Source of the DNA: Octopus sinensis
Taxonomy: Eukaryota
NCBI RefSeq assembly: GCF_006345805.1
Contig: NC_043014.1
Span: 46,810,001-46,874,000, forward strand
Length of the DNA stretch: 64,000 nt
Reading direction: 5' to 3'
Shown here: piece after piece, positions 1 through 64,000 of the stretch
How positions within the stretch are numbered: position 1 is the stretch's first letter
Layout: every line of letters starts with the position of its first letter
Translations under genes and position numbers: made by a program
The notes under the pieces: model-generated
Seen by the model: the letters and a program-made list of their open reading frames with translations, nothing else
Database searches by the model: none
Told to the model about the DNA's origin: nothing

Positions 1-140
1 CAGTGTGTACATGAAACACACCAACAATAGGTACAACTTTGACAAACCAGATATTCAAGTGATCAGCTATCAATGAATTATTGATACTACATACAAAACT
101 GTACAAGACACCATCACTAGCAATCAATAAGCTTATACCC

Positions 141-174
141 ATTATTATTATAATTATAATTATTATTATTATTA

Positions 175-210
<36 letters not shown>

Positions 211-241
211 GTTATTATTATTATTATCATTATTATTATTA

Positions 242-296
<55 letters not shown>

Positions 297-303
297 CATT
301 ATT
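141..303. repeat. (ATT)n microsatellite
   Basis: Direct reading. Confidence 0.95.
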
Positions 304-310
304 ATATAAG

Positions 311-457
311 GGTAAGTGGATTGGTAGAACCATTAGCATGTCAGATAAAATGCTTAGGAATATTTCTTCTTGGTTTATGTTCTGAGTTCAAATTCCACTG
401 GTGTCGACTTTGTCTTTCATTGTTTCTGGGTCGATAAAATGAGCTCCAGTCAAGCAC

Positions 458-459
<2 letters not shown>
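311..459 (+). mobile_element. SINE-C, diverged
   Basis: gttctgagttcaaattcc (B-box-like)...gtcgactttgtctttcat...gggtcgataaaatgag. Confidence 0.65.
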
Positions 460-502
<43 letters not shown>

Positions 503-814
503 TTTTATATGCTTCAGCCTTGAGGCTGAGGCCATGCTGGGGCGCCACTAGTGATATATATATATATATACATGTTATGTATATCTATACATATGTTGTA
601 TATTTGTGTGTATACTTGCAGTGTCTTAAAGATATACAAATAAAAGCACTGGAATTATTCCAGCCCTTAAAATGTTAGGCTTGGTGTCTTTAGTAGAAAG
701 AATTGAAGATGGTAAACTGTCAAAATTGTTAGCATACCGGTCAGGATGTTTAGCGGCATTTCATTCTGATTTTGCATTCCGAGTTCAAATTCCACCAAGG
801 TTGACTCTGCCTTT

Positions 815-972
815 CATCATCATCATCATCATCATCATCATCGTCTAACCTTCCATCGTCTAACCTTCCAGGTTGGATGGCTTGACAAGAGCCAGCCAGT
901 TATGAGCCTGCACCAGACTCCTGGGTCTGTTGCAGTAGGGTTTTTTTATGGCTGGATGCACTTCCTAACACC
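815..972 (-). mobile_element. RTE 3' UTR (family B), diverged
   Basis: (CAT)n followed by ...ggctggatgcacttcctaacacc. Confidence 0.55.
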
Positions 973-1035
973 GAGCAGAAAAACGAAAATAGAGCACATC
1001 AAGAAAATGGTAGAGTTTTCAAAATTTGAAGAGAA

Positions 1036-1280
1036 CATCATCATCATCATCATCATTTTTTAACGTCTGCTTTCCATGCTAGCATGGGTTGGACGGTTCA
1101 ACTGGGGTCTGGGAAGCTCAAAGGCTGCACCAGGCCCAGTCAGATCTGGCAGTGTTTCTACAGCTGGATGCCCTTCCTAACGCCAACCACTCCGTGAGTG
1201 TAGTGGGTGCTTTTTATGTGCCACCGACACAGGTGCCAGACGAGGCTGGCGAACGGCCACGCTTGGATGGTGCTTTTTAC
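1036..1280 (-). mobile_element. RTE 3' UTR (family B)
   Basis: (CAT)n-tttaacgtc...ctggatgcccttcctaacgccaaccactccgtgagtgtagtgggtgc. Confidence 0.85.
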
Positions 1281-1543
1281 ATTAATTCACAGGAAGTGAA
1301 CAGCTGGTACATTAATGACACCACCCATGCATTACCAGACACTGGCTCTCGTGGTTTCTGATGTTAACTGATTGGAAGTGTTATCATGTACATGTTTTGT
1401 CTTGGTGTAAAAGATGGGCCATGGCAAATATTCAGCTCAATAACATAGATTTGCTTGTCAGTTGTTTGACTTTAACCAGTTTAGTGGCTGACAATATATG
1501 CATGTCTAATTACAAGCAGAAGTAGTGGTGGGGAGGCATCATA

Positions 1544-1710
1544 GGCGTAGGAGTGGCTGTGTGGTAAGTAGCTTGCTAACCAACCACATGGTTCCGGGTT
1601 CAGTCCCACTGCGTGGCATCTTGGGCAAGTGCCTTCTACTATAGCCTTGGGCTGACCAAAACCTTGTGACTGGATTTGGTAGATGGAAACTGAAAGAAGC
1701 GTGTCGTATA
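1544..1710 (+). mobile_element. SINE-A (tRNA head plus CORE-like ccttgggcaagtg), 5' half
   Basis: ggcgtaggagtggctgtgtggtaag...ggttccgggttcagtcc...cttgggcaagtg, followed by (TA)n. Confidence 0.85.
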
Positions 1711-1731
1711 TATGCATATATACATATATAT

Positions 1732-1825
<94 letters not shown>

Positions 1826-2133
1826 ATATATGCATATATATATATATAAATATTATATATGTATAAGGATGAAAAGGAACACACGAGTTGATATATATGA
1901 AAAAACAAGTCACGATAGAAAATGCTAAAATAATTTTATAAAGAACATTTCAGTACCGGTTTCAGTCATTGAGACTTTTTCAACTGTAACAATTAAATAG
2001 TTTCTAATGCAAACACCAGAGACACACGACTACACAAACATATGCACACACATACAATACATACATACATACATACATACATACATACATACATACATAC
2101 ATACATACATACATACATACATACATACATACA

Positions 2134-2169
<36 letters not shown>

Positions 2170-2214
2170 TGTGTATATATGTGTATATATGTATGTATAT
2201 ATATATGTATATAT

Positions 2215-2371
2215 GACGGGCTTCTTTCAGTTTCCGTCTACCAAATCCACTCACAAGGCTTTGGTCAGCCCGAAGCTACAGTAGAAGACACTTGCCCAAG
2301 GTACCATGCAGTGGGACTGAACCCGGAACCTTGTAGCTGGTAAGCAAGCTACTTACCACACAGCCACTCCT
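2215..2371 (-). mobile_element. SINE-A 5' half
   Basis: Reverse-complement match to the SINE-A head. Confidence 0.85.
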
Positions 2372-2778
2372 GTAGTGTCCAACATTGTGGAATTTAACCA
2401 AAGATGATCAAATTCTATGGATGTTGTCTTCAGACTCAGTCTGTAGCTATTGATTGGAGTCAGTTGACATTATCTAATGAACAGACACAGCTTACTGAAC
2501 AAAATGACTCCATTATAATGTATGAAGCTACGTTACTATAATGTCGATGCTATGACATATAGAACTACAATATTATAATGTGTAGAACTATGTTACTATA
2601 ATGTATACAACTACATCATCATATAGAACTACATTACTATATAATACACTTGTGTTATATACAACGTTGGTTTACAAGTATAACAGTAAATAGAACATCA
2701 CAACAACACTTTTTGTATATCATTCCAAAGATTGTTGTTTACCATCTGTTTCGGACAGACACGTCTGAATAGCAGAGC

Positions 2779-3600
2779 ACACACACACACACACATGCAC
2801 ACACACACACATGCACACACACACACATGCATGTATGCACAGACATACATGCATGCACACACATATGCATGCATGCACACACACACATGCATGCACACAC
2901 ACACATGCATGCATGCACACACACACAAACACACATATACATGCATGCACACACACATGCATACACACACACAAACACACATATACATGCATACAGGCAT
3001 ACGCAAGTGTATATGCACAAATTCATACATATACACTCACACAGACGTATATACTCACATATGTAGCACATGTATACACGTATGCACTCACTGTACACCC
3101 ATGAACATACATACACACACATATCAACATGCATACATGCACATACATGCATACGTACATACATACATACACAAATATATATGCACACATACACACATAC
3201 ATACAGGCATGCAGACACATGTATGTATATATATATATACATGCACACACACACACACATACATGCACACACATATACACACACATACACATATATACAT
3301 GCACACACAGCATACACACACTCACATGCACACACGTACATACACACATGCATACACACACATATATATGTACAGACACATGTATATATATATTACATGC
3401 ACACACACACACATATACATGCACACACACATATACACACACACACATACATATATACATGCACACACAGACACACACAGCATACACACACACTCACATG
3501 CATACACGTACATACACACATATACATGTACACACACGCAGACATACATACAGACATGCAGGCACATGTATACATACACACACACTCACACACAAATTCA
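2779..3600. repeat. Compound (CA)/(TA)/(TGCA) microsatellite
   Basis: Direct reading. Confidence 0.95.
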
Positions 3601-3721
3601 AACATACAGCCCCTTGGTTAACCCTAGTAAGTACAGGGGGGGGAGATGCCCCACAACCACCACCACCACCCAACTCAAACATTAAACTTGTCCCCTTTGT
3701 GTTATAGATAAGGCTTGGCTA

Positions 3722-4776
3722 ACACTACTACTACTACTACTACTACTATACTAATACTACAACAACTACAATAACAACAACTACTACTACTACAATAACA
3801 ACATCTACTACTACAACAACTACTACTTCTACTACTACAATAACAACAACTACTACTACTACTATAACAACAACAACAACAACAACAACAACAATAACAA
3901 CAATAACAACAACTGCTACAACTCCTACAGTAACAACAATTATCACAACAGCTGCTATTAGTGCTACTACTACTACAACTACAACTGCTACTACTACTAC
4001 TACTACAGTACAACAACAGCAGCAAAAACATTAGCAACAGCAACAACAACGACAACAACAGATACTACTACCACCACCATCACCACTACCAATACTACTA
4101 CTGCTACTACTACTACTAACAGCACCACCACCACTACCTCCACTACCACTAGTATCACTACTACTACTACTACTAACAGCACCACCACCACTACCTCCAC
4201 TACCACTAGTATCACTACTACTACTACTACTAACAGCACCACCATCACCACTACTACTACTACTAATAGCACTACCACCACTACTACCACTACCACTAGT
4301 ACCACTACTACTACTACTACTAGCACTACTACCACTACCACCACTACCACTACTACTACTACTACTACTCGCACAGGAACAACTACAGTAACCAAAAGTA
4401 CTACAATAACATCAACAATCGTAACAGCAACAACTACTACTACTTCGACTACTACGACTACTACTATTGCAACGATGACGACGATAATATCTACCACCAC
4501 CACTACTACTACTACTATTACTATTACTGCTACTATAGCTGCTGCTGCTGCTGCTACTGTGGTGTAATTACGTAAACAAAATAATTTGAGGAAAATATGT
4601 CTTGTAGGTAAATTAATTGGTAGAATATCTTTTGTGCGTCGCTACACATTTGAAGGTGTCGATGATGATGATGACGACGATGACGACGACGACGGTGACG
4701 ATGACGATGATGATGATGGGGAGAAGGAGGAGGGGAGGAAGGGGAGGATGATGATGGCGATGACGATGGTGACGAC

Positions 4777-4811
<35 letters not shown>

Positions 4812-5015
4812 CGGTGATGATGATGACGACGATGACGACGACGACGGTGACGATGACGATGATGATGATGGGGAGAAGGAGGAGGGGAGGAAGGGGAGGA
4901 TGATGATGGCGATGACGATGGTGACGATGATGATGATGATGATGATGATGATGGGGAGGAGGACGAGGAGGAGGAGGATGGTGATGATGATGATGATGAC
5001 GACGACGACGATGAC

Positions 5016-5055
<40 letters not shown>

Positions 5056-5117
5056 GGGAGGAGGAGGAGGAGGAGGAGGATGGTGATGATGATGATGACG
5101 ACGACGACGACGATGAC

Positions 5118-5151
<34 letters not shown>

Positions 5152-5962
5152 GGAGAGGAGGAGGAGGATGGTGATGATGATGATGATGACGACGACGACG
5201 ACGATGACGATGATGATGATGATGAGGAGGAGGAGGAGGAGGAGGAGGAGATAAGGAGGAGGAGGAGGAGGATGATGCTGGCGATGACGATGGTGAAGAT
5301 GATGATGATGATGATGGTGGTGAAGATGATGATGACGATGTTGATGTGAAGCTTGTAGTTGTGGCGATGTCAGTAGTGGTTTAGTAGTAGTAGTAGTAGT
5401 AGCAGTAGTAGTAGTAGTAGTAGTAGCAGTAGTAGTAGTAGTAGTGGTGGTGGTGGTGGTGGTGGTGGTGGTGATGATGCGTTAGTAGCAATAACAATGA
5501 TGATGGTGACGATGATATTGCTTACGACTATAGTGATGACGATGACGTCGGTGATGGTGGCAGTAGTAGCTTTAATAACAATGATGATGATGATGGTGGT
5601 GGCGGCGGCGGTAGTGGTAGTGGTGGTGGTGGTGGTGGTGATAGTCGTGGTGTTAGCGATGATGATGATGATGATGGTGGTACTGGTTGTTAATGGTGGT
5701 TGTGATGTTGGTGGTGATATTGATGATATCGATGATACTAGTTACGATGATGATGATGATGATGATGATGTTGACGTCGATGGTAGTGGTGATGGTAATG
5801 GTGGTGGTGGGGGTGGGGTGCAGTGCTTGTAATGGAAATGACTTGGTGGTAACGACGATGACGACGACGACGACGATGATGATGGCAATGACGATGATGA
5901 TGGTGGAGGTGGTGGTGGTGGTTGTGATGGTGATGATGATGATGACGGTGATGATGGTGACG
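3722..5962. repeat. Compound trinucleotide arrays: (CTA/CAA/CCA)n then (GAT/GAC/GAG/GTA/GGT)n
   Basis: Direct reading; ~152-bp internal duplication at 4718 and 4870. Confidence 0.95.
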
Positions 5963-7196
5963 ATAGGTAAAACGTATATATTTAGCCAAGCGCACTTTGC
6001 CGAATCGATCAATAAAAAGACATTTTTGGTTGTTTCCACGGCAGGTTGTAATCTCCACTGTTTCACCTGTCTGTCTGTGTGTCTTTGTGTGTGTCTTTGT
6101 GTGTGTGTGTGTGTGTGTGTGTGTCAGAGCACACCTATGTGTGTGTGTGTGTGTATGTGAACATACCTGTGTGTGTGTATGTGAACATACCTGTGTGTAT
6201 GTGTACATACCTGTGTGTGTGTATGTGTGTTAGCGAAACAGTTGACAGTTGTACCTTGCTACCAGACGGTAGGGAAGGGAGAGTAAGGGGGAGGGGGAAG
6301 AGGGGGGGACGAGATGCACACTGCAGTGGAGGTTGGTGGGGGGGGGGGGAGAGAGAAGGTGGGGTGCTCGCAGGTAAAAGGAAATTACCATGACGAACAT
6401 GAAATGGAAACAGGGGGGAACATGTGACATACATGTCAGCCTTAATGATGACGACAGTGGTGGTGGTAGTGGTGGTAGTGGTGGTGGTGGTGGTGGTGGT
6501 GGTGGTGGTAGTGGTGGTGGTGGTGATGTTGCTTCTGATTGTAGTGATGGTGATGGTGATGATGATGATGATGTTGATGGTGGTAGTGAGGGGAGGGGGT
6601 GAGTGTGAGTGATGACGTTGTTCGTGATGACGATGATAATAATGTTGGTAGTAGTGATGGTAGTGGTGATAGTGGTGGTTGTGGTGGTGTTAGTGGTGGG
6701 AGTGGTGGTAGTGGTGGTAGTGATGGTGATGATGTTGGCGAAGGTAAATATGATGATGATGATGATGATGATGAAGATGATGATGAAGATGATGATTATG
6801 AAGGTGATGATGATGATGGTGATGATGAAGATGATGATGATGGTGATGATATTGGTGGTGGTGGTGGTGGTGGTGGTGTGGTGGTGGTGGTGGCAGTGAT
6901 GAAATTATCACAGTATTTGTTGTTTGCATTTTAAAATTCTTTTAGTTTCATTAATAGTGATATTGTAACAATAATGAGGAAGAGGAGGAGGAGGACAAGG
7001 AGGACGAGGACGGGAGGAGGAGGACGAGGGAAGGACAGTTTGTATATTCTAAGGTTAAAAAAACTGAGATGAACAAAATTTGCGACACTCATGAGATAGA
7101 TTTTCTCTCTCTCTCTCTCTAGATATGTATACATTCAAGTGTGGGCGTGTGTAGGTGTGTGTGTGTGTGCGTGTGTGTGTGTATGTGTGTGTGTTG

Positions 7197-7518
7197 GTGA
7201 AGGCATGTGGTTTAGTGGTTAGGGTACTCGGCTCACAATCATGAATTCACGAGTTCAATTCTCGGCAGTGTGTTGTGTCCTTGAGCAAGACACTTTATCT
7301 CACCTTGCTCAGGTCCACTCAGCTGGCAAAAAGTGGGTCGTACCTGTAGATCAAAGGACCAGCCTCGTCACATCCTGTTTCATACTGAATCTCCCTGAGA
7401 ACTACATAATGGCTATGCGTATTTGTGGAGTACTCAGCCACCTGCACGCTAATAGTATGAGCAGGCTGTTCCATCAATCGAATCAACTGGAACCCTTTCC
7501 ATTGTAACCGACGGAGCG
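7197..7518 (+). mobile_element. SINE-E (tRNA head, CORE-like tgtccttgagcaagacac)
   Basis: A-box tggtttagtgg and B-box gagttcaatt; homologous to 18480-18715 and 30362-30672. Confidence 0.75.
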
Positions 7519-8075
7519 TGTGTGTATGTGTGTGTATGCGTGTATGCATGTGTGTTCATATGTGTATATGTGTGCATGTGTGTACATATGTTTGTGTGTG
7601 CACATATGTTGTGCATATGTATGAGTGTATGTGTGTGTGTGCATGTGTGTGTGAGCACATGTGTGTGTATATATATGTTGTGCATGTGTGTGTGTGTATG
7701 TGTGTGTGTGTATATATATGTTGCACATGTGTGTGTGTGTGCATGTGTGTGTGAGCACATGTGTGTGTATATATATGTTGTGCATGTGTGTGTGTGTATG
7801 TGTGTGTGTGAACACGTGTGTGTGTGTATATATATGTTGCGCATGTGTGTGTGTGTGCATGTGTGTGTGAGCACATGTGTGTGTATATATATGTTGTGCA
7901 TGTGTGTGTGTGTGTGTGTGTGTGTGAACACGTGTGTGTGTGTGTATATATGTTGCACATGTGTGTGTGTGTGCATGTGTGTGTGAGCACATGTGTGTGT
8001 GTATATATGTTGCGCATGTGTGTGTGAGCACATGTGTGTGTATATATATGTTGCGCATGTGTGTGTGTGTGTGTG
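7519..8075. repeat. (TG)-derived array with a higher-order unit (gagcacatgtgtgtgtatatatatgttg)
   Basis: The marker gagcacatg recurs several times at roughly 60-120 bp spacing. Confidence 0.85.
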
Positions 8076-8479
8076 CTTGTGTCTCCTTGCCGTGACATCA
8101 CACAATCATTGTAAATAAATGCCACCGTCATACAAGCAGTGATGTTTTGTTTGAAAGTATTTTCATCCTTGCATTCAAAGGATTGTAGGGAAATATGTTA
8201 CTTGATAACAGGTGAAGTTTCACAAGAGTATCTGGCTGTGGGAAATCTGTCTCAATGAATTTTGTCCGATCCATGCAAGCATAGAAAGATAAGCATTAAA
8301 ATTATGATGATGATATATATGTTTGTGTGTGTGTGTGAATGTGTATGTGTGTGTAAGCCTTATTGAGAAGGTATTTAAAAATAGGTATACTCAGCATATA
8401 TATTCTTTCCGGTATAGTGAATAACTTAACTTCATTATCTCAATATTTTAGTTATTGAGAGAATTTGTCTTTTGTGTTC

Positions 8480-8860
8480 TCTTCAGGCTTCTTGCTCTTG
8501 TTCACAAGCCTCATATCAAGTATGCCTTCTCTGTTCATCTACCTATCACTACATTTCTTTTGCATCCATAGTTTATAATGGTCACATCCTGCGGAAATCC
8601 TTTCTATTCCTTTTATGCATACCAAGTATTGTAATTTCCGTGATGATATCAAGGTTACATCTACTCTTCTACTCATTAATATGCTAGTCCTTGATAAGTT
8701 TACTAGAAGATCAATGGATTTTAACTTTGGCTTCCATGTTTGGAATTGTTCTCCCAATTGATACTTTTCTGCCAACTCCTTTTCAGCATATTGAGTGCAG
8801 CCATTTCTCTGCTTGTAGCAGGTTCCTGTCTCTTTTCTGATACACAAAGAGTTCAATTCT
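8480..8860 (-). mobile_element. Possible highly degenerate RTE-type ORF2 C-terminal fragment
   Basis: Weak motifs AEKW...MLKRSW and LISSRKLQYL. Confidence 0.35.
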
Positions 8861-8914
8861 TCACTTCCTGGTTTAGCATTTGTGTCTGGAAATTCTACAC
8901 CAAATCTTCTTTCA

Positions 8915-9120
8915 CCTTTTCAATACTAACCTGGCTGAAACCGCCTCTGGCTCTGTTGTACAATTGTCTTGTTTTCATAAGTTCTGAATTAAAATCTTCC
9001 ACCAAACCTTAGTCAAAATTTATGCTCCTAACACTAGATTATTTTACTAAATTCTTTCTTATATTTAAAGTAAGTGAAAGAAACACAGAGCATCTCAAAA
9101 TAAATATGGTAACGAATGGG
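8915..9120. mobile_element. Second, more decayed copy of the same MITE
   Basis: Colinear with 9154-9363; right TIR ggtaacgaatggg-TTAA. Confidence 0.75.
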
Positions 9121-9153
9121 TTAAATATATATAATAGAGAAATAATTTCTTAA

Positions 9154-9363
9154 CCCTTTTGATACCAACCCAGCTGAAATCACTTCTGGCTCTGTAGCAC
9201 AAGCCTTATTTTCATAAGTTCTGAATTAAAATCTTCCACCAAAACTTAGTCGTAATATATGTTCCTAACACTAGCCTAATGATAACTAAGTTATTTTTTG
9301 TTATATTTAAAATTAATTGAAAGTAACACAGCGCATCTCAAAATAAATATGGTAACGAAAGGG
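9154..9363. mobile_element. TTAA-flanked (piggyBac-like) MITE
   Basis: TTAA-CCCTTTTGATACCA ... TGGTAACGAAAGGG-TTAA. Confidence 0.85.
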
Positions 9364-9524
9364 TTAAGATTCTGCTACAGAATCTAAGCCAATATAGAGA
9401 AGTTCCCACCCAGTGTTAAACTTCTTTATTATGTCTTAGGATACTATAATAAACAAAGCGAGGCTAAGAATTGAACCCTGCTGGGTTCAAGCTAAATTTA
9501 TTACTGTCACAATTTGAACCCCTC

Positions 9525-9968
9525 TCACAAACTATTCCTCTACCCCTAGCTTTCTTAGCAACGACCAGATTACAGAACTCAATCAAAAGCCTTCTCCAGG
9601 TCTACAAATACTAGATGTAGGAGCTTACTCAGAATTAAGTACTTCTCCTGCCTTTGTCTCACTAGAAATATAGCATCAGTAATATCTTTTCCTGGCACAA
9701 AGCCAAACTGAATCTTATCCAGGCTAATCCTGTTCATAAACAGTTTTGCAATAACTCTCTCTGCAATTTTCATAACCTGTTCCATCCAACAGTTTGCTGC
9801 CTTTGTAGTTTCCTCTCTCAAGTACGTCTCCTTTGCCTTTCTAGCAGTTTGTGATCATACTGCAACACCAGTCATTGGCCTTGACATCTTCCAGTATTAC
9901 ATTAGTCATTAATCATGTGACTAACTCACACCCTACTTCAACAGATGTTTTAAGCTTCTCAGTGATTC
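9525..9968 (-). mobile_element. RTE LINE ORF2 RT fragment
   Basis: KGKGDVLERGNYKG...QVMKIAERVIAKL...QFGFVPGKDITDAIFLVRQRQEKYL...FVDLEKAFD, with stops and frameshifts. Confidence 0.9.
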
Positions 9969-9992
9969 TGCTGGACAAACTGATTTCTTTAT

Positions 9993-10433
9993 ACTCTTTA
10001 CTCTTTACTCTTTACTCTTTACTCTTTTACTTGTTTCAGTAATTTGACTGTGGCCATGCTGGAGGACCACTTTTAGTCGAGCAAATCGACCCCGGGACTT
10101 ATTCCTTGTAAGCCTAGTACTTATTCTATCGGTCTCTTTTGCTGAACCGCTAAGTCACGGTGACCTAAACACACCAGCATCGGTTGTCAAGCGATGTTGG
10201 GGGGCAGGGGACAAACACAGACACACAAACACATACACACACATGCATATATATATATATATACATACACGATGGGCTTCTTTCAGTTTCCGTCTACCAA
10301 ATCCACTCACAAGGCTTTGGTCGGCCCGAGGCTATAGTAGAAGACACTTGCCCAAGGTGCCACACAGTGGGACTGAACCTGGAACCATGTGGCTGGTAAG
10401 AAAGCTATTTACCACACAGCCACTCCTAGGCCT
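9993..10433 (-). mobile_element. SINE-A, full length
   Basis: Head, central TA/TG microsatellite and tail cagtcaaatgactgaaacaag(taaaagag)n. Confidence 0.9.
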
Positions 10434-10588
10434 ATGTCTTTGCATATGTACATGCTTGTTTATTCCAGCTATGTGCGTCATTTGTTAATCTCACAACCTG
10501 CTTATGTCTGACACCAGACGTGTATAGTCATATATGGACAGATAAATCCATATATGTGTATGTGAACATAAAAAAATATGACCATAAA

Positions 10589-11165
10589 TCTTTATATATA
10601 AAAGTGAGGTTGTGTGCTGTCTGTCTCCTGCGATTTAGATTCCTAACTACTCCCACATTTTGCGGTGCAGTTTAACCAAAACCGGGTATCTTATAGTCAT
10701 GATTCATATCGAGCCCTTCTGGGTATTAGCGCGCATCTACGATGAGTCTACGATTTTAAAAAAATTTACCATCAATTTTTCCCATTTTTAATGCATTTTT
10801 GGCATATATAAGGGAAGTAACTCTCTAAAAATTTATTATTAACCCCTTACCCGGCAGAAACGAATATATGCGTTTTGACCTAAATTGTTTGTTTCTATCT
10901 CTGGCGAGTTAACTCGTCAAAAGATAGACTCGCCAAAATCGACAATTAAAAAATAAAACAATTAAAAAATATGTCTGAAAAAATACATTTATTTTCAAAA
11001 TAATTGTTGGGTAAGGGGTTAAATCTCAGAACGCAAAAAGCTACAGTAACACCCCCGCTCTTTGTGGTTAGCCATATTGAGATAGCTATTATACTTTACA
11101 TCTCTAAAAATGCTTATATAGTTATTTCCCTTACAAACCCGAGCAACGCCGGGCGATACTGCTAG
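10589..11165 (+). mobile_element. Non-autonomous Helitron
   Basis: 5' TC(tttatatataaaag), subterminal hairpin cccgagcaacgccggg (11138-11153), 3' CTAG; inserted between A10588 and T11166. Confidence 0.8.
10843..11018. mobile_element. TTAA-flanked (piggyBac-like) MITE nested in the Helitron
   Basis: TTAA-CCCCTTACCCGGCA ... TGTTGGGTAAGGGG-TTAA. Confidence 0.85.
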
Positions 11166-11561
11166 TCAGAATATAAAAATAGATTTCAACTGGTAGCTAT
11201 AGGAGTATATGTAGGGGTAATGATAGAGATGGCGGGAAAAGGGAATACACAGAAAACTTTACTGCTCACAACAATCATTTTGAAACATTCTACATCGATC
11301 CCATGGAGTTGTGGTGAATCCCTCAGTACAGAAGCATCTTGTCAGATGACATAATAAGAGATATCTCATTCAATGAACTCCATCTTGCTCAGATTTAATA
11401 CAGCATGTTGTTATTGTCCGTAGGTTCAAACTGTTGGGCAGGGTTGTGTCAATTACCACGGATGACACCAGGTAGCCATAGATTGTGAATGTGTTTTATT
11501 GGTGTACTGCTAGGAACATACCCAACACTTAAATATTCTACCACCTGATTGGCACTCGTAA

Positions 11562-11958
11562 CATCATCATCATCATCATCATCATCATCGTTTAACGTCC
11601 GTTTTCCGCGCTAGCACGGGTTGGACGGTTCGACCGGGGATCTGGGAAGCCAGAAGGCTGCACCAGGCTCCAGTCTGATCTGGCAGTGTTTCTACAGCTG
11701 GATGCCCTTCCTAACGCCAACCACTCCACGAGTGTAGTGGGTGCTTTTTACGTGCCACCTGCACAGGTGCCAGGGGGGTCTGGCATCGGCCACGATCGGT
11801 TGGTGCTTTTAACATGCCACCGGCACGGAAGCCAGCCACGGTGAGGCTGGCATCGGCCACGTTCGGATGGTGCTTTTTATGTGCCACTGGCACAGAAGCC
11901 AGTCGAGGCGGCGCTGGCAAAGGCCACATTCGGATGGTGCTTTTTATGTGCCACCGAC
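11562..11958 (-). mobile_element. RTE 3' UTR (family B) with four internal modules
   Basis: Same consensus; the module core gtgctttttaYgtgccac recurs every ~62-70 bp. Confidence 0.9.
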
Positions 11959-11964
11959 ACCTGT

Positions 11965-12418
11965 TAAAAGCACACTCCGAGCGGGATCATTGCCAGGGCC
12001 GCTGACTGGCTCCTGCGCAGGTGGCACATAAAAAGCACCATTTGAGTGTGATTGTTGCCAGCGTTGCCTTACTGGCACATGCGCCGGTGGAACGTGAAAA
12101 ACAACATTTGAGCATGGTTGTTGCCAGTGCCGCCACACTGGCTCCCATGCAGGTGGCACATAAAAACACCTTTTGAGTGTGAATGTTGCCTGTACCGCAT
12201 GAATGGCCCTCATGCCGGTGGCATGTAAAAGCACCTACTACACTCTCGAAGTGGTTGGTATTAGGAAGAGTATCCAGTTGTAGAAACTTTGCCAGATCAG
12301 ATTGGAGCCTGGTGCAGCCATCTGGTTCACCAGTCCTCAGTCAAACCGTCCAACCCATGCCAGCATGGAAATCAGACATTAAACGACAATGATTATGATG
12401 ATAATGAGGATGATGATA
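11965..12418 (+). mobile_element. RTE 3' UTR (family B), head-to-head with 11562-11958
   Basis: Reverse orientation, ending cagacattaaacgacaatgattatgatgat. Confidence 0.85.
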
Positions 12419-12617
12419 TATACATATATATATCATCATCATCATTATCCTCATTATCATCATAATGAGGGTTTCTGTGGTACGTAATCAACCCTGTCGA
12501 ACTATTTTCCAAAACTAAATTACCTTGGCCTGATATTGTGTGTATGTTGTTGTCATTGTAAGAATTTTATAAACTTTTGAGAGATTATGAAATAATTTTT
12601 CTCGGATCATTTTTTGT

Positions 12618-12917
12618 TTGTTCCTTCTCGAGCCATGCCTGGCTCAAAAGGGCCAGTTTCCCAGTTTCCTTGGCGTATAGGTTCCCCACCTGGACGGGAT
12701 GCCAGTTTGTCGCAGGTGAGCTGCTAGATGTAGGAGGAAAGAGTGAGAGAAAGTTGTGGCAAAAGAGTCAGCAGAAGTTTGCCATTACCTTCTGCCAGAG
12801 CCACGTGGAGCTTAGGTGTTTCGCTCATAAACACACACATCGCTCGGTCTGAGATTCGAACCCGCGATTCCTCGACTGCGAGTCCGCTGCTCTAACCACT
12901 AGGCCATGTGCCTCCAC
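12618..12917 (-). mobile_element. SINE-F with a well-preserved tRNA-like head
   Basis: Minus strand gtggaggcacaTGGCCTAGTGGttagagcagcggactcgcagtcgaggaatcgcGGGTTCGAATCtc. Confidence 0.8.
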
Positions 12918-13180
12918 ATTGGATCATTGGATCTCAAAGCACATTGAGTATATGGAATGATAACAGTACACCTTTGGTGACTTCCTACAGAAGATGCTTG
13001 AAAGGGTAACTGTGAAAGGCTGTTAAATGTGGTGAATGCATGAGTATGTGTGTATGTGTGTGTGAGAGAGAGAGAGAGAGAAGGAGTGAAAACCTTTCCA
13101 AAATAAACCTAAGAAAGGGGTCAGCCATCTAAGTTGACAATAGTATGGTAATGATAGACAGTGTGATTAAGAATATGAAA

Positions 13181-13289
13181 GGCATAGGAGTGGCTGTGTG
13201 GTAAGTCCTGGGGTTGATTTGTTTGACTAAGGGCAGTGCTCCAGCATGGCCACAGTCACATGACTGAAACAAGTAAAAGAGTAAAAGAG
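13181..13289 (+). mobile_element. SINE-A with a large internal deletion
   Basis: Head ggcataggagtggctgtgtggTAAGT is joined directly to the tail cctggggttgatttg...gtaaaagag. Confidence 0.85.
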
Positions 13290-13380
13290 AATATATATGT
13301 GTATATATATATGATATATATTATATATATATGATATATATTATATATATATTATATATATTATATATATTATATATATA

Positions 13381-13424
<44 letters not shown>

Positions 13425-13454
13425 ATACATACACACACACATATATATATATAT

Positions 13455-13730
13455 AAAATTATTCAAAGGACATACTAAGAACGTCTTCCTGCTGGAAATA
13501 ACTCTTATTTAAATCACCAAAATACACTGATAATGACTACAGAAATCAACCATCCGAAGGCAAACGGGCTAAGACAACCTCTCCGCATACATTCAAGTAT
13601 TTGGACTCACATGGGGCCTGCATTCGCCAATATTATTGATTCTGTTATTATCATTTTGAAATTGTTACACCAGATAATAATAGAGTAAATGATATCTCTG
13701 CAAATATTTTCTCCTGAATTATTTGCTCCA
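13455..13730 (+). mobile_element. Family P fragment (no hammerhead part)
   Basis: caaaggacatactaag...aaatcacca.aataca.tgataat.actacagaaatcaac...attcaagtatttgga...caaatattttctcctga.ttatttgctcca aligns with the reverse complement of 23210-23500. Confidence 0.6.
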
Positions 13731-15325
13731 CATTGAAATGATGTATTTTACATTTGTGGATGTGCTGGAAAGAAGGCTGGTGGTTTATATAATATCTTTT
13801 GAAATTGCCTTCACAGAAGCCAATGTGATTTTTCTTTTCATTCACATTATCGTGAAGCATTGTTGTGACTCTGCCTTATATACAACAGGGTTTATCATAC
13901 ATACCTGGTCAAGTGGGTAAGCTTCATGTTTTCAAAGTGGGCTCTTGTTGATGTTTACTAGTGATGTTCTTCATACTGGGGCAGTTGCTGTATCATTTTT
14001 TAATTGAGCATCTATTAAAAAATCTTCCTGTATTTATGGTTCGCAGGGAAATGCTTATCTAAAAGAGACAGGAATTTCCTACCTATGTTAGTTTTAATAT
14101 TTTGGGAGAAAGGAGGGGTGAGCCTAATTTTCTTTCATTTCTTTTCTTTTGCCATTTTTATTCACCCTTACACTTCTGGCATCAACATTCGTCTTTTTTT
14201 GTGATTTCTCATGTACCAGCATCCTAGTTTTCAAATAGAACAGACCATGTTATCAGAGCCTGAGAATTGCTTGAAGACATAAGGCACATTATAGAAACCT
14301 GCCTAGACACATGTCTTCACAGCAAGAAACTATTAATAACTTTTATCTTTATACTATGTACATTAAATGATATATTTTGCACACACAAGTCAGGACATTA
14401 CTTAATGCTACTGGTGCAGTAACCATTTTTACTGCATATACAGAAATTCTTAAAAGTTGACAATATCTTTTAAATGACACTTTAATTTGTTTATAATTTA
14501 CACACATAGATGTTACTCTCACCTACCCTTCCCACCCACCCACCCACTTTGTCTTCTACACGCAAATAAAATTTTTCCCGTGTCCCTACCCAGGGGCAAT
14601 ATCACACACTTTGAGAAACATTCTTCTAGTTCTTGCTAAAAAATCACAAATTACATATCTACGTTGTGTGAGTGTCCACGTATGTGTGTGTGTGCACGTG
14701 TATGTGTGCGCGTGTGTGTGTGCATGTATCTGTTTACAAACACACATACACACTCATGTGTACGTCTATATATATATAAATATAAGGTAAAAGTACTCAA
14801 TATGGAAGGCTAAGTTCATAAAAATACCAATTTTCTCATGAGTAAATGATGATGATGATGATGATGATTTTTATGGCATGATCTGCTCTCTCACTCAATA
14901 ATAATAATAGCAAAACTAACAACAACTAAAATAGTAATAATGATGATGACGAAGACGATGACAACACCATGACGATGATGATGATGACAATGATGATGTT
15001 TTTAAATTTTGACTCAAGGCCAATAACTTTAGGGCAATAGAGAAAGTCAATGACATCCACCCAAGGACTGGACTGGACTGGAGTGGTACTTTATTCTATC
15101 AACCCAAAGAGGTTGAAAGACAAGGCTGACCTTAACAAGATTTGAACACTCCAAAAATCCATCAATTTTTCTTGATTTAATCAAACACTTCATTATTATG
15201 TTGGAGTACTTCGACTGGTTAACATGCAAATTCTGTAATGTCCATTTTGCCCTGAACGTATTTCACTCGAAATCTTAAAAAATGCAAAATTATTTTATTA
15301 TATATCTCTTGTAATTTGTATCGAG

Positions 15326-15771
15326 AAGCTGGCTACCCACATGGTTCTTGGTCTCAAGCATTTGTCTAATGAAGAAAGGCTGAAGACGCTCGACCTTTAT
15401 TCTCTAGAAAAACGCCGCTGCCGTGGAGATCTCATTCTTGCTCACAACATAATAAGTGGAAAGTGTAACCTCTCGAAAGAGCTGTTCTTCACTCCTGCTC
15501 CAGAGTGTCGGCTGTGGGGTCATTCCGAAAAGCTCTATCTGCGACGATTTCATCTCAATCGAAGGAGAGGGGCTTTCTCCGTCCGGGTTGCGGATCCGTG
15601 GAATAAGCTGCCAGACGAGATGGTGAAGATGCCGACGACCGCTCGGTTCAAAGTCCCCCTTGACCTCAAGTGGCCTGAACTCTTTACATGAACACCACCC
15701 TGTACATAACTCCATGTCCCCCTACATGGCCTTGCTTTTTGCTGTTTGAGCCAAAAAATTAACTAACTAAC
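15326..15771 (+). mobile_element. 5'-truncated CR1 LINE (ORF2 C-terminus, 3' UTR and (AACT)n tail)
   Basis: MVLGLKHLSNEERLKTLDLYSLEKRRCRGDLI...RRGAFSVRVADPWNKLPDEMV; the tail aattaactaactaac ends at ~15771. Confidence 0.9.
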
Positions 15772-15818
15772 TATAAATTGAAACGATTGTAGGCAATGTT
15801 AATTAATATATATGTATG

Positions 15819-15851
<33 letters not shown>

Positions 15852-16278
15852 TCATATACATATGCATATTTATATATATATATATATCTACATACAAACA
15901 CATATGTATATAGTGTCCATGTGTATGCATATACACACATGTATAAAAACATAAGCATATACACAAAACAGGTATCTATATATGTACATACACATAAACA
16001 TACAAGCATACAGATATACACACACACACACACACACACACTCACACATCAATATGCAGTGTTTGTTTATGTTTGCTGCTTTTGCTACGGTTAATTGCAT
16101 TTGGAAAATGAAACTATTGTTAATGATAATGCAGGTATTGGTGTTGCAGCAAATAATGCATTGAGATGTGCAGCTGGTCACATTATAGAGTGTAGGATAA
16201 GGATGCTGGCTAATTAGTCTTATAATGGGCAAATAGATTATCACAGGTGGGGATGTCGATATATATTATATATATACA

Positions 16279-16686
16279 GGCGCAGGAGTGGCTGTGTGGT
16301 AAGTAGCTTGCTAACCAACCACATGGTTCCGGGTTCAGTCCCACTGCGTGGCATCTTGGGCAAGTGTCTTCTGCTATAGCCCCGGGCCAACCAATGCCTT
16401 GTGAGTGGATTTGGTAGACAGAAACTGAAAGCAGCCTGTCGTATATATGTATGTATATATATATGTGTGTGTGTGTGTGTTTGTGTGTCTGTGTTTGTCC
16501 TAGCATTGCTTGACAACCGATGCTGGTGTGTTTACATCCCCGTTACTTAGCGGTTCGGCAAAAGTGACCGATAGAATAAGTACTGGGCTTACAAAGAATA
16601 AGTCCTGGGGTCGATTTGCTCGACTAAAGGTGGTGCTCCAGCATGGCCGCAGTCAAATGACTGAAACAAGTAAAAGAGTAAAAGAG
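16279..16686 (+). mobile_element. SINE-A, full length
   Basis: Complete head, microsatellite and tail. Confidence 0.9.
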
Positions 16687-16945
16687 TATACATACACACT
16701 ACAGGGACACAAACACACACACACACACACATACACTTATGCATAGATAGATAGATTTGTTTCTTTCTTTATTGGCCATGCAGGGCTGAACACAGAAGGG
16801 ACAAAACACAAAGTAGAACTTTTCTTTTGGGGAGGAAGAAGAGAAGAAAAGAAAAAAAAAGGTTAGTTGAATTCCAATCAAAAGGGACCGTGAAGATAAA
16901 AAAAAAGAGGGGAGGCGATTAATAGGGATCATGTATCACAGAAAT

Positions 16946-17295
16946 CATCATCATCATCATCATCGTTTAGCGTCCGTTCTCCATGGGTTGGACGGTTCGA
17001 CCGGGGTCTGGGAAGCCAGAAGGCTGCACCAGGCCCAGTTTGATCTGGCAATGTTTCTACGGCTGGATGCCCTTCCTAATGCCAACCACTCCGTGAGTGT
17101 AGTGGGTGCTTTTTACATGCCACCTGCACAGGTGCCAGGCAAGGCTGGCAACGACCACGGTCGGATTGGTGTATTTTACGTGCCACCGGCACGGAGGCCA
17201 GTCGAGGCGGCGCTGGCATCGGCCACGAGTCGGATAGTACTTTTTATGTACCACCAGACCAGAGAACCTGGCTGGTTCAATTCGATTTCGATTTC
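16946..17295 (-). mobile_element. RTE 3' UTR (family B) with a 19-bp TSD
   Basis: Flanked by gatcatgtatcacagaaat (16927-16945) and gatcatatatcacagaaat (17296-17314), one mismatch. Confidence 0.9.
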
Positions 17296-17615
17296 GATCA
17301 TATATCACAGAAATGTCAATGTAAAAAGGGGAAACAGATTAGGTTTATTCGTGGAAAGAAAAGCCTACGGAAAAGACCACTGGGACCTTGGGCAATAGTG
17401 TCATGCAAAAAAAAAAACACGTTACAGTAAGTGGCTCTCTTGTTTCCTTTCGTTTTTTGTTTTTTTTTGGTTCATAGGATTATGCTCAAGCTGGCTCCGT
17501 CATTCACATGTGCCATCCTTGCTACATTCACCCATTTTTTTTTAAACATTCACAAGACAAAACTTGCCTCTCTACCCTCACCTTCCTCTTGAAGTGATAC
17601 TTGAAGAAGTTGATG

Positions 17616-17664
<49 letters not shown>

Positions 17665-17859
17665 GGTGGCTGCCCCCTCATTATCGAGTATGGCCATTGC
17701 ACGAAGCTTAATCAATGTTGTTATCATGCAATGCCTGTGCAAGAATATTTTTTTTAAAGTGAGGAAAGGCTGTGCACTGAGTCAATCCCACTCACTAAGC
17801 AACAGCAGCCATAATCCAAAAAGAAGAACAAGTCAACATCATCGGTAACCACTGAGCCG

Positions 17860-18225
17860 CAGGTTTTATATCAGAGTTATCCCAGTAACCTGAGTTACCT
17901 TCTCCTAGAAGGATGCCCTAACAAAGGCTAGGAGTCCTTCACTCCCAATGGTTTAACCGCGCGATCGGGTATTCAGTCCGATTATTTTTATGTCCCCACG
18001 CATGATGCAGCCTTAAGACATTTATTGGATGGCCGTTGACTCTCAAGAGTTCCTCTGCCCTTTGCCGGGTTTTGTTTTTCATCTCACAGGGTATCCAATA
18101 AACACCCTCCTCACCAAGCAAGCTTGGTGGGGTTGCCGGTTTAGTCGCCAACGACCCGACCATGCAACAGGTTGTACTAGGTTACATGTTATCATAGCAC
18201 TCGAAAGTGACCTGACATAGAAACA
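17860..18225 (-). mobile_element. Possible RTE 5' UTR fragment
   Basis: GC-richer island containing cctagcctttgttagggcatccttctaggagaaggtaactc, recalled as similar to RTE 5' regions. Confidence 0.3.
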
Positions 18226-18479
18226 TACATACATACATACATACATACATACATACATACGTACATACGTACATACGTACATACATACATACATACATAA
18301 ATACATACATACATATACATACATACATACATACGTACATACGTACATACACACACACACATACATACATACATACATACATACATGCATACATACATAC
18401 ATACATACATGCATACATGCATACATACATACATACATACATACATACATACATACATACATACATACATAACTGACAT

Positions 18480-18715
18480 TCTGTCAGTTTTAATGACAAG
18501 GGTTCTGGTTGGTCCAATTAACAGAAATAAACGTAAAAGTGGCTGAGCACCCCACAGACATATGTAACTTTCATGTAGTTCTCAGGGAGATTCCACATGA
18601 CACAATATAACGAGGCTGGCCTTTTGAATTACAGGTACAACTTGTTTTTGCCAGGTGATTGGACTGGAGCAATAGGTAGACCTTTTGCTCAAGGACAGAA
18701 CATGCCACCGGGTTT
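18480..18715 (-). mobile_element. SINE-E, diverged
   Basis: gttctcagggagattc...gaattacaggtacaac...tgctcaagga. Confidence 0.65.
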
Positions 18716-18917
18716 ACAAATGTATATATATATATAAATAGTTATGGTCTATCCATAGCACTTATTCAGCAATACATGACACCTTTGGGTCTCAGACACC
18801 ATAACCTCTCATAACCTACATATATATATATATGTGTGTGTGTGGTGTGTGTGTGGTGGTGTGTGTAAGAGACCAATATATATATATATATATAATTATA
18901 TACATACATACATGTAT

Positions 18918-18964
<47 letters not shown>

Positions 18965-19145
18965 CTATATATATATATATAATTATATACACATACATAC
19001 ATACATGTATATATACATACATATATCTATATATATATATAATTATATACATACATACATACAGTTTTCTGTCCTTTTCAATATTTATGATAAATGTGAG
19101 TATTTTATTTGTTTATTAATTATCATTATTATTATTATTATTATT

Positions 19146-19323
19146 ACTACACTCACGGAGTGATTGGCGTTAGGAAGGGCATCCAGCTGTAGAAACATTG
19201 CCAGATAAGACTGGAGCCTGGTGCAGCCTTCTGGCTTCCCAGATCCCCGGTCGAACCATCCAACCCATGCTAGCATGGAGAACGGACATTAAAAGAGGAT
19301 GATGATGATGATGATGATGATGA
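19146..19323 (+). mobile_element. RTE 3' UTR (family B), short
   Basis: actacactcacggagtgattggcgttaggaagggcatcc...(GAT)n. Confidence 0.85.
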
Positions 19324-19480
19324 ATATATATATATAATATACATATATATATATATATACACGTATATATATATATATGTATATATATATACATGTATAT
19401 ATATATATATATATAATACAGGTTATATGATTATATGCATACATACATACATACATATACATATATATATATATATAAAT

Positions 19481-20305
19481 ATCATCATCATCATCGTTTA
19501 ACGTCCGTTCTCCATGCTAGCATGGGTTGGACGGTTCGACCGGGGATCTGGAAAGCCAGAAGGCTGCACCAGGCTCCAGTCTTATATGGCAGTGTTTCTA
19601 CAGCTGGATGCCCTTCCTAATGCCAACCACTCCGTGAGTGTAGTGGGTGCTTTTTACGTGCCACCTGCACAGGTGCCAGGCGAGGCTGGCAACGGCCACG
19701 GTCGGATTGGTGTATTTTATGTGCCACCTGCACGGGAAGCCAAACGAGGGGTGCTGGCATCGGCCACGAGTCGGATAGTGCTTTTTACGTACCACCAGAC
19801 CAGGGATCCTGGCTGGTTCAATTCGATTTCGCTTGCCCCAACATGTCTTCGCAAGCAAGGGGGTTGGCAGGTGCCTGTCGTACGGTCAGATTGGTGTATT
19901 TAACATGCCACTGGCACGGAAGCCAGTGGAGGCGGCGCTGGCATCGTCCACGAGTTGGATAGTGATAGTGCTTTTTACGTACCACCAGACCAGGGATCCT
20001 GGCTGGTTCAATTCGATTTCGCTTGCCCCAAAATGTCTTCGCAAGCAAAGGGGATTGGCATGGGTGCTGTCGTCGGATGAGGTTCTATATCGACTTCGCT
20101 TGCCTCAACAGTCTTTGTGTCCAAGGGAGGAAAGGCATTCATAAGTGGGCTGGGCTCACTTGTCCTGCCTGGTCTCCTCACGCACAGAATATTTCCAAAG
20201 GTCTCGGTCGCTGGTCATTTCCTCAGTGAGGCCTAAAGTTCGGAGGTCGTGCTTCACCACCTCGTCCCAGGTTTTCCTGGGTCTACCTCTTCCACGGGTT
20301 CCCTC
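19481..20305 (-). mobile_element. 5'-truncated RTE LINE: ORF2 end plus full modular 3' UTR (family B) and (GAT)n tail
   Basis: EGTRGRGRPRKTWDEVVKHDLRTLGLTEEMTSDRDLWKYSVREETRQDK* (20305-20156) runs directly into family B sequence ending ...GGACGTTAAACGATGATG. Confidence 0.9.
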
Positions 20306-20342
<37 letters not shown>

Positions 20343-20798
20343 ATGTATATGTATGTATGTATGTATGTATGTATGCATATAATCATATAACCTGTATTAC
20401 TCATATATTGCGACCAAATTTCAATAAAGTGAAAACATGAACGCATACTTAATGAAAAGCGGTTTGTAGAAAGATGCATATTGCTGTAACAACAGCAGCA
20501 GCAGCAAACACTGCATCTAGTGCACACCTGAAAACATAAACGTGACTGTATATAGTGATTATACAGGTAGGTGAGTTTAACGAAGCAACAGAGACTAGCA
20601 CAAACTGAAGGTGTGACATAGAAATAATCTATATTGGATTGGAGTTTGGGGTTTGGAGAGAGAGCTGCGTATAATCTCCGTTTCTATCTCGCTCTCTCCC
20701 ATACTCTCCTCCTTACTCTCTCCCCCTCTCTCTCTCTTTCTGTCTCTCTCTCTCTTTCTGTCTCTCTGTCTCTCTTTCTGTCTCTCTCTGTCTCTCTC

Positions 20799-20829
<31 letters not shown>

Positions 20830-20880
20830 CTCTTTCTCTCCCTCTCTCTTCCTTGTTCTCTCTCTCTCTCTCTCTTCCTT

Positions 20881-20925
<45 letters not shown>

Positions 20926-21122
20926 ATGTGCAAGTGTGCTTGTGAACATATGTATACGTGTATATGTGTATACGTGTATATGTGTGTATATATACATATA
21001 TACATACATATACACACACATATATATATATGTAAATATACATATGTGTGTGTGCATATATAATATATATATACATATATATATATATCACTTTCACACA
21101 TGTTCTATACACTCTCTCTGTA

Positions 21123-21169
<47 letters not shown>

Positions 21170-21239
21170 ATATATTTATGCATATGTATATATATATATA
21201 TATGTATATATATATCATGATGATGATGATGATGATGAT

Positions 21240-21277
<38 letters not shown>

Positions 21278-21795
21278 TACTCACACACACACACACACAC
21301 ACTTTGAGTTCTAACACCAAATTATTAATATTACGACGTCTAAGCAGAATCTTATTCAATACGTATATATACACACATATATACACACAAATATTTTTAT
21401 GTTTGTATGTATATCTATGTAGGTATGTATGAATACCTAGCCCCCCCCACCACCACCACCATCACATGCAATATATACGCATCTCCTTTTCCTCTCTTTC
21501 CTTTCTTCTCAATATACATTTTCCTCCCACATTCGCTCTCTCCCCATCACCTGCTACACAAACACACACCCCCACCGTTCGAATCTACCTGTTAACTCCG
21601 ACCCCACCTCCTCCACCATCACCACCATCTCAATTTTGCTCCACTTTCTCATGTGTCACATCCTCTTCTACTTCAACTCTCTCTCTCTCTCTCTCTCTCT
21701 TCCTCTCCTTCCTCTCCTATCTAATTTTACAAACACACACACACACACACACAGATAATCATGCCTGTACACAATCCGTTATTCATATGCACATT

Positions 21796-21842
<47 letters not shown>

Positions 21843-21863
21843 ATACACACACATATATATACT

Positions 21864-21902
<39 letters not shown>

Positions 21903-21903
21903 G

Positions 21904-21937
<34 letters not shown>

Positions 21938-22172
21938 TGTATATACACACACACATATATATGCACACAGATATATAAATAGCAATATTTCATCATCCAC
22001 CGCATTCAGTTTGCACACACACACACATGTACACACACAACACACACCACACACACACACACACGTATACACATACACACACATATACACATACATACAC
22101 GTACACACGCAAACTTCGCAAATCAGGAACTACAAACACCAACACATTTCATGTATGAACTAGCAAATTGGA

Positions 22173-22210
<38 letters not shown>

Positions 22211-22215
22211 AATTA

Positions 22216-22253
<38 letters not shown>

Positions 22254-22819
22254 ACTACTATTATTACTATTACTATTACCACCACCATCACCACATCACC
22301 ACCACCACCACCACCACCATCACCACCATCACCACCACCACCACCACCACCACTACTACTATTACTACCACAACTATTACGACAATAACAACAACAACAA
22401 AATTTCAACCATCACCACTACACCCACACAAATTTTACTACACTGCTGCTGCTGCTGCTGCTACAACCATAATAGTGCTAATCCTTTCTATTATCGGAGC
22501 AGGCCTGGAATTCGAAGGGGGGGGGGGAATTGTCAGTTTCATTAACCCTTGAGCTCAACTGTTACATTATTTTTATCAAGACCCCAAAATCATGAAAGGC
22601 AAAAACTTTGGCAGAATTTGAACTTAAAACACAAAGACAAACAAAATAGGCTCAGGAGTAGGTGTGTGGTAAGTAGCTTGCTTACCGACCACATGGTTCT
22701 GGGTTCAGTCTCACTGTGTGGCACCTTGGGCAAGTGTCTTCTACTATATCCTAGGGTCAACCAAAGCCTTGTGAGTGGATTTGGTAGACAGAAATTGTAA
22801 GAAACCCATCTTATATCTA

Positions 22820-22925
<106 letters not shown>

Positions 22926-22949
22926 TCTACCTATCTATCTATCTATCTA

Positions 22950-22981
<32 letters not shown>

Positions 22982-23002
22982 TCTACCTATCTATCTATAT
23001 AC

Positions 23003-23037
<35 letters not shown>

Positions 23038-23038
<1 letters not shown>

Positions 23039-23505
23039 AAGGGAAAGTTCATGAAAATAAACAAAAGACGAAGATAGGTGGTGTACAAACAAACAGATGT
23101 ATTAGTATAGCGCTCAGGAATAGAAAACGTCTTTTACGTTTCGAACCTATGCTCTTCTACAGAAAGGTACACAGAAAAAACAAGGAGAGAAAAAAAATGT
23201 GTGTAGTAGCTGGAGCAAATAAGTCAGGAGAAAATATTTGTGAAGATATCAGTGACTCAGCATGATAGGTTGGGGTTCTCGATCCTGGTAATGTGTGCTG
23301 AGGAAGGTGAGGCTATAATGCCTGTCCAGAAACCAGTCCATGTGGATCCAAATACTTGAATGTATGCTGAGAGCATGTCTTAGCCTATTTGCCTCCGGAC
23401 AGTTGATTTCTGTAGTTATTATCAATGTATTCTGGTGATTTAAATAAGAGTTTTGGCTGTTATTTCCAGCAGGTAGACATACTTAGTATGTCCTTTGATT
23501 TATTT
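23038..23505 (-). mobile_element. PLE pseudo-LTR-like element (family P), long copy carrying the hammerhead-like motif
   Basis: Homologous to 47977-48158, 50139-50321 and 47831-47914. Its right part is the reverse complement of 13455-13730. It sits in the microsatellite of a SINE-A. Confidence 0.55.
23131..23166 (-). ncRNA. Minimal type I hammerhead-like motif, variant core (copy 1)
   Basis: Minus strand CUUU-CUGUAGA-A-GAGC-AUAG-GUUC-GAA-ACGU-A-AAAG. Confidence 0.5.
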
Positions 23506-23519
23506 TAATCCTTCAGCTA

Positions 23520-23570
<51 letters not shown>

Positions 23571-23883
23571 ATGTGTGTGTGCGTGTGTGTGTGTGTGCGC
23601 GTGTGTGTGTGTGCGTGTGTGTCTGTTTGTCACCCCACCATTGATAGACAACCAACACTTGTGTATTTACATCCCCGTAACTTAGCAGTTCAGCAAAAGA
23701 GATTGATAGAATAAGTATAAAGCTTACAACGAATGAGTCCTAGGGTTGATTTGTTCGACTAAAAACGGTGCTCCAGCATGGTCACAGTCAAATAACTGAA
23801 ACAAATAAAAAAGCAAAAGATTAAAATGCTTTGTGACCTTTCGTCCAGGGGGGTACAATCCTGTCAGCTTGCTACCTTAACCA

Positions 23884-24318
23884 TAATAATAATCTTTTCT
23901 ACTCTAGGCACAAGGCCCCAAATTTTAGGGAGTGGGGCCAGTCAATTAGATCGACCCCAGTATGCAACTGGTATTTAATTTATCAACCCCAAAAGGATGA
24001 AAGGCAAAGTTGACCTCAGCGGAATTTGAACTCAGAATGTAATGGCAGATGAAGTACGGCTACACATTTTGACAGATGAAATACCTATTTCTTTACTGCC
24101 CACAAGGGGCAACACACAGAGGGGACAAACAAGGTCAGATAAATGGATTAAGTTGATTACATCAACCCCAGTGTGTAACTGGTACTTAATTTATCGACCC
24201 CGAAAGGATGAAAGGCAAAGTCGACCTCGGCAGAATTTGAACTCAGAACGTAACGGCAAATGAAATATGGCTACACATTTCGCCCGGCATGCTAACGTTT
24301 CTGCCAGCTCGCCACCTT
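23884..24318 (-). mobile_element. SINE-C tandem pair with two different 3' tails
   Basis: Full copy 24085-24318 followed by junction AAAGAAATAGGTATTTCATCTG and a second partial copy with a tgtgcctagagtagaaaag tail. Confidence 0.85.
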
Positions 24319-24831
24319 CTTCTCCATAATAATAGTAAAAATGATAATGATAATCTGTTGTGTCTGGGGAGAGTCATTTTCTTTTTGTGCCTTATAATTT
24401 AACACACTCACTGGTAAAATTTCCACTTATTTCTTATTTTTATTTTCATAAAATTTTCGTTGAGTCTTGCAACCCTTTCAATTGTACAGACATTACAGAC
24501 ATATTCTATGTAAGATATTTTCAATTCAGTAGCACAACTCAAACAGTACAACCTCTGTCGAACACTATTTATAAGGAGTACCTATGTATGAGGGTGTCAG
24601 ATAAATTTGTTTATTTTTTTTTTTTTTAGTTAAAACTCCATTGTCTTGTCTGAAAAAGGGGTAAAATTTATTGAAATTTCAAAAAGGATAAAGAAAAGTA
24701 GTAGAGGAAAAACAGAACTACAAAAGAAAAAAATCATTAGAATTCTACAATAAAAGCATATTTCATTAATTAAAATAACATTGGAAAGGATTAAAATAAA
24801 TGGAAAAGAAATGGATGGTCGAAGCCAGACC

Positions 24832-25110
24832 CCTCACCTGGACTGGCTCCCGTGCCAGTGGCAACTAAAAAAAATCCACTATCCGAACATGGCTCATGCC
24901 AGTTCACTCACCTCGACTGGCTCCTGTGCTGGTGGCACATAAAAAAGAACCCACTACACTCTCGGAGTGGTTGGCATTAGGAAGGGCATCCAGCTGTAGA
25001 AACATTGCCAGATCAGATTGGAGCCTGGTGCGGGCCTCCTGGCTTGCCAGAGCTCAAGTCAAACCGTCCAACCCATGCCAGCATGGAAAGCGGACGTTAA
25101 ACGATGATGG

Positions 25111-25150
<40 letters not shown>

Positions 25151-25156
25151 AATGAT
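24832..25156 (+). mobile_element. RTE 3' UTR (family B)
   Basis: Consensus match ending in (GAT)n. Confidence 0.85.
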
Positions 25157-25560
25157 CTCACACCACACAATCTACAACCAATAAAAATTACTCTACACTC
25201 TCTTACATTACCAATAGCCGACACTCTATGACCAACATTTCCCACAATACATATTCTACTCAGTTACACAGCTTTAATGTTACAGACATCATATTGCATA
25301 ATCTTTATATTTCATCTTTGATCTTTAACTGGTTTCAGTTTATTAGATTGTGGCCATGCTGGGGCCTTGAAGAATTTTAGTCGCATGAATAAACACCTGT
25401 ATTTTTTTTTTTAAGCCTGTTTCCTTCAAACAGGAGAGACATAAACACACCAACACCATTTGTCAAGTGGTGGCAGGGGACAAACAGACAGAAAGACATA
25501 CAAATATATAGATATATAGATGTGTATCGATCAACATCAATGGAAATTGTAGCTGTGATA

Positions 25561-25925
25561 CCAGTGCCAGTGGCACGTAAGAGAACCATCCAAACGTGGC
25601 CATTGCCAGCGCTGCCCCGACTGGCCTTCGTGCCGGTGGCACATAAAAAGCACCATCTGATCGTGGCCATTGCCAGCCTCGCCTGCCCCCCGTGCCGGTG
25701 GCACATAAAAAGCACCATCCGATCATGGCACCTGTGCTGGTGGCACATAAAAAGCACCCACTACACTCACGGAGTGGTTGGCGTTAGGAAGGGCACCCAG
25801 CTGTAGAAACACTGCCAGATCAGACTGGGCCTGGTGCAGCCTTCTGACTTCCCAGACCCCAGTCGAACCGTCCAACCCATGCAAGCATGGAAAGCAGACG
25901 TTAAACGATGATGATGATGATGATG
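25561..25925 (+). mobile_element. RTE 3' UTR (family B)
   Basis: Consensus match with several modules, ending in (GAT)n. Confidence 0.85.
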
Positions 25926-25930
25926 TTACA

Positions 25931-26052
25931 TTGACCCCAGTGCTCAACCCTGAAGGGATGAAAGGCAAAGTTAAGCTTGCCAGAATTTGAACACAGACTG
26001 ACGAAATACTGCTAAGCATTTTGCCCAATGTACTTACAGTTCTGCCAGCTCT
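25931..26052 (-). mobile_element. SINE-C partial
   Basis: gatgaaaggcaaag...aatttgaac...ctgccagctc. Confidence 0.7.
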
Positions 26053-26351
26053 CCATTCTTTTCTCTCCCTCTCTCTCTTATGTTCTCACTCTCTCGGTCA
26101 ATTGTTCTCTCTCACCCTTTTTTTCTCTCTCTCTCTCTCTCTCTTGAGTTCTTTCTCTCCCTTGTGCTCTCTCTCTCTTTCTCTTGTTCTCTCTCCCTTG
26201 TTTTCTCTCTCTCTCTCTCTTGTTTTCTCTCTCCATTGTGTTCTCTCTCTCTCTTGTTTTTTCTTTCTCTCTCCCTCTCTTTCTCTTGTTCTCTCTCTTT
26301 TTCTCTTGTTCTCTCATCTCTCCCTTTCTTTCTCTTGTTCCACCTTGCGCG

Positions 26352-26398
<47 letters not shown>

Positions 26399-26879
26399 AT
26401 CTCTTGTTTTCTCTCTCCCTTTCTTTCTCTCTCTCCCTCTCTCTCTCACCCCCTCTTTCTTTCCATGTGTGTGTATCTGCCTGTTTAGTGATTCCTCTGT
26501 CATATTCTGTGCAAGTCATATTGCACATATAACAGAAGAATCACTAAAAAAACATCAAAAACGAAGTATTAAACCCCAAAACAGGGCAAAAAAAACAAAA
26601 ACCTGATGAAATACACTCATCTAGGCTTACGTTTCAAAAGGACAATACTGCACGTACTGCACACCTGAGGAAGACGGGGTTGCACCTGGTGGTGCAGCAG
26701 AAACTTGCATGAATTATCAGAAACGTAACAATGCAATATGGTAATAAAATACTTAGGAGTGGGAGGGAGGGGGGTTCAAACGGGAGAGATCATGTGGGAA
26801 GGGGAGGCAGTAAGACAGAGGCACAACATGGAAAGTGAAAGTAATTCGCAAACGCATGTGTAAGTATGTGTGTGGGGGG

Positions 26880-27560
26880 AGGAGTGTTTATGTGTGTGTG
26901 GTTGTGTGTGTTTTTATGTGTGTGTGATTGTGTGTTTTTGTGTGTAGTTGTGTGTTTTTATGTGTGTGTGTGTGCTTGTGTGTTTTTATGTGTGCGTGCA
27001 GTTGCGTGTTTTTATGTGTGTGTGTAGTTGTGTGTTTTTGTGTGTGTGTGTGATTGTGTGTTTTTGTGTGTGTGTGTGGCTGTGTGTTTTTATGTGTGTG
27101 TGTAGTTGTGTGTTTCTATGTGTGTGTATGGTTGTGTGTTTTTGTGTGTGTGGTTGTGAGTTTTTGTGTGTGTGTGGTTGTGTGTTTTTGTGTGTGTGTG
27201 GTTGTGAGTTTTTATGTGTGTGGTTGTGCGTTTTTATGTGTGTGTGTGTGTGGTTGTGTGTTTTTATGTGTGCATGTAGTTGCGTGTTTTTATGTGTGTG
27301 TGGTTGTGTGTTTTTATGTGTGCGTGATTGTGTGTTTCTATTTGTGTGTGGTTGTGTGTTTCTATGTGTGTGTGTGGTTGTGTGTGGTTTGTGTTTTTAT
27401 GTGTGTGTGATTGTGTATTTCTATGTGTGTGTGATTGTGTGTTTCTATGTGTGTGGTTGTGTGTTTCTATGTGTGTGTGCGTTTGTGTGTTTTTAAGTGT
27501 GTGGTTGTGTGTTTTATGTGTGTGTAACTGAATGTGTTTATGTGTGTATAGGTGAATGTG
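26880..27560. repeat. TG-rich minisatellite (gtgtgtggttgtgtgtttttat-like unit)
   Basis: Direct reading. Confidence 0.9.
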
Positions 27561-28746
27561 TTTATGTGTGTGTAGGTGTAAATATATGAAATAAGAAGGA
27601 AGAAAGTAAGAATATTGAGTAAGATAAAAAAAAAATATGATGAGAGAAAGAGAGAAAAGGACAAAAGAGAAAGCTAATATTTAGAAGGTGTAAATTGAGA
27701 ATAAAATAGTTCAGCCATGGATTGAAGAAAGTGTGGCTGGATACCATGTAGTATTTTTAACCATGGATTGAAGAAGGTGTGGCTGGATACCATGTAGCAT
27801 CAACAGAATACATGGGATGCTACATGGCAAGTCAGATTGCATAACAAGCTCAAAATGCTCAAAATCATTAACTCAGATGATCTCAGCCTTTAAGAAACTG
27901 AAGATCATCAAAAGACGGCAAAGCAAAGAGAGAGAGATGATTAGAAACAATTACTAATGAAGAAAGAGAAAGAATGGGAAGAATACGCGCAAGACACGGC
28001 AAGATTAGCAGCGACTAGAGTGGAGAATGGATCTGAAGAAACAAAGAGAAAGAAGAATAGAAGGAAGCGCACTTAGGCAAAGAATGGTAGAAAGATTTCT
28101 TTTTGTTCTTTGGGTTTTTTTTTTTTGAATGAGGCTCAAGAGAAAAGAAATCAAAGAATTGGGGGATCTAAGACAAAGAACTGCCATAAGATTAGAAAAA
28201 AATAAAACGAAAATGCACAAAGACGGCAAATGAAAGAATAAAAACCTCTGAGAGAATATAAAAATGGTAGAGAATGTGATAGAAAAAAATATTAAGAGAT
28301 ATTGAGACAATGGAGGTGTAAGCATGGTATGGCAGGATGTAATATATTTTCTGTAACACTAAACAAACATTCTCGCAGAGAATTTAATACAGCACCTCAC
28401 ATGGAATACGCAGTTTCTTGCTAAGAAATCCAGCTATGGCTTTACTGATGCTATCATAATGGTTATATTTAAATGCATCTTCTATGACATTTCTCTGAAT
28501 ACCTGACAAATGACCCAGCCAGGTAATCTTCATTGTTCTACGTTTTAAAAACATCTCATAACTTGACATTTTCATTTGCTTCAACAGGGATTCATAACAA
28601 ATCCATCTTCATTGTTTCACTTTTAAGAACACCTTAAAACCTTGTGCTTTCATTTGTTTCAACAAGGACTCGAACAGGAAGCTGTCCACATTGTTCCATT
28701 TTTAAGAACAACATCTTACAACTTGGAAATTTCATTTGTTTCACTA

Positions 28747-28911
28747 GGCGTAGGAGGGGCTGTGTGGTAAGTAGCTTGCTTACCAACCACATGGTTCTGG
28801 GTTCAGTCCCACTGCGTGGCACCTTGGGCAAGTGTCTTCTACTATAGCCTAGGGTCGACCAAAGCCTTGTGAGTGGATTTGGTAGACGGAAACCGAAAGA
28901 AGCCCATCGTA

Positions 28912-28962
<51 letters not shown>

Positions 28963-29170
28963 ATATGTTTGTGTGTCTGTGTTTGTCCACACAACATCGC
29001 TTGACAACTGATGGTGATGTGTTTACGTCGCTGTAACTTAGCAGTTCGGCAAAAGAGACCGATAGAATAAGTACTAGGCTTCCAAAGAATAAGTCCTGGG
29101 GTCAATTTGCTAGACTAAAGGTGGTGCTCCAGCATGGCCACAGTCACATGACTGAAACAAAAGAGTAGAG
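28747..29170 (+). mobile_element. SINE-A, full length
   Basis: Complete head, microsatellite and tail. Confidence 0.9.
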
Positions 29171-29364
29171 TAGGGCCTCAACTAGCATGATTATCTTGTG
29201 TTTTAGGGTGTTTTAACAATTTACCATAGCATTTCTAATGTTGCATCCCTCGCAAAGAAATAAAAGACAATTTATTGTCAATTCAATAATGATTGAGAAC
29301 AGACATAATTACCAAGTTAATGCCTTTCGGGAGTATTTAAGTTCAATGTAATATTTTGATTTTA

Positions 29365-29616
29365 TTGTGTCTGGGGAGAGTCATTCTCTTTCAGTGCCTT
29401 ATAATTTAATACACTCACCGGTAAAATTTTCACTTATTTCTTATTTTTATTTCCTAGAATTTTCATTGCGTCTTGCAACCTTTTCAATATTCTTGAAAAG
29501 GTTGCAAAATGCAACAAAAATTTTAGGAAAATAAAAATAAGAAATAAGTATAAATTTTACCAGTGAGTGTGTTAAATAATAAGGCACTAAAAGAGAATGA
29601 CTCTCCCCAGACACAA
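29365..29616. mobile_element. Fold-back MITE (~120-bp arms); a half copy lies at 24358-24482
   Basis: ttgtgtctggggagagtcattctc... versus ...gagaatgactctccccagacacaa. Confidence 0.85.
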
Positions 29617-29982
29617 CAGAATATGCTTCAACACACAAACTCACATAAAGAATCTTGCAAACCAAATCCAAAAACGAAATATTTTAATTTTAATTTTACA
29701 AGAGATCTATCTTTTGCATGTTTTTGTGTTATTATGACTTTTTGGGAGAATCTATGGCACCAGAGATGCATAATTTTGCCTATTAACTGTTTGTTTGCTT
29801 TTCAAAGAATTGTAAATCATAGTTCAACTTCATTCCTTTCATTTTTATTTGTCATTTTTCTAAAGACTGATTTTATTGCCATTTTAAAGAAGTTTTATGT
29901 CAGGTTTCCCTTTTCTATAACTTTTGACTAATTTTTTTTCTTCCTTTGTATTTTCACCAAACATTTGGAAGTTTTCATCTGG

Positions 29983-30277
29983 CATCATCATCGTTTGGCA
30001 TCCACTTTCCATGCTAGCATGGGTTGGATGGTTCAACTGAGGTCTGGGAAGCCAGAAGGTTACACCAGGCCCAGTCTGATCTGGCAATGTTTATACGGCT
30101 GGATGCCCTTCCTAACGCCAACCACTCCGTGAGTGTAGTGGGTGCTTTTTACGTGCCAGACAAGGCTGGCAAACGGCCACGATCGGATGGTGCTTTTTAC
30201 ATGCCACCGGCACGAGGCCAGTCGGGGCGGAGCTGGCAATGGCCACATTCGGATGGTTCTCTTACGTACCACCAGCA
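29983..30277 (-). mobile_element. RTE 3' UTR (family B)
   Basis: Consensus match. Confidence 0.85.
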
Positions 30278-30361
30278 CTAATGATGGTGTAGTACTGCAG
30301 GTTGGTACTATTTGTAGATAAGTTGTTTGCTCACCTGTTTCTGATAAACACCTGAGCTTTC

Positions 30362-30672
30362 TGGTACTCAATCAGTTACGACACTGAGGGTTCCAGATGA
30401 TCTGATCAATGGAACAACCTGCTCATGAAATTAAACATACAAGTGGTTGAGTACTCCACAGACATGCATACCCTTAACATAGTTCTCAGGGAGATTCAAC
30501 CTGACACAGAATGTAACAAGGCCAGCCTTTTGAATTACAGATACTACTCATTTTTGCCAGCTGAGTGGACTGGAGCAATATGAAATAGAGTGTCTTGCTC
30601 AAGAACACAATATGTCGCTAGGAATCAAACTCATGGCCAATTGTGACCCAAATACCCTAACCATGAAACCAT
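30362..30672 (-). mobile_element. SINE-E
   Basis: Reverse-complement match to 7197-7518. Confidence 0.75.
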
Positions 30673-30820
30673 CCCCAAAGTTTTGGTTGGTGGTGCTCTG
30701 AAAACTGGGTTTTTTCCTTTGGTTGATGCCATTGTTTTTATTTTTTTTTTGTTTCATTTATTTGACTTATTTATTTAATCATTTATTCATTTATTTATTG
30801 CTTAATATCTCCATTTCTTA

Positions 30821-31007
30821 AGGCAGCGAGCTGGCAGAATCATCAGCATGCCAGGCAAAACGTTCTGAGTTCAAATTCCACCGAGGTCAACTTTGCTTTT
30901 CATCCCTTTCAAGATCGATAAAATAAGTACCAGTCGAGCACTGGGGTCAATGTAATCAACTTGCTCCCTCCCCTGAAATTGCTGGCCTTGTGCCAAAATT
31001 TGAAACT
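30821..31007 (+). mobile_element. SINE-C (internally shortened head)
   Basis: aaggcagcgagctggcagaa...gttctgagttcaaattcc...ggccttgtgcc. Confidence 0.75.
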
Positions 31008-31575
31008 AATATATCCAGTTCTTCTTGTTCTTCATCCCTAAGATGTGTTTTTCTCTGACGAACATAACAACAAGGCTTTCTCTCTTGTTATTAACCCTTT
31101 GTCCCACCTCTTCAACTAGACAGTTCTAGTATGGTTCTAGTATGGTTGTGTAACTTTCAGGGGTCATTAGGTCTTGTGAATCTATTTCGATGCGTCTTGA
31201 TCACAGGCCATGTTTTGTTAACCCTACTTTGACCACAGGTCACTTTTCATTAACTCTGCTTTGACCGCTTTTCCAAACTGGGACACAAAAGTCAAGACCA
31301 GGCAAGGGTCTATGTTCTGTATGATGTCTTTTATTGTCACAACTCTTGTGTTTCTTTGATTCCTGCTAGGATACCAATGCATAGACAGACAATAGTATGG
31401 CTGGAAATTTCAACTTTGGCATAAATTCCTAATTTAGTTTCCTAATTTAGTCAACTGGGCCAGAACTGAATGAAGGCTCCTCACTCTGCTTACTGCTTTG
31501 CCATTTGTTCTCATTAATCCAAAACACTAACATTTAATAAGTTGATATATTTGAAAAACAAATAGCTTTGACAAT

Positions 31576-31985
31576 ATCTCTTCTTCTTCTTCTTCTTCTT
31601 CTTCTTCTTCTCCTTCTTCTTCTCCTCCTCCTCCTCCTCCTTCTTCTTCTTCTCCTCCTTCTTCTTCTTCTTCTTCTTCTCCTTCTTCTTCTCCTCCTCC
31701 TCCTCCTCCTTCTTCTTCTTCTCCTCCTTCTTCTTCTTCTTCTTCTTCTCCTTCTTCTTCTCCTCCTCCTCCTCCTCCTCTTCTTCTTCCCTCCTTCTTC
31801 TTCTCTTCTTCTTCTCCTTCTTCTTCTCCTCCTCCTCCTCCTCCTCCTTCTTCTTCTCCTCCTCCTCCTCCTCCTTCTTCTTCTTCTTCTTCTCCTTCTT
31901 CTTCTCCTCCTCCTTCCTCCTCCTTCCTCTTCTTCTTCTTCTTCTTCTTCTTCTTCTTCTTCATCGTCTTCTTCTTCATCTTCTA
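31576..31985. repeat. (CTT/CCT)n polypyrimidine tract
   Basis: About 410 bp, almost free of purines on the + strand. Confidence 0.95.
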
Positions 31986-32459
31986 CTTCTCACTCTCTCT
32001 GCATATATATATATATATTTATATGAGTGTGTATGTGCATGTACGCATGTGTATATATATGCATATTTGTGCAAATATGTGTGTGCATGTATAATATATA
32101 CATACACATATATATTTATATATATATATATATATATACACACACATATATATATATTTCGACGTCAATATCAATATATTAATACAAACGCATCTCCGCC
32201 TGACCACTCAGCCATGCAATAGGTGTGGCATGTATTAAATTAATGACCAAAGCCAAGTCATCTGTCTTGCTCATTCAATAATACATCTTTCCGAAGTGAT
32301 GGTCATTGAAGCATGGTGATGGGTGTTGTCTGTATTTTCTGGTTTCTGTTGACTGAGGAGCTTCACCAAAGTGCACCGACTAGGTTTGGGGACAGAAGAT
32401 TCATTGGTGGTGTTGTTAGTGGTGGTGGTGGTGTGGTGGTGGTGGTGGTGTGGTGGTGG

Positions 32460-32490
<31 letters not shown>

Positions 32491-33790
32491 GGTGTTGGTG
32501 GTGGTGGTGGTGGTGGTGGTGGTGGTGGTGATGGTGGTGCTGTGGTTGTAGTAGTGGTGGTGATGGTGGTGGTGGTGCTGCTGCTGCTGGTGCTGGTGCT
32601 GGTGGTGCTGGTGCTGGTGGTGGTGGTGGTGATGCTGGTGATGTTGGTGATGCTGGTTACAATGGCATTGGGGGGGCGTTGATAGCAGTGGCAGTGGTGG
32701 TGGGGATGATTTAACCCTAGGTCAGCTCTCATTAAGTACACCTGGAGGGAAAAAAACCATTCCAGCGGTGACCAAGTGCTACCTTAAACATGAACACACT
32801 GGGCAATTGCCCAGGGGCCTCACGGGGTTGATGTCAAACTACCTCAGGTGGTGGTGGTCGTCGTCGTCGTCATCGTCATCGTCATTGTACTAGTGCTAGT
32901 GGTGGCAATTACATTGGTGGCAGCAGCAGTGCTAGTGGTGATTTAACCCTAGGTCAGCTCTCATTAAGTGCACCTGGAGAGAAAAGCATTCCAGCAGCGA
33001 AGTGACCAAGTGCTACCTTAAAGCATAAGCACACCGGGCAATTGCCCAGGGGCCACATGGTGCTCTAGGAAGTCCAATCCTGATCTACGTGTATTGTTGC
33101 TAAGGCAACCTCTCCAAAAGATGTTCTTGCATCCACAAAGGGTATCAGATCCAAAATGTCTAGCCTCAGATTTACAACCAATAAATATCCGCCTTGATAG
33201 GACTCTAATCCATAACAAATATTCCCAGGGCATTTGGCACCTCTTTTTTCCCTTAGCCGACTGTGTTAAGCCGTGTAGAATTAAGTGCTTTTTACTAGAG
33301 TTACTATGAACTCCCTAGGGTAAGTCTGGACTATTAATCCTTATGCTGCTGTCTCATCCACTTGGTCAAATGTTCAGTCAATCTTGGCAACTGATACGGA
33401 TAAAGTAATAGATAAAATATTTCAGGCAGAAAATAGTTCAATATTAGAATCCATATTAAAACATTGACCTGATTTAGTGAGAGGGAAAGCAGGAATGATC
33501 ACTCGAGAAAAGGCCTTTCTGTTTGTATGTATATATATATATATATATATACATACACACTCACGTATATCTATGAGTGTATGTGTGCATGGTATATATG
33601 TCTGTGCGTATTGTTATGCGTTTATTAATATATATATATTCTATATATATACACATACAATATATATGTACACACACTCATACATATATATATGTATATA
33701 TGTACATATATGTATAAGTATACATATATAAACTATATATATATGTATATATATATACACACACACATATACATATATATATACACGATA

Positions 33791-33827
<37 letters not shown>

Positions 33828-34659
33828 GTATATGTACACACACAAACATATATATACATATACTACACACACAAACATATATATACATATATTATACACA
33901 CACACGCACGCACACACGCACACATATCTCAGCATTTATGGATATATGTGCATATGTATACGTGGATGGATGTGTATGTATATCCTGTATTGGATGTTTG
34001 TGTAAGAAGTCCACTCTGCAATGAGGGTTTTCCTATAACACGATACTAATGTTGCATTTCTGGATCTGCGCCAAAGCTGTGGGCAGACCAGCATATCTGT
34101 CCCTTTGTACTGATTGGGTGGTAGTGGTAGGTGGTGGAATAGGTTGTTGCGGCTGGGGGATGGTGGTTGATGTTAGTGGTTGGTGGTGGTGGTGGTGCTG
34201 GTGCTGGTGACGGTGGCGGCAGCGGCTGCAATGGCGGTGGCGGTAGCAGTGGTAGTAGTGGTAGTGGTGGCGGCATTGGTGATGGTGGTGGTGGTGGTGG
34301 TGGTAGTGGTGGTGGTTGCGGTGGTAGTAGTGGTTCTCGTGAAGCGGAGTTCTCATACAGAGTTCTTGGAGACAGAAAGCGATTGACAAAAGATGGGGAG
34401 TGTCTAATAGTGGAGGTGGGGAGTCCACGAAGTGTATAGGTAGTTGTAGTGTAGTGTCTGGTGATTAAGGTGTGGTGGTAGTCCTGTCTGGCAAGAAATG
34501 ACGAGGCAGGATGATGTAAAGGAATCACAATGAAATATAGACATTAAGAAAATATATCACATCTATCTCTTATCTCTCACTGTCTCTCTCTCTCTCTTTC
34601 TCTCCATGGGGACATACACATACACACACATATATACATTGATATATATAAAACATAGA

Positions 34660-36530
<1,871 letters not shown>

Positions 36531-36639
36531 TGCATATTCACGCTGCTCGCAGAGGAATGTATTGACCAATATTGGTTAATGCGGTCTTTTATATTTCACT
36601 GCAGTAATTCCGATATTATTGAAGACTGCTATGGAATAA

Positions 36640-37590
36640 TAGTATAGGGAGTACTACATAGTCAGTATTAGTACAGGGAGCACTATGGAACGATAGTACA
36701 GGGAGCACTGTATGGTGTTAGTGCAGGGAATACTATGGAGCTATAGTGCAGGGTGTTCTCCGTAGTCAGTGAAAGTATAAGGAGTTCTATGGAGTGATAG
36801 TACATTGTATATATTGTGTTAGTACAGCAGTACTATGGAGTAATTGTAGAAGGAGCTCTATGGATTGATAGTACAAGAAGTACTACATAGTAGTGTCAGT
36901 GTAGAGGGTACTATATAGTGATAGCACTTGGAGCACTGCACTGTGTTAGTACAGCAGCACTAAGGATTGATAGTGCATGAAGTACAACATAGTAGTATTA
37001 GTACAGGGGAGTACTATGTAGTGTTAGTACAGGGAGTACAATTGAAATGATAATACAGGGAGTAATACGTAGTATTTGTACAGCAGTACTATAGAATAAT
37101 AGTACAGTGAGTACTATGGTGTTATAGCAAGGGAGTACAAGTTTTTCTACTCTAGGCACAAGGCCCGAAATTTTGGGGGTAGGTGGGGCCAGTCGATTAG
37201 ATTGACCCCAGTATGCAACTGGTACTTAATTTATCGACCCCGAAAGGATGAAAGGCAAAGTCGACCTTGGCAGAATTTGAACTCAGAACGTAAAGACAGA
37301 CGAAATACAGGGAGTAGAATGAAATGATACTATAGGGAGTTTTACATAGTTAGGAATAGTACAAGGAGTTCAATGGAGTAATAGTACATAGAGTGCATCA
37401 TAGTGTTAGTACGGGAAGCATTATAGGGTGTTAGTACAGGGAGTACTATATAGTATTAGTGCAGGAAATGCTAAGGAATTACGATACAGGGAGTACTGCA
37501 TAGTCAGTGATAATGCAACGAGTTCTATGTAGTGATGGTACATTGAGTATATAGTGCTAGTACAGCAGTACTATGGAGTAATAGTAATTT
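36640..37590. repeat. Degenerate ~20-25-bp minisatellite (tagtacagggagtactatggag)
   Basis: The cores tagtaca and gtacta recur throughout; interrupted by a SINE-C. Confidence 0.8.
37143..37308 (-). mobile_element. SINE-C inserted in a minisatellite; its 5' end starts at gtatttcgtctg
   Basis: Reverse-complement consensus match. Confidence 0.8.
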
Positions 37591-38711
37591 CACCTAACCC
37601 TCAAACAACAAATGGTTCAAAGGCCAGACATGTTTTCATTGAAGATTGTAAGCTATGACACTACTCACATGGATGGTGGCTTTTTTACTCAGTATACAGT
37701 GTCAATGCAGTCACATGCATGCACAAATGCACACACATGCACATTCACATATGCACACATGAACACACATACACACATGCACGCACACACACGTGGGGGG
37801 AACAAACACAGACACAAAGACACACATAAAATGAGCTTCTTTCAGTTTAAGTTTACCAAACCCATCCACCAGGCTTTGGTCAGCCTAAGACACATGCCTA
37901 AGGTGCCATGTCATGAGACTGAACCCAGAACCATCTGGTTGGGAAGCAAGCTTTTTACCACACAGTCATGTCTACATCTATGTAGAACACAGAAATAAAA
38001 TTTATAGGATAAAGGATAGTAGTTTAATAGTATCACTGTCAAAACAGTAAATTGTAAACAACTAAGTAACAACCTAACTATGCTGTGATAGAACCTTACT
38101 ATAACAGTGTTAGTACAGTAATATGCCTAAACAGAAGGGACCCGAATTTGGCAGAGTTATACCAATTTGTAATTTTCATAGTCATGTTTGCAGAAGAGTA
38201 AATTCATGCCAAATTCCACAAGACACTTAATGATGAAATCTTGCCAAAATTTCATATAATGAGTCATTATAATTTGAATTTTTCAAGTAATTAGTTTCTT
38301 ATTTATTAAATTTTGTGTAAGAGAGAATTTCTAACAATTCTCAGGAATAATTTATGAGTTGTAAACCTCTGAGGGAGTACAAGAGAGGACATGAGGAGCT
38401 AACAAATGAAGGGTTGGGTATTGGACAAAGTTTGGCTTTCTTCATCTTCAATGAGATTAGAACCTTGTTGGTTTTCACAGTATGGCTATATGACAAGATG
38501 CTTGCTTCCTAACCACATGGTTTCAGGTTCGGCCCCACTGTGTGGTACCTTGGCCAAATATCTTCTATTTTAGCCCCAGGTCAACCAAAGTAGATTTGGT
38601 AGAAAGAAACTGAAAGAAGCCCATTATGTGTGTGTGTTTGTGTGTGTGAGTGTGTTGGATTGGGGGGTGAGGTTGGGGGTTGTTTATGCATGTGTGTTTG
38701 TGTGTATAAAG

Positions 38712-38913
38712 GCACCCTTGCCAGTGACACATAAGAGGTGCCCACCACACACTTGGAGTGGTTGCTATTAGGAAGGGCATCCAGCTGTAGAAACCATGCC
38801 AAAATCAGACTGGAACCCGGTGCAGCTCTCTGGCTTACCAATTCCAGTCAAACCATCCTGTCTGATCCATGCCAGCATGGAAAACGGACACTATATGATG
38901 ATGATGATGATGA
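38712..38913 (+). mobile_element. RTE 3' UTR (family B), diverged
   Basis: ttaggaagggcatccagctgtagaaacc...ccagcatggaaaacggacactatatgatgatg. Confidence 0.7.
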
Positions 38914-39013
38914 TTAATTTACTAAAATGCAGCCCAAAACAGCCAAAGCAAGAGGTTAGGCACCATAAATATAAGTGTTGCTAGGTTTCTTGGACACAGT
39001 TTACCATGATTTA

Positions 39014-39050
<37 letters not shown>

Positions 39051-39531
39051 TCCCTCTCGCTTTCTCTCTCTCTCTCTCCCTCTCGCTTTCTCTCTCTCTC
39101 ACTCTCTTTCTCTCTTCCTCTCAGATACATTTAATGTTCTCACTTGAAATAAATTTTATTGTAACATTAATAATGATGTCATATAACAATAGTGCTGTTG
39201 TTAATTACTATTATAAATTAGTATATTAGTTTTGCTTTGGAGGGCATGTACTATAGAAAGAGAATATATAGTGTAGAAAAGTATATTTACAATTGATATT
39301 TTCTGGGAACAAATCCTCCTGTAGCTCTGCAATTTCAAAGACGAAGAGAATTTTAAAAATCCATTACTTGCAAGGCAGATAAGTGTTTGCAACAGGAAAG
39401 GCATTCAGCTATAAAACAATGCCCTAGTACCTTATTCTTCCAACCCATGCAAGCATGCAAAGATGATTATCCACCAGATTTGACCTGGTATGTGATTACT
39501 TACTTCTATATAAGATCTACAAGTCATATTG

Positions 39532-39743
39532 CTTTCAAATTTTTGCACAAGGCCAGAAATTTTAGTGGGCGATTAAGTTAATTACATTGATCCAGTGTTC
39601 AATTTGTATTTATTTTATCAAGCCCAAAAGGATGAACAGCAAAGCCAGCCTTGGCAGAATTTGAACTCAGAACCTAAAGACACAAAATGCTGCTAAGCAT
39701 TTTACCCTTCACACTAACAGTTCTTCTGCCAGCTTCTCACCTT
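39532..39743 (-). mobile_element. SINE-C with a 19-bp TSD inside the RTE remnant
   Basis: agatctacaagtcatattg (39513-39531) and agatctgcaagtcatattg (39744-39762). Confidence 0.85.
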
Positions 39744-39987
39744 AGATCTGCAAGTCATATTGGTAGCGTCTGTTGTGTCTATGGAGGAAAAAGTACTGGG
39801 TTACTACCTTTGTGCTTCTTCATACTCACCTGTTTATCTCTGAAATATTTTATTAACGATGTGTTGAAGTGTTGGGCTTCAACAGAAATTGTCCATCTTC
39901 TCTTGTGTTGATTATTATTCAATGAGTCACAATCATTCACATTGACATTATGCTCTTTCCAAATTTCCTTTGACTACAGTTTTGAAA

Positions 39988-40488
39988 GTGGAGGCACGTG
40001 GCTTAGTGGTTAGGGTGTCAGCATCATGATCGTAAGATTGTGGTTTCAGTTCCTGGACCGGTCGATGGGTTGTGTTCTTGAGCAAAACACTTCATTTCAC
40101 GTTGCTCCAGTCCACTCAGCTGGCAAAAATGAGTAACACTGCAATGGACTGGCATCCCGTCCAGCTGGGGAACACATATGCCATAGAAACTGGGCCTATG
40201 AGCCTGGCTAGGCTTTAAAAGGGCACAGTGAAGGCGCGTGGCTTAGTGGTTAGGGTGTCAGCATCATGATCGTAAGATTGTGGTTTTGATTCCTGGACCG
40301 GGCGACGCGTTGTATTATTGAGCAAAACACTTCATTTCATGTTGCTCCAGTCCACTCAGCTGGCAAAAATGAGTAACGCTGTGATGGACTGGCGCCCTGT
40401 CCAGCTGAGGAACACATACACCATAGAAACCGGGAAACCGGGCCCATGAGCCTTGCCAGGCTTTAAAAGGGCACATTTATTTTATTAT
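39988..40488 (+). mobile_element. SINE-D head-to-tail dimer with one 13-bp TSD
   Basis: Two gtgRaggcRcgtggcttagtggttaggg monomers (~39988 and ~40228); tacagttttgaaa at 39975-39987 and 40489-40501. Confidence 0.9.
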
Positions 40489-40824
40489 TACAGTTTTGAA
40501 ACTCTTTCTTTACACTCAGCAAGAGGTGATTTCCGAGATTTTGGAAACACTCAGCATTTCTATTCCATGTCAATATCCCTGAATAACTAGATCAAATTCC
40601 TGCTTGTTGAAAACTTGGCTTGTGTTCTCCTCATGCGTCAGCAAACATATCAGTAATTTTCTATTATTCTTCCATTGAACTTGCCTTAAACGAGGCATCA
40701 TCTGCATACTAAGGTTCAGTTACTGACATTGTAATGACCTCTGTTCAAGCACTGAGTTTTCACACAGACTAGTTCACTGCCACTTGTGTACAAGATCTGA
40801 TATGCGTGGTTTGTCCAAAGTGAA

Positions 40825-40908
<84 letters not shown>

Positions 40909-40987
40909 ATATGTATATATTTACATTAATAGGAATTCTAACCATCCACCTACAATCATAAAAGCTTGTCAGTAGTATTGTATAATG

Positions 40988-41069
<82 letters not shown>

Positions 41070-41643
41070 TATCTGTTGCAGAAGACTGATTCTGTGGATC
41101 AGATTTTGTGTTGTTGTGCAAGAACAACTGTGTGGTTTTGATGAGTTTTTGTGGGCAGCCAAGTTCGAAGGATACTTTCCACAGAGTTTCATATGATTTA
41201 TAGAAGAATCAAATATTTTGGAGAGATCAAAGAAAACCAATGATTTGTATTGCAGTTAGCTGGGGAATGCAGAAGGTCATATCAATAATGATCCTGGAAG
41301 GTCAGAATGAAATTGAGATTGAAGTGGTAGAATTTGAAGTAGTAGGATGTGGTGGCTGAGGAGAAATTTTCCTGCTGTTGACAAAGGCAAGATTCCTATG
41401 TAGTTGCCACAATCTGATGTCTTCTTTCTTGAAGAATGTAAATAATTATTATTCTACACATTGCAAGAACAGATAACATCTCTTCTCACTTCCACAGGCT
41501 TCCAGATTAGTAATTCTCCACCAGACTTTCATTTAGCTGTACATGAGCCCTGAACAAGCATTCTTGTTTCTTCATTGTTAGCCAGAGATTTCATGTGAAA
41601 TCTCAACCACTTGAACCGCATGCTACATGTGTGTGTGTGTGTG

Positions 41644-41679
<36 letters not shown>

Positions 41680-41998
41680 CATGCGTGTGTGTGTGTGCAT
41701 GCGTGTGTGTATGTGTGTGTGTATGTGTGTGTGTGTAAATGTAAGCATGTGTGTGTGTGTGTGTGTGCATGTATACGTGCTCATGCGTGTGTGTCTTTCT
41801 CTTTTCTCCTTTTTATCTGATCTCTTTCTGATTATTTCTTTATTTTTCATCTCTAATTTTCTTCTCTATGTTTATTTACCACATACACACACACACACAC
41901 ACTACACATACACACACACACACGCATACACATGCAACACACTCATAGACGCATACAAATTCAAACTATTAAATCTCTCCCTTTTTTCTCTATTTCAG

Positions 41999-42207
41999 AC
42001 ATTTGTGGTGATAGAGAAGAGACTTAAGAAGAATATAATACATCGGTTTTCAGCAAAGAGGTCCTTATTTTTATTCTCGCCCCGTAACCCACTTCGTCGC
42101 CTGGCAGTTTGTATTGCCACCAATGTTTGCTTCGATTATTTTTTGATGTTTACCATTTGTGTCAATTGTGTATTTCTGGCTATCCCAAACATTTCTGAGT
42201 TTGTTGA
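41999..42207 (+). CDS. Nav2: Internal coding exon of a voltage-gated sodium channel alpha subunit, Nav2/DSC1-like (N-terminal cytoplasmic region to DI-S1)
   Basis: Polypyrimidine acceptor ctcccttttttctctatttcAG ends at 41998 and donor GTAAGT starts at 42208. The 209 nt (phase 0 to phase 2) encode TFVVIEKRLKKNIIHRFSAKRSLFLFSPRNPLRRLAVCIATNVCFDYFLMFTICVNCVFLAIPNISEFV(E). This matches the Nav pattern TF.V....IHRF....L..F.P..P.RR....IATN..FDY....TI..NC.FLA. The KR.KKN.IHRF and IATN..FDY motifs and the short S1-S2 linker favour Nav2 over Nav1 (recalled alignment). Confidence 0.9.
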
Positions 42208-42269
42208 GTAAGTACAAGACATTTTCTTTCACTATTTTTGCTCATTTAACTTGACTAAGTTCCGACATT

Positions 42270-42650
42270 AATTTCTATGTAAAATTCTCTAAAAGATTCC
42301 ATAAAATGTTTCCTGAATTTATCTAGGTAGTAATCATGCATTCAGCCCCTCATCTCTATACAACCCTTTTCAAAAGAGTTGAATTTGTTTTAGAATGTTT
42401 CCAAAATGTACAGAACCAACCTACACACTTCAGAAACATAGTGTCTGTCCATATATAACTTAATACCTTCTTTTATCATCCAGAAGGAATCATTGAAGTA
42501 TGGTAGTGACTGCCTAGCATACATTAAAACACTAGTATCAGTCTCACTAATTGTAGTGAATGTCTTAGCAAACTCTAACCTAGAAACCACAAGTTTTTTA
42601 GCTATCGTATGAGAGTAAACCATGGTAATTACCATCTTGGCAAGAAATCA
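42270..42650 (-). mobile_element. Penelope-like element RT core remnant (inverted segment)
   Basis: Minus-strand translation gives LEFAKTFTTISETDTSVLMYARQSL..EVCRLVLYIL, then GLYRDEG (42346-42366). These resemble PLE RT motifs ALxFAK...IMHARKSLL...AEVCELVGLYIL...GLYRDDGL. Stops and frameshifts are present. Confidence 0.75.
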
Positions 42651-42659
42651 AAGGCCTTC

Positions 42660-43040
42660 TTTACATTAATAGGAATTCTAACCATCCACCTACAATCATA
42701 AAAGCTTGTCAGTAGTATTAATAGAAAAGTAGCTACTAATCCTCCATAAAAAAAATATGTTTTTGCAATGAAGCACAAAATGTAATTGGATTTAAATAAG
42801 AACTATGATACAGGGAAAAACAAAAATCAGCAAAAACAGAAGCAGAAAATTTATCTGGTTTAATCTTATCCCTAGAATAAAAATAGCTTCCAATACAACT
42901 TAGAAACTCTGTGGGTACCTCGTATTAGCCACTGCTTGAGGCCAGCAACAGAATGAAATTCTGTTGAGAAAAATTCATCAAAAGTAATTTTCATCAAAAG
43001 TAATGTGAAAATTAGTTATGGTTGCAGGAACCAAAGATCT
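42660..43040 (+). mobile_element. Penelope-like element post-RT (thumb/linker) remnant
   Basis: Plus-strand [14 protein letters not shown] (42662 on), KNRSRKFIWFN (~42832-42864) and NVKISYGC (~43002-43025) resemble PLE motifs SNHPP.IIK, RKIIWFNPP and VKISYSC. Confidence 0.75.
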
Positions 43041-43089
43041 TTTGAAGAGACCATAACATTTTAGTTGTTACTGGGAATAAAATAAGAGT

Positions 43090-43370
43090 AATAGGATATG
43101 TAGAGTAGTACTGGACACAAGGCCACTCTCCTCCACTGCTCCATTGACCTCAGTACGTGGGAGACAACAGCCAAGGACCACCCAGAGAGGCAGCATGTCA
43201 TCATTGAAAGGAACATATACCTGATCAAAAATAACAAACATCAAGAGACAGAGATGAGACATTGAAGATGCAAAGAGTGTCTCACACTTCCCCCACCAAG
43301 TCTCCCTGCAATAAATGTACCCATCTCTTCTATACTGCCCTTGGCCTCAACAGCCACCTCAGGCACAGGT
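43090..43370 (+). mobile_element. RTE (BovB-like) ORF2 C-terminal remnant
   Basis: KATLLHCSIDLSTWETTAKDHPERQH...CNKCTHLFYTALGLNSHLRHR resembles the RTE C-terminal ID..TWE..A.DR..WR and C..C......GL.SH motifs. Confidence 0.7.
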
Positions 43371-43451
43371 ACCCTTCACACCCAGCAGGAGGAAGAGGCT
43401 CAATCGCTCACTCCAGATCTACTACTCAAATACAAGTTAACGCCACAGCCA

Positions 43452-43610
43452 AAGATATGTTGCTATGGTAAGAAGCTTGCTTCCCAACCACATGGTTCCA
43501 AGCTCAGTCCCACTGTGTGGTACCTTGGGCAAGTGTCTTCTACTAAAGCCTCTGGCCAACCAAAGACTTGTGAGTGGATTTGGTAGACGGAAACTGAATG
43601 ACACCCGTCT
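43452..43610 (+). mobile_element. SINE-A 5' half, diverged
   Basis: Head plus CORE-like segment. Confidence 0.75.
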
Positions 43611-44038
43611 TTTATATATATGTGGCCTTAGAACTTTGATTAAAAGCAAAAAAAAGGAGGTATCAAAAATGCTCATTTTTTTTCATATCTTGACATTCCA
43701 TTTTAATGATCTGAAAATCAACAAAAATTAAATAAAATTATCTAGTAAAGAAACAAAATAGATTCCAAAATGATTCAAAAATAGAATTCTTGAAAAAATA
43801 GATTCCAAAGTTTAAAAATGCAATAAATTCAAAATTTTTTTTAAATGGCGGGAACCCAATATATATATATATATATTATCATTATTATTATTATTGTTAT
43901 TATATTATATATATATATATATATTATATATATATATACTAAGTAATTAAGGTTTAGCAACGAATTGCCTCACCAACCAACGAATTTAGAAATAGCAGTC
44001 AAAGAGATATAGCTATTCCTTCTACTATATATATATAT

Positions 44039-44345
44039 AGCCTGGGCTTCAGAGGCCCACAGATCTTCAATATCCTCCTGAAGAACCTGAGAGACCTGCA
44101 TGGGGTGGATGCAGATGTCTTTAAAATAAAACTGGATCTCTTCCTGTCAGGTGTCCCAGATGAACCAACTTCATGGCAGGAGGTGCAGATAAGGGCAGCT
44201 GCATCGAACTCTCTCATACACCAAATGGCAATTGCTAAAAAGCATTCGTGAAGTAAAATCATGTAGCAACACCAAATGGCAGTACCCCAGCATGGCCACA
44301 GCTCATGAGCTGAAACTAGATAAAATAAAATAAAAAAATAAAAAA
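44039..44345 (+). mobile_element. 5'-truncated CR1/L2-group LINE 3' end
   Basis: SLGFRGPQIFNILLKNLRDLHGVDADVFKIKLDLFLSGVPDEPT...AASNSLIHQ ends at TGA 44249-44251. The 3' UTR has hairpin CAGCTCATGAGCTG followed by (TAAAA)n. Confidence 0.8.
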
Positions 44346-44355
44346 TATATACATA

Positions 44356-44755
44356 GGCACAGGAGTGGCTGCGTGGTAAGTAGCTTGCTTACGAACCACA
44401 TGGTTCCGGGTTCAGTCCCACTGCGTGGCACCTTGGGAAAGTGTCTTCTACTATAGCCTCGGGCCGACCAAAGCCTTGTGAGTAGATTTGGTAGACGGAA
44501 ACTGAAAGAAGCCTGTCGTATATATATATATGTATATATGTGTGTTTGTGTGCCTGTGTTTGTCCCCCAACATTGCTTGACAACTGATGCTGGTATGTTT
44601 ACGTCCCCGTTACTTAGCGGTTCGGCAAAAGAGACCAATAGAATAAGTACTAGGCTTACAAAGAATAAGTCCTGGGGTCAATTTGCTCGACTAAAAAGGC
44701 GGTGCTCCAGCATGGCCGCAGTCAAATGACTGAAACAAGTAAAAGAGTAAAAGAG
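44356..44755 (+). mobile_element. SINE-A, full length
   Basis: Complete copy; tail hairpin at 44719-44732. Confidence 0.9.
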
Positions 44756-45167
44756 TATACATATATATACACATATATGTGTATATATATATATATTATA
44801 TAAAATCGTCATTAACATCATGTAATATGAGTTGAGAATGATGATGATGACATGCATATATTAACATATAATCTCAAAGAAGCCCTGTGTGTGAGTTTAC
44901 ATAGTACGTGCAAATCTATGTATGTGTATATGTTTGTGAATGTGTGTGTGTATGTTCTTATGCGTTTCCATGTGTGTGTGCCTGTGTGCATCCGTGTATG
45001 TGTGTGTATGCATTCAAATTTGCACTTTTTCCAAAAATCAGACAGCTACAGCCAGTGGATTAGCAACAGATGGGGGCATCATCCAACAGTAGACAATGCC
45101 TCAATGATATATATTCATGAAACCCATGCTAGAATGGAGCAATGGACTTAAAAAGGGAGCCATGTGA

Positions 45168-45202
<35 letters not shown>

Positions 45203-45827
45203 TACACACACAGATATACACATATATACACATGCATTTATATATTTATGATTGTGTTTTTGCGAATGTTTATGGGTTTATATTTTACTGAACAGACAGT
45301 TTGGCACGAAGATATATAGATAGGAGGTACATAGACAGACAGATTGATAAATCAAAAGATTGTATGTATGTATGTATGTATGTATGTATGTATGTATGTA
45401 TGTATGTACGTATGTATGTATGTATGTATGTATTTATTGTATGTATTTATGTATATGTGTATGTATTGTATGTATGTACGTGTGTATTTGTGTGTGTGTA
45501 TGCTGTATGTATTGTATGTATGTTTGTATTTATTGTATGTATGTATGTATGTATGTATGTATATATGTATGTATTGTATGTATGAATGAACGTATGTATG
45601 TATATATGTCTGTATTGTATGTATGTATGTATGAATGTATGTATGTATTGTATGTATGTATGTAGGTAGGTAGGTATGTAGGTACATAGGTACATAGGCA
45701 ACTAGCTCGCTGGTTAGCGAGCTAGTTTGCTAATTGCATAGATAGATAGAAAGATAGATAGATAGATAGAGACATATATATATATAAAGAGAGAGAGAGA
45801 GAGATTGATAGAAACATATATATATAT

Positions 45828-45902
<75 letters not shown>

Positions 45903-46304
45903 ATGATAGACAGATAGATAAATAGATAGATATACAATTATGTACATATATAAATATATGCATATCAGTAGATCTCGGTCAAACGCTACCTATAGATCAT
46001 GCTCATGTATATACATGTATATGCATATGCACTTATAAACACTTATAAATACATACACATACATGCATGCACACATACATGCATTATTACACCACTTACA
46101 CACATCCATTAATACATACTAAATATGAATGTGTGTGTGTGTGTGTGTGTGTACGTAGTCTTGATCACAACTGTCCAATGAATGGGAACCTGAAACTCTG
46201 AGTCACAGCTTTTTGTGATGTTTTGCAGCTTCAACAAAAAGGGATATTGTTTTACCTTTGGTATTCAGGTACTATTTTTCCCCTCCTTGTTTTGCATTTA
46301 CTTC

Positions 46305-46346
<42 letters not shown>

Positions 46347-46739
46347 ATTATATATACATTATCTAATAGTATACATATATATATACATACAAAATATATA
46401 TATATATATATACATACACTACTTGTATATGTGCCTACACACTATGTATGCAAATATATATATGTTCATCATCGTTTATATATATATATATATATATATA
46501 TATCTTATATATATATAGATATATATGCACACATACACGCATATATACCAAACACACCATATGTGTGTGTATGTATACATATGTGTGTATCTATGTATAT
46601 ACATACATATTTTAACACATTTACATGTATATACATGTGTAAATAAATATACATGCATGCATATATACATACATCCATACATAATTACATTACATCCACA
46701 CATATATTCATACACATTATATACATACACACACACAAA

Positions 46740-46778
<39 letters not shown>

Positions 46779-47534
46779 TTATATCCTATCACATGTACAT
46801 AGTGTGTATGAAGACGTGTGTGTATATAAATATGTAGTACATATGTATGTATGTATGTATGTATGTATGAATGTATGTACATATGTATGTATGTATTTAT
46901 GTACGTACGTATGTACGTATGTATGTATGTATGTATGTATGTATGTATGAATGTATGTATGTACATATGTATGTATGTATTTATGTACGTACGTATGTAC
47001 GTATGTATGTATGTATGTATGCACGTACGTACGCATATATGTATGTATGTATGCACATGCATACAAATGCTAACACATATAATCATAATTGCATACCTAA
47101 ACATTCATAATTCTCATTTTACCAGCAAAGAACATTCCAGTACAATACATATAAATGTTCCACCTTCAACGATTGTTCTCTCTCTCTCCCTTTTCTCTCC
47201 TCTCTCTCCTCGTCCCGACATCTTTCTCCTCACAACAGGAATGCATTTCAATTTAGTTATTGCATAACATTGCCAAACTCGGCCAGTGCAGCTGTCTGAC
47301 TGCATTGTGCCACCGAGTGCATTTTTACATGCATGTGATTGCAGCGTTCCACCAGTTGCACAGTATTTACAGCTGGATGCACTCGCTATAGAAAACACAA
47401 CCAGACAATGACTGCGCTCTGTGCGTTTCTTTGTGCACACATGAACATGCGCACCTAAACCCCCCCCCCACAAACTCACACTCACAGATATATATAGAGT
47501 GAGAGAGAGAGAGAAAAAGAGCTAATGTATTATA

Positions 47535-47579
<45 letters not shown>

Positions 47580-47830
47580 CATGCATAATTCAAAATATAC
47601 AGTATTATAGATCCATTACAGCTGATCATACCAATTGGTTTCACACCAGATACTAGGTAAATGGGCTTCTAACTAATGCATATGCTCTTCAAGGATGGCA
47701 ATATATATACATATATATATATACATACATATATATATATATGTATATATATACATACATACACACACACAAGTGTATATATACACGCACAAACATATAT
47801 ACACACACACATGTATGTGCATGCATATAT

Positions 47831-47914
47831 ATTCCTGAGCGCCATACTAATACAATTGTTTGTCTGTACTCCACCTACCTTCGTCTTTTGTTTATTTTCA
47901 TAAAGCTTCCCGTT
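47831..47914 (+). mobile_element. Family P 3' fragment, inverted relative to 47977-48158
   Basis: ttcctgagcgccatactaatac...tcgtcttttgtttattttcataaagcttccc matches the reverse complement of 23040-23120. Confidence 0.6.
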
Positions 47915-47976
47915 ATATATATATATATATGTTTAGCCCCTTGTGGGTAGTAAAGAAATATATATATATATATATA

Positions 47977-48156
47977 GGGAGAATTCACAAAAAAACAAAT
48001 GGTGAAGACAGGTAGTGTAGACAACAAACAGATGCATTAGTATAACACACAAGAAGGGAAAAAGTCTTTAATGTTTCGAGCCTATGCTCTTCCACAGAAA
48101 GGAACACAGAAAGAAGCAAGGAGAGAAAATAAGGAATGTGTAGTGGCTAGAGATCT

Positions 48157-48158
<2 letters not shown>
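47977..48158 (-). mobile_element. Family P short copy flanked by (TA)n
   Basis: Aligns with 50139-50321 and contains hammerhead-like copy 2. Confidence 0.6.
48066..48101 (-). ncRNA. Minimal type I hammerhead-like motif, variant core (copy 2, decayed helix III)
   Basis: Minus strand CUUU-CUGUGGA-A-GAGC-AUAG-GCUC-GAA-ACAU-U-AAAG. Confidence 0.45.
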
Positions 48159-48194
<36 letters not shown>

Positions 48195-48356
48195 TGCGCT
48201 GAAGATATTTCACTCAAGAATTTCAAGATCAAACTTATTTTATAACATATGTTTTGTAATTTGTATTGAGTATAAATTGAAACAGTTGTAGTAGGCAATG
48301 TTAATTCATTAATAAATTAATTCATATCCTTTAACTTTCTCCATTTTCTTATTTTA

Positions 48357-48391
<35 letters not shown>

Positions 48392-48840
48392 GTATTTTAT
48401 ACATATATGTAGGTGAGTGTGTTTGATAGTTTTAAATAAATACAGTTCACAAAATTGAAATAATATTTGATATAAATGGGAACTGTTTACTTGGAAGGTT
48501 TGCTGTTAAAACTAGCTTCTCAGAATTGTGATTGTACAGTGAAATTTTCTCTGTGTAGTTCAGTTTTGATGTGAGACATATTAGTAAAAGTATGTATAAT
48601 GGGAGTGGGAGGAAGGGGAGGAGGAGGATATTAAAGATTAGATTGGTTGAACAAACATAAGCAAGGAAATAGGGTTTGATGAGTATATAACACCAAGTTT
48701 ACTTAAGCATGTAGTAAATAGATGCAGTGTGCAGATGTGAACTGTATGGATAAATTTAGTGATTATACATTGGGTAGAGAGATAGATAGATACAGTGTGT
48801 AGATGTGGACAGGATAGGGAGATAGACAGACAGATAGATT

Positions 48841-48885
<45 letters not shown>

Positions 48886-49093
48886 TGTGTAGATGTGAAC
48901 TGGATAGAGAGATAAATAGCTACATAGACAGGTAGTCAGACAGGCAGATGGGCAGACATGCAGATAGATAGGCAGGCAGGCAGACAAACAAACAAACAGG
49001 CAGACAGACAGACACATAGATAGATAGATTGTGCAGATGTGGATTGAATAGAGAGATAAAAAGATACATAGACAGACACAGAAAGACAGACAA

Positions 49094-49203
<110 letters not shown>

Positions 49204-49592
49204 TGACAAACAGGTTGGTAGATAGTGTGTAGATGCAGATTTATACAGATAGCTACAGTGTGTAAATGTATACTGGACAGATATATATACAGCATGTAGG
49301 TTTTGACCCAACAGACAGACACAGTATGTAGATGTTGTCTTGAGAGATACATACAGTATACATTTTATCAGGATAAATAGACATAGTGCATCAGTGTTGA
49401 CTGGACAAATAGACGCCGCTTGTTTATGTTGATTGGTTATGTAGAGACAGAGTGTGTGTCTCTTCATTGGATGGATAGACACAGTGCAAAGATGTCAGAT
49501 GCTGATTATGGGATATTAACTGAATAGACAGAGTATGTAGATGTTGACTTCAAGAAGATACTGTATATATATATAGAGAGAGAGGAAGGAGT

Positions 49593-49692
49593 ATGGTGCA
49601 GCCTTCGGGCTCCCCAGACCCCAGTTGAACCGTCCAACCCATGCTAGCATGGAAAACGGACGCTAAATGATGATGATGATGATGATGATGAT
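49593..49692 (+). mobile_element. RTE 3' UTR (family B), terminal 100 bp
   Basis: Consensus tail plus (GAT)n. Confidence 0.8.
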
Positions 49693-49697
49693 ATATA

Positions 49698-50105
49698 CTC
49701 TTTACTCTCTTTTACTCTTTTACTTGTTTCAGTCATTTGACTGTGGCCATGCTGGAGCACCACTTCTAGTCGAGCAAATCAACCCCGGGACTTATTCTTT
49801 GTGAGCCTAGTACTTATTCTATCAGTCTCTTTTGCTGAACCGCTAAGTTACAGGGATGTAAACACATCACCATCGGTTGTCAAGCAATGTTGGGGGGACA
49901 AACACAGACACACAAACACACACACGCACATATATATATACATATATACGATGGGCTTCTTTCAGTTTCCGTCTATCAAATCCACTCACAAGGCTTTGGT
50001 CCGCCCGAGGCTATAGTAGAAGACACTTGCCCAAGTTGTCATGCAGTGGAACTGAACCTGGAACCATGTGGTTGGTAAGCAAGCTACTTACCACACAGCC
50101 ACTCC
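49698..50105 (-). mobile_element. SINE-A, full length
   Basis: Complete reverse-complement copy. Confidence 0.9.
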
Positions 50106-50138
50106 ATCCCCTATATATATATAGATAGATATAGATAT

Positions 50139-50317
50139 AAAGGGAAAGTTTACGAAAATAAGCAAAAGACGAAGGCAGGTGGAGTACAAACAAACAAATG
50201 TATTAGTATAATGCTCAGGAATAGAAAAAGCCTTTTACGTTTCGAGCCTACGCTCTTCGACAGAAAGATACACAGAAATAAAACAAGGAGAGAAAAAATG
50301 CGTGTAGGAGCTAACGA

Positions 50318-50321
<4 letters not shown>
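50139..50321 (-). mobile_element. Family P short copy flanked by (TA)n
   Basis: About 183 bp with TA repeats on both sides; contains hammerhead-like copy 3. Confidence 0.6.
50232..50267 (-). ncRNA. Minimal type I hammerhead-like motif, variant core (copy 3, most intact)
   Basis: Minus strand CUUU-CUGUCGA-A-GAGC-GUAG-GCUC-GAA-ACGU-A-AAAG. Confidence 0.55.
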
Positions 50322-50367
<46 letters not shown>

Positions 50368-50645
50368 TTAATTTTATAGTTTAACACAATGTGTTGATAT
50401 GGCTATATAAACAGACACAGTGTGTAGATGCTGACTGTATATGACAAAAATGTAGAAGTTGCCTGTATGGGTTCTGTGTGTATATATAGACAAATGTGGT
50501 GTCTATATAGATAGATACAGTGCGTAGATGTAGACTGGCTAAACCAGTAAAATTACTCAATGACCAAGATACATTATCACCGTTATCATCATCATCATTA
50601 CCATCATCATCATCGTTATCGTCGTCGCTGTCAGCTTCATCATAT

Positions 50646-50682
<37 letters not shown>

Positions 50683-50839
50683 GCTATTACAGTTAATGTT
50701 GTCATCTTTATTTCTTGTCTCTGTATTGTGTCTGGCATTCAGCCAAAACCATTACTGTGCTGCGTTGAAGATCAACACACAAGTGTAATTATTAATCTCT
50801 ATGTCTCAGCTACTTAATGACAATATCGAGATAACACTT

Positions 50840-50870
<31 letters not shown>

Positions 50871-50910
50871 AAGCAAAAACAACAACAACAACAACAACAG
50901 CAACAATAAT

Positions 50911-51126
50911 AATCCTTTCTACTAAAAGCACAAGGCCTGGAATTTCGGGGTAGGCGCCTAGTTGATAATATCGATCTCAATATTCAATTGGTACTTATTT
51001 TATCGACTCCGAAAGGATGAAAGGCAAAGTTGACCCCAGCAGAAATTGAACTCAGAACGTAGCGACAAGCAAAATACTGCTAAGCACTTTATCCAGCATG
51101 CTAACGACTCTGCCAGCTCATTGTCT
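50911..51126 (-). mobile_element. SINE-C
   Basis: Reverse-complement consensus match. Confidence 0.8.
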
Positions 51127-51213
51127 TAATATTAATAATAATAATAATAATAATCATACAGCTCTATATTGAAGAGATGAGGAATTATGTACATTATTTA
51201 CATTATTTACATA

Positions 51214-51376
51214 GGTGTAGGAGCGGATGTGTGGTAAGTAGCTTGCTTACCAACCTCATGGTTCCGGGTTCAGTCCCATTGCATGACACCTTGGGCAACT
51301 GTCTTCTACTATAGCCTCGGGCTGACCAAAGTCTTATGAGTGGATTTGGTAGACAGAAACTGAAAGAAGCCCGTCG
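51214..51376 (+). mobile_element. SINE-A 5' half
   Basis: Head match. Confidence 0.85.
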
Positions 51377-51418
51377 TATATATGTATGTATGTATATATA
51401 TATTTATATATATATATA

Positions 51419-51822
51419 CTCTTTTACTCTTTTACTCTTTTACTTGTTTCAGTCATTTGACTGCGGCCATGCTGGAGCACTGCCTTTAGTTGAGCAAATT
51501 GGCCCCGGGACTTATTCTTTGTAAGCCCAGTACTTATTCTATCGGTCTCTTTTGCCGAACCGCTAAGTGACGGGGACGTAAACACACCAGCATCGGTTGT
51601 CAAGCAATGCTAGAGGGATAAACACAGACACACACATACATATATATACATACATATATACGACAGGCTTCTTTCAGTTTCCGTCTACCAAATCCACTCA
51701 CAAGGCTTTGGTCGGCCCGAGGCTATAGCAGAAGACACTTGCCCAAGGTGCCACGCAGTGGGACTGACCCGGAACAATGTGTTTGGTTAGCAAGCTACTT
51801 ATCACACAGCCACTCCTGCGCC
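51419..51822 (-). mobile_element. SINE-A, full length
   Basis: Complete reverse-complement copy, inverted relative to 51214-51376. Confidence 0.9.
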
Positions 51823-51868
<46 letters not shown>

Positions 51869-51881
51869 GTGTGTGTGTGTG

Positions 51882-51940
<59 letters not shown>

Positions 51941-52779
51941 TGTGTGTCTGTGTTTGTCCCGCCAACATCGCTTGACAACTGATGCTGGCCTGTTTATGTC
52001 TGGTGCAGGCTTCTGCCTGGCCAGCTTCTGTCAAACCATCCCACCCATGCCAGCATGGAAGGTGGACATTAAATGATGAGGATGATGATGATGATGAGAT
52101 GACAAAATAAATCATTTTAATGGTAAAACTGAAAGTAGATGAAGCTATAAATAATAGGTTTATCTTCTTCAAGTTCCACCATTATAATGATTTGTTTCCT
52201 AACTCTAAAAGTTTCTAAAACAATAAAAAAAATTGTGTTGATATTTTAAGAATTTATAATAAACTTCAAGAAAACCTGAAATACAGTTTATAAATTCTTA
52301 TGACGTCAAGATACAATTTTTACCGGGAAGAATATATAGCTTCAAAAATGAAGAGAGAAATGTGAAGGGTTATTTTGGTCCAGTGGTAGAACACCTGTCA
52401 TGTTTAGAGGAGATGTGGGTTTGAGTCCTATGTGCAGCCTTCGACCCTTTATATTCAAGGATTTTTTAAACCCCGTATGTACATGCTGTTGCTTATAGCT
52501 TAACAACACAAATTCTTGCTGGTAAGAATAAAGTTTCAAAACTAGAGAAATTTAAAGGATTACTTTGGTCCTATGGTAGAACATCTGTCATGTTTACAGA
52601 AGATGAAGGTTCAAGTCCTATGAGCAACATTTGATTTTTTTTTTCTGTTCAAAAAGGTCTTTTTAACCCAATATTTACTTACTAATATCTATAGCTTTAT
52701 CTGCTCTGAGATTCACCATTCCAAAAATAATAATCAATTATGATTTATCATTTCTCAAGGCCACCCATTTGTAACATAC

Positions 52780-53460
52780 TGTGTAGCTGAATAAACTGAC
52801 TAACAGGAGGAATTTCAACTGTGTTTCGTGGTCTGCTACCACAACAGCTCCTTTATATATCCAGTTAGCTCAAGACATCATCAAGAGGAACCACGTCCGG
52901 TTTCGGCCCCTACTCCTCAACCATTTTGACGTGGTGGGACCCCCCTTTTCAGAGGTGTCTTCAGCTCTGGTGTTGGGTGCATGTCTTCTTTCTCCTTCTT
53001 TCTTCTGTTCCCTGGCTTCTTCGATGTAGTGTCAATGAGTGTCAGCGGGTGACTGACTGTCTTGTCAAATACTTCCCCTTAAATACCTGCTGCTAGGCTC
53101 CAGCAGGCAGCCCCAGCAAGTTGTCACGTGACACTGTCTCAACTTTAACTGACCAATGAAGGCGCGTAGTCTTAGCCCACGCATTCTCTAAATGAGACCA
53201 TCACCTGTCAATCAGCGAAGCTAATTCAGTGTCAGCTTGTCTCACCTAATGATGTTAATTTCCTGCCAGCATGTTATAACTTTCAAGCCATTTTCAGTCT
53301 TCCCGCTTCAGCCATATATAGAAGCTGGCTTTTTCGACTGCCTCCTGTACTCTCCTTATTAGTTTTCTCAGCTCCGAGCTAGAAAAAACAAATCTTCTTT
53401 TGAATAATGTTGTCATTTTTCTTTCAATGAAGCCCCTAAGCCCCCACTGCCAGGTGGTAA
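52780..53460 (-). mobile_element. RLE-type (HERO-like) LINE 3' end: ORF C-terminus plus 3' UTR
   Basis: Minus strand (frameshifted) VGARGFIERKMTTLFKRRF...LRKLIRRVQEAVEKASFYIWLKRED*KW resembles the RLE-domain ending EVG.RGF...EAAE.AS.W.WLKR.D..W (recalled). The distal UTR boundary is uncertain. Confidence 0.6.
53051..53157 (-). promoter_or_regulatory. Candidate Pol II promoter cluster (CCAAT, E-box palindrome, TATA-like, Inr)
   Basis: CCAAT at 53153-53157; TGTCACGTGACA at 53122-53133; minus-strand TATTTAAG at 53085-53078; Inr-like TCAGTC with its A at 53054, 31 nt from the TATA. Confidence 0.35.
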
Positions 53461-53597
53461 TACTGTATTACTCTTGAAGAGGACAAGACAAAGTCTATGT
53501 CAGTGAGATTAGAACACGGGACATGGAGCAATGTATCTAAATAGAGCCCAACCTTTAGCCCAATGGTTTACTGATACAGTTGCTCTATTGGCTTAAG

Positions 53598-53632
<35 letters not shown>

Positions 53633-53741
53633 CCATCATCATCATCATTATCACCATCATCATCACCATCATCATCACCATCATCATCACCATCATCATC
53701 ATCATCATCATCATCATCACCATCACCATCATCATCACCAT

Positions 53742-53773
<32 letters not shown>

Positions 53774-53937
53774 TCATCATCATAGTCCTCATCATCATCC
53801 TCATCATCATCATCATCCTCATCATCATCATCACCATCATCATCACCATCATCATCATCATCATCAGCATCATCATCATCATCATCATCATCATCACCAT
53901 CATCACCATCACCATCACCATCATCATCACCATCACC

Positions 53938-53992
<55 letters not shown>

Positions 53993-54036
53993 CCATCACC
54001 ATCGTCATCGTCGTCGTCATCAGCATCGTCATCATC
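53598..54036. repeat. (CAT/CAC)n array continuing into a diverged family B tail
   Basis: Direct reading. Confidence 0.95.
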
Positions 54037-55715
54037 ATTTAACGAATGCCTTCCATGCTGGCATGGGTAAAATGATTTGACAGGAGCCGGCCAGGCAGAA
54101 GCCAGAACCAGATTTTTGTGACTGTTTTGGCAGCTACTGGATGCCCTTCCAAACACCAGCCACTTAGATAGGGTTAGGTTGATGGTTAAGAGTGCATTGG
54201 ACAGAGAACAGTTATGAGTGAGTTAAAGACTGTACAACATTTTGTCTGCCTCACAACAAACCTAAATGTTGTTACGGTGTCATGAGTATGAGAAAGACCA
54301 GATCTGTAGGTGAGATATTAATTGTCTTATATCCAGACTGAGCTAATGTGTGCCATAGGTGGGTTCAGCTGGAACTGACCTGTAGCTACACAAAACAACA
54401 ACAACAATGACAACGACAACATGGAAAAGAGGACAAACACATCATGGAACTAATCAAACATCAAAGATAATCAATAATTATTTCCTGTTTGACAATGTAA
54501 GACAATATGACAGTCAGGACTGCTTAGAAAGTCAATGATTAAAAACAACAATATCTGCAAGATTATTAATTACCACACTTCATTAGTGAATGATGGACTC
54601 GTTAGAATGTAGGACAAAACACCTTGTAGTAATTGCTCCAGATATCTGCGCTGTGAGTTCAAATTCTACCACAATCAATTAAAGAACCAGAAATGTGGGT
54701 TGACTGAATTTTTCAAGGTGTGGTACCTTCAAAAATACGGGGACAAGATTTTTTTAAGGAGCACAAACCTAGGTCTGACCCAAAATGTTCAAAGTGTTTT
54801 CAATGGCCACCCCACCAAAAAAAAAAAAAAAAATGAAGGGGTGCAAGCACACCCTCTGCACCCCTGTTCCCAAGCCTATGGGTATCTTATAATATTTGGT
54901 CTCACACTTTGAGTATTGTATTCTTTGTTGGCAGAACACTTATTCCACTGCAGCAGACTCTAGTATGATTTGGCATGGTTTCTACTGTTGGATGCCCTTC
55001 CTAACGTCAACCACTCCAAGAGTGTAACAGGTGCATTTACGTACCACAAGTATGGGTGTTAGATGCATGACAGCAGTATCTGCCACGACTATGTTTCTAC
55101 TTGGCTTGATGGGTCTTAAACTCAAGCACAGCATATTGCTGAAGGTCTTGTTCATTTGTCATCGTCTCCATAATATATAAAATCTGTTCTGTCTGTCTAC
55201 GTATGTGTGTGTCTTCTAGGAACATGAATTCGTACATGCAAGTACATCAGTCGAAATCCGTCTTTTGCTGGTGTCTTGAATTTAGGTTAAATTAGTGTTT
55301 CTCAAAGGGGAGGCCCATGGGATGGTCGGACAAGTTGTTTTGAGAAAATTTGGTTTAAATGTTTGACAGCTCAGCACCATCCATTGGACAGGGGGCATTT
55401 TGCTCGTATATATATATATTTAAGATTAGGTAGGGTATATAATACCACTTGCTAAAATCAGAGCCAGTGCTCCAAATACCACCATAAAAGTTACGATAAA
55501 GATACACACCAGCAACGCAATGAACATTTCCGATATAGGCTTACCCTTGCTTTGAATACATAGATAAGTAATACATACATACATACATTATATATATATA
55601 TAGATATAATATGTAGTGTATATTATATAATATATATATTATATATATGTATATATTATATATAGATAGATATACTATATATATATATATATCTATATAT
55701 ATATATCATCATCAT

Positions 55716-56043
55716 CTGGCTTCTGTGCCGGTTGCACGTAAAAAACACCATCCGATCGTGGCCATTGCCAGCCTCGCCTGGCCCCCGTGCCGTGGCACAT
55801 AAAAAGCACCATCCGTCCATGGCCGTTTGCCAGCTCCCTCTGGCACCTGTGCGGGTGGCACGTAAAAAGCACCCACTACACTCACGGAGTGGTTGGCATT
55901 AGGAAGGGCATCCAGCTGTAGAAACACTGCCAGATCAGACTGGGCCTGATGCAGCCTTCTAGCTTCACAGACCCCAGTTGAACCATCCAGCCCATGCTAG
56001 CATGGAAAGCGGACGCTAAATGATGAGGATAATGATGATGATG
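55716..56043 (+). mobile_element. RTE 3' UTR (family B)
   Basis: Consensus match. Confidence 0.85.
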
Positions 56044-56542
56044 ATATATAGATATATATATCCATATTCTGTTTGATAACCTGATAACATTGGTGTATCA
56101 TGTTGTATAACAACTCTACATATCCAAACGGTGTGACACACAATTTATGTATCCATCCTATGCAATATGTTATTTTTAAACCCATGCTATGTGATACACT
56201 ATTTATATATCTATTATGTGTGCATACACCATACATTCACACTGTTTGGTGTGTGTGTGTGTATGTGTGTATATATATATATATACATATATATATACAT
56301 ATACATACTGATATATATTCTTTATTCTTTTTCTAGTTTCAATCATTTGACTATGGTCATGCTGGAGCAGTGCCTTTTAGTTGAGCAAATCGATCCCAGG
56401 ACTTATTCTTTGGAAGCCTAATACTTATTCTATCAGTCTCTTTTGCCGAACCGCTAAGTTAGGGGGCGTAAACACACCAGCATTAGTTGTCAAGTGATGT
56501 TGGGATGACAAACACAGACACACAAACATATACACACACATA

Positions 56543-56605
56543 CATCATCATCATCATCATCATCGTTTAACGTCCGTTTTCCGTGCTAGCATGGGTCGGA
56601 CGGGA
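56543..56605 (-). mobile_element. RTE terminal tail (family B) joined to the tRNA-Pro half
   Basis: Minus strand GTCCGACCCATGCTAGCACGGAAAACGGACGTTAAAC(GAT)n. Confidence 0.85.
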
Positions 56606-56610
56606 ATCAG

Positions 56611-56648
56611 TGGGGCTCGTCCGGGATTCGAACCCGGGACCTCTCGCA
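56611..56648 (-). pseudogene. 3' half of tRNA-Pro (position ~38 to the 3' end), retrocopy fused to an RTE tail
   Basis: Minus strand TGCGAGAGGTCCCGGGTTCGAATCCCGGACGAGCCCCA matches the conserved eukaryotic tRNA-Pro 3' half (GCGAG-AGGTC-CCGGG-TTCRAAT-CCCGG-ACGAGCC-C). Confidence 0.85.
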
Positions 56649-56811
56649 TATATATATATATATACATATGTATACGACGGGCTTCTTTCAGCTTCCGTCT
56701 ACCAAATCCACTCACAAGGCTTTGGTTGGCTCGAGGCTATAGTAGAAGACACTTGCCCAGGGTTCCACGCAGTGGGACTGAACCCAGAACCATGTTGTTT
56801 GTAAGCAACGC

Positions 56812-56960
56812 TCCACCCCTCTTTGGTCATGAATGGCCATGAGATGTACCTAGAAGTTTCTCTCCAAGGTACAAGTCTGGGCAAGGTTGTTTATGGAAGA
56901 CCAGCAATCGTTCATGCATACCAGCTTCCCCTCTCCTTGTCACTGATGTTATCCAAGTGT
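56812..56960 (-). mobile_element. Fragment of another SINE tail (family G)
   Basis: ctgggcaaggttgtttatggaagaccagc...cataccagcttcccctctcc; recognised from recall only. Confidence 0.45.
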
Positions 56961-56995
56961 ATATCAATACTGTGCGATATACTACATGCATCAAT

Positions 56996-57029
<34 letters not shown>

Positions 57030-57664
57030 TGTGTGTGTGTTTGTGTGCACGTGCATACATGCATGTGTGTGTAATATCCTATATCATAAAAGAATGCAGA
57101 ACTATATTCTCTTTCCCCTCTTCCCTATTACCTCCCACATAAAACCATCAAAGCAAACATCAGCTCATTTCACCCTTGACATTTGTACTTGTGACCTTAT
57201 CTTATATATTCTGTCAATTAATTATAAAGCTTCTACCAATTAATCATTAGTTTTCTAGGTTCTAGATTGGTAGGGGAGGAGGACATGAATAGGACATGAT
57301 TTTCTTTATTTTGCTTCTATATTTGGATATTTGGACTTCATTGTATCAAATCATTTCAATATTGGGTCGTACACTTCTATCTATGTATCTATCTTCAACC
57401 TATCTATTGATCTATCTATCTATCTATCTCTCTATCAACCAACCTGTTGATATGACTATCAACTAATTTTTCTGTCTATCTATCTATCTAGCTAGCTAGC
57501 AGTCTACATACCACCTTATCTATCTGCCTATCTATCTATCTATCTCTCTCTCTCTATCTATCTTCTAGATCTATCTATCTGTCTGTCTGTCTATCTCTCT
57601 ATCTATCTATCATATCTATATATCTATCTCTATCTATCTATCTACTATCTATATCTATCTATCT

Positions 57665-57729
<65 letters not shown>

Positions 57730-57733
<4 letters not shown>

Positions 57734-58402
57734 ATTGAACCAGCAGGATCCCTGGTCTGGTAGTACATAAAAAGCACTATCCGACTCGTGGCCGTGGCAC
57801 GTAAAATACTCCAATGCGACCGTACGACAGGCACCCATGCCAACCCCCTTTGCTCGTGAAGACATGTTGGGGCAAGCGAAATCGAAATCGAATTGAACCA
57901 GCCAGGATCCCTGGTCTGGTAGTACGAAAAAGCACTATCCGACTCGTGGCCGTGGCACGTAAAATACTCCAATGCGACCGTACGACAGGCACCCATGCCA
58001 AACCCCTTTGCTCGTGAAGACATGTTGGGGCAAGCGAAATCGAAATCGAATGAACCAGCCAGGATCCCTGTCTGGTGGTACGTAAAAAGCACTATCCGAC
58101 TCGTAGCCGATGCCAGCACCACCTCGACTGGCTTCCGTGCCGGTGGCACATAAAATACACCAATCTGACCGTGGCCATTGCCAGCCCCGCCTGGCACCTG
58201 TGCAGGTGGCACGTAAAAAGCACCCACTACACTCACGGAGTGGTTGGCGTTAGGAAGGGCATCCAGCTGTAGAAACATTGCCAGATTAGACTGGAGCCTG
58301 GTGCAGCCTTCTGGCTTCCCAGAACCCCGGTCGAACCGTCCAACCCATGCTAGCATGGAGAACGGACGTTAAACGATGATGATGATGATGATGATGATGA
58401 TG
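57730..58402 (+). mobile_element. RTE 3' UTR (family B) with a ~158-bp module tandemly repeated
   Basis: The unit cgaaYtgaaccagc...caagcgaaatcgaaat starts at ~57730, ~57889 and ~58046; (GAT)n tail. Confidence 0.9.
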
Positions 58403-58665
58403 ACCTATCTATATGTCTATCTGCCAACTTATCCATTTATTTATCGATCTGTTTATCTCTGTCACTCTCCCTATCTGTTTATCTGTCTGTCTGTTCTCTC
58501 GATCGATCTATCTATCTATCTATCTATCTATCATATTGGCAAGCTTGTGTGTGCATGTGTGTCATTACCTCTGACAGTGACTTCAAAGTTAATAGTTAAA
58601 CATAAGATTCACGCACACACACACATACACACACACACATATTAATATATTTATAGATATAAACT

Positions 58666-58730
<65 letters not shown>

Positions 58731-59477
58731 AATTATTAAGATCCAGTTGAATTAGGTACTTAAGTTGAAGCACCGAGTCAGTCCGGCATTGTACACAAAG
58801 CTCGAAGTTAGGTGAATAAAAAGCAAATAAGTAATTAGGATGTCCAGGTGTCAGTGCATTACAGCTGTTTCAAGTGGCTCCATTTAATTGATCAATGCTA
58901 GCACTACATCAATTTGAAATAAACTGCTCTCCTTGGATGCATTCAACCATATAAATTTCCAACATACAGGATACACCATTATAATTATTTTCAAAATAGA
59001 TTGATTAAATGTATCCACTTGAAATGCCCATAATGCAACGATACCTGGACATTCTTGTTACTTATTTGCTTTATATATATATATATATATATTAATAAAT
59101 CTTAGGGTAGCAAAAAAAATTTTAGAAAAATTCTCCGCTACCAGTGGTCTAGCAAGAAGGAAAGAATAGTCAATAGACTATATATTATTCATAGAAAAAT
59201 ACAGTGTACATTTAAACACATAAGAGATGACCATAATAGGACATCTGACTCACTAGAAAGAGCAGTTAAACTCTAAACCACTAATAGTTGTAATTCTGAA
59301 AGGGAAAGAGAAATAAAAACATTTACCCTATCTTTCCTGGACTATGCATAGTTTTGGCAATCTTTTGTAAATAAAATAAAATGATTTTACTTTACAATTG
59401 GCGTTGCCATCTTCAGCAGGAAGCCAAGGCTAACATATAGGCACAAGACAATAAATGCACACTGTTTTTATATATAT

Positions 59478-59514
<37 letters not shown>

Positions 59515-59538
59515 CTATATACCTATACACATATACAT

Positions 59539-60218
59539 GAAGGGATCCTGTGGAAGGGATAGACCCAGGAAGATTGTGGGACAAGTGGTGAGAAAGGATC
59601 TTCGGATGCTGGGCCTCACTGAGGGAATAGCAAGGGAGTGAGAGTTGTGGCAATTTGCTGTACCTGAGAGGATGCATGAAGCTAAGTAAAATCACTGTCG
59701 TCCATACATACAGGGTTGTCTTTTACAGGTGCCGGTGCCACATGCAATGCACTCAAGCCAGTGCTGTGTAAACACACCTGTGCTGGTGGCACATAAAAAG
59801 CACCCAGTACACTCTGTAAAGTGGTTCACATTAAGGAGGGCACCCAGCCATAGAAACCATTCCACAACAGATAGTTGGAGTCTGGAGAGCCCCCTGGTTG
59901 ACCAGTTTCTTTCAAACTGTCCATACCTAATTCTTTACTACCCACAAGGGGCTAAATGCAGAGAGGACAAACAAGAACAGACAAATGGTTAAGTCAATTA
60001 TATCGACTCCAGTGTGTAACTGGTACTTAATTTATCAACCCCGAAAGGATGAAAGGCAAAGTCGACCTCGGCAGAATTTGAACTGAGAACGTAACGGCAG
60101 ACGAAATACGGCTACTCATTTCGCCCGGCATGCTAACGTTTCTGCCAGCTCGCCGCCTTAACTGTCCATACCATGCCAGCATGGGAAATGAATGTTAAAC
60201 AATGACGATGTTGACGAT
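59539..60218 (+). mobile_element. Older RTE 3' end (ORF end plus UTR), interrupted by a SINE-C
   Basis: Degenerate GRDRPRK..DKVVRKDLRMLGLTE followed by a family B-like UTR and gat tail. Confidence 0.75.
59927..60159 (-). mobile_element. SINE-C full length with a perfect 13-bp TSD
   Basis: aactgtccatacc at 59914-59926 and 60160-60172. Confidence 0.95.
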
Positions 60219-60483
60219 ATATGGCTGTATATATACAGGGTGTATATCAATGCAGATGATTAAATAAGACAAAGAAAATGTATTGAATACATCAAACGTT
60301 TACATACATTTCTGTAGCAGTAACAATAATAGACAAGCACTTCAGAAGATCAAAATTTTGAATTAAATCAATCGTCAGAAACATATCTGTCTGAAAATCT
60401 ATCAGGAAATTAGCCATCAAAGAATGTATGTATATATAGTATGTATATGTATGTATATATATATATTATAATATATATATATA

Positions 60484-60555
<72 letters not shown>

Positions 60556-60869
60556 GTATGTTTGTTTTGTGTGTGTATATATATTACATATGTTTGTGTA
60601 TGTGTGTATATATATATACATATATACGTATGTTTGTGTGTGTATATATATATATGTGCGTGTGTATATATATATACATATGTGTGTGTGTGTGAGTGAA
60701 CGTGCATACACGGTAAGGGGGTTACAAGTAAAAAAAAAAACAAAAGATACATGAAATAAAAGACAAACGAAATATAAAACAATAAAATCTAAAATCTATA
60801 TTTATGAATTCATTATTCACAACAGAATTGGTAAAAGACTGTTGGCTCTCACATTTGCACACATGCATG

Positions 60870-60903
<34 letters not shown>

Positions 60904-61488
60904 CACACACACACACATATACTCACACATGTATTTGAATATATATACATATATACCCACATATATATATATTTACACACACACATATATGCACACACAC
61001 TCACATACACACACACATACGCACACACACACATATGCATAAATATCCATGCACATATATAATTTATATAAATATATATAGTATGATAAACAAACGAAAT
61101 CTAAATATTAAAAATAAAAGAAGAAATATGTTTGTAAAATATTGTCAATTCCCCAAGACAAATTTTTTTCATATGATTATTACATCCTGGGTCGTGATGT
61201 TAAATAGAATTTAATTACACAGAATAATTACAACATTAAAGTAATTATTGCTTGAAAATATTGAAGTAAAAGAACTATGCTGGAGATTATCATCCTGAAA
61301 TATTTATGATTATTAAATGAGGACTGTGCATATATATTTGCATTGCGAATTAAATGTAAATGCTATCAAGATTTCTATTTTTGTGATAATAATATTTGAA
61401 AGATTTTAGCTTCTCATAATTACAATGAACTAAAATTATTCTATTTTTTGAACAAATTGCTATTTGCTAGCAATATTTCTACATCCCC

Positions 61489-62092
61489 AAGGCAGCAAGC
61501 TTGGCAGAAACATTAGCATGTTGGGTGAAATGCTTAGCAGTATTTCGTCTGCTGCTAGGTTCTGAGTTCAAATTCCGCCGAAGTCGACTTTGCCTTTTAT
61601 CCTTTCGGGGTCGATAAATTAAGTACCAGTTGTGAACTGGGGTCGATGTAATCGGCTTAATCTGTTTGTCTGTCCTTGTTTGTCCCCTCTGTGTTTAGCC
61701 CCTTGTGGGTAGTAAAGAAATAGGTATTTCGTCTGCCGCTATGTTCTGAGTTCAAATTCCGCCGAGGTCGACTTTACCTTTCATCCTTTCAGGGTCGATA
61801 AATTAAGTACCAGTTGCGAACTGGGGTCGATGTAATTGGCTTAATCCATTTGTCTGTCCTTGTTTGTTCCCTCTGTGTTTAGCCCCTTGTGGGTAGTAAA
61901 GAAATAGGTATTTCGTCTGCCGCTATGTTCTGAGTTCAAATTCCGCCGAGGTCCACTTTGCCTTTTATCCTTTCGGGGTCGATAAATTAAGTACCAGTTG
62001 CGAACTGGGGTCGATGTAATCGGCTTAACCCGTTTGTCTGTCCTTGTTTGTCCCCTCTGTGTTTGGCCCCTTGTGGGTAGTAAATAAATAGA
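61489..62092 (+). mobile_element. SINE-C head plus three tandem 184-bp body units
   Basis: Units start at 61541, 61725 and 61909 (tatttcgtctg). Confidence 0.95.
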
Positions 62093-62769
62093 ATGTATGT
62101 ATGTATGTATGTATGTATGTATGTATGTTTTATGTATGTAGTATGTATGTAGTATGTATGTATGTATGTAGTGTGTATGTATGTATGTATGTATATGTAT
62201 GTATGTATGTATATGTATATAAATTTCTGGATCATTATATTCTTTGAATACCTTTGTAATTGAGTACTTTAAAAATCTTATAGCATTAGATGCTTCTGAA
62301 AAAGTGAATATTTTAGTGTTAATCATATATACACAATACACACATGCACACACACACACACACACACAAATATTTATAGAAGCATAGTCAATAGTCACCA
62401 GGTCAACCACCTTCGTGTGGACATTGTGACTCATATTGTTTGAGAATTACTTTATTCTTCTATTATTTATTCCTTCTTTCCACTCCACACCCTTTTCCAA
62501 ACAAGGACAATTTCCAAAGTGTCATAACAATTCACTCTTTCCATTGATCTCCAGGCATTGAAGCTTTCTTATTTATTTTCATTTGTGTGTTTACTGTGAT
62601 TTTCAATACATCAATATATCTATATGTATGTGTGTGTGTATATGTATGTGTGTATATGTATGTGTGTATGTATGTGTGTGTTTATATATATATATATCTA
62701 TATATATATACCAAATATTCGCATATTTATTCTTACATGATAAATAGAACACAAAACATTGAATATATA

Positions 62770-62820
<51 letters not shown>

Positions 62821-63121
62821 TGTAATTTAATTGTTAATTTTGAATTGATAAATGGTTTTTTTCTAATTATGTATATATATATATATTATATTGTGTGAAA
62901 TTTGATTAGTATTTCTAAATTGAATTTTTTTTTCCCTGTAAGTTTGGATTTATATTCCCTCAAATAATAATTATTATATATATATATATAATTAAATCAA
63001 GGATATAGAATCCTCTTAAAGAGATGTCAGCATCCAAGTTCCCCAGTTTTGTCCAGTGTATCAGTGAAAAAACCAAAGATGTTAGCTTTGCATTGATGGA
63101 TATAGGTATATTAATGTTTAC

Positions 63122-63632
63122 GTAGGAGAAAAATAAAACAGAGAAATTGGGACATGGGCATCATTTTATTAGAACATATCGATGATAGTTCCAAACAAAA
63201 ACAAACTCTTAGCATCTACAATTGTTTCCATGCCCAATTAATTCAAATTGAGAAATCAAGATTAAATTAAATTAAATTAAAGTTACCTATTGAGTATAGC
63301 TAATTAGACATTTTGGCAGGGGAAGAATTTGATAGAGAGGAGCTACGTTATGTGTTGATATATCCATGATAGACTCAAATATGTGCATTTTTGCATCCAA
63401 TCTGAGTCTGTCAAGGATCTACCAACACAATGGAACATAGCACCGCTCTATCAAATTCTTCCCCTGGCGAAATGTCCAATTAGCTATATTCAATAGGAAA
63501 CTTTAATGTAATTTTAATTTCTCTAATTGAATTAATTGTAGGTGCTAAGAGTTTGTTTTTTTGTCTGGAATTAGATATGTTCCAATAAATTGATGTCTGT
63601 ATCTCAATTTCTCCATTTTCTTTTTCTCATAC
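63122..63632. mobile_element. ~510-bp fold-back element
   Basis: Imperfectly complementary arms run to the centre, for example caggggaagaatttgatagag / ctctatcaaattcttcccctg and gactca / tgagtc. Confidence 0.8.
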
Positions 63633-63662
63633 ACACAGATATATATATATGTATGTATATAT

Positions 63663-63715
<53 letters not shown>

Positions 63716-63858
63716 GTGTGTGTTATGTCGCATGTTTGGATGACTTCTACTCAACTCTGCTCTCGACTTTGATGTCTAGACTTCTCCCTCTATATCTGCA
63801 TATTGGGCTAATCTACTTCATCGTCTGGGGGTGTCTACACAACAATATATATATATAT

Positions 63859-63901
<43 letters not shown>

Positions 63902-64000
63902 TAGATAGATAGATAGATAGATTTTTTTTACAATACATCTGCATCCACATTCATAGACTACTCGGATCCACACTCCCTCTCTCTCTCTCTCCCTCCCTCT

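What the first reader, a model, noticed from the sequence alone, without database searches (positions are those of the whole stretch)
56543..56648. tRNA-Pro 3' half fused to an RTE LINE tail, truncated next to the m1G37 position
Seen: the minus strand reads (TA)n-TGCGAGAGGTCCCGGGTTCGAATCCCGGACGAGCCCCA-CTGATTCCC-GTCCGACCCATGCTAGCACGGAAAACGGACGTTAAAC(GAT)n, inside a SINE-A microsatellite. Established: the first 38 nt are the conserved tRNA-Pro 3' half from position 38/39, and tRNA-Pro carries m1G37, which blocks reverse transcriptase. Inference: RTE reverse transcriptase started on its own tail, switched template to a mature tRNA-Pro and stalled at m1G37. That would be a genomic record of a tRNA modification and a snapshot of SINE birth. 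Caveats: the 3' end is one C short of discriminator plus CCA, T38 is ambiguous with the TA repeat, and a few linker nucleotides are unexplained.
Basis: partly seen in the sequence, partly recalled or inferred. Interest (0 to 1): 0.75.

Follow-up and report, generated by a model that had tools for sequence, protein, structure and literature searches.

The report
Truncated pre-tRNA-Pro fused to retroposon tail
This is a dead, one-off retrocopy in which a jumping-gene reverse transcriptase copied its own short tail and then hopped onto an unprocessed proline pre-tRNA, one of well over a hundred such accidents in this octopus-like genome; it stops just after anticodon-loop position 37, but that this stop records a tRNA methylation is only suggested, not shown.

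Summary

**What the stretch is.** On the minus strand, window 56648-56543 reads as follows:
- tRNA-Pro positions 38-73, identical to this genome's genes.
- CACTG.
- A 43-nt hairpin tail module.
- (GAT)7.

It sits in the internal microsatellite of an abundant SINE.

**The "CCA, one C short".** This is not CCA. CACTG is the gene-encoded 3' trailer of one tRNA-Pro(AGG) gene (C7:97.98 Mb). The "unexplained linker" ATTCCC belongs to a sub-variant of the tail. So the template was a primary pre-tRNA, not a mature tRNA.

**A genome-wide class.** About 100 tRNA + trailer + "tail2" chimeras were found, plus others with this tail. Some carry tRNA introns or 5S rRNA. Roughly 60% are full length.

**Not a truncated SINE copy.** The only look-alike (C14) carries a different gene's trailer, so it is an independent event.

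**m1G37.** All three 5'-truncated tRNA-Pro chimeras that retain the T arm start at T38, and about nine shorter fragments start at about position 59. That fits blocks at m1G37 and m1A58. Three points weigh against it:
- Other G37 tRNAs read through.
- Full-length copies show no I34 signature.
- Human tRNA-Pro-AGG lacks a detectable m1G37 signal.

This scan had already noted single chimeras of this class elsewhere in the genome. Verdict: a new member of a known kind.

The parts
56613..56648 (-). tRNA-Pro positions 38-73: T38, the 3' strand of the anticodon stem, the variable loop, the T arm, the 3' acceptor strand and discriminator C73
   Evidence: Identical to the genomic tRNA-Pro genes. Numbered against the gene L010.
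56608..56612 (-). CACTG, the first five nucleotides of the 3' trailer of the tRNA-Pro(AGG) gene at C7:97984989.
   Evidence: Among about 60 distinct tRNA-Pro trailers listed, only L010 has the trailer CACTGTTTTGCTTCG. The same trailer occurs in the chimeras L003, L069, L197 and L198.
56565..56607 (-). Retroposon 3' tail module ('tail1'): ATTCCC, then the hairpin GTCCG..CGGAC with an inner CCATG/CA(C)GG stem, then GTTAAAC
   Evidence: Shared with L004-L030 and with 10 copies in the window. The ATTCCC-GTCC sub-variant with loop GC(A/G)CGG is also seen in L189 and L194. For the hairpin fold, a typical copy gives z = -2.9 and this copy z = -0.9.
56543..56564 (-). (GAT)7 terminal repeat of the tail, the presumed priming end
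   Evidence: All tail1 copies end in (GAT)n.
56649..56826 (-). 5' half of the host SINE (tRNA-like head, body and (TA)n part of its internal microsatellite). This is the target, not part of the chimera. The outer boundary is approximate.
   Evidence: Compared with the uninterrupted copies in L064 and L174.
56316..56542 (-). 3' half of the host SINE ((TG)n part of the microsatellite, body and its own tail). This is the target. The outer boundary is approximate.

Best explanation
The element is a single-copy, dead-on-arrival chimeric retrocopy.

**Proposed order of events**
1. A LINE-type reverse transcriptase primed at a nick in a (TA)n microsatellite on the (GAT)n end of a short 3' tail module.
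2. It copied the ~43-nt hairpin module.
3. It then continued on the 3' end of an unprocessed pre-tRNA-Pro(AGG) transcript of the C7 gene. That transcript still carried its trailer CACTG.
4. It copied 36 more nucleotides and ended after T38, and the cDNA was joined to the target.

**Shown**
- The three parts, their identities and their order.
- The trailer origin of 'CCA'.
- That this is one of a large class of independent pre-tRNA or 5S plus tail chimeras.
- That T38 recurs as a 5' end.

**Inferred**
- The template-switch mechanism. It follows established target-primed reverse transcription models and the U6/L1 precedent.
- The order of events.
- The cause of the stop at 37/38, which stays open. 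A methylated G37 is the leading candidate, but no more than that.
For: **Trailer rather than CCA**
- L010 is an intact tRNA-Pro(AGG) gene followed by CACTGTTTTGCTTCG.
- The window has CACTG directly after C73.
- L003 has 15 nt of the same trailer. L069, L197 and L198 have CACTGT(TT).

**Linker explained**
- ATTCCC-GTCC recurs as the 5' end of tail-only copies (L194) and in a tRNA-Glu chimera (L189) with the same loop variant.
- No nucleotide is left over.

**The class**
- One search lists 97 hits of T-loop + trailer + tail2.
- The loci I fetched from them (L082-L162) cover about 20 tRNA species. Their trailers are gene-specific and end in T-runs.
- About 52 are full length and about 33 are truncated.
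- Introns are retained in L113, L162, L176, L181 and L099.
- 5S rRNA + T6 + tail1 is seen in L168.
- L002 keeps the leader and trailer of the cluster genes L043/L050.
- A34 is kept in 8 of 8 full-length A34-tRNA copies. Inosine would read as G (PMC8062790).

**Independence**
- L002, the only whole-length look-alike (88%), has the trailer ATTAATTTT of other genes.
- No further copy of the window's junction exists.

**Tail**
- Tail-only copies are very abundant and often sit in (TA)n.
Against: - No target-site duplication can be read, because the insertion lies in a microsatellite. A single insertion event is therefore inferred from the class, not shown for this copy.
- The pre-tRNA's terminal U-run is missing here: CACTG is followed directly by ATTCCC. 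Most sister chimeras keep it.
- The matching trailer is only 5 nt. A chance match to one of about 60 trailers has a probability of roughly 0.05. The argument leans on L003, L069, L197 and L198.
- The LINE whose enzyme did this was not identified.
Confidence: 0.8

Rival explanations
1. Modification footprint. The reverse transcriptase stopped because G37 of the still-trailered nuclear pre-tRNA-Pro was already N1-methylated, so the 5' end at T38 is a genomic record of m1G37. This keeps the reader's core idea and moves it from mature tRNA to pre-tRNA. It adds to the best explanation rather than replacing it.
For: - All three 5'-truncated tRNA-Pro chimeras that retain the T arm start at T38. They have different partners, flanks and trailer lengths: the window, L003 and L064.
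- No starts fall at positions 39-52.
- In other tRNAs, truncation points are scattered between 3 and 51. Three out of three at one site is unlikely by chance, roughly 1e-4.
- About 9 shorter Pro fragments start at 58-61, one nucleotide after A58. Two of them (L197, L198) carry the CACTG trailer.
- tRNA-Glu gives only 3 such fragments.
- Trm5 is nuclear in yeast and acts on intron-less tRNAs (PMC10275265). m1G blocks AMV RT (PMC8062790).
Against: - Other G37 tRNAs in the same class are full length: Leu x3, His x3, Cys and Arg-ACG. Their truncated copies start at 41 and 51, not 38.
- The templates are primary transcripts with no I34 signature.
- mim-tRNAseq found no m1G37 signal in human tRNA-Pro-AGG, and the source gene here is AGG (PMC8062790).
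- The cluster at about 59 is confounded in three ways. A59-T60 offers microhomology with (TA)n targets. My search could only detect starts at 58-61. The Leu control had background hits.
- The octopus modification status is unknown.
Confidence: 0.3
2. One reading: the template was a mature, CCA-tailed tRNA-Pro, and the junction is CCA with one C lost.
For: GAGCCCCA can be read as acceptor plus discriminator plus CA. One true CCA-ended fragment does exist elsewhere in the genome (L068).
Against: - It needs a deletion and leaves CTG unexplained.
- The trailer reading explains every base and is seen in four sister copies.
- All other chimeras of the class that I inspected carry trailers, not CCA.
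Confidence: 0.04
3. A 5'-truncated copy of an established tRNA-Pro-headed SINE family. The C14 element (L002) would be the full-length form.
For: L002 is a full tRNA-Pro plus the same tail, joined at nearly the same tail position. It is 88% identical over the whole chimera.
Against: - The linker of L002, ATTAATTTT, is the exact trailer of the cluster genes L043/L050, together with their T27 variant and leader. The window carries the C7 gene's trailer and a different tail sub-variant.
- Only these two hits span the junction.
Confidence: 0.06
4. Two unrelated insertions that happen to abut: a tailless tRNA-Pro fragment and a tail-only copy, both attracted to the same (TA)n target.
For: Tail-only copies are extremely common and favour (TA)n. 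Tailless tRNA fragments exist (L068).
Against: - The join is flush and in the same orientation, with no microsatellite left between the parts.
- The same architecture recurs about a hundred times with many tRNAs.
Confidence: 0.06

Closest known systems
U6/L1 and other small-RNA/LINE bipartite chimeric retrocopies (template switching during target-primed reverse transcription; PMC4476161, PMC2104539)
   Same: A sense-oriented Pol III transcript sits directly 5' of a 5'-truncated LINE/SINE 3' end, apparently made in one event. U6 also ends in oligo(U).
   Different: - Here the donor is a stringent-type tail (hairpin plus microsatellite repeat), not poly(A).
- The junction sits at a nearly fixed point of the tail.
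- The acceptors are unprocessed pre-tRNAs with trailers and introns.
- The numbers are high.
tRNA/LINE-1 chimeras of mammals (bioRxiv 10.1101/2025.02.02.635956)
   Same: tRNA pieces about half a molecule long are fused to a LINE, with breakpoints in the anticodon loop.
   Different: The mammalian ones are mostly 5' halves (positions 1-37), antisense to L1. They are ascribed to cleaved tRNA halves and twin priming. Here the piece is a 3' part in sense orientation and carries a gene trailer.
De novo simple SINEs made by head capture, e.g. PittSINE from TguSINE1 plus tRNA-Asp (PMC5729268), and RTE- or CR1-tailed tRNA SINEs (PMC3747384)
   Same: The full-length sister chimeras (L002, L065 and others) have exactly this architecture: a whole tRNA with A and B boxes plus a LINE-type tail.
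   Different: The window's copy lacks the 5' half and box A, so it cannot be a master copy. No amplification of any Pro chimera was seen.
Tailless retropseudogenes of truncated tRNAs (Schmitz et al. 2004, cited in PMC3747384)
   Same: Truncated tRNA retrocopies that begin in loop regions.
   Different: Those end in CCA and have no LINE tail. L068 is such a case in this genome, but the window's element is not.
Reverse-transcriptase arrest at Watson-Crick-face methylations: m1G37 in tRNA sequencing (PMC8062790), and m1A58 as the stop that ends plus-strand strong-stop DNA in retroviruses (PMC8599865)
   Same: cDNA ends one nucleotide 3' of the modified base. The Pro copies end at 38 and at about 59.
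   Different: Those are measured on known modified RNAs. Here the modification is only inferred from where genomic copies end.

Membership tests
Template-switch chimeric retrocopy (U6/L1 type) | The 5' part is a sense copy of a cellular small RNA | tested here: met
   36 of 36 nt identical to tRNA-Pro positions 38-73, plus 5 nt of a gene trailer.
Template-switch chimeric retrocopy (U6/L1 type) | The 3' part is the 3' end of a retroposon in the same orientation, including its terminal repeat | tested here: met
   Tail1 module plus (GAT)7, shared with L004-L030 and with 10 copies in the window.
Template-switch chimeric retrocopy (U6/L1 type) | Flush junction with no target DNA between the parts | tested here: met
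   CACTG is the trailer and ATTCCC is tail. No bases are unaccounted for.
Template-switch chimeric retrocopy (U6/L1 type) | One target-site duplication encloses the whole chimera | tested here: inconclusive
   The insertion lies in a (TA)n/(TG)n microsatellite, so no duplication can be read. L002 has only a weak candidate.
Template-switch chimeric retrocopy (U6/L1 type) | Independent recurrence with other RNAs or partners | tested here: met
   About 100 tail2 chimeras, several tail1 chimeras, and 5S rRNA.
Functional tRNA-derived SINE | Internal Pol III promoter with both box A and box B | tested here: not met
   The copy starts at position 38. Box A (positions 8-19) is absent.
Functional tRNA-derived SINE | Many copies sharing the same head-tail junction | tested here: not met
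   Only the window and L002 span a Pro/tail1 junction, and their linkers come from different genes.
Tailless retropseudogene of a mature tRNA | Post-transcriptional CCA at the 3' end and no retroposon tail | tested here: not met
   C73 is followed by the gene trailer CACTG and then by a tail.
RTE-clade LINE tail | The tail is identical to the 3' end of a LINE encoding an RTE-type endonuclease/reverse transcriptase | tested here: inconclusive
   - Parent copies share only about 230-400 nt and have no ORF.
- Window ORFs have no Pfam hit.
- The two RT loci I fetched lack the tail.
- Only earlier scan notes call it RTE.
RTE-clade LINE tail | Ends in a short tandem repeat rather than poly(A) | tested here: met
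   (GAT)n in all copies.
RT arrest at m1G37 | The first copied nucleotide is position 38, recurrently, in independent copies | tested here: met
   The window, L003 and L064 all start at T38.
RT arrest at m1G37 | The same stop occurs in other tRNAs that have G37 | tested here: not met
   Leu, His, Cys and Arg-ACG give 8 full-length copies. Their truncated copies start at 41, 51 and one unplaced position, and none at 38.
RT arrest at m1G37 | G37 of this tRNA, or of its precursor, is methylated in this species | not testable with these tools
   This needs tRNA sequencing or primer extension. Human Pro-AGG shows no signal (PMC8062790).

The most novel reading that the evidence does not exclude
In this genome the 5' ends of pre-tRNA retrocopies mark where a LINE reverse transcriptase met N1-methylated purines (m1G37, m1A58) already placed on nascent, still-trailered nuclear pre-tRNAs. 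Full-length copies would come from wholly unmodified transcripts. That would make the well over a hundred chimeras a genomic fossil record of the order and timing of tRNA modification. It would also be a natural high-frequency SINE-head capture system, driven by a ~45-nt tail module.
Probability: 0.25. Interest if true: 0.7.

Novelty: new member of a known kind. Interest (0 to 1): 0.42.

Why it matters
As a single locus this is an ordinary by-product of retrotransposition. The context is more useful.

- **Scale of the class.** This genome holds well over a hundred independent captures of primary Pol III transcripts (pre-tRNAs with leader, intron and trailer, and 5S rRNA) by two short retroposon tail modules, joined at nearly fixed points. 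That is a large natural data set on how SINE heads are acquired. It also points to reverse transcription taking place where nascent Pol III transcripts are.
- **Possible modification record.** If the recurrent 5' ends at positions 38 and about 59 of tRNA-Pro prove to be modification stops, genomic retrocopies could report which methylations are laid down before end-processing. That would apply to an animal with no tRNA modification data.

Tried and rejected
- **tRNA and RNA-family scans.** ARAGORN on the window found no tRNA. An Rfam scan of 56300-56950 at a permissive E-value gave only microsatellite-driven noise.
- **L002 as a SINE master copy.** I first took L002 for the full-length master of a Pro-headed SINE. 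I rejected this when its linker, T27 variant and leader matched the cluster genes L043/L050 instead.
- **'TTT + hairpin' search.** I expected all hits to be Pol III chimeras. A sample of 20 showed that most are tail-only copies or the parent element, which itself has TTT before the hairpin in one subfamily.
- **Looking for the LINE partner.**
  - Parent copies share only 230-400 nt.
  - The 8 long ORFs of the window have no Pfam family.
  - A genome-wide RVT_1 search gave 150 places.
  - The two smaller pieces I could fetch lack either tail.
  - The RTE assignment therefore stays untested.
- **Hard-stop positions 9, 20 and 26.** I looked for enrichment of truncation points just after these positions in Glu, Gly and Val. 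After careful numbering only isolated cases fit (L100 at 10, L114 at 27), so I make no claim.
- **Internal deletions.** The deletions in L082 (Leu) and L092 (Ala) around the anticodon arm could be reverse-transcriptase skips. They are anecdotes only.

Full report
**Observation**

Read on the minus strand, window 56648-56543 consists of:
- T, followed by 35 nt identical to G39-C73 of tRNA-Pro (56647-56613);
- CACTG (56612-56608);
- ATTCCC plus a GTCCG...CGGAC hairpin and GTTAAAC (56607-56565);
- (GAT)7 (56564-56543).

The flanks are the two halves of an abundant SINE that has an internal (TA)n/(TG)n microsatellite. Uninterrupted copies of that SINE are seen in L064 and L174. ARAGORN and Rfam call nothing here, as expected for half a tRNA.

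**Genome**

The window is C18:46,810,001-46,874,000 of a 2.72-Gb assembly. Its SINEs and earlier scan notes point to an octopus. I did not verify the species.

**The 'CCA' is a gene trailer**

A search with the element and a pattern search for the tRNA-Pro T arm and acceptor (78 hits) found three things:
- a large tRNA-Pro gene cluster (C1:115.62-115.82 Mb, and contig C12152);
- a few solitary genes;
- dispersed copies.

One solitary gene, L010 at C7:97984989, is an intact tRNA-Pro(AGG). It is followed by CACTGTTTTGCTTCG and further T-runs. Among about 60 distinct trailers listed, only this gene begins CACTG.

The window therefore reads ...GAGCCC + CACTG. This explains the 'one C short' problem without any deletion. 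The same trailer is present in four other dispersed copies:
- L003, 15 nt of it;
- L069, CACTGTTTT;
- L197, CACTGT;
- L198, CACTGTTT.

**The 'linker' is tail**

ATTCCC-GTCC recurs in tail copies. L194 is a tail-only copy that begins with ATTCCC. L189 is a tRNA-Glu chimera joined to the same ATTCCC start. Both share the window's unusual loop variant GC(A/G)CGG. Nothing in the element remains unexplained.

**The tail**

- The module is the 3' end of a very abundant element. There are 10 copies in this 64-kb window and none in shuffles.
- The copies I fetched share only about 230-400 nt, carry variable numbers of a ~61-nt unit and have no ORF.
- A typical copy folds into the predicted hairpin (z = -2.9). 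The window's copy has an A·C mismatch (z = -0.9).
- Tail-only copies that begin at or a few bases before the hairpin are common, and they often lie in (TA)n.
- I could not find the LINE that owns this tail. 'RTE' rests on earlier, unchecked scan notes and on the tandem-repeat end.

**A class, not a curiosity**

*Chimeras with this tail (tail1).* A pattern of T loop + 12-50 nt + tail1 hairpin found chimeras with Glu (three), Gln, His and Pro. Sampling 'TTT + hairpin' hits added:
- Met-CAT with an intron (L176);
- Lys-TTT with an intron (L181);
- 5S rRNA + T6 + hairpin (L168).

*Chimeras with a second tail (tail2).* The same pattern run with tail2 gave 97 hits. Tail2 starts (A)AATGGCGG and is a relative of the host SINE's own tail. 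I fetched 81 of these hits plus related loci.

*What the fetched loci show.*
- They cover about 20 tRNA species, including SeC.
- Each has its own trailer, usually ending in a T-run.
- About 52 start at +1 and about 33 are 5'-truncated.
- Introns are kept in L113 (Met) and L162 (Ile-TAT). L099 is truncated inside the Met intron.
- L002 keeps both the leader-like AGTT and the exact trailer ATTAATTTT of the cluster genes L043/L050, together with their T27 variant.
- All eight full-length copies of A34 tRNAs keep A at position 34 (Leu-AAG, Arg-ACG, Ser-AGA, Ile-AAT, Val-AAC and Pro-AGG three times). Inosine would be copied as G (PMC8062790).

The templates were therefore primary, largely unmodified Pol III transcripts, not mature tRNAs.

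*Junction position.* The junction lies at a nearly fixed point of each tail. This suggests either a donor RNA with a defined 5' end or a strong stop after the hairpin. That point is inference.

**Is it just a truncated SINE?**

L002 (C14) is the only other sequence that spans a Pro/tail1 junction (88% identity). Its trailer, tRNA variant and tail sub-variant all differ in ways that trace to other source genes. The two are therefore independent events. No copy shares the window's junction. The window's copy lacks box A and cannot be transcribed as a SINE.

**The stop at position 38**

Among tRNA-Pro chimeras with a retroposon partner:
- Ten are full length: L002, L065, L069, L187, L188, L061, L070, L185, L184 and possibly L031.
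- Three retain the T arm but are 5'-truncated. All three begin at T38: the window, L003 (partner tail2, 15-nt trailer) and L064 (partner the host-type SINE's head, trailer AAGCAGTAATT). Their flanks are unrelated.
- No Pro copy starts at positions 39-52.

In other tRNAs truncation points are scattered. Glu-TTC, for example, has starts at about 5, 6, 9, 10, 12, 13, 21, 21, 23, 24, 24 and 37. Three out of three at one site is therefore unlikely by chance, on the order of 1e-4.

A further search for Pro fragments that keep A59-C73 but not C56/G57 gave 12 hits with no control hits:
- Three look like T-loop insertion variants.
- Nine are truncated at 58-61.

The two of these that I could inspect (L197, L198) carry the CACTG trailer and different partners. 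The same test gave 3 hits for Glu. For Leu-AAG/TAG it gave 25 hits, of which 13 share one upstream context and 4 are expected from the control.

**How far this supports m1G37**

In favour:
- The positions are exactly one nucleotide 3' of the two classical RT-blocking methylations.
- Trm5 is nuclear in yeast and acts on intron-less tRNAs (PMC10275265).
- m1G blocks AMV RT (PMC8062790).
- m1A58 is a known RT stop (PMC8599865).

Against:
- G37 tRNAs of the same class are mostly full length: Leu three, His three, Cys and Arg-ACG. Their truncated copies start at 41 and 51.
- The full-length copies show unmodified A34.
- Human tRNA-Pro-AGG shows no m1G37 signal, while Pro-UGG does (PMC8062790).
- The cluster at about 59 is confounded by A59-T60 microhomology with (TA)n targets, since six of the nine have TAT upstream.
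- My pattern could only see starts at 58-61.

With about 3 of 13 Pro events blocked, zero of 11 for the other G37 tRNAs is only marginally surprising (about 0.06). I rate the modification reading at about 0.3. A real site-specific effect at 37/38, whether a block, a pause or a cleavage, is more likely than coincidence.

**Comparison with what is known**

The architecture and inferred mechanism match three known cases:
- bipartite chimeric retrocopies such as U6/L1 (PMC4476161);
- fungal multi-part chimeras (PMC2104539);
- the proposed route of SINE head capture (PMC5729268).

Mammalian tRNA/L1 chimeras differ. They are mostly antisense 5' halves (bioRxiv 10.1101/2025.02.02.635956). Tailless CCA-ended tRNA fragments (cited in PMC3747384) are a different class, of which L068 is an example here.

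Earlier agents of this scan had already described single pre-tRNA-Lys, pre-tRNA-Ile, tRNA-Ala, 5S and U6 chimeras in this genome. This report adds:
- the trailer identification for this locus;
- the genome-wide tally;
- the recurrent Pro end points.

**Limits**

- The genome searches score only the best candidates, and my patterns were exact. Counts are therefore lower bounds, biased towards young copies.
- 5' end positions are good to about ±2 nt, and worse next to TA repeats.
- In one search I used a run of N with a weak end anchor to see 12 nt after the trailer. I did not repeat that.

**Verdict**

The element is a dead, one-off pre-tRNA-Pro/tail chimera, a new member of a known kind. The m1G37 idea survives as an attractive but unproven lead.

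Noticed in passing
window 55725-55873 and 55992-56021 (+): A ~61-nt unit repeated 2.4 times lies just upstream of another tail1 copy. The parent element of the tail carries variable numbers of this unit (also seen at 11590, 19496, 25877 and 58345). An earlier scan note (s1-109803) describes such arrays in an RTE-type LINE 3' UTR.
   Followed up: partly
G000 C1:115.62-115.82 Mb (L032-L060, L073) and contig C12152 (L072): A large cluster of 60 or more tRNA-Pro genes (AGG, TGG, CGG) with many sequence variants. It includes head-to-head pairs separated by an AT-rich palindromic spacer (L039, L046, L048).
   Followed up: no
L189 (C4:147813461, minus): A tRNA-Glu/tail1 chimera starts at G9 and abuts, with no spacer, an inverted copy of tail2. 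This could be twin priming or a nested insertion.
   Followed up: no
L168 (C1:112110753, minus): A near full-length 5S rRNA copy followed by T6 and the tail1 hairpin. The same capture process therefore acts on 5S transcripts.
   Followed up: partly
L082 (C2:24730359) and L092 (C1:30627620): Retrocopies with internal deletions around the anticodon arm. Leu lost about 13 nt between two TAAGGC repeats. Ala-TGC has loop positions 32-38 replaced by AA. These may be reverse-transcriptase skips, or later slippage.
   Followed up: no
L068 (C7:4467002, minus): A tRNA-Pro fragment from about G53/T54 to C73, followed by a true CCA and no tail. This is a tailless retropseudogene of a mature tRNA, unlike the rest.
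   Followed up: no
L149, L150 and 7 or more further hits (C27, C28 and small contigs): One T-loop-like sequence with the trailer TTGACAAATTTTT plus tail2 occurs at least 9 times with similar TA-rich flanks. It is either an amplified mini-SINE born from such a chimera or a segmental duplication.
   Followed up: no
one search hits, e.g. C2:195336986-195390480, C28 and C2719: Thirteen copies of the tRNA-Leu 3' end (A59 to A73) share the same upstream ATT. This suggests a repeat family that contains this fragment.
   Followed up: no
L010 (C7:97984989) compared with L064 (C17:36266165): The trailer of L064, AAGCAGTAATT, equals the sequence that lies 34 nt further downstream in L010, after the T13 run. 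It is as if the source allele or paralogue lacked the CACTG...T13 segment.
   Followed up: no
window 57376-57731: A long, imperfect (TCTA)n array of about 90 units with a 59-nt higher-order period.
   Followed up: no
insertion sites of L084, L091, L106, L124, L126, L130, L142, L163, L171, L174, L190-L193, L197, L198 and the window: Tail-only copies and chimeras are very often inserted in (TA)n microsatellites, including the internal microsatellite of the host SINE (L174 and the window). This points to a strong target preference of the enzyme.
   Followed up: partly
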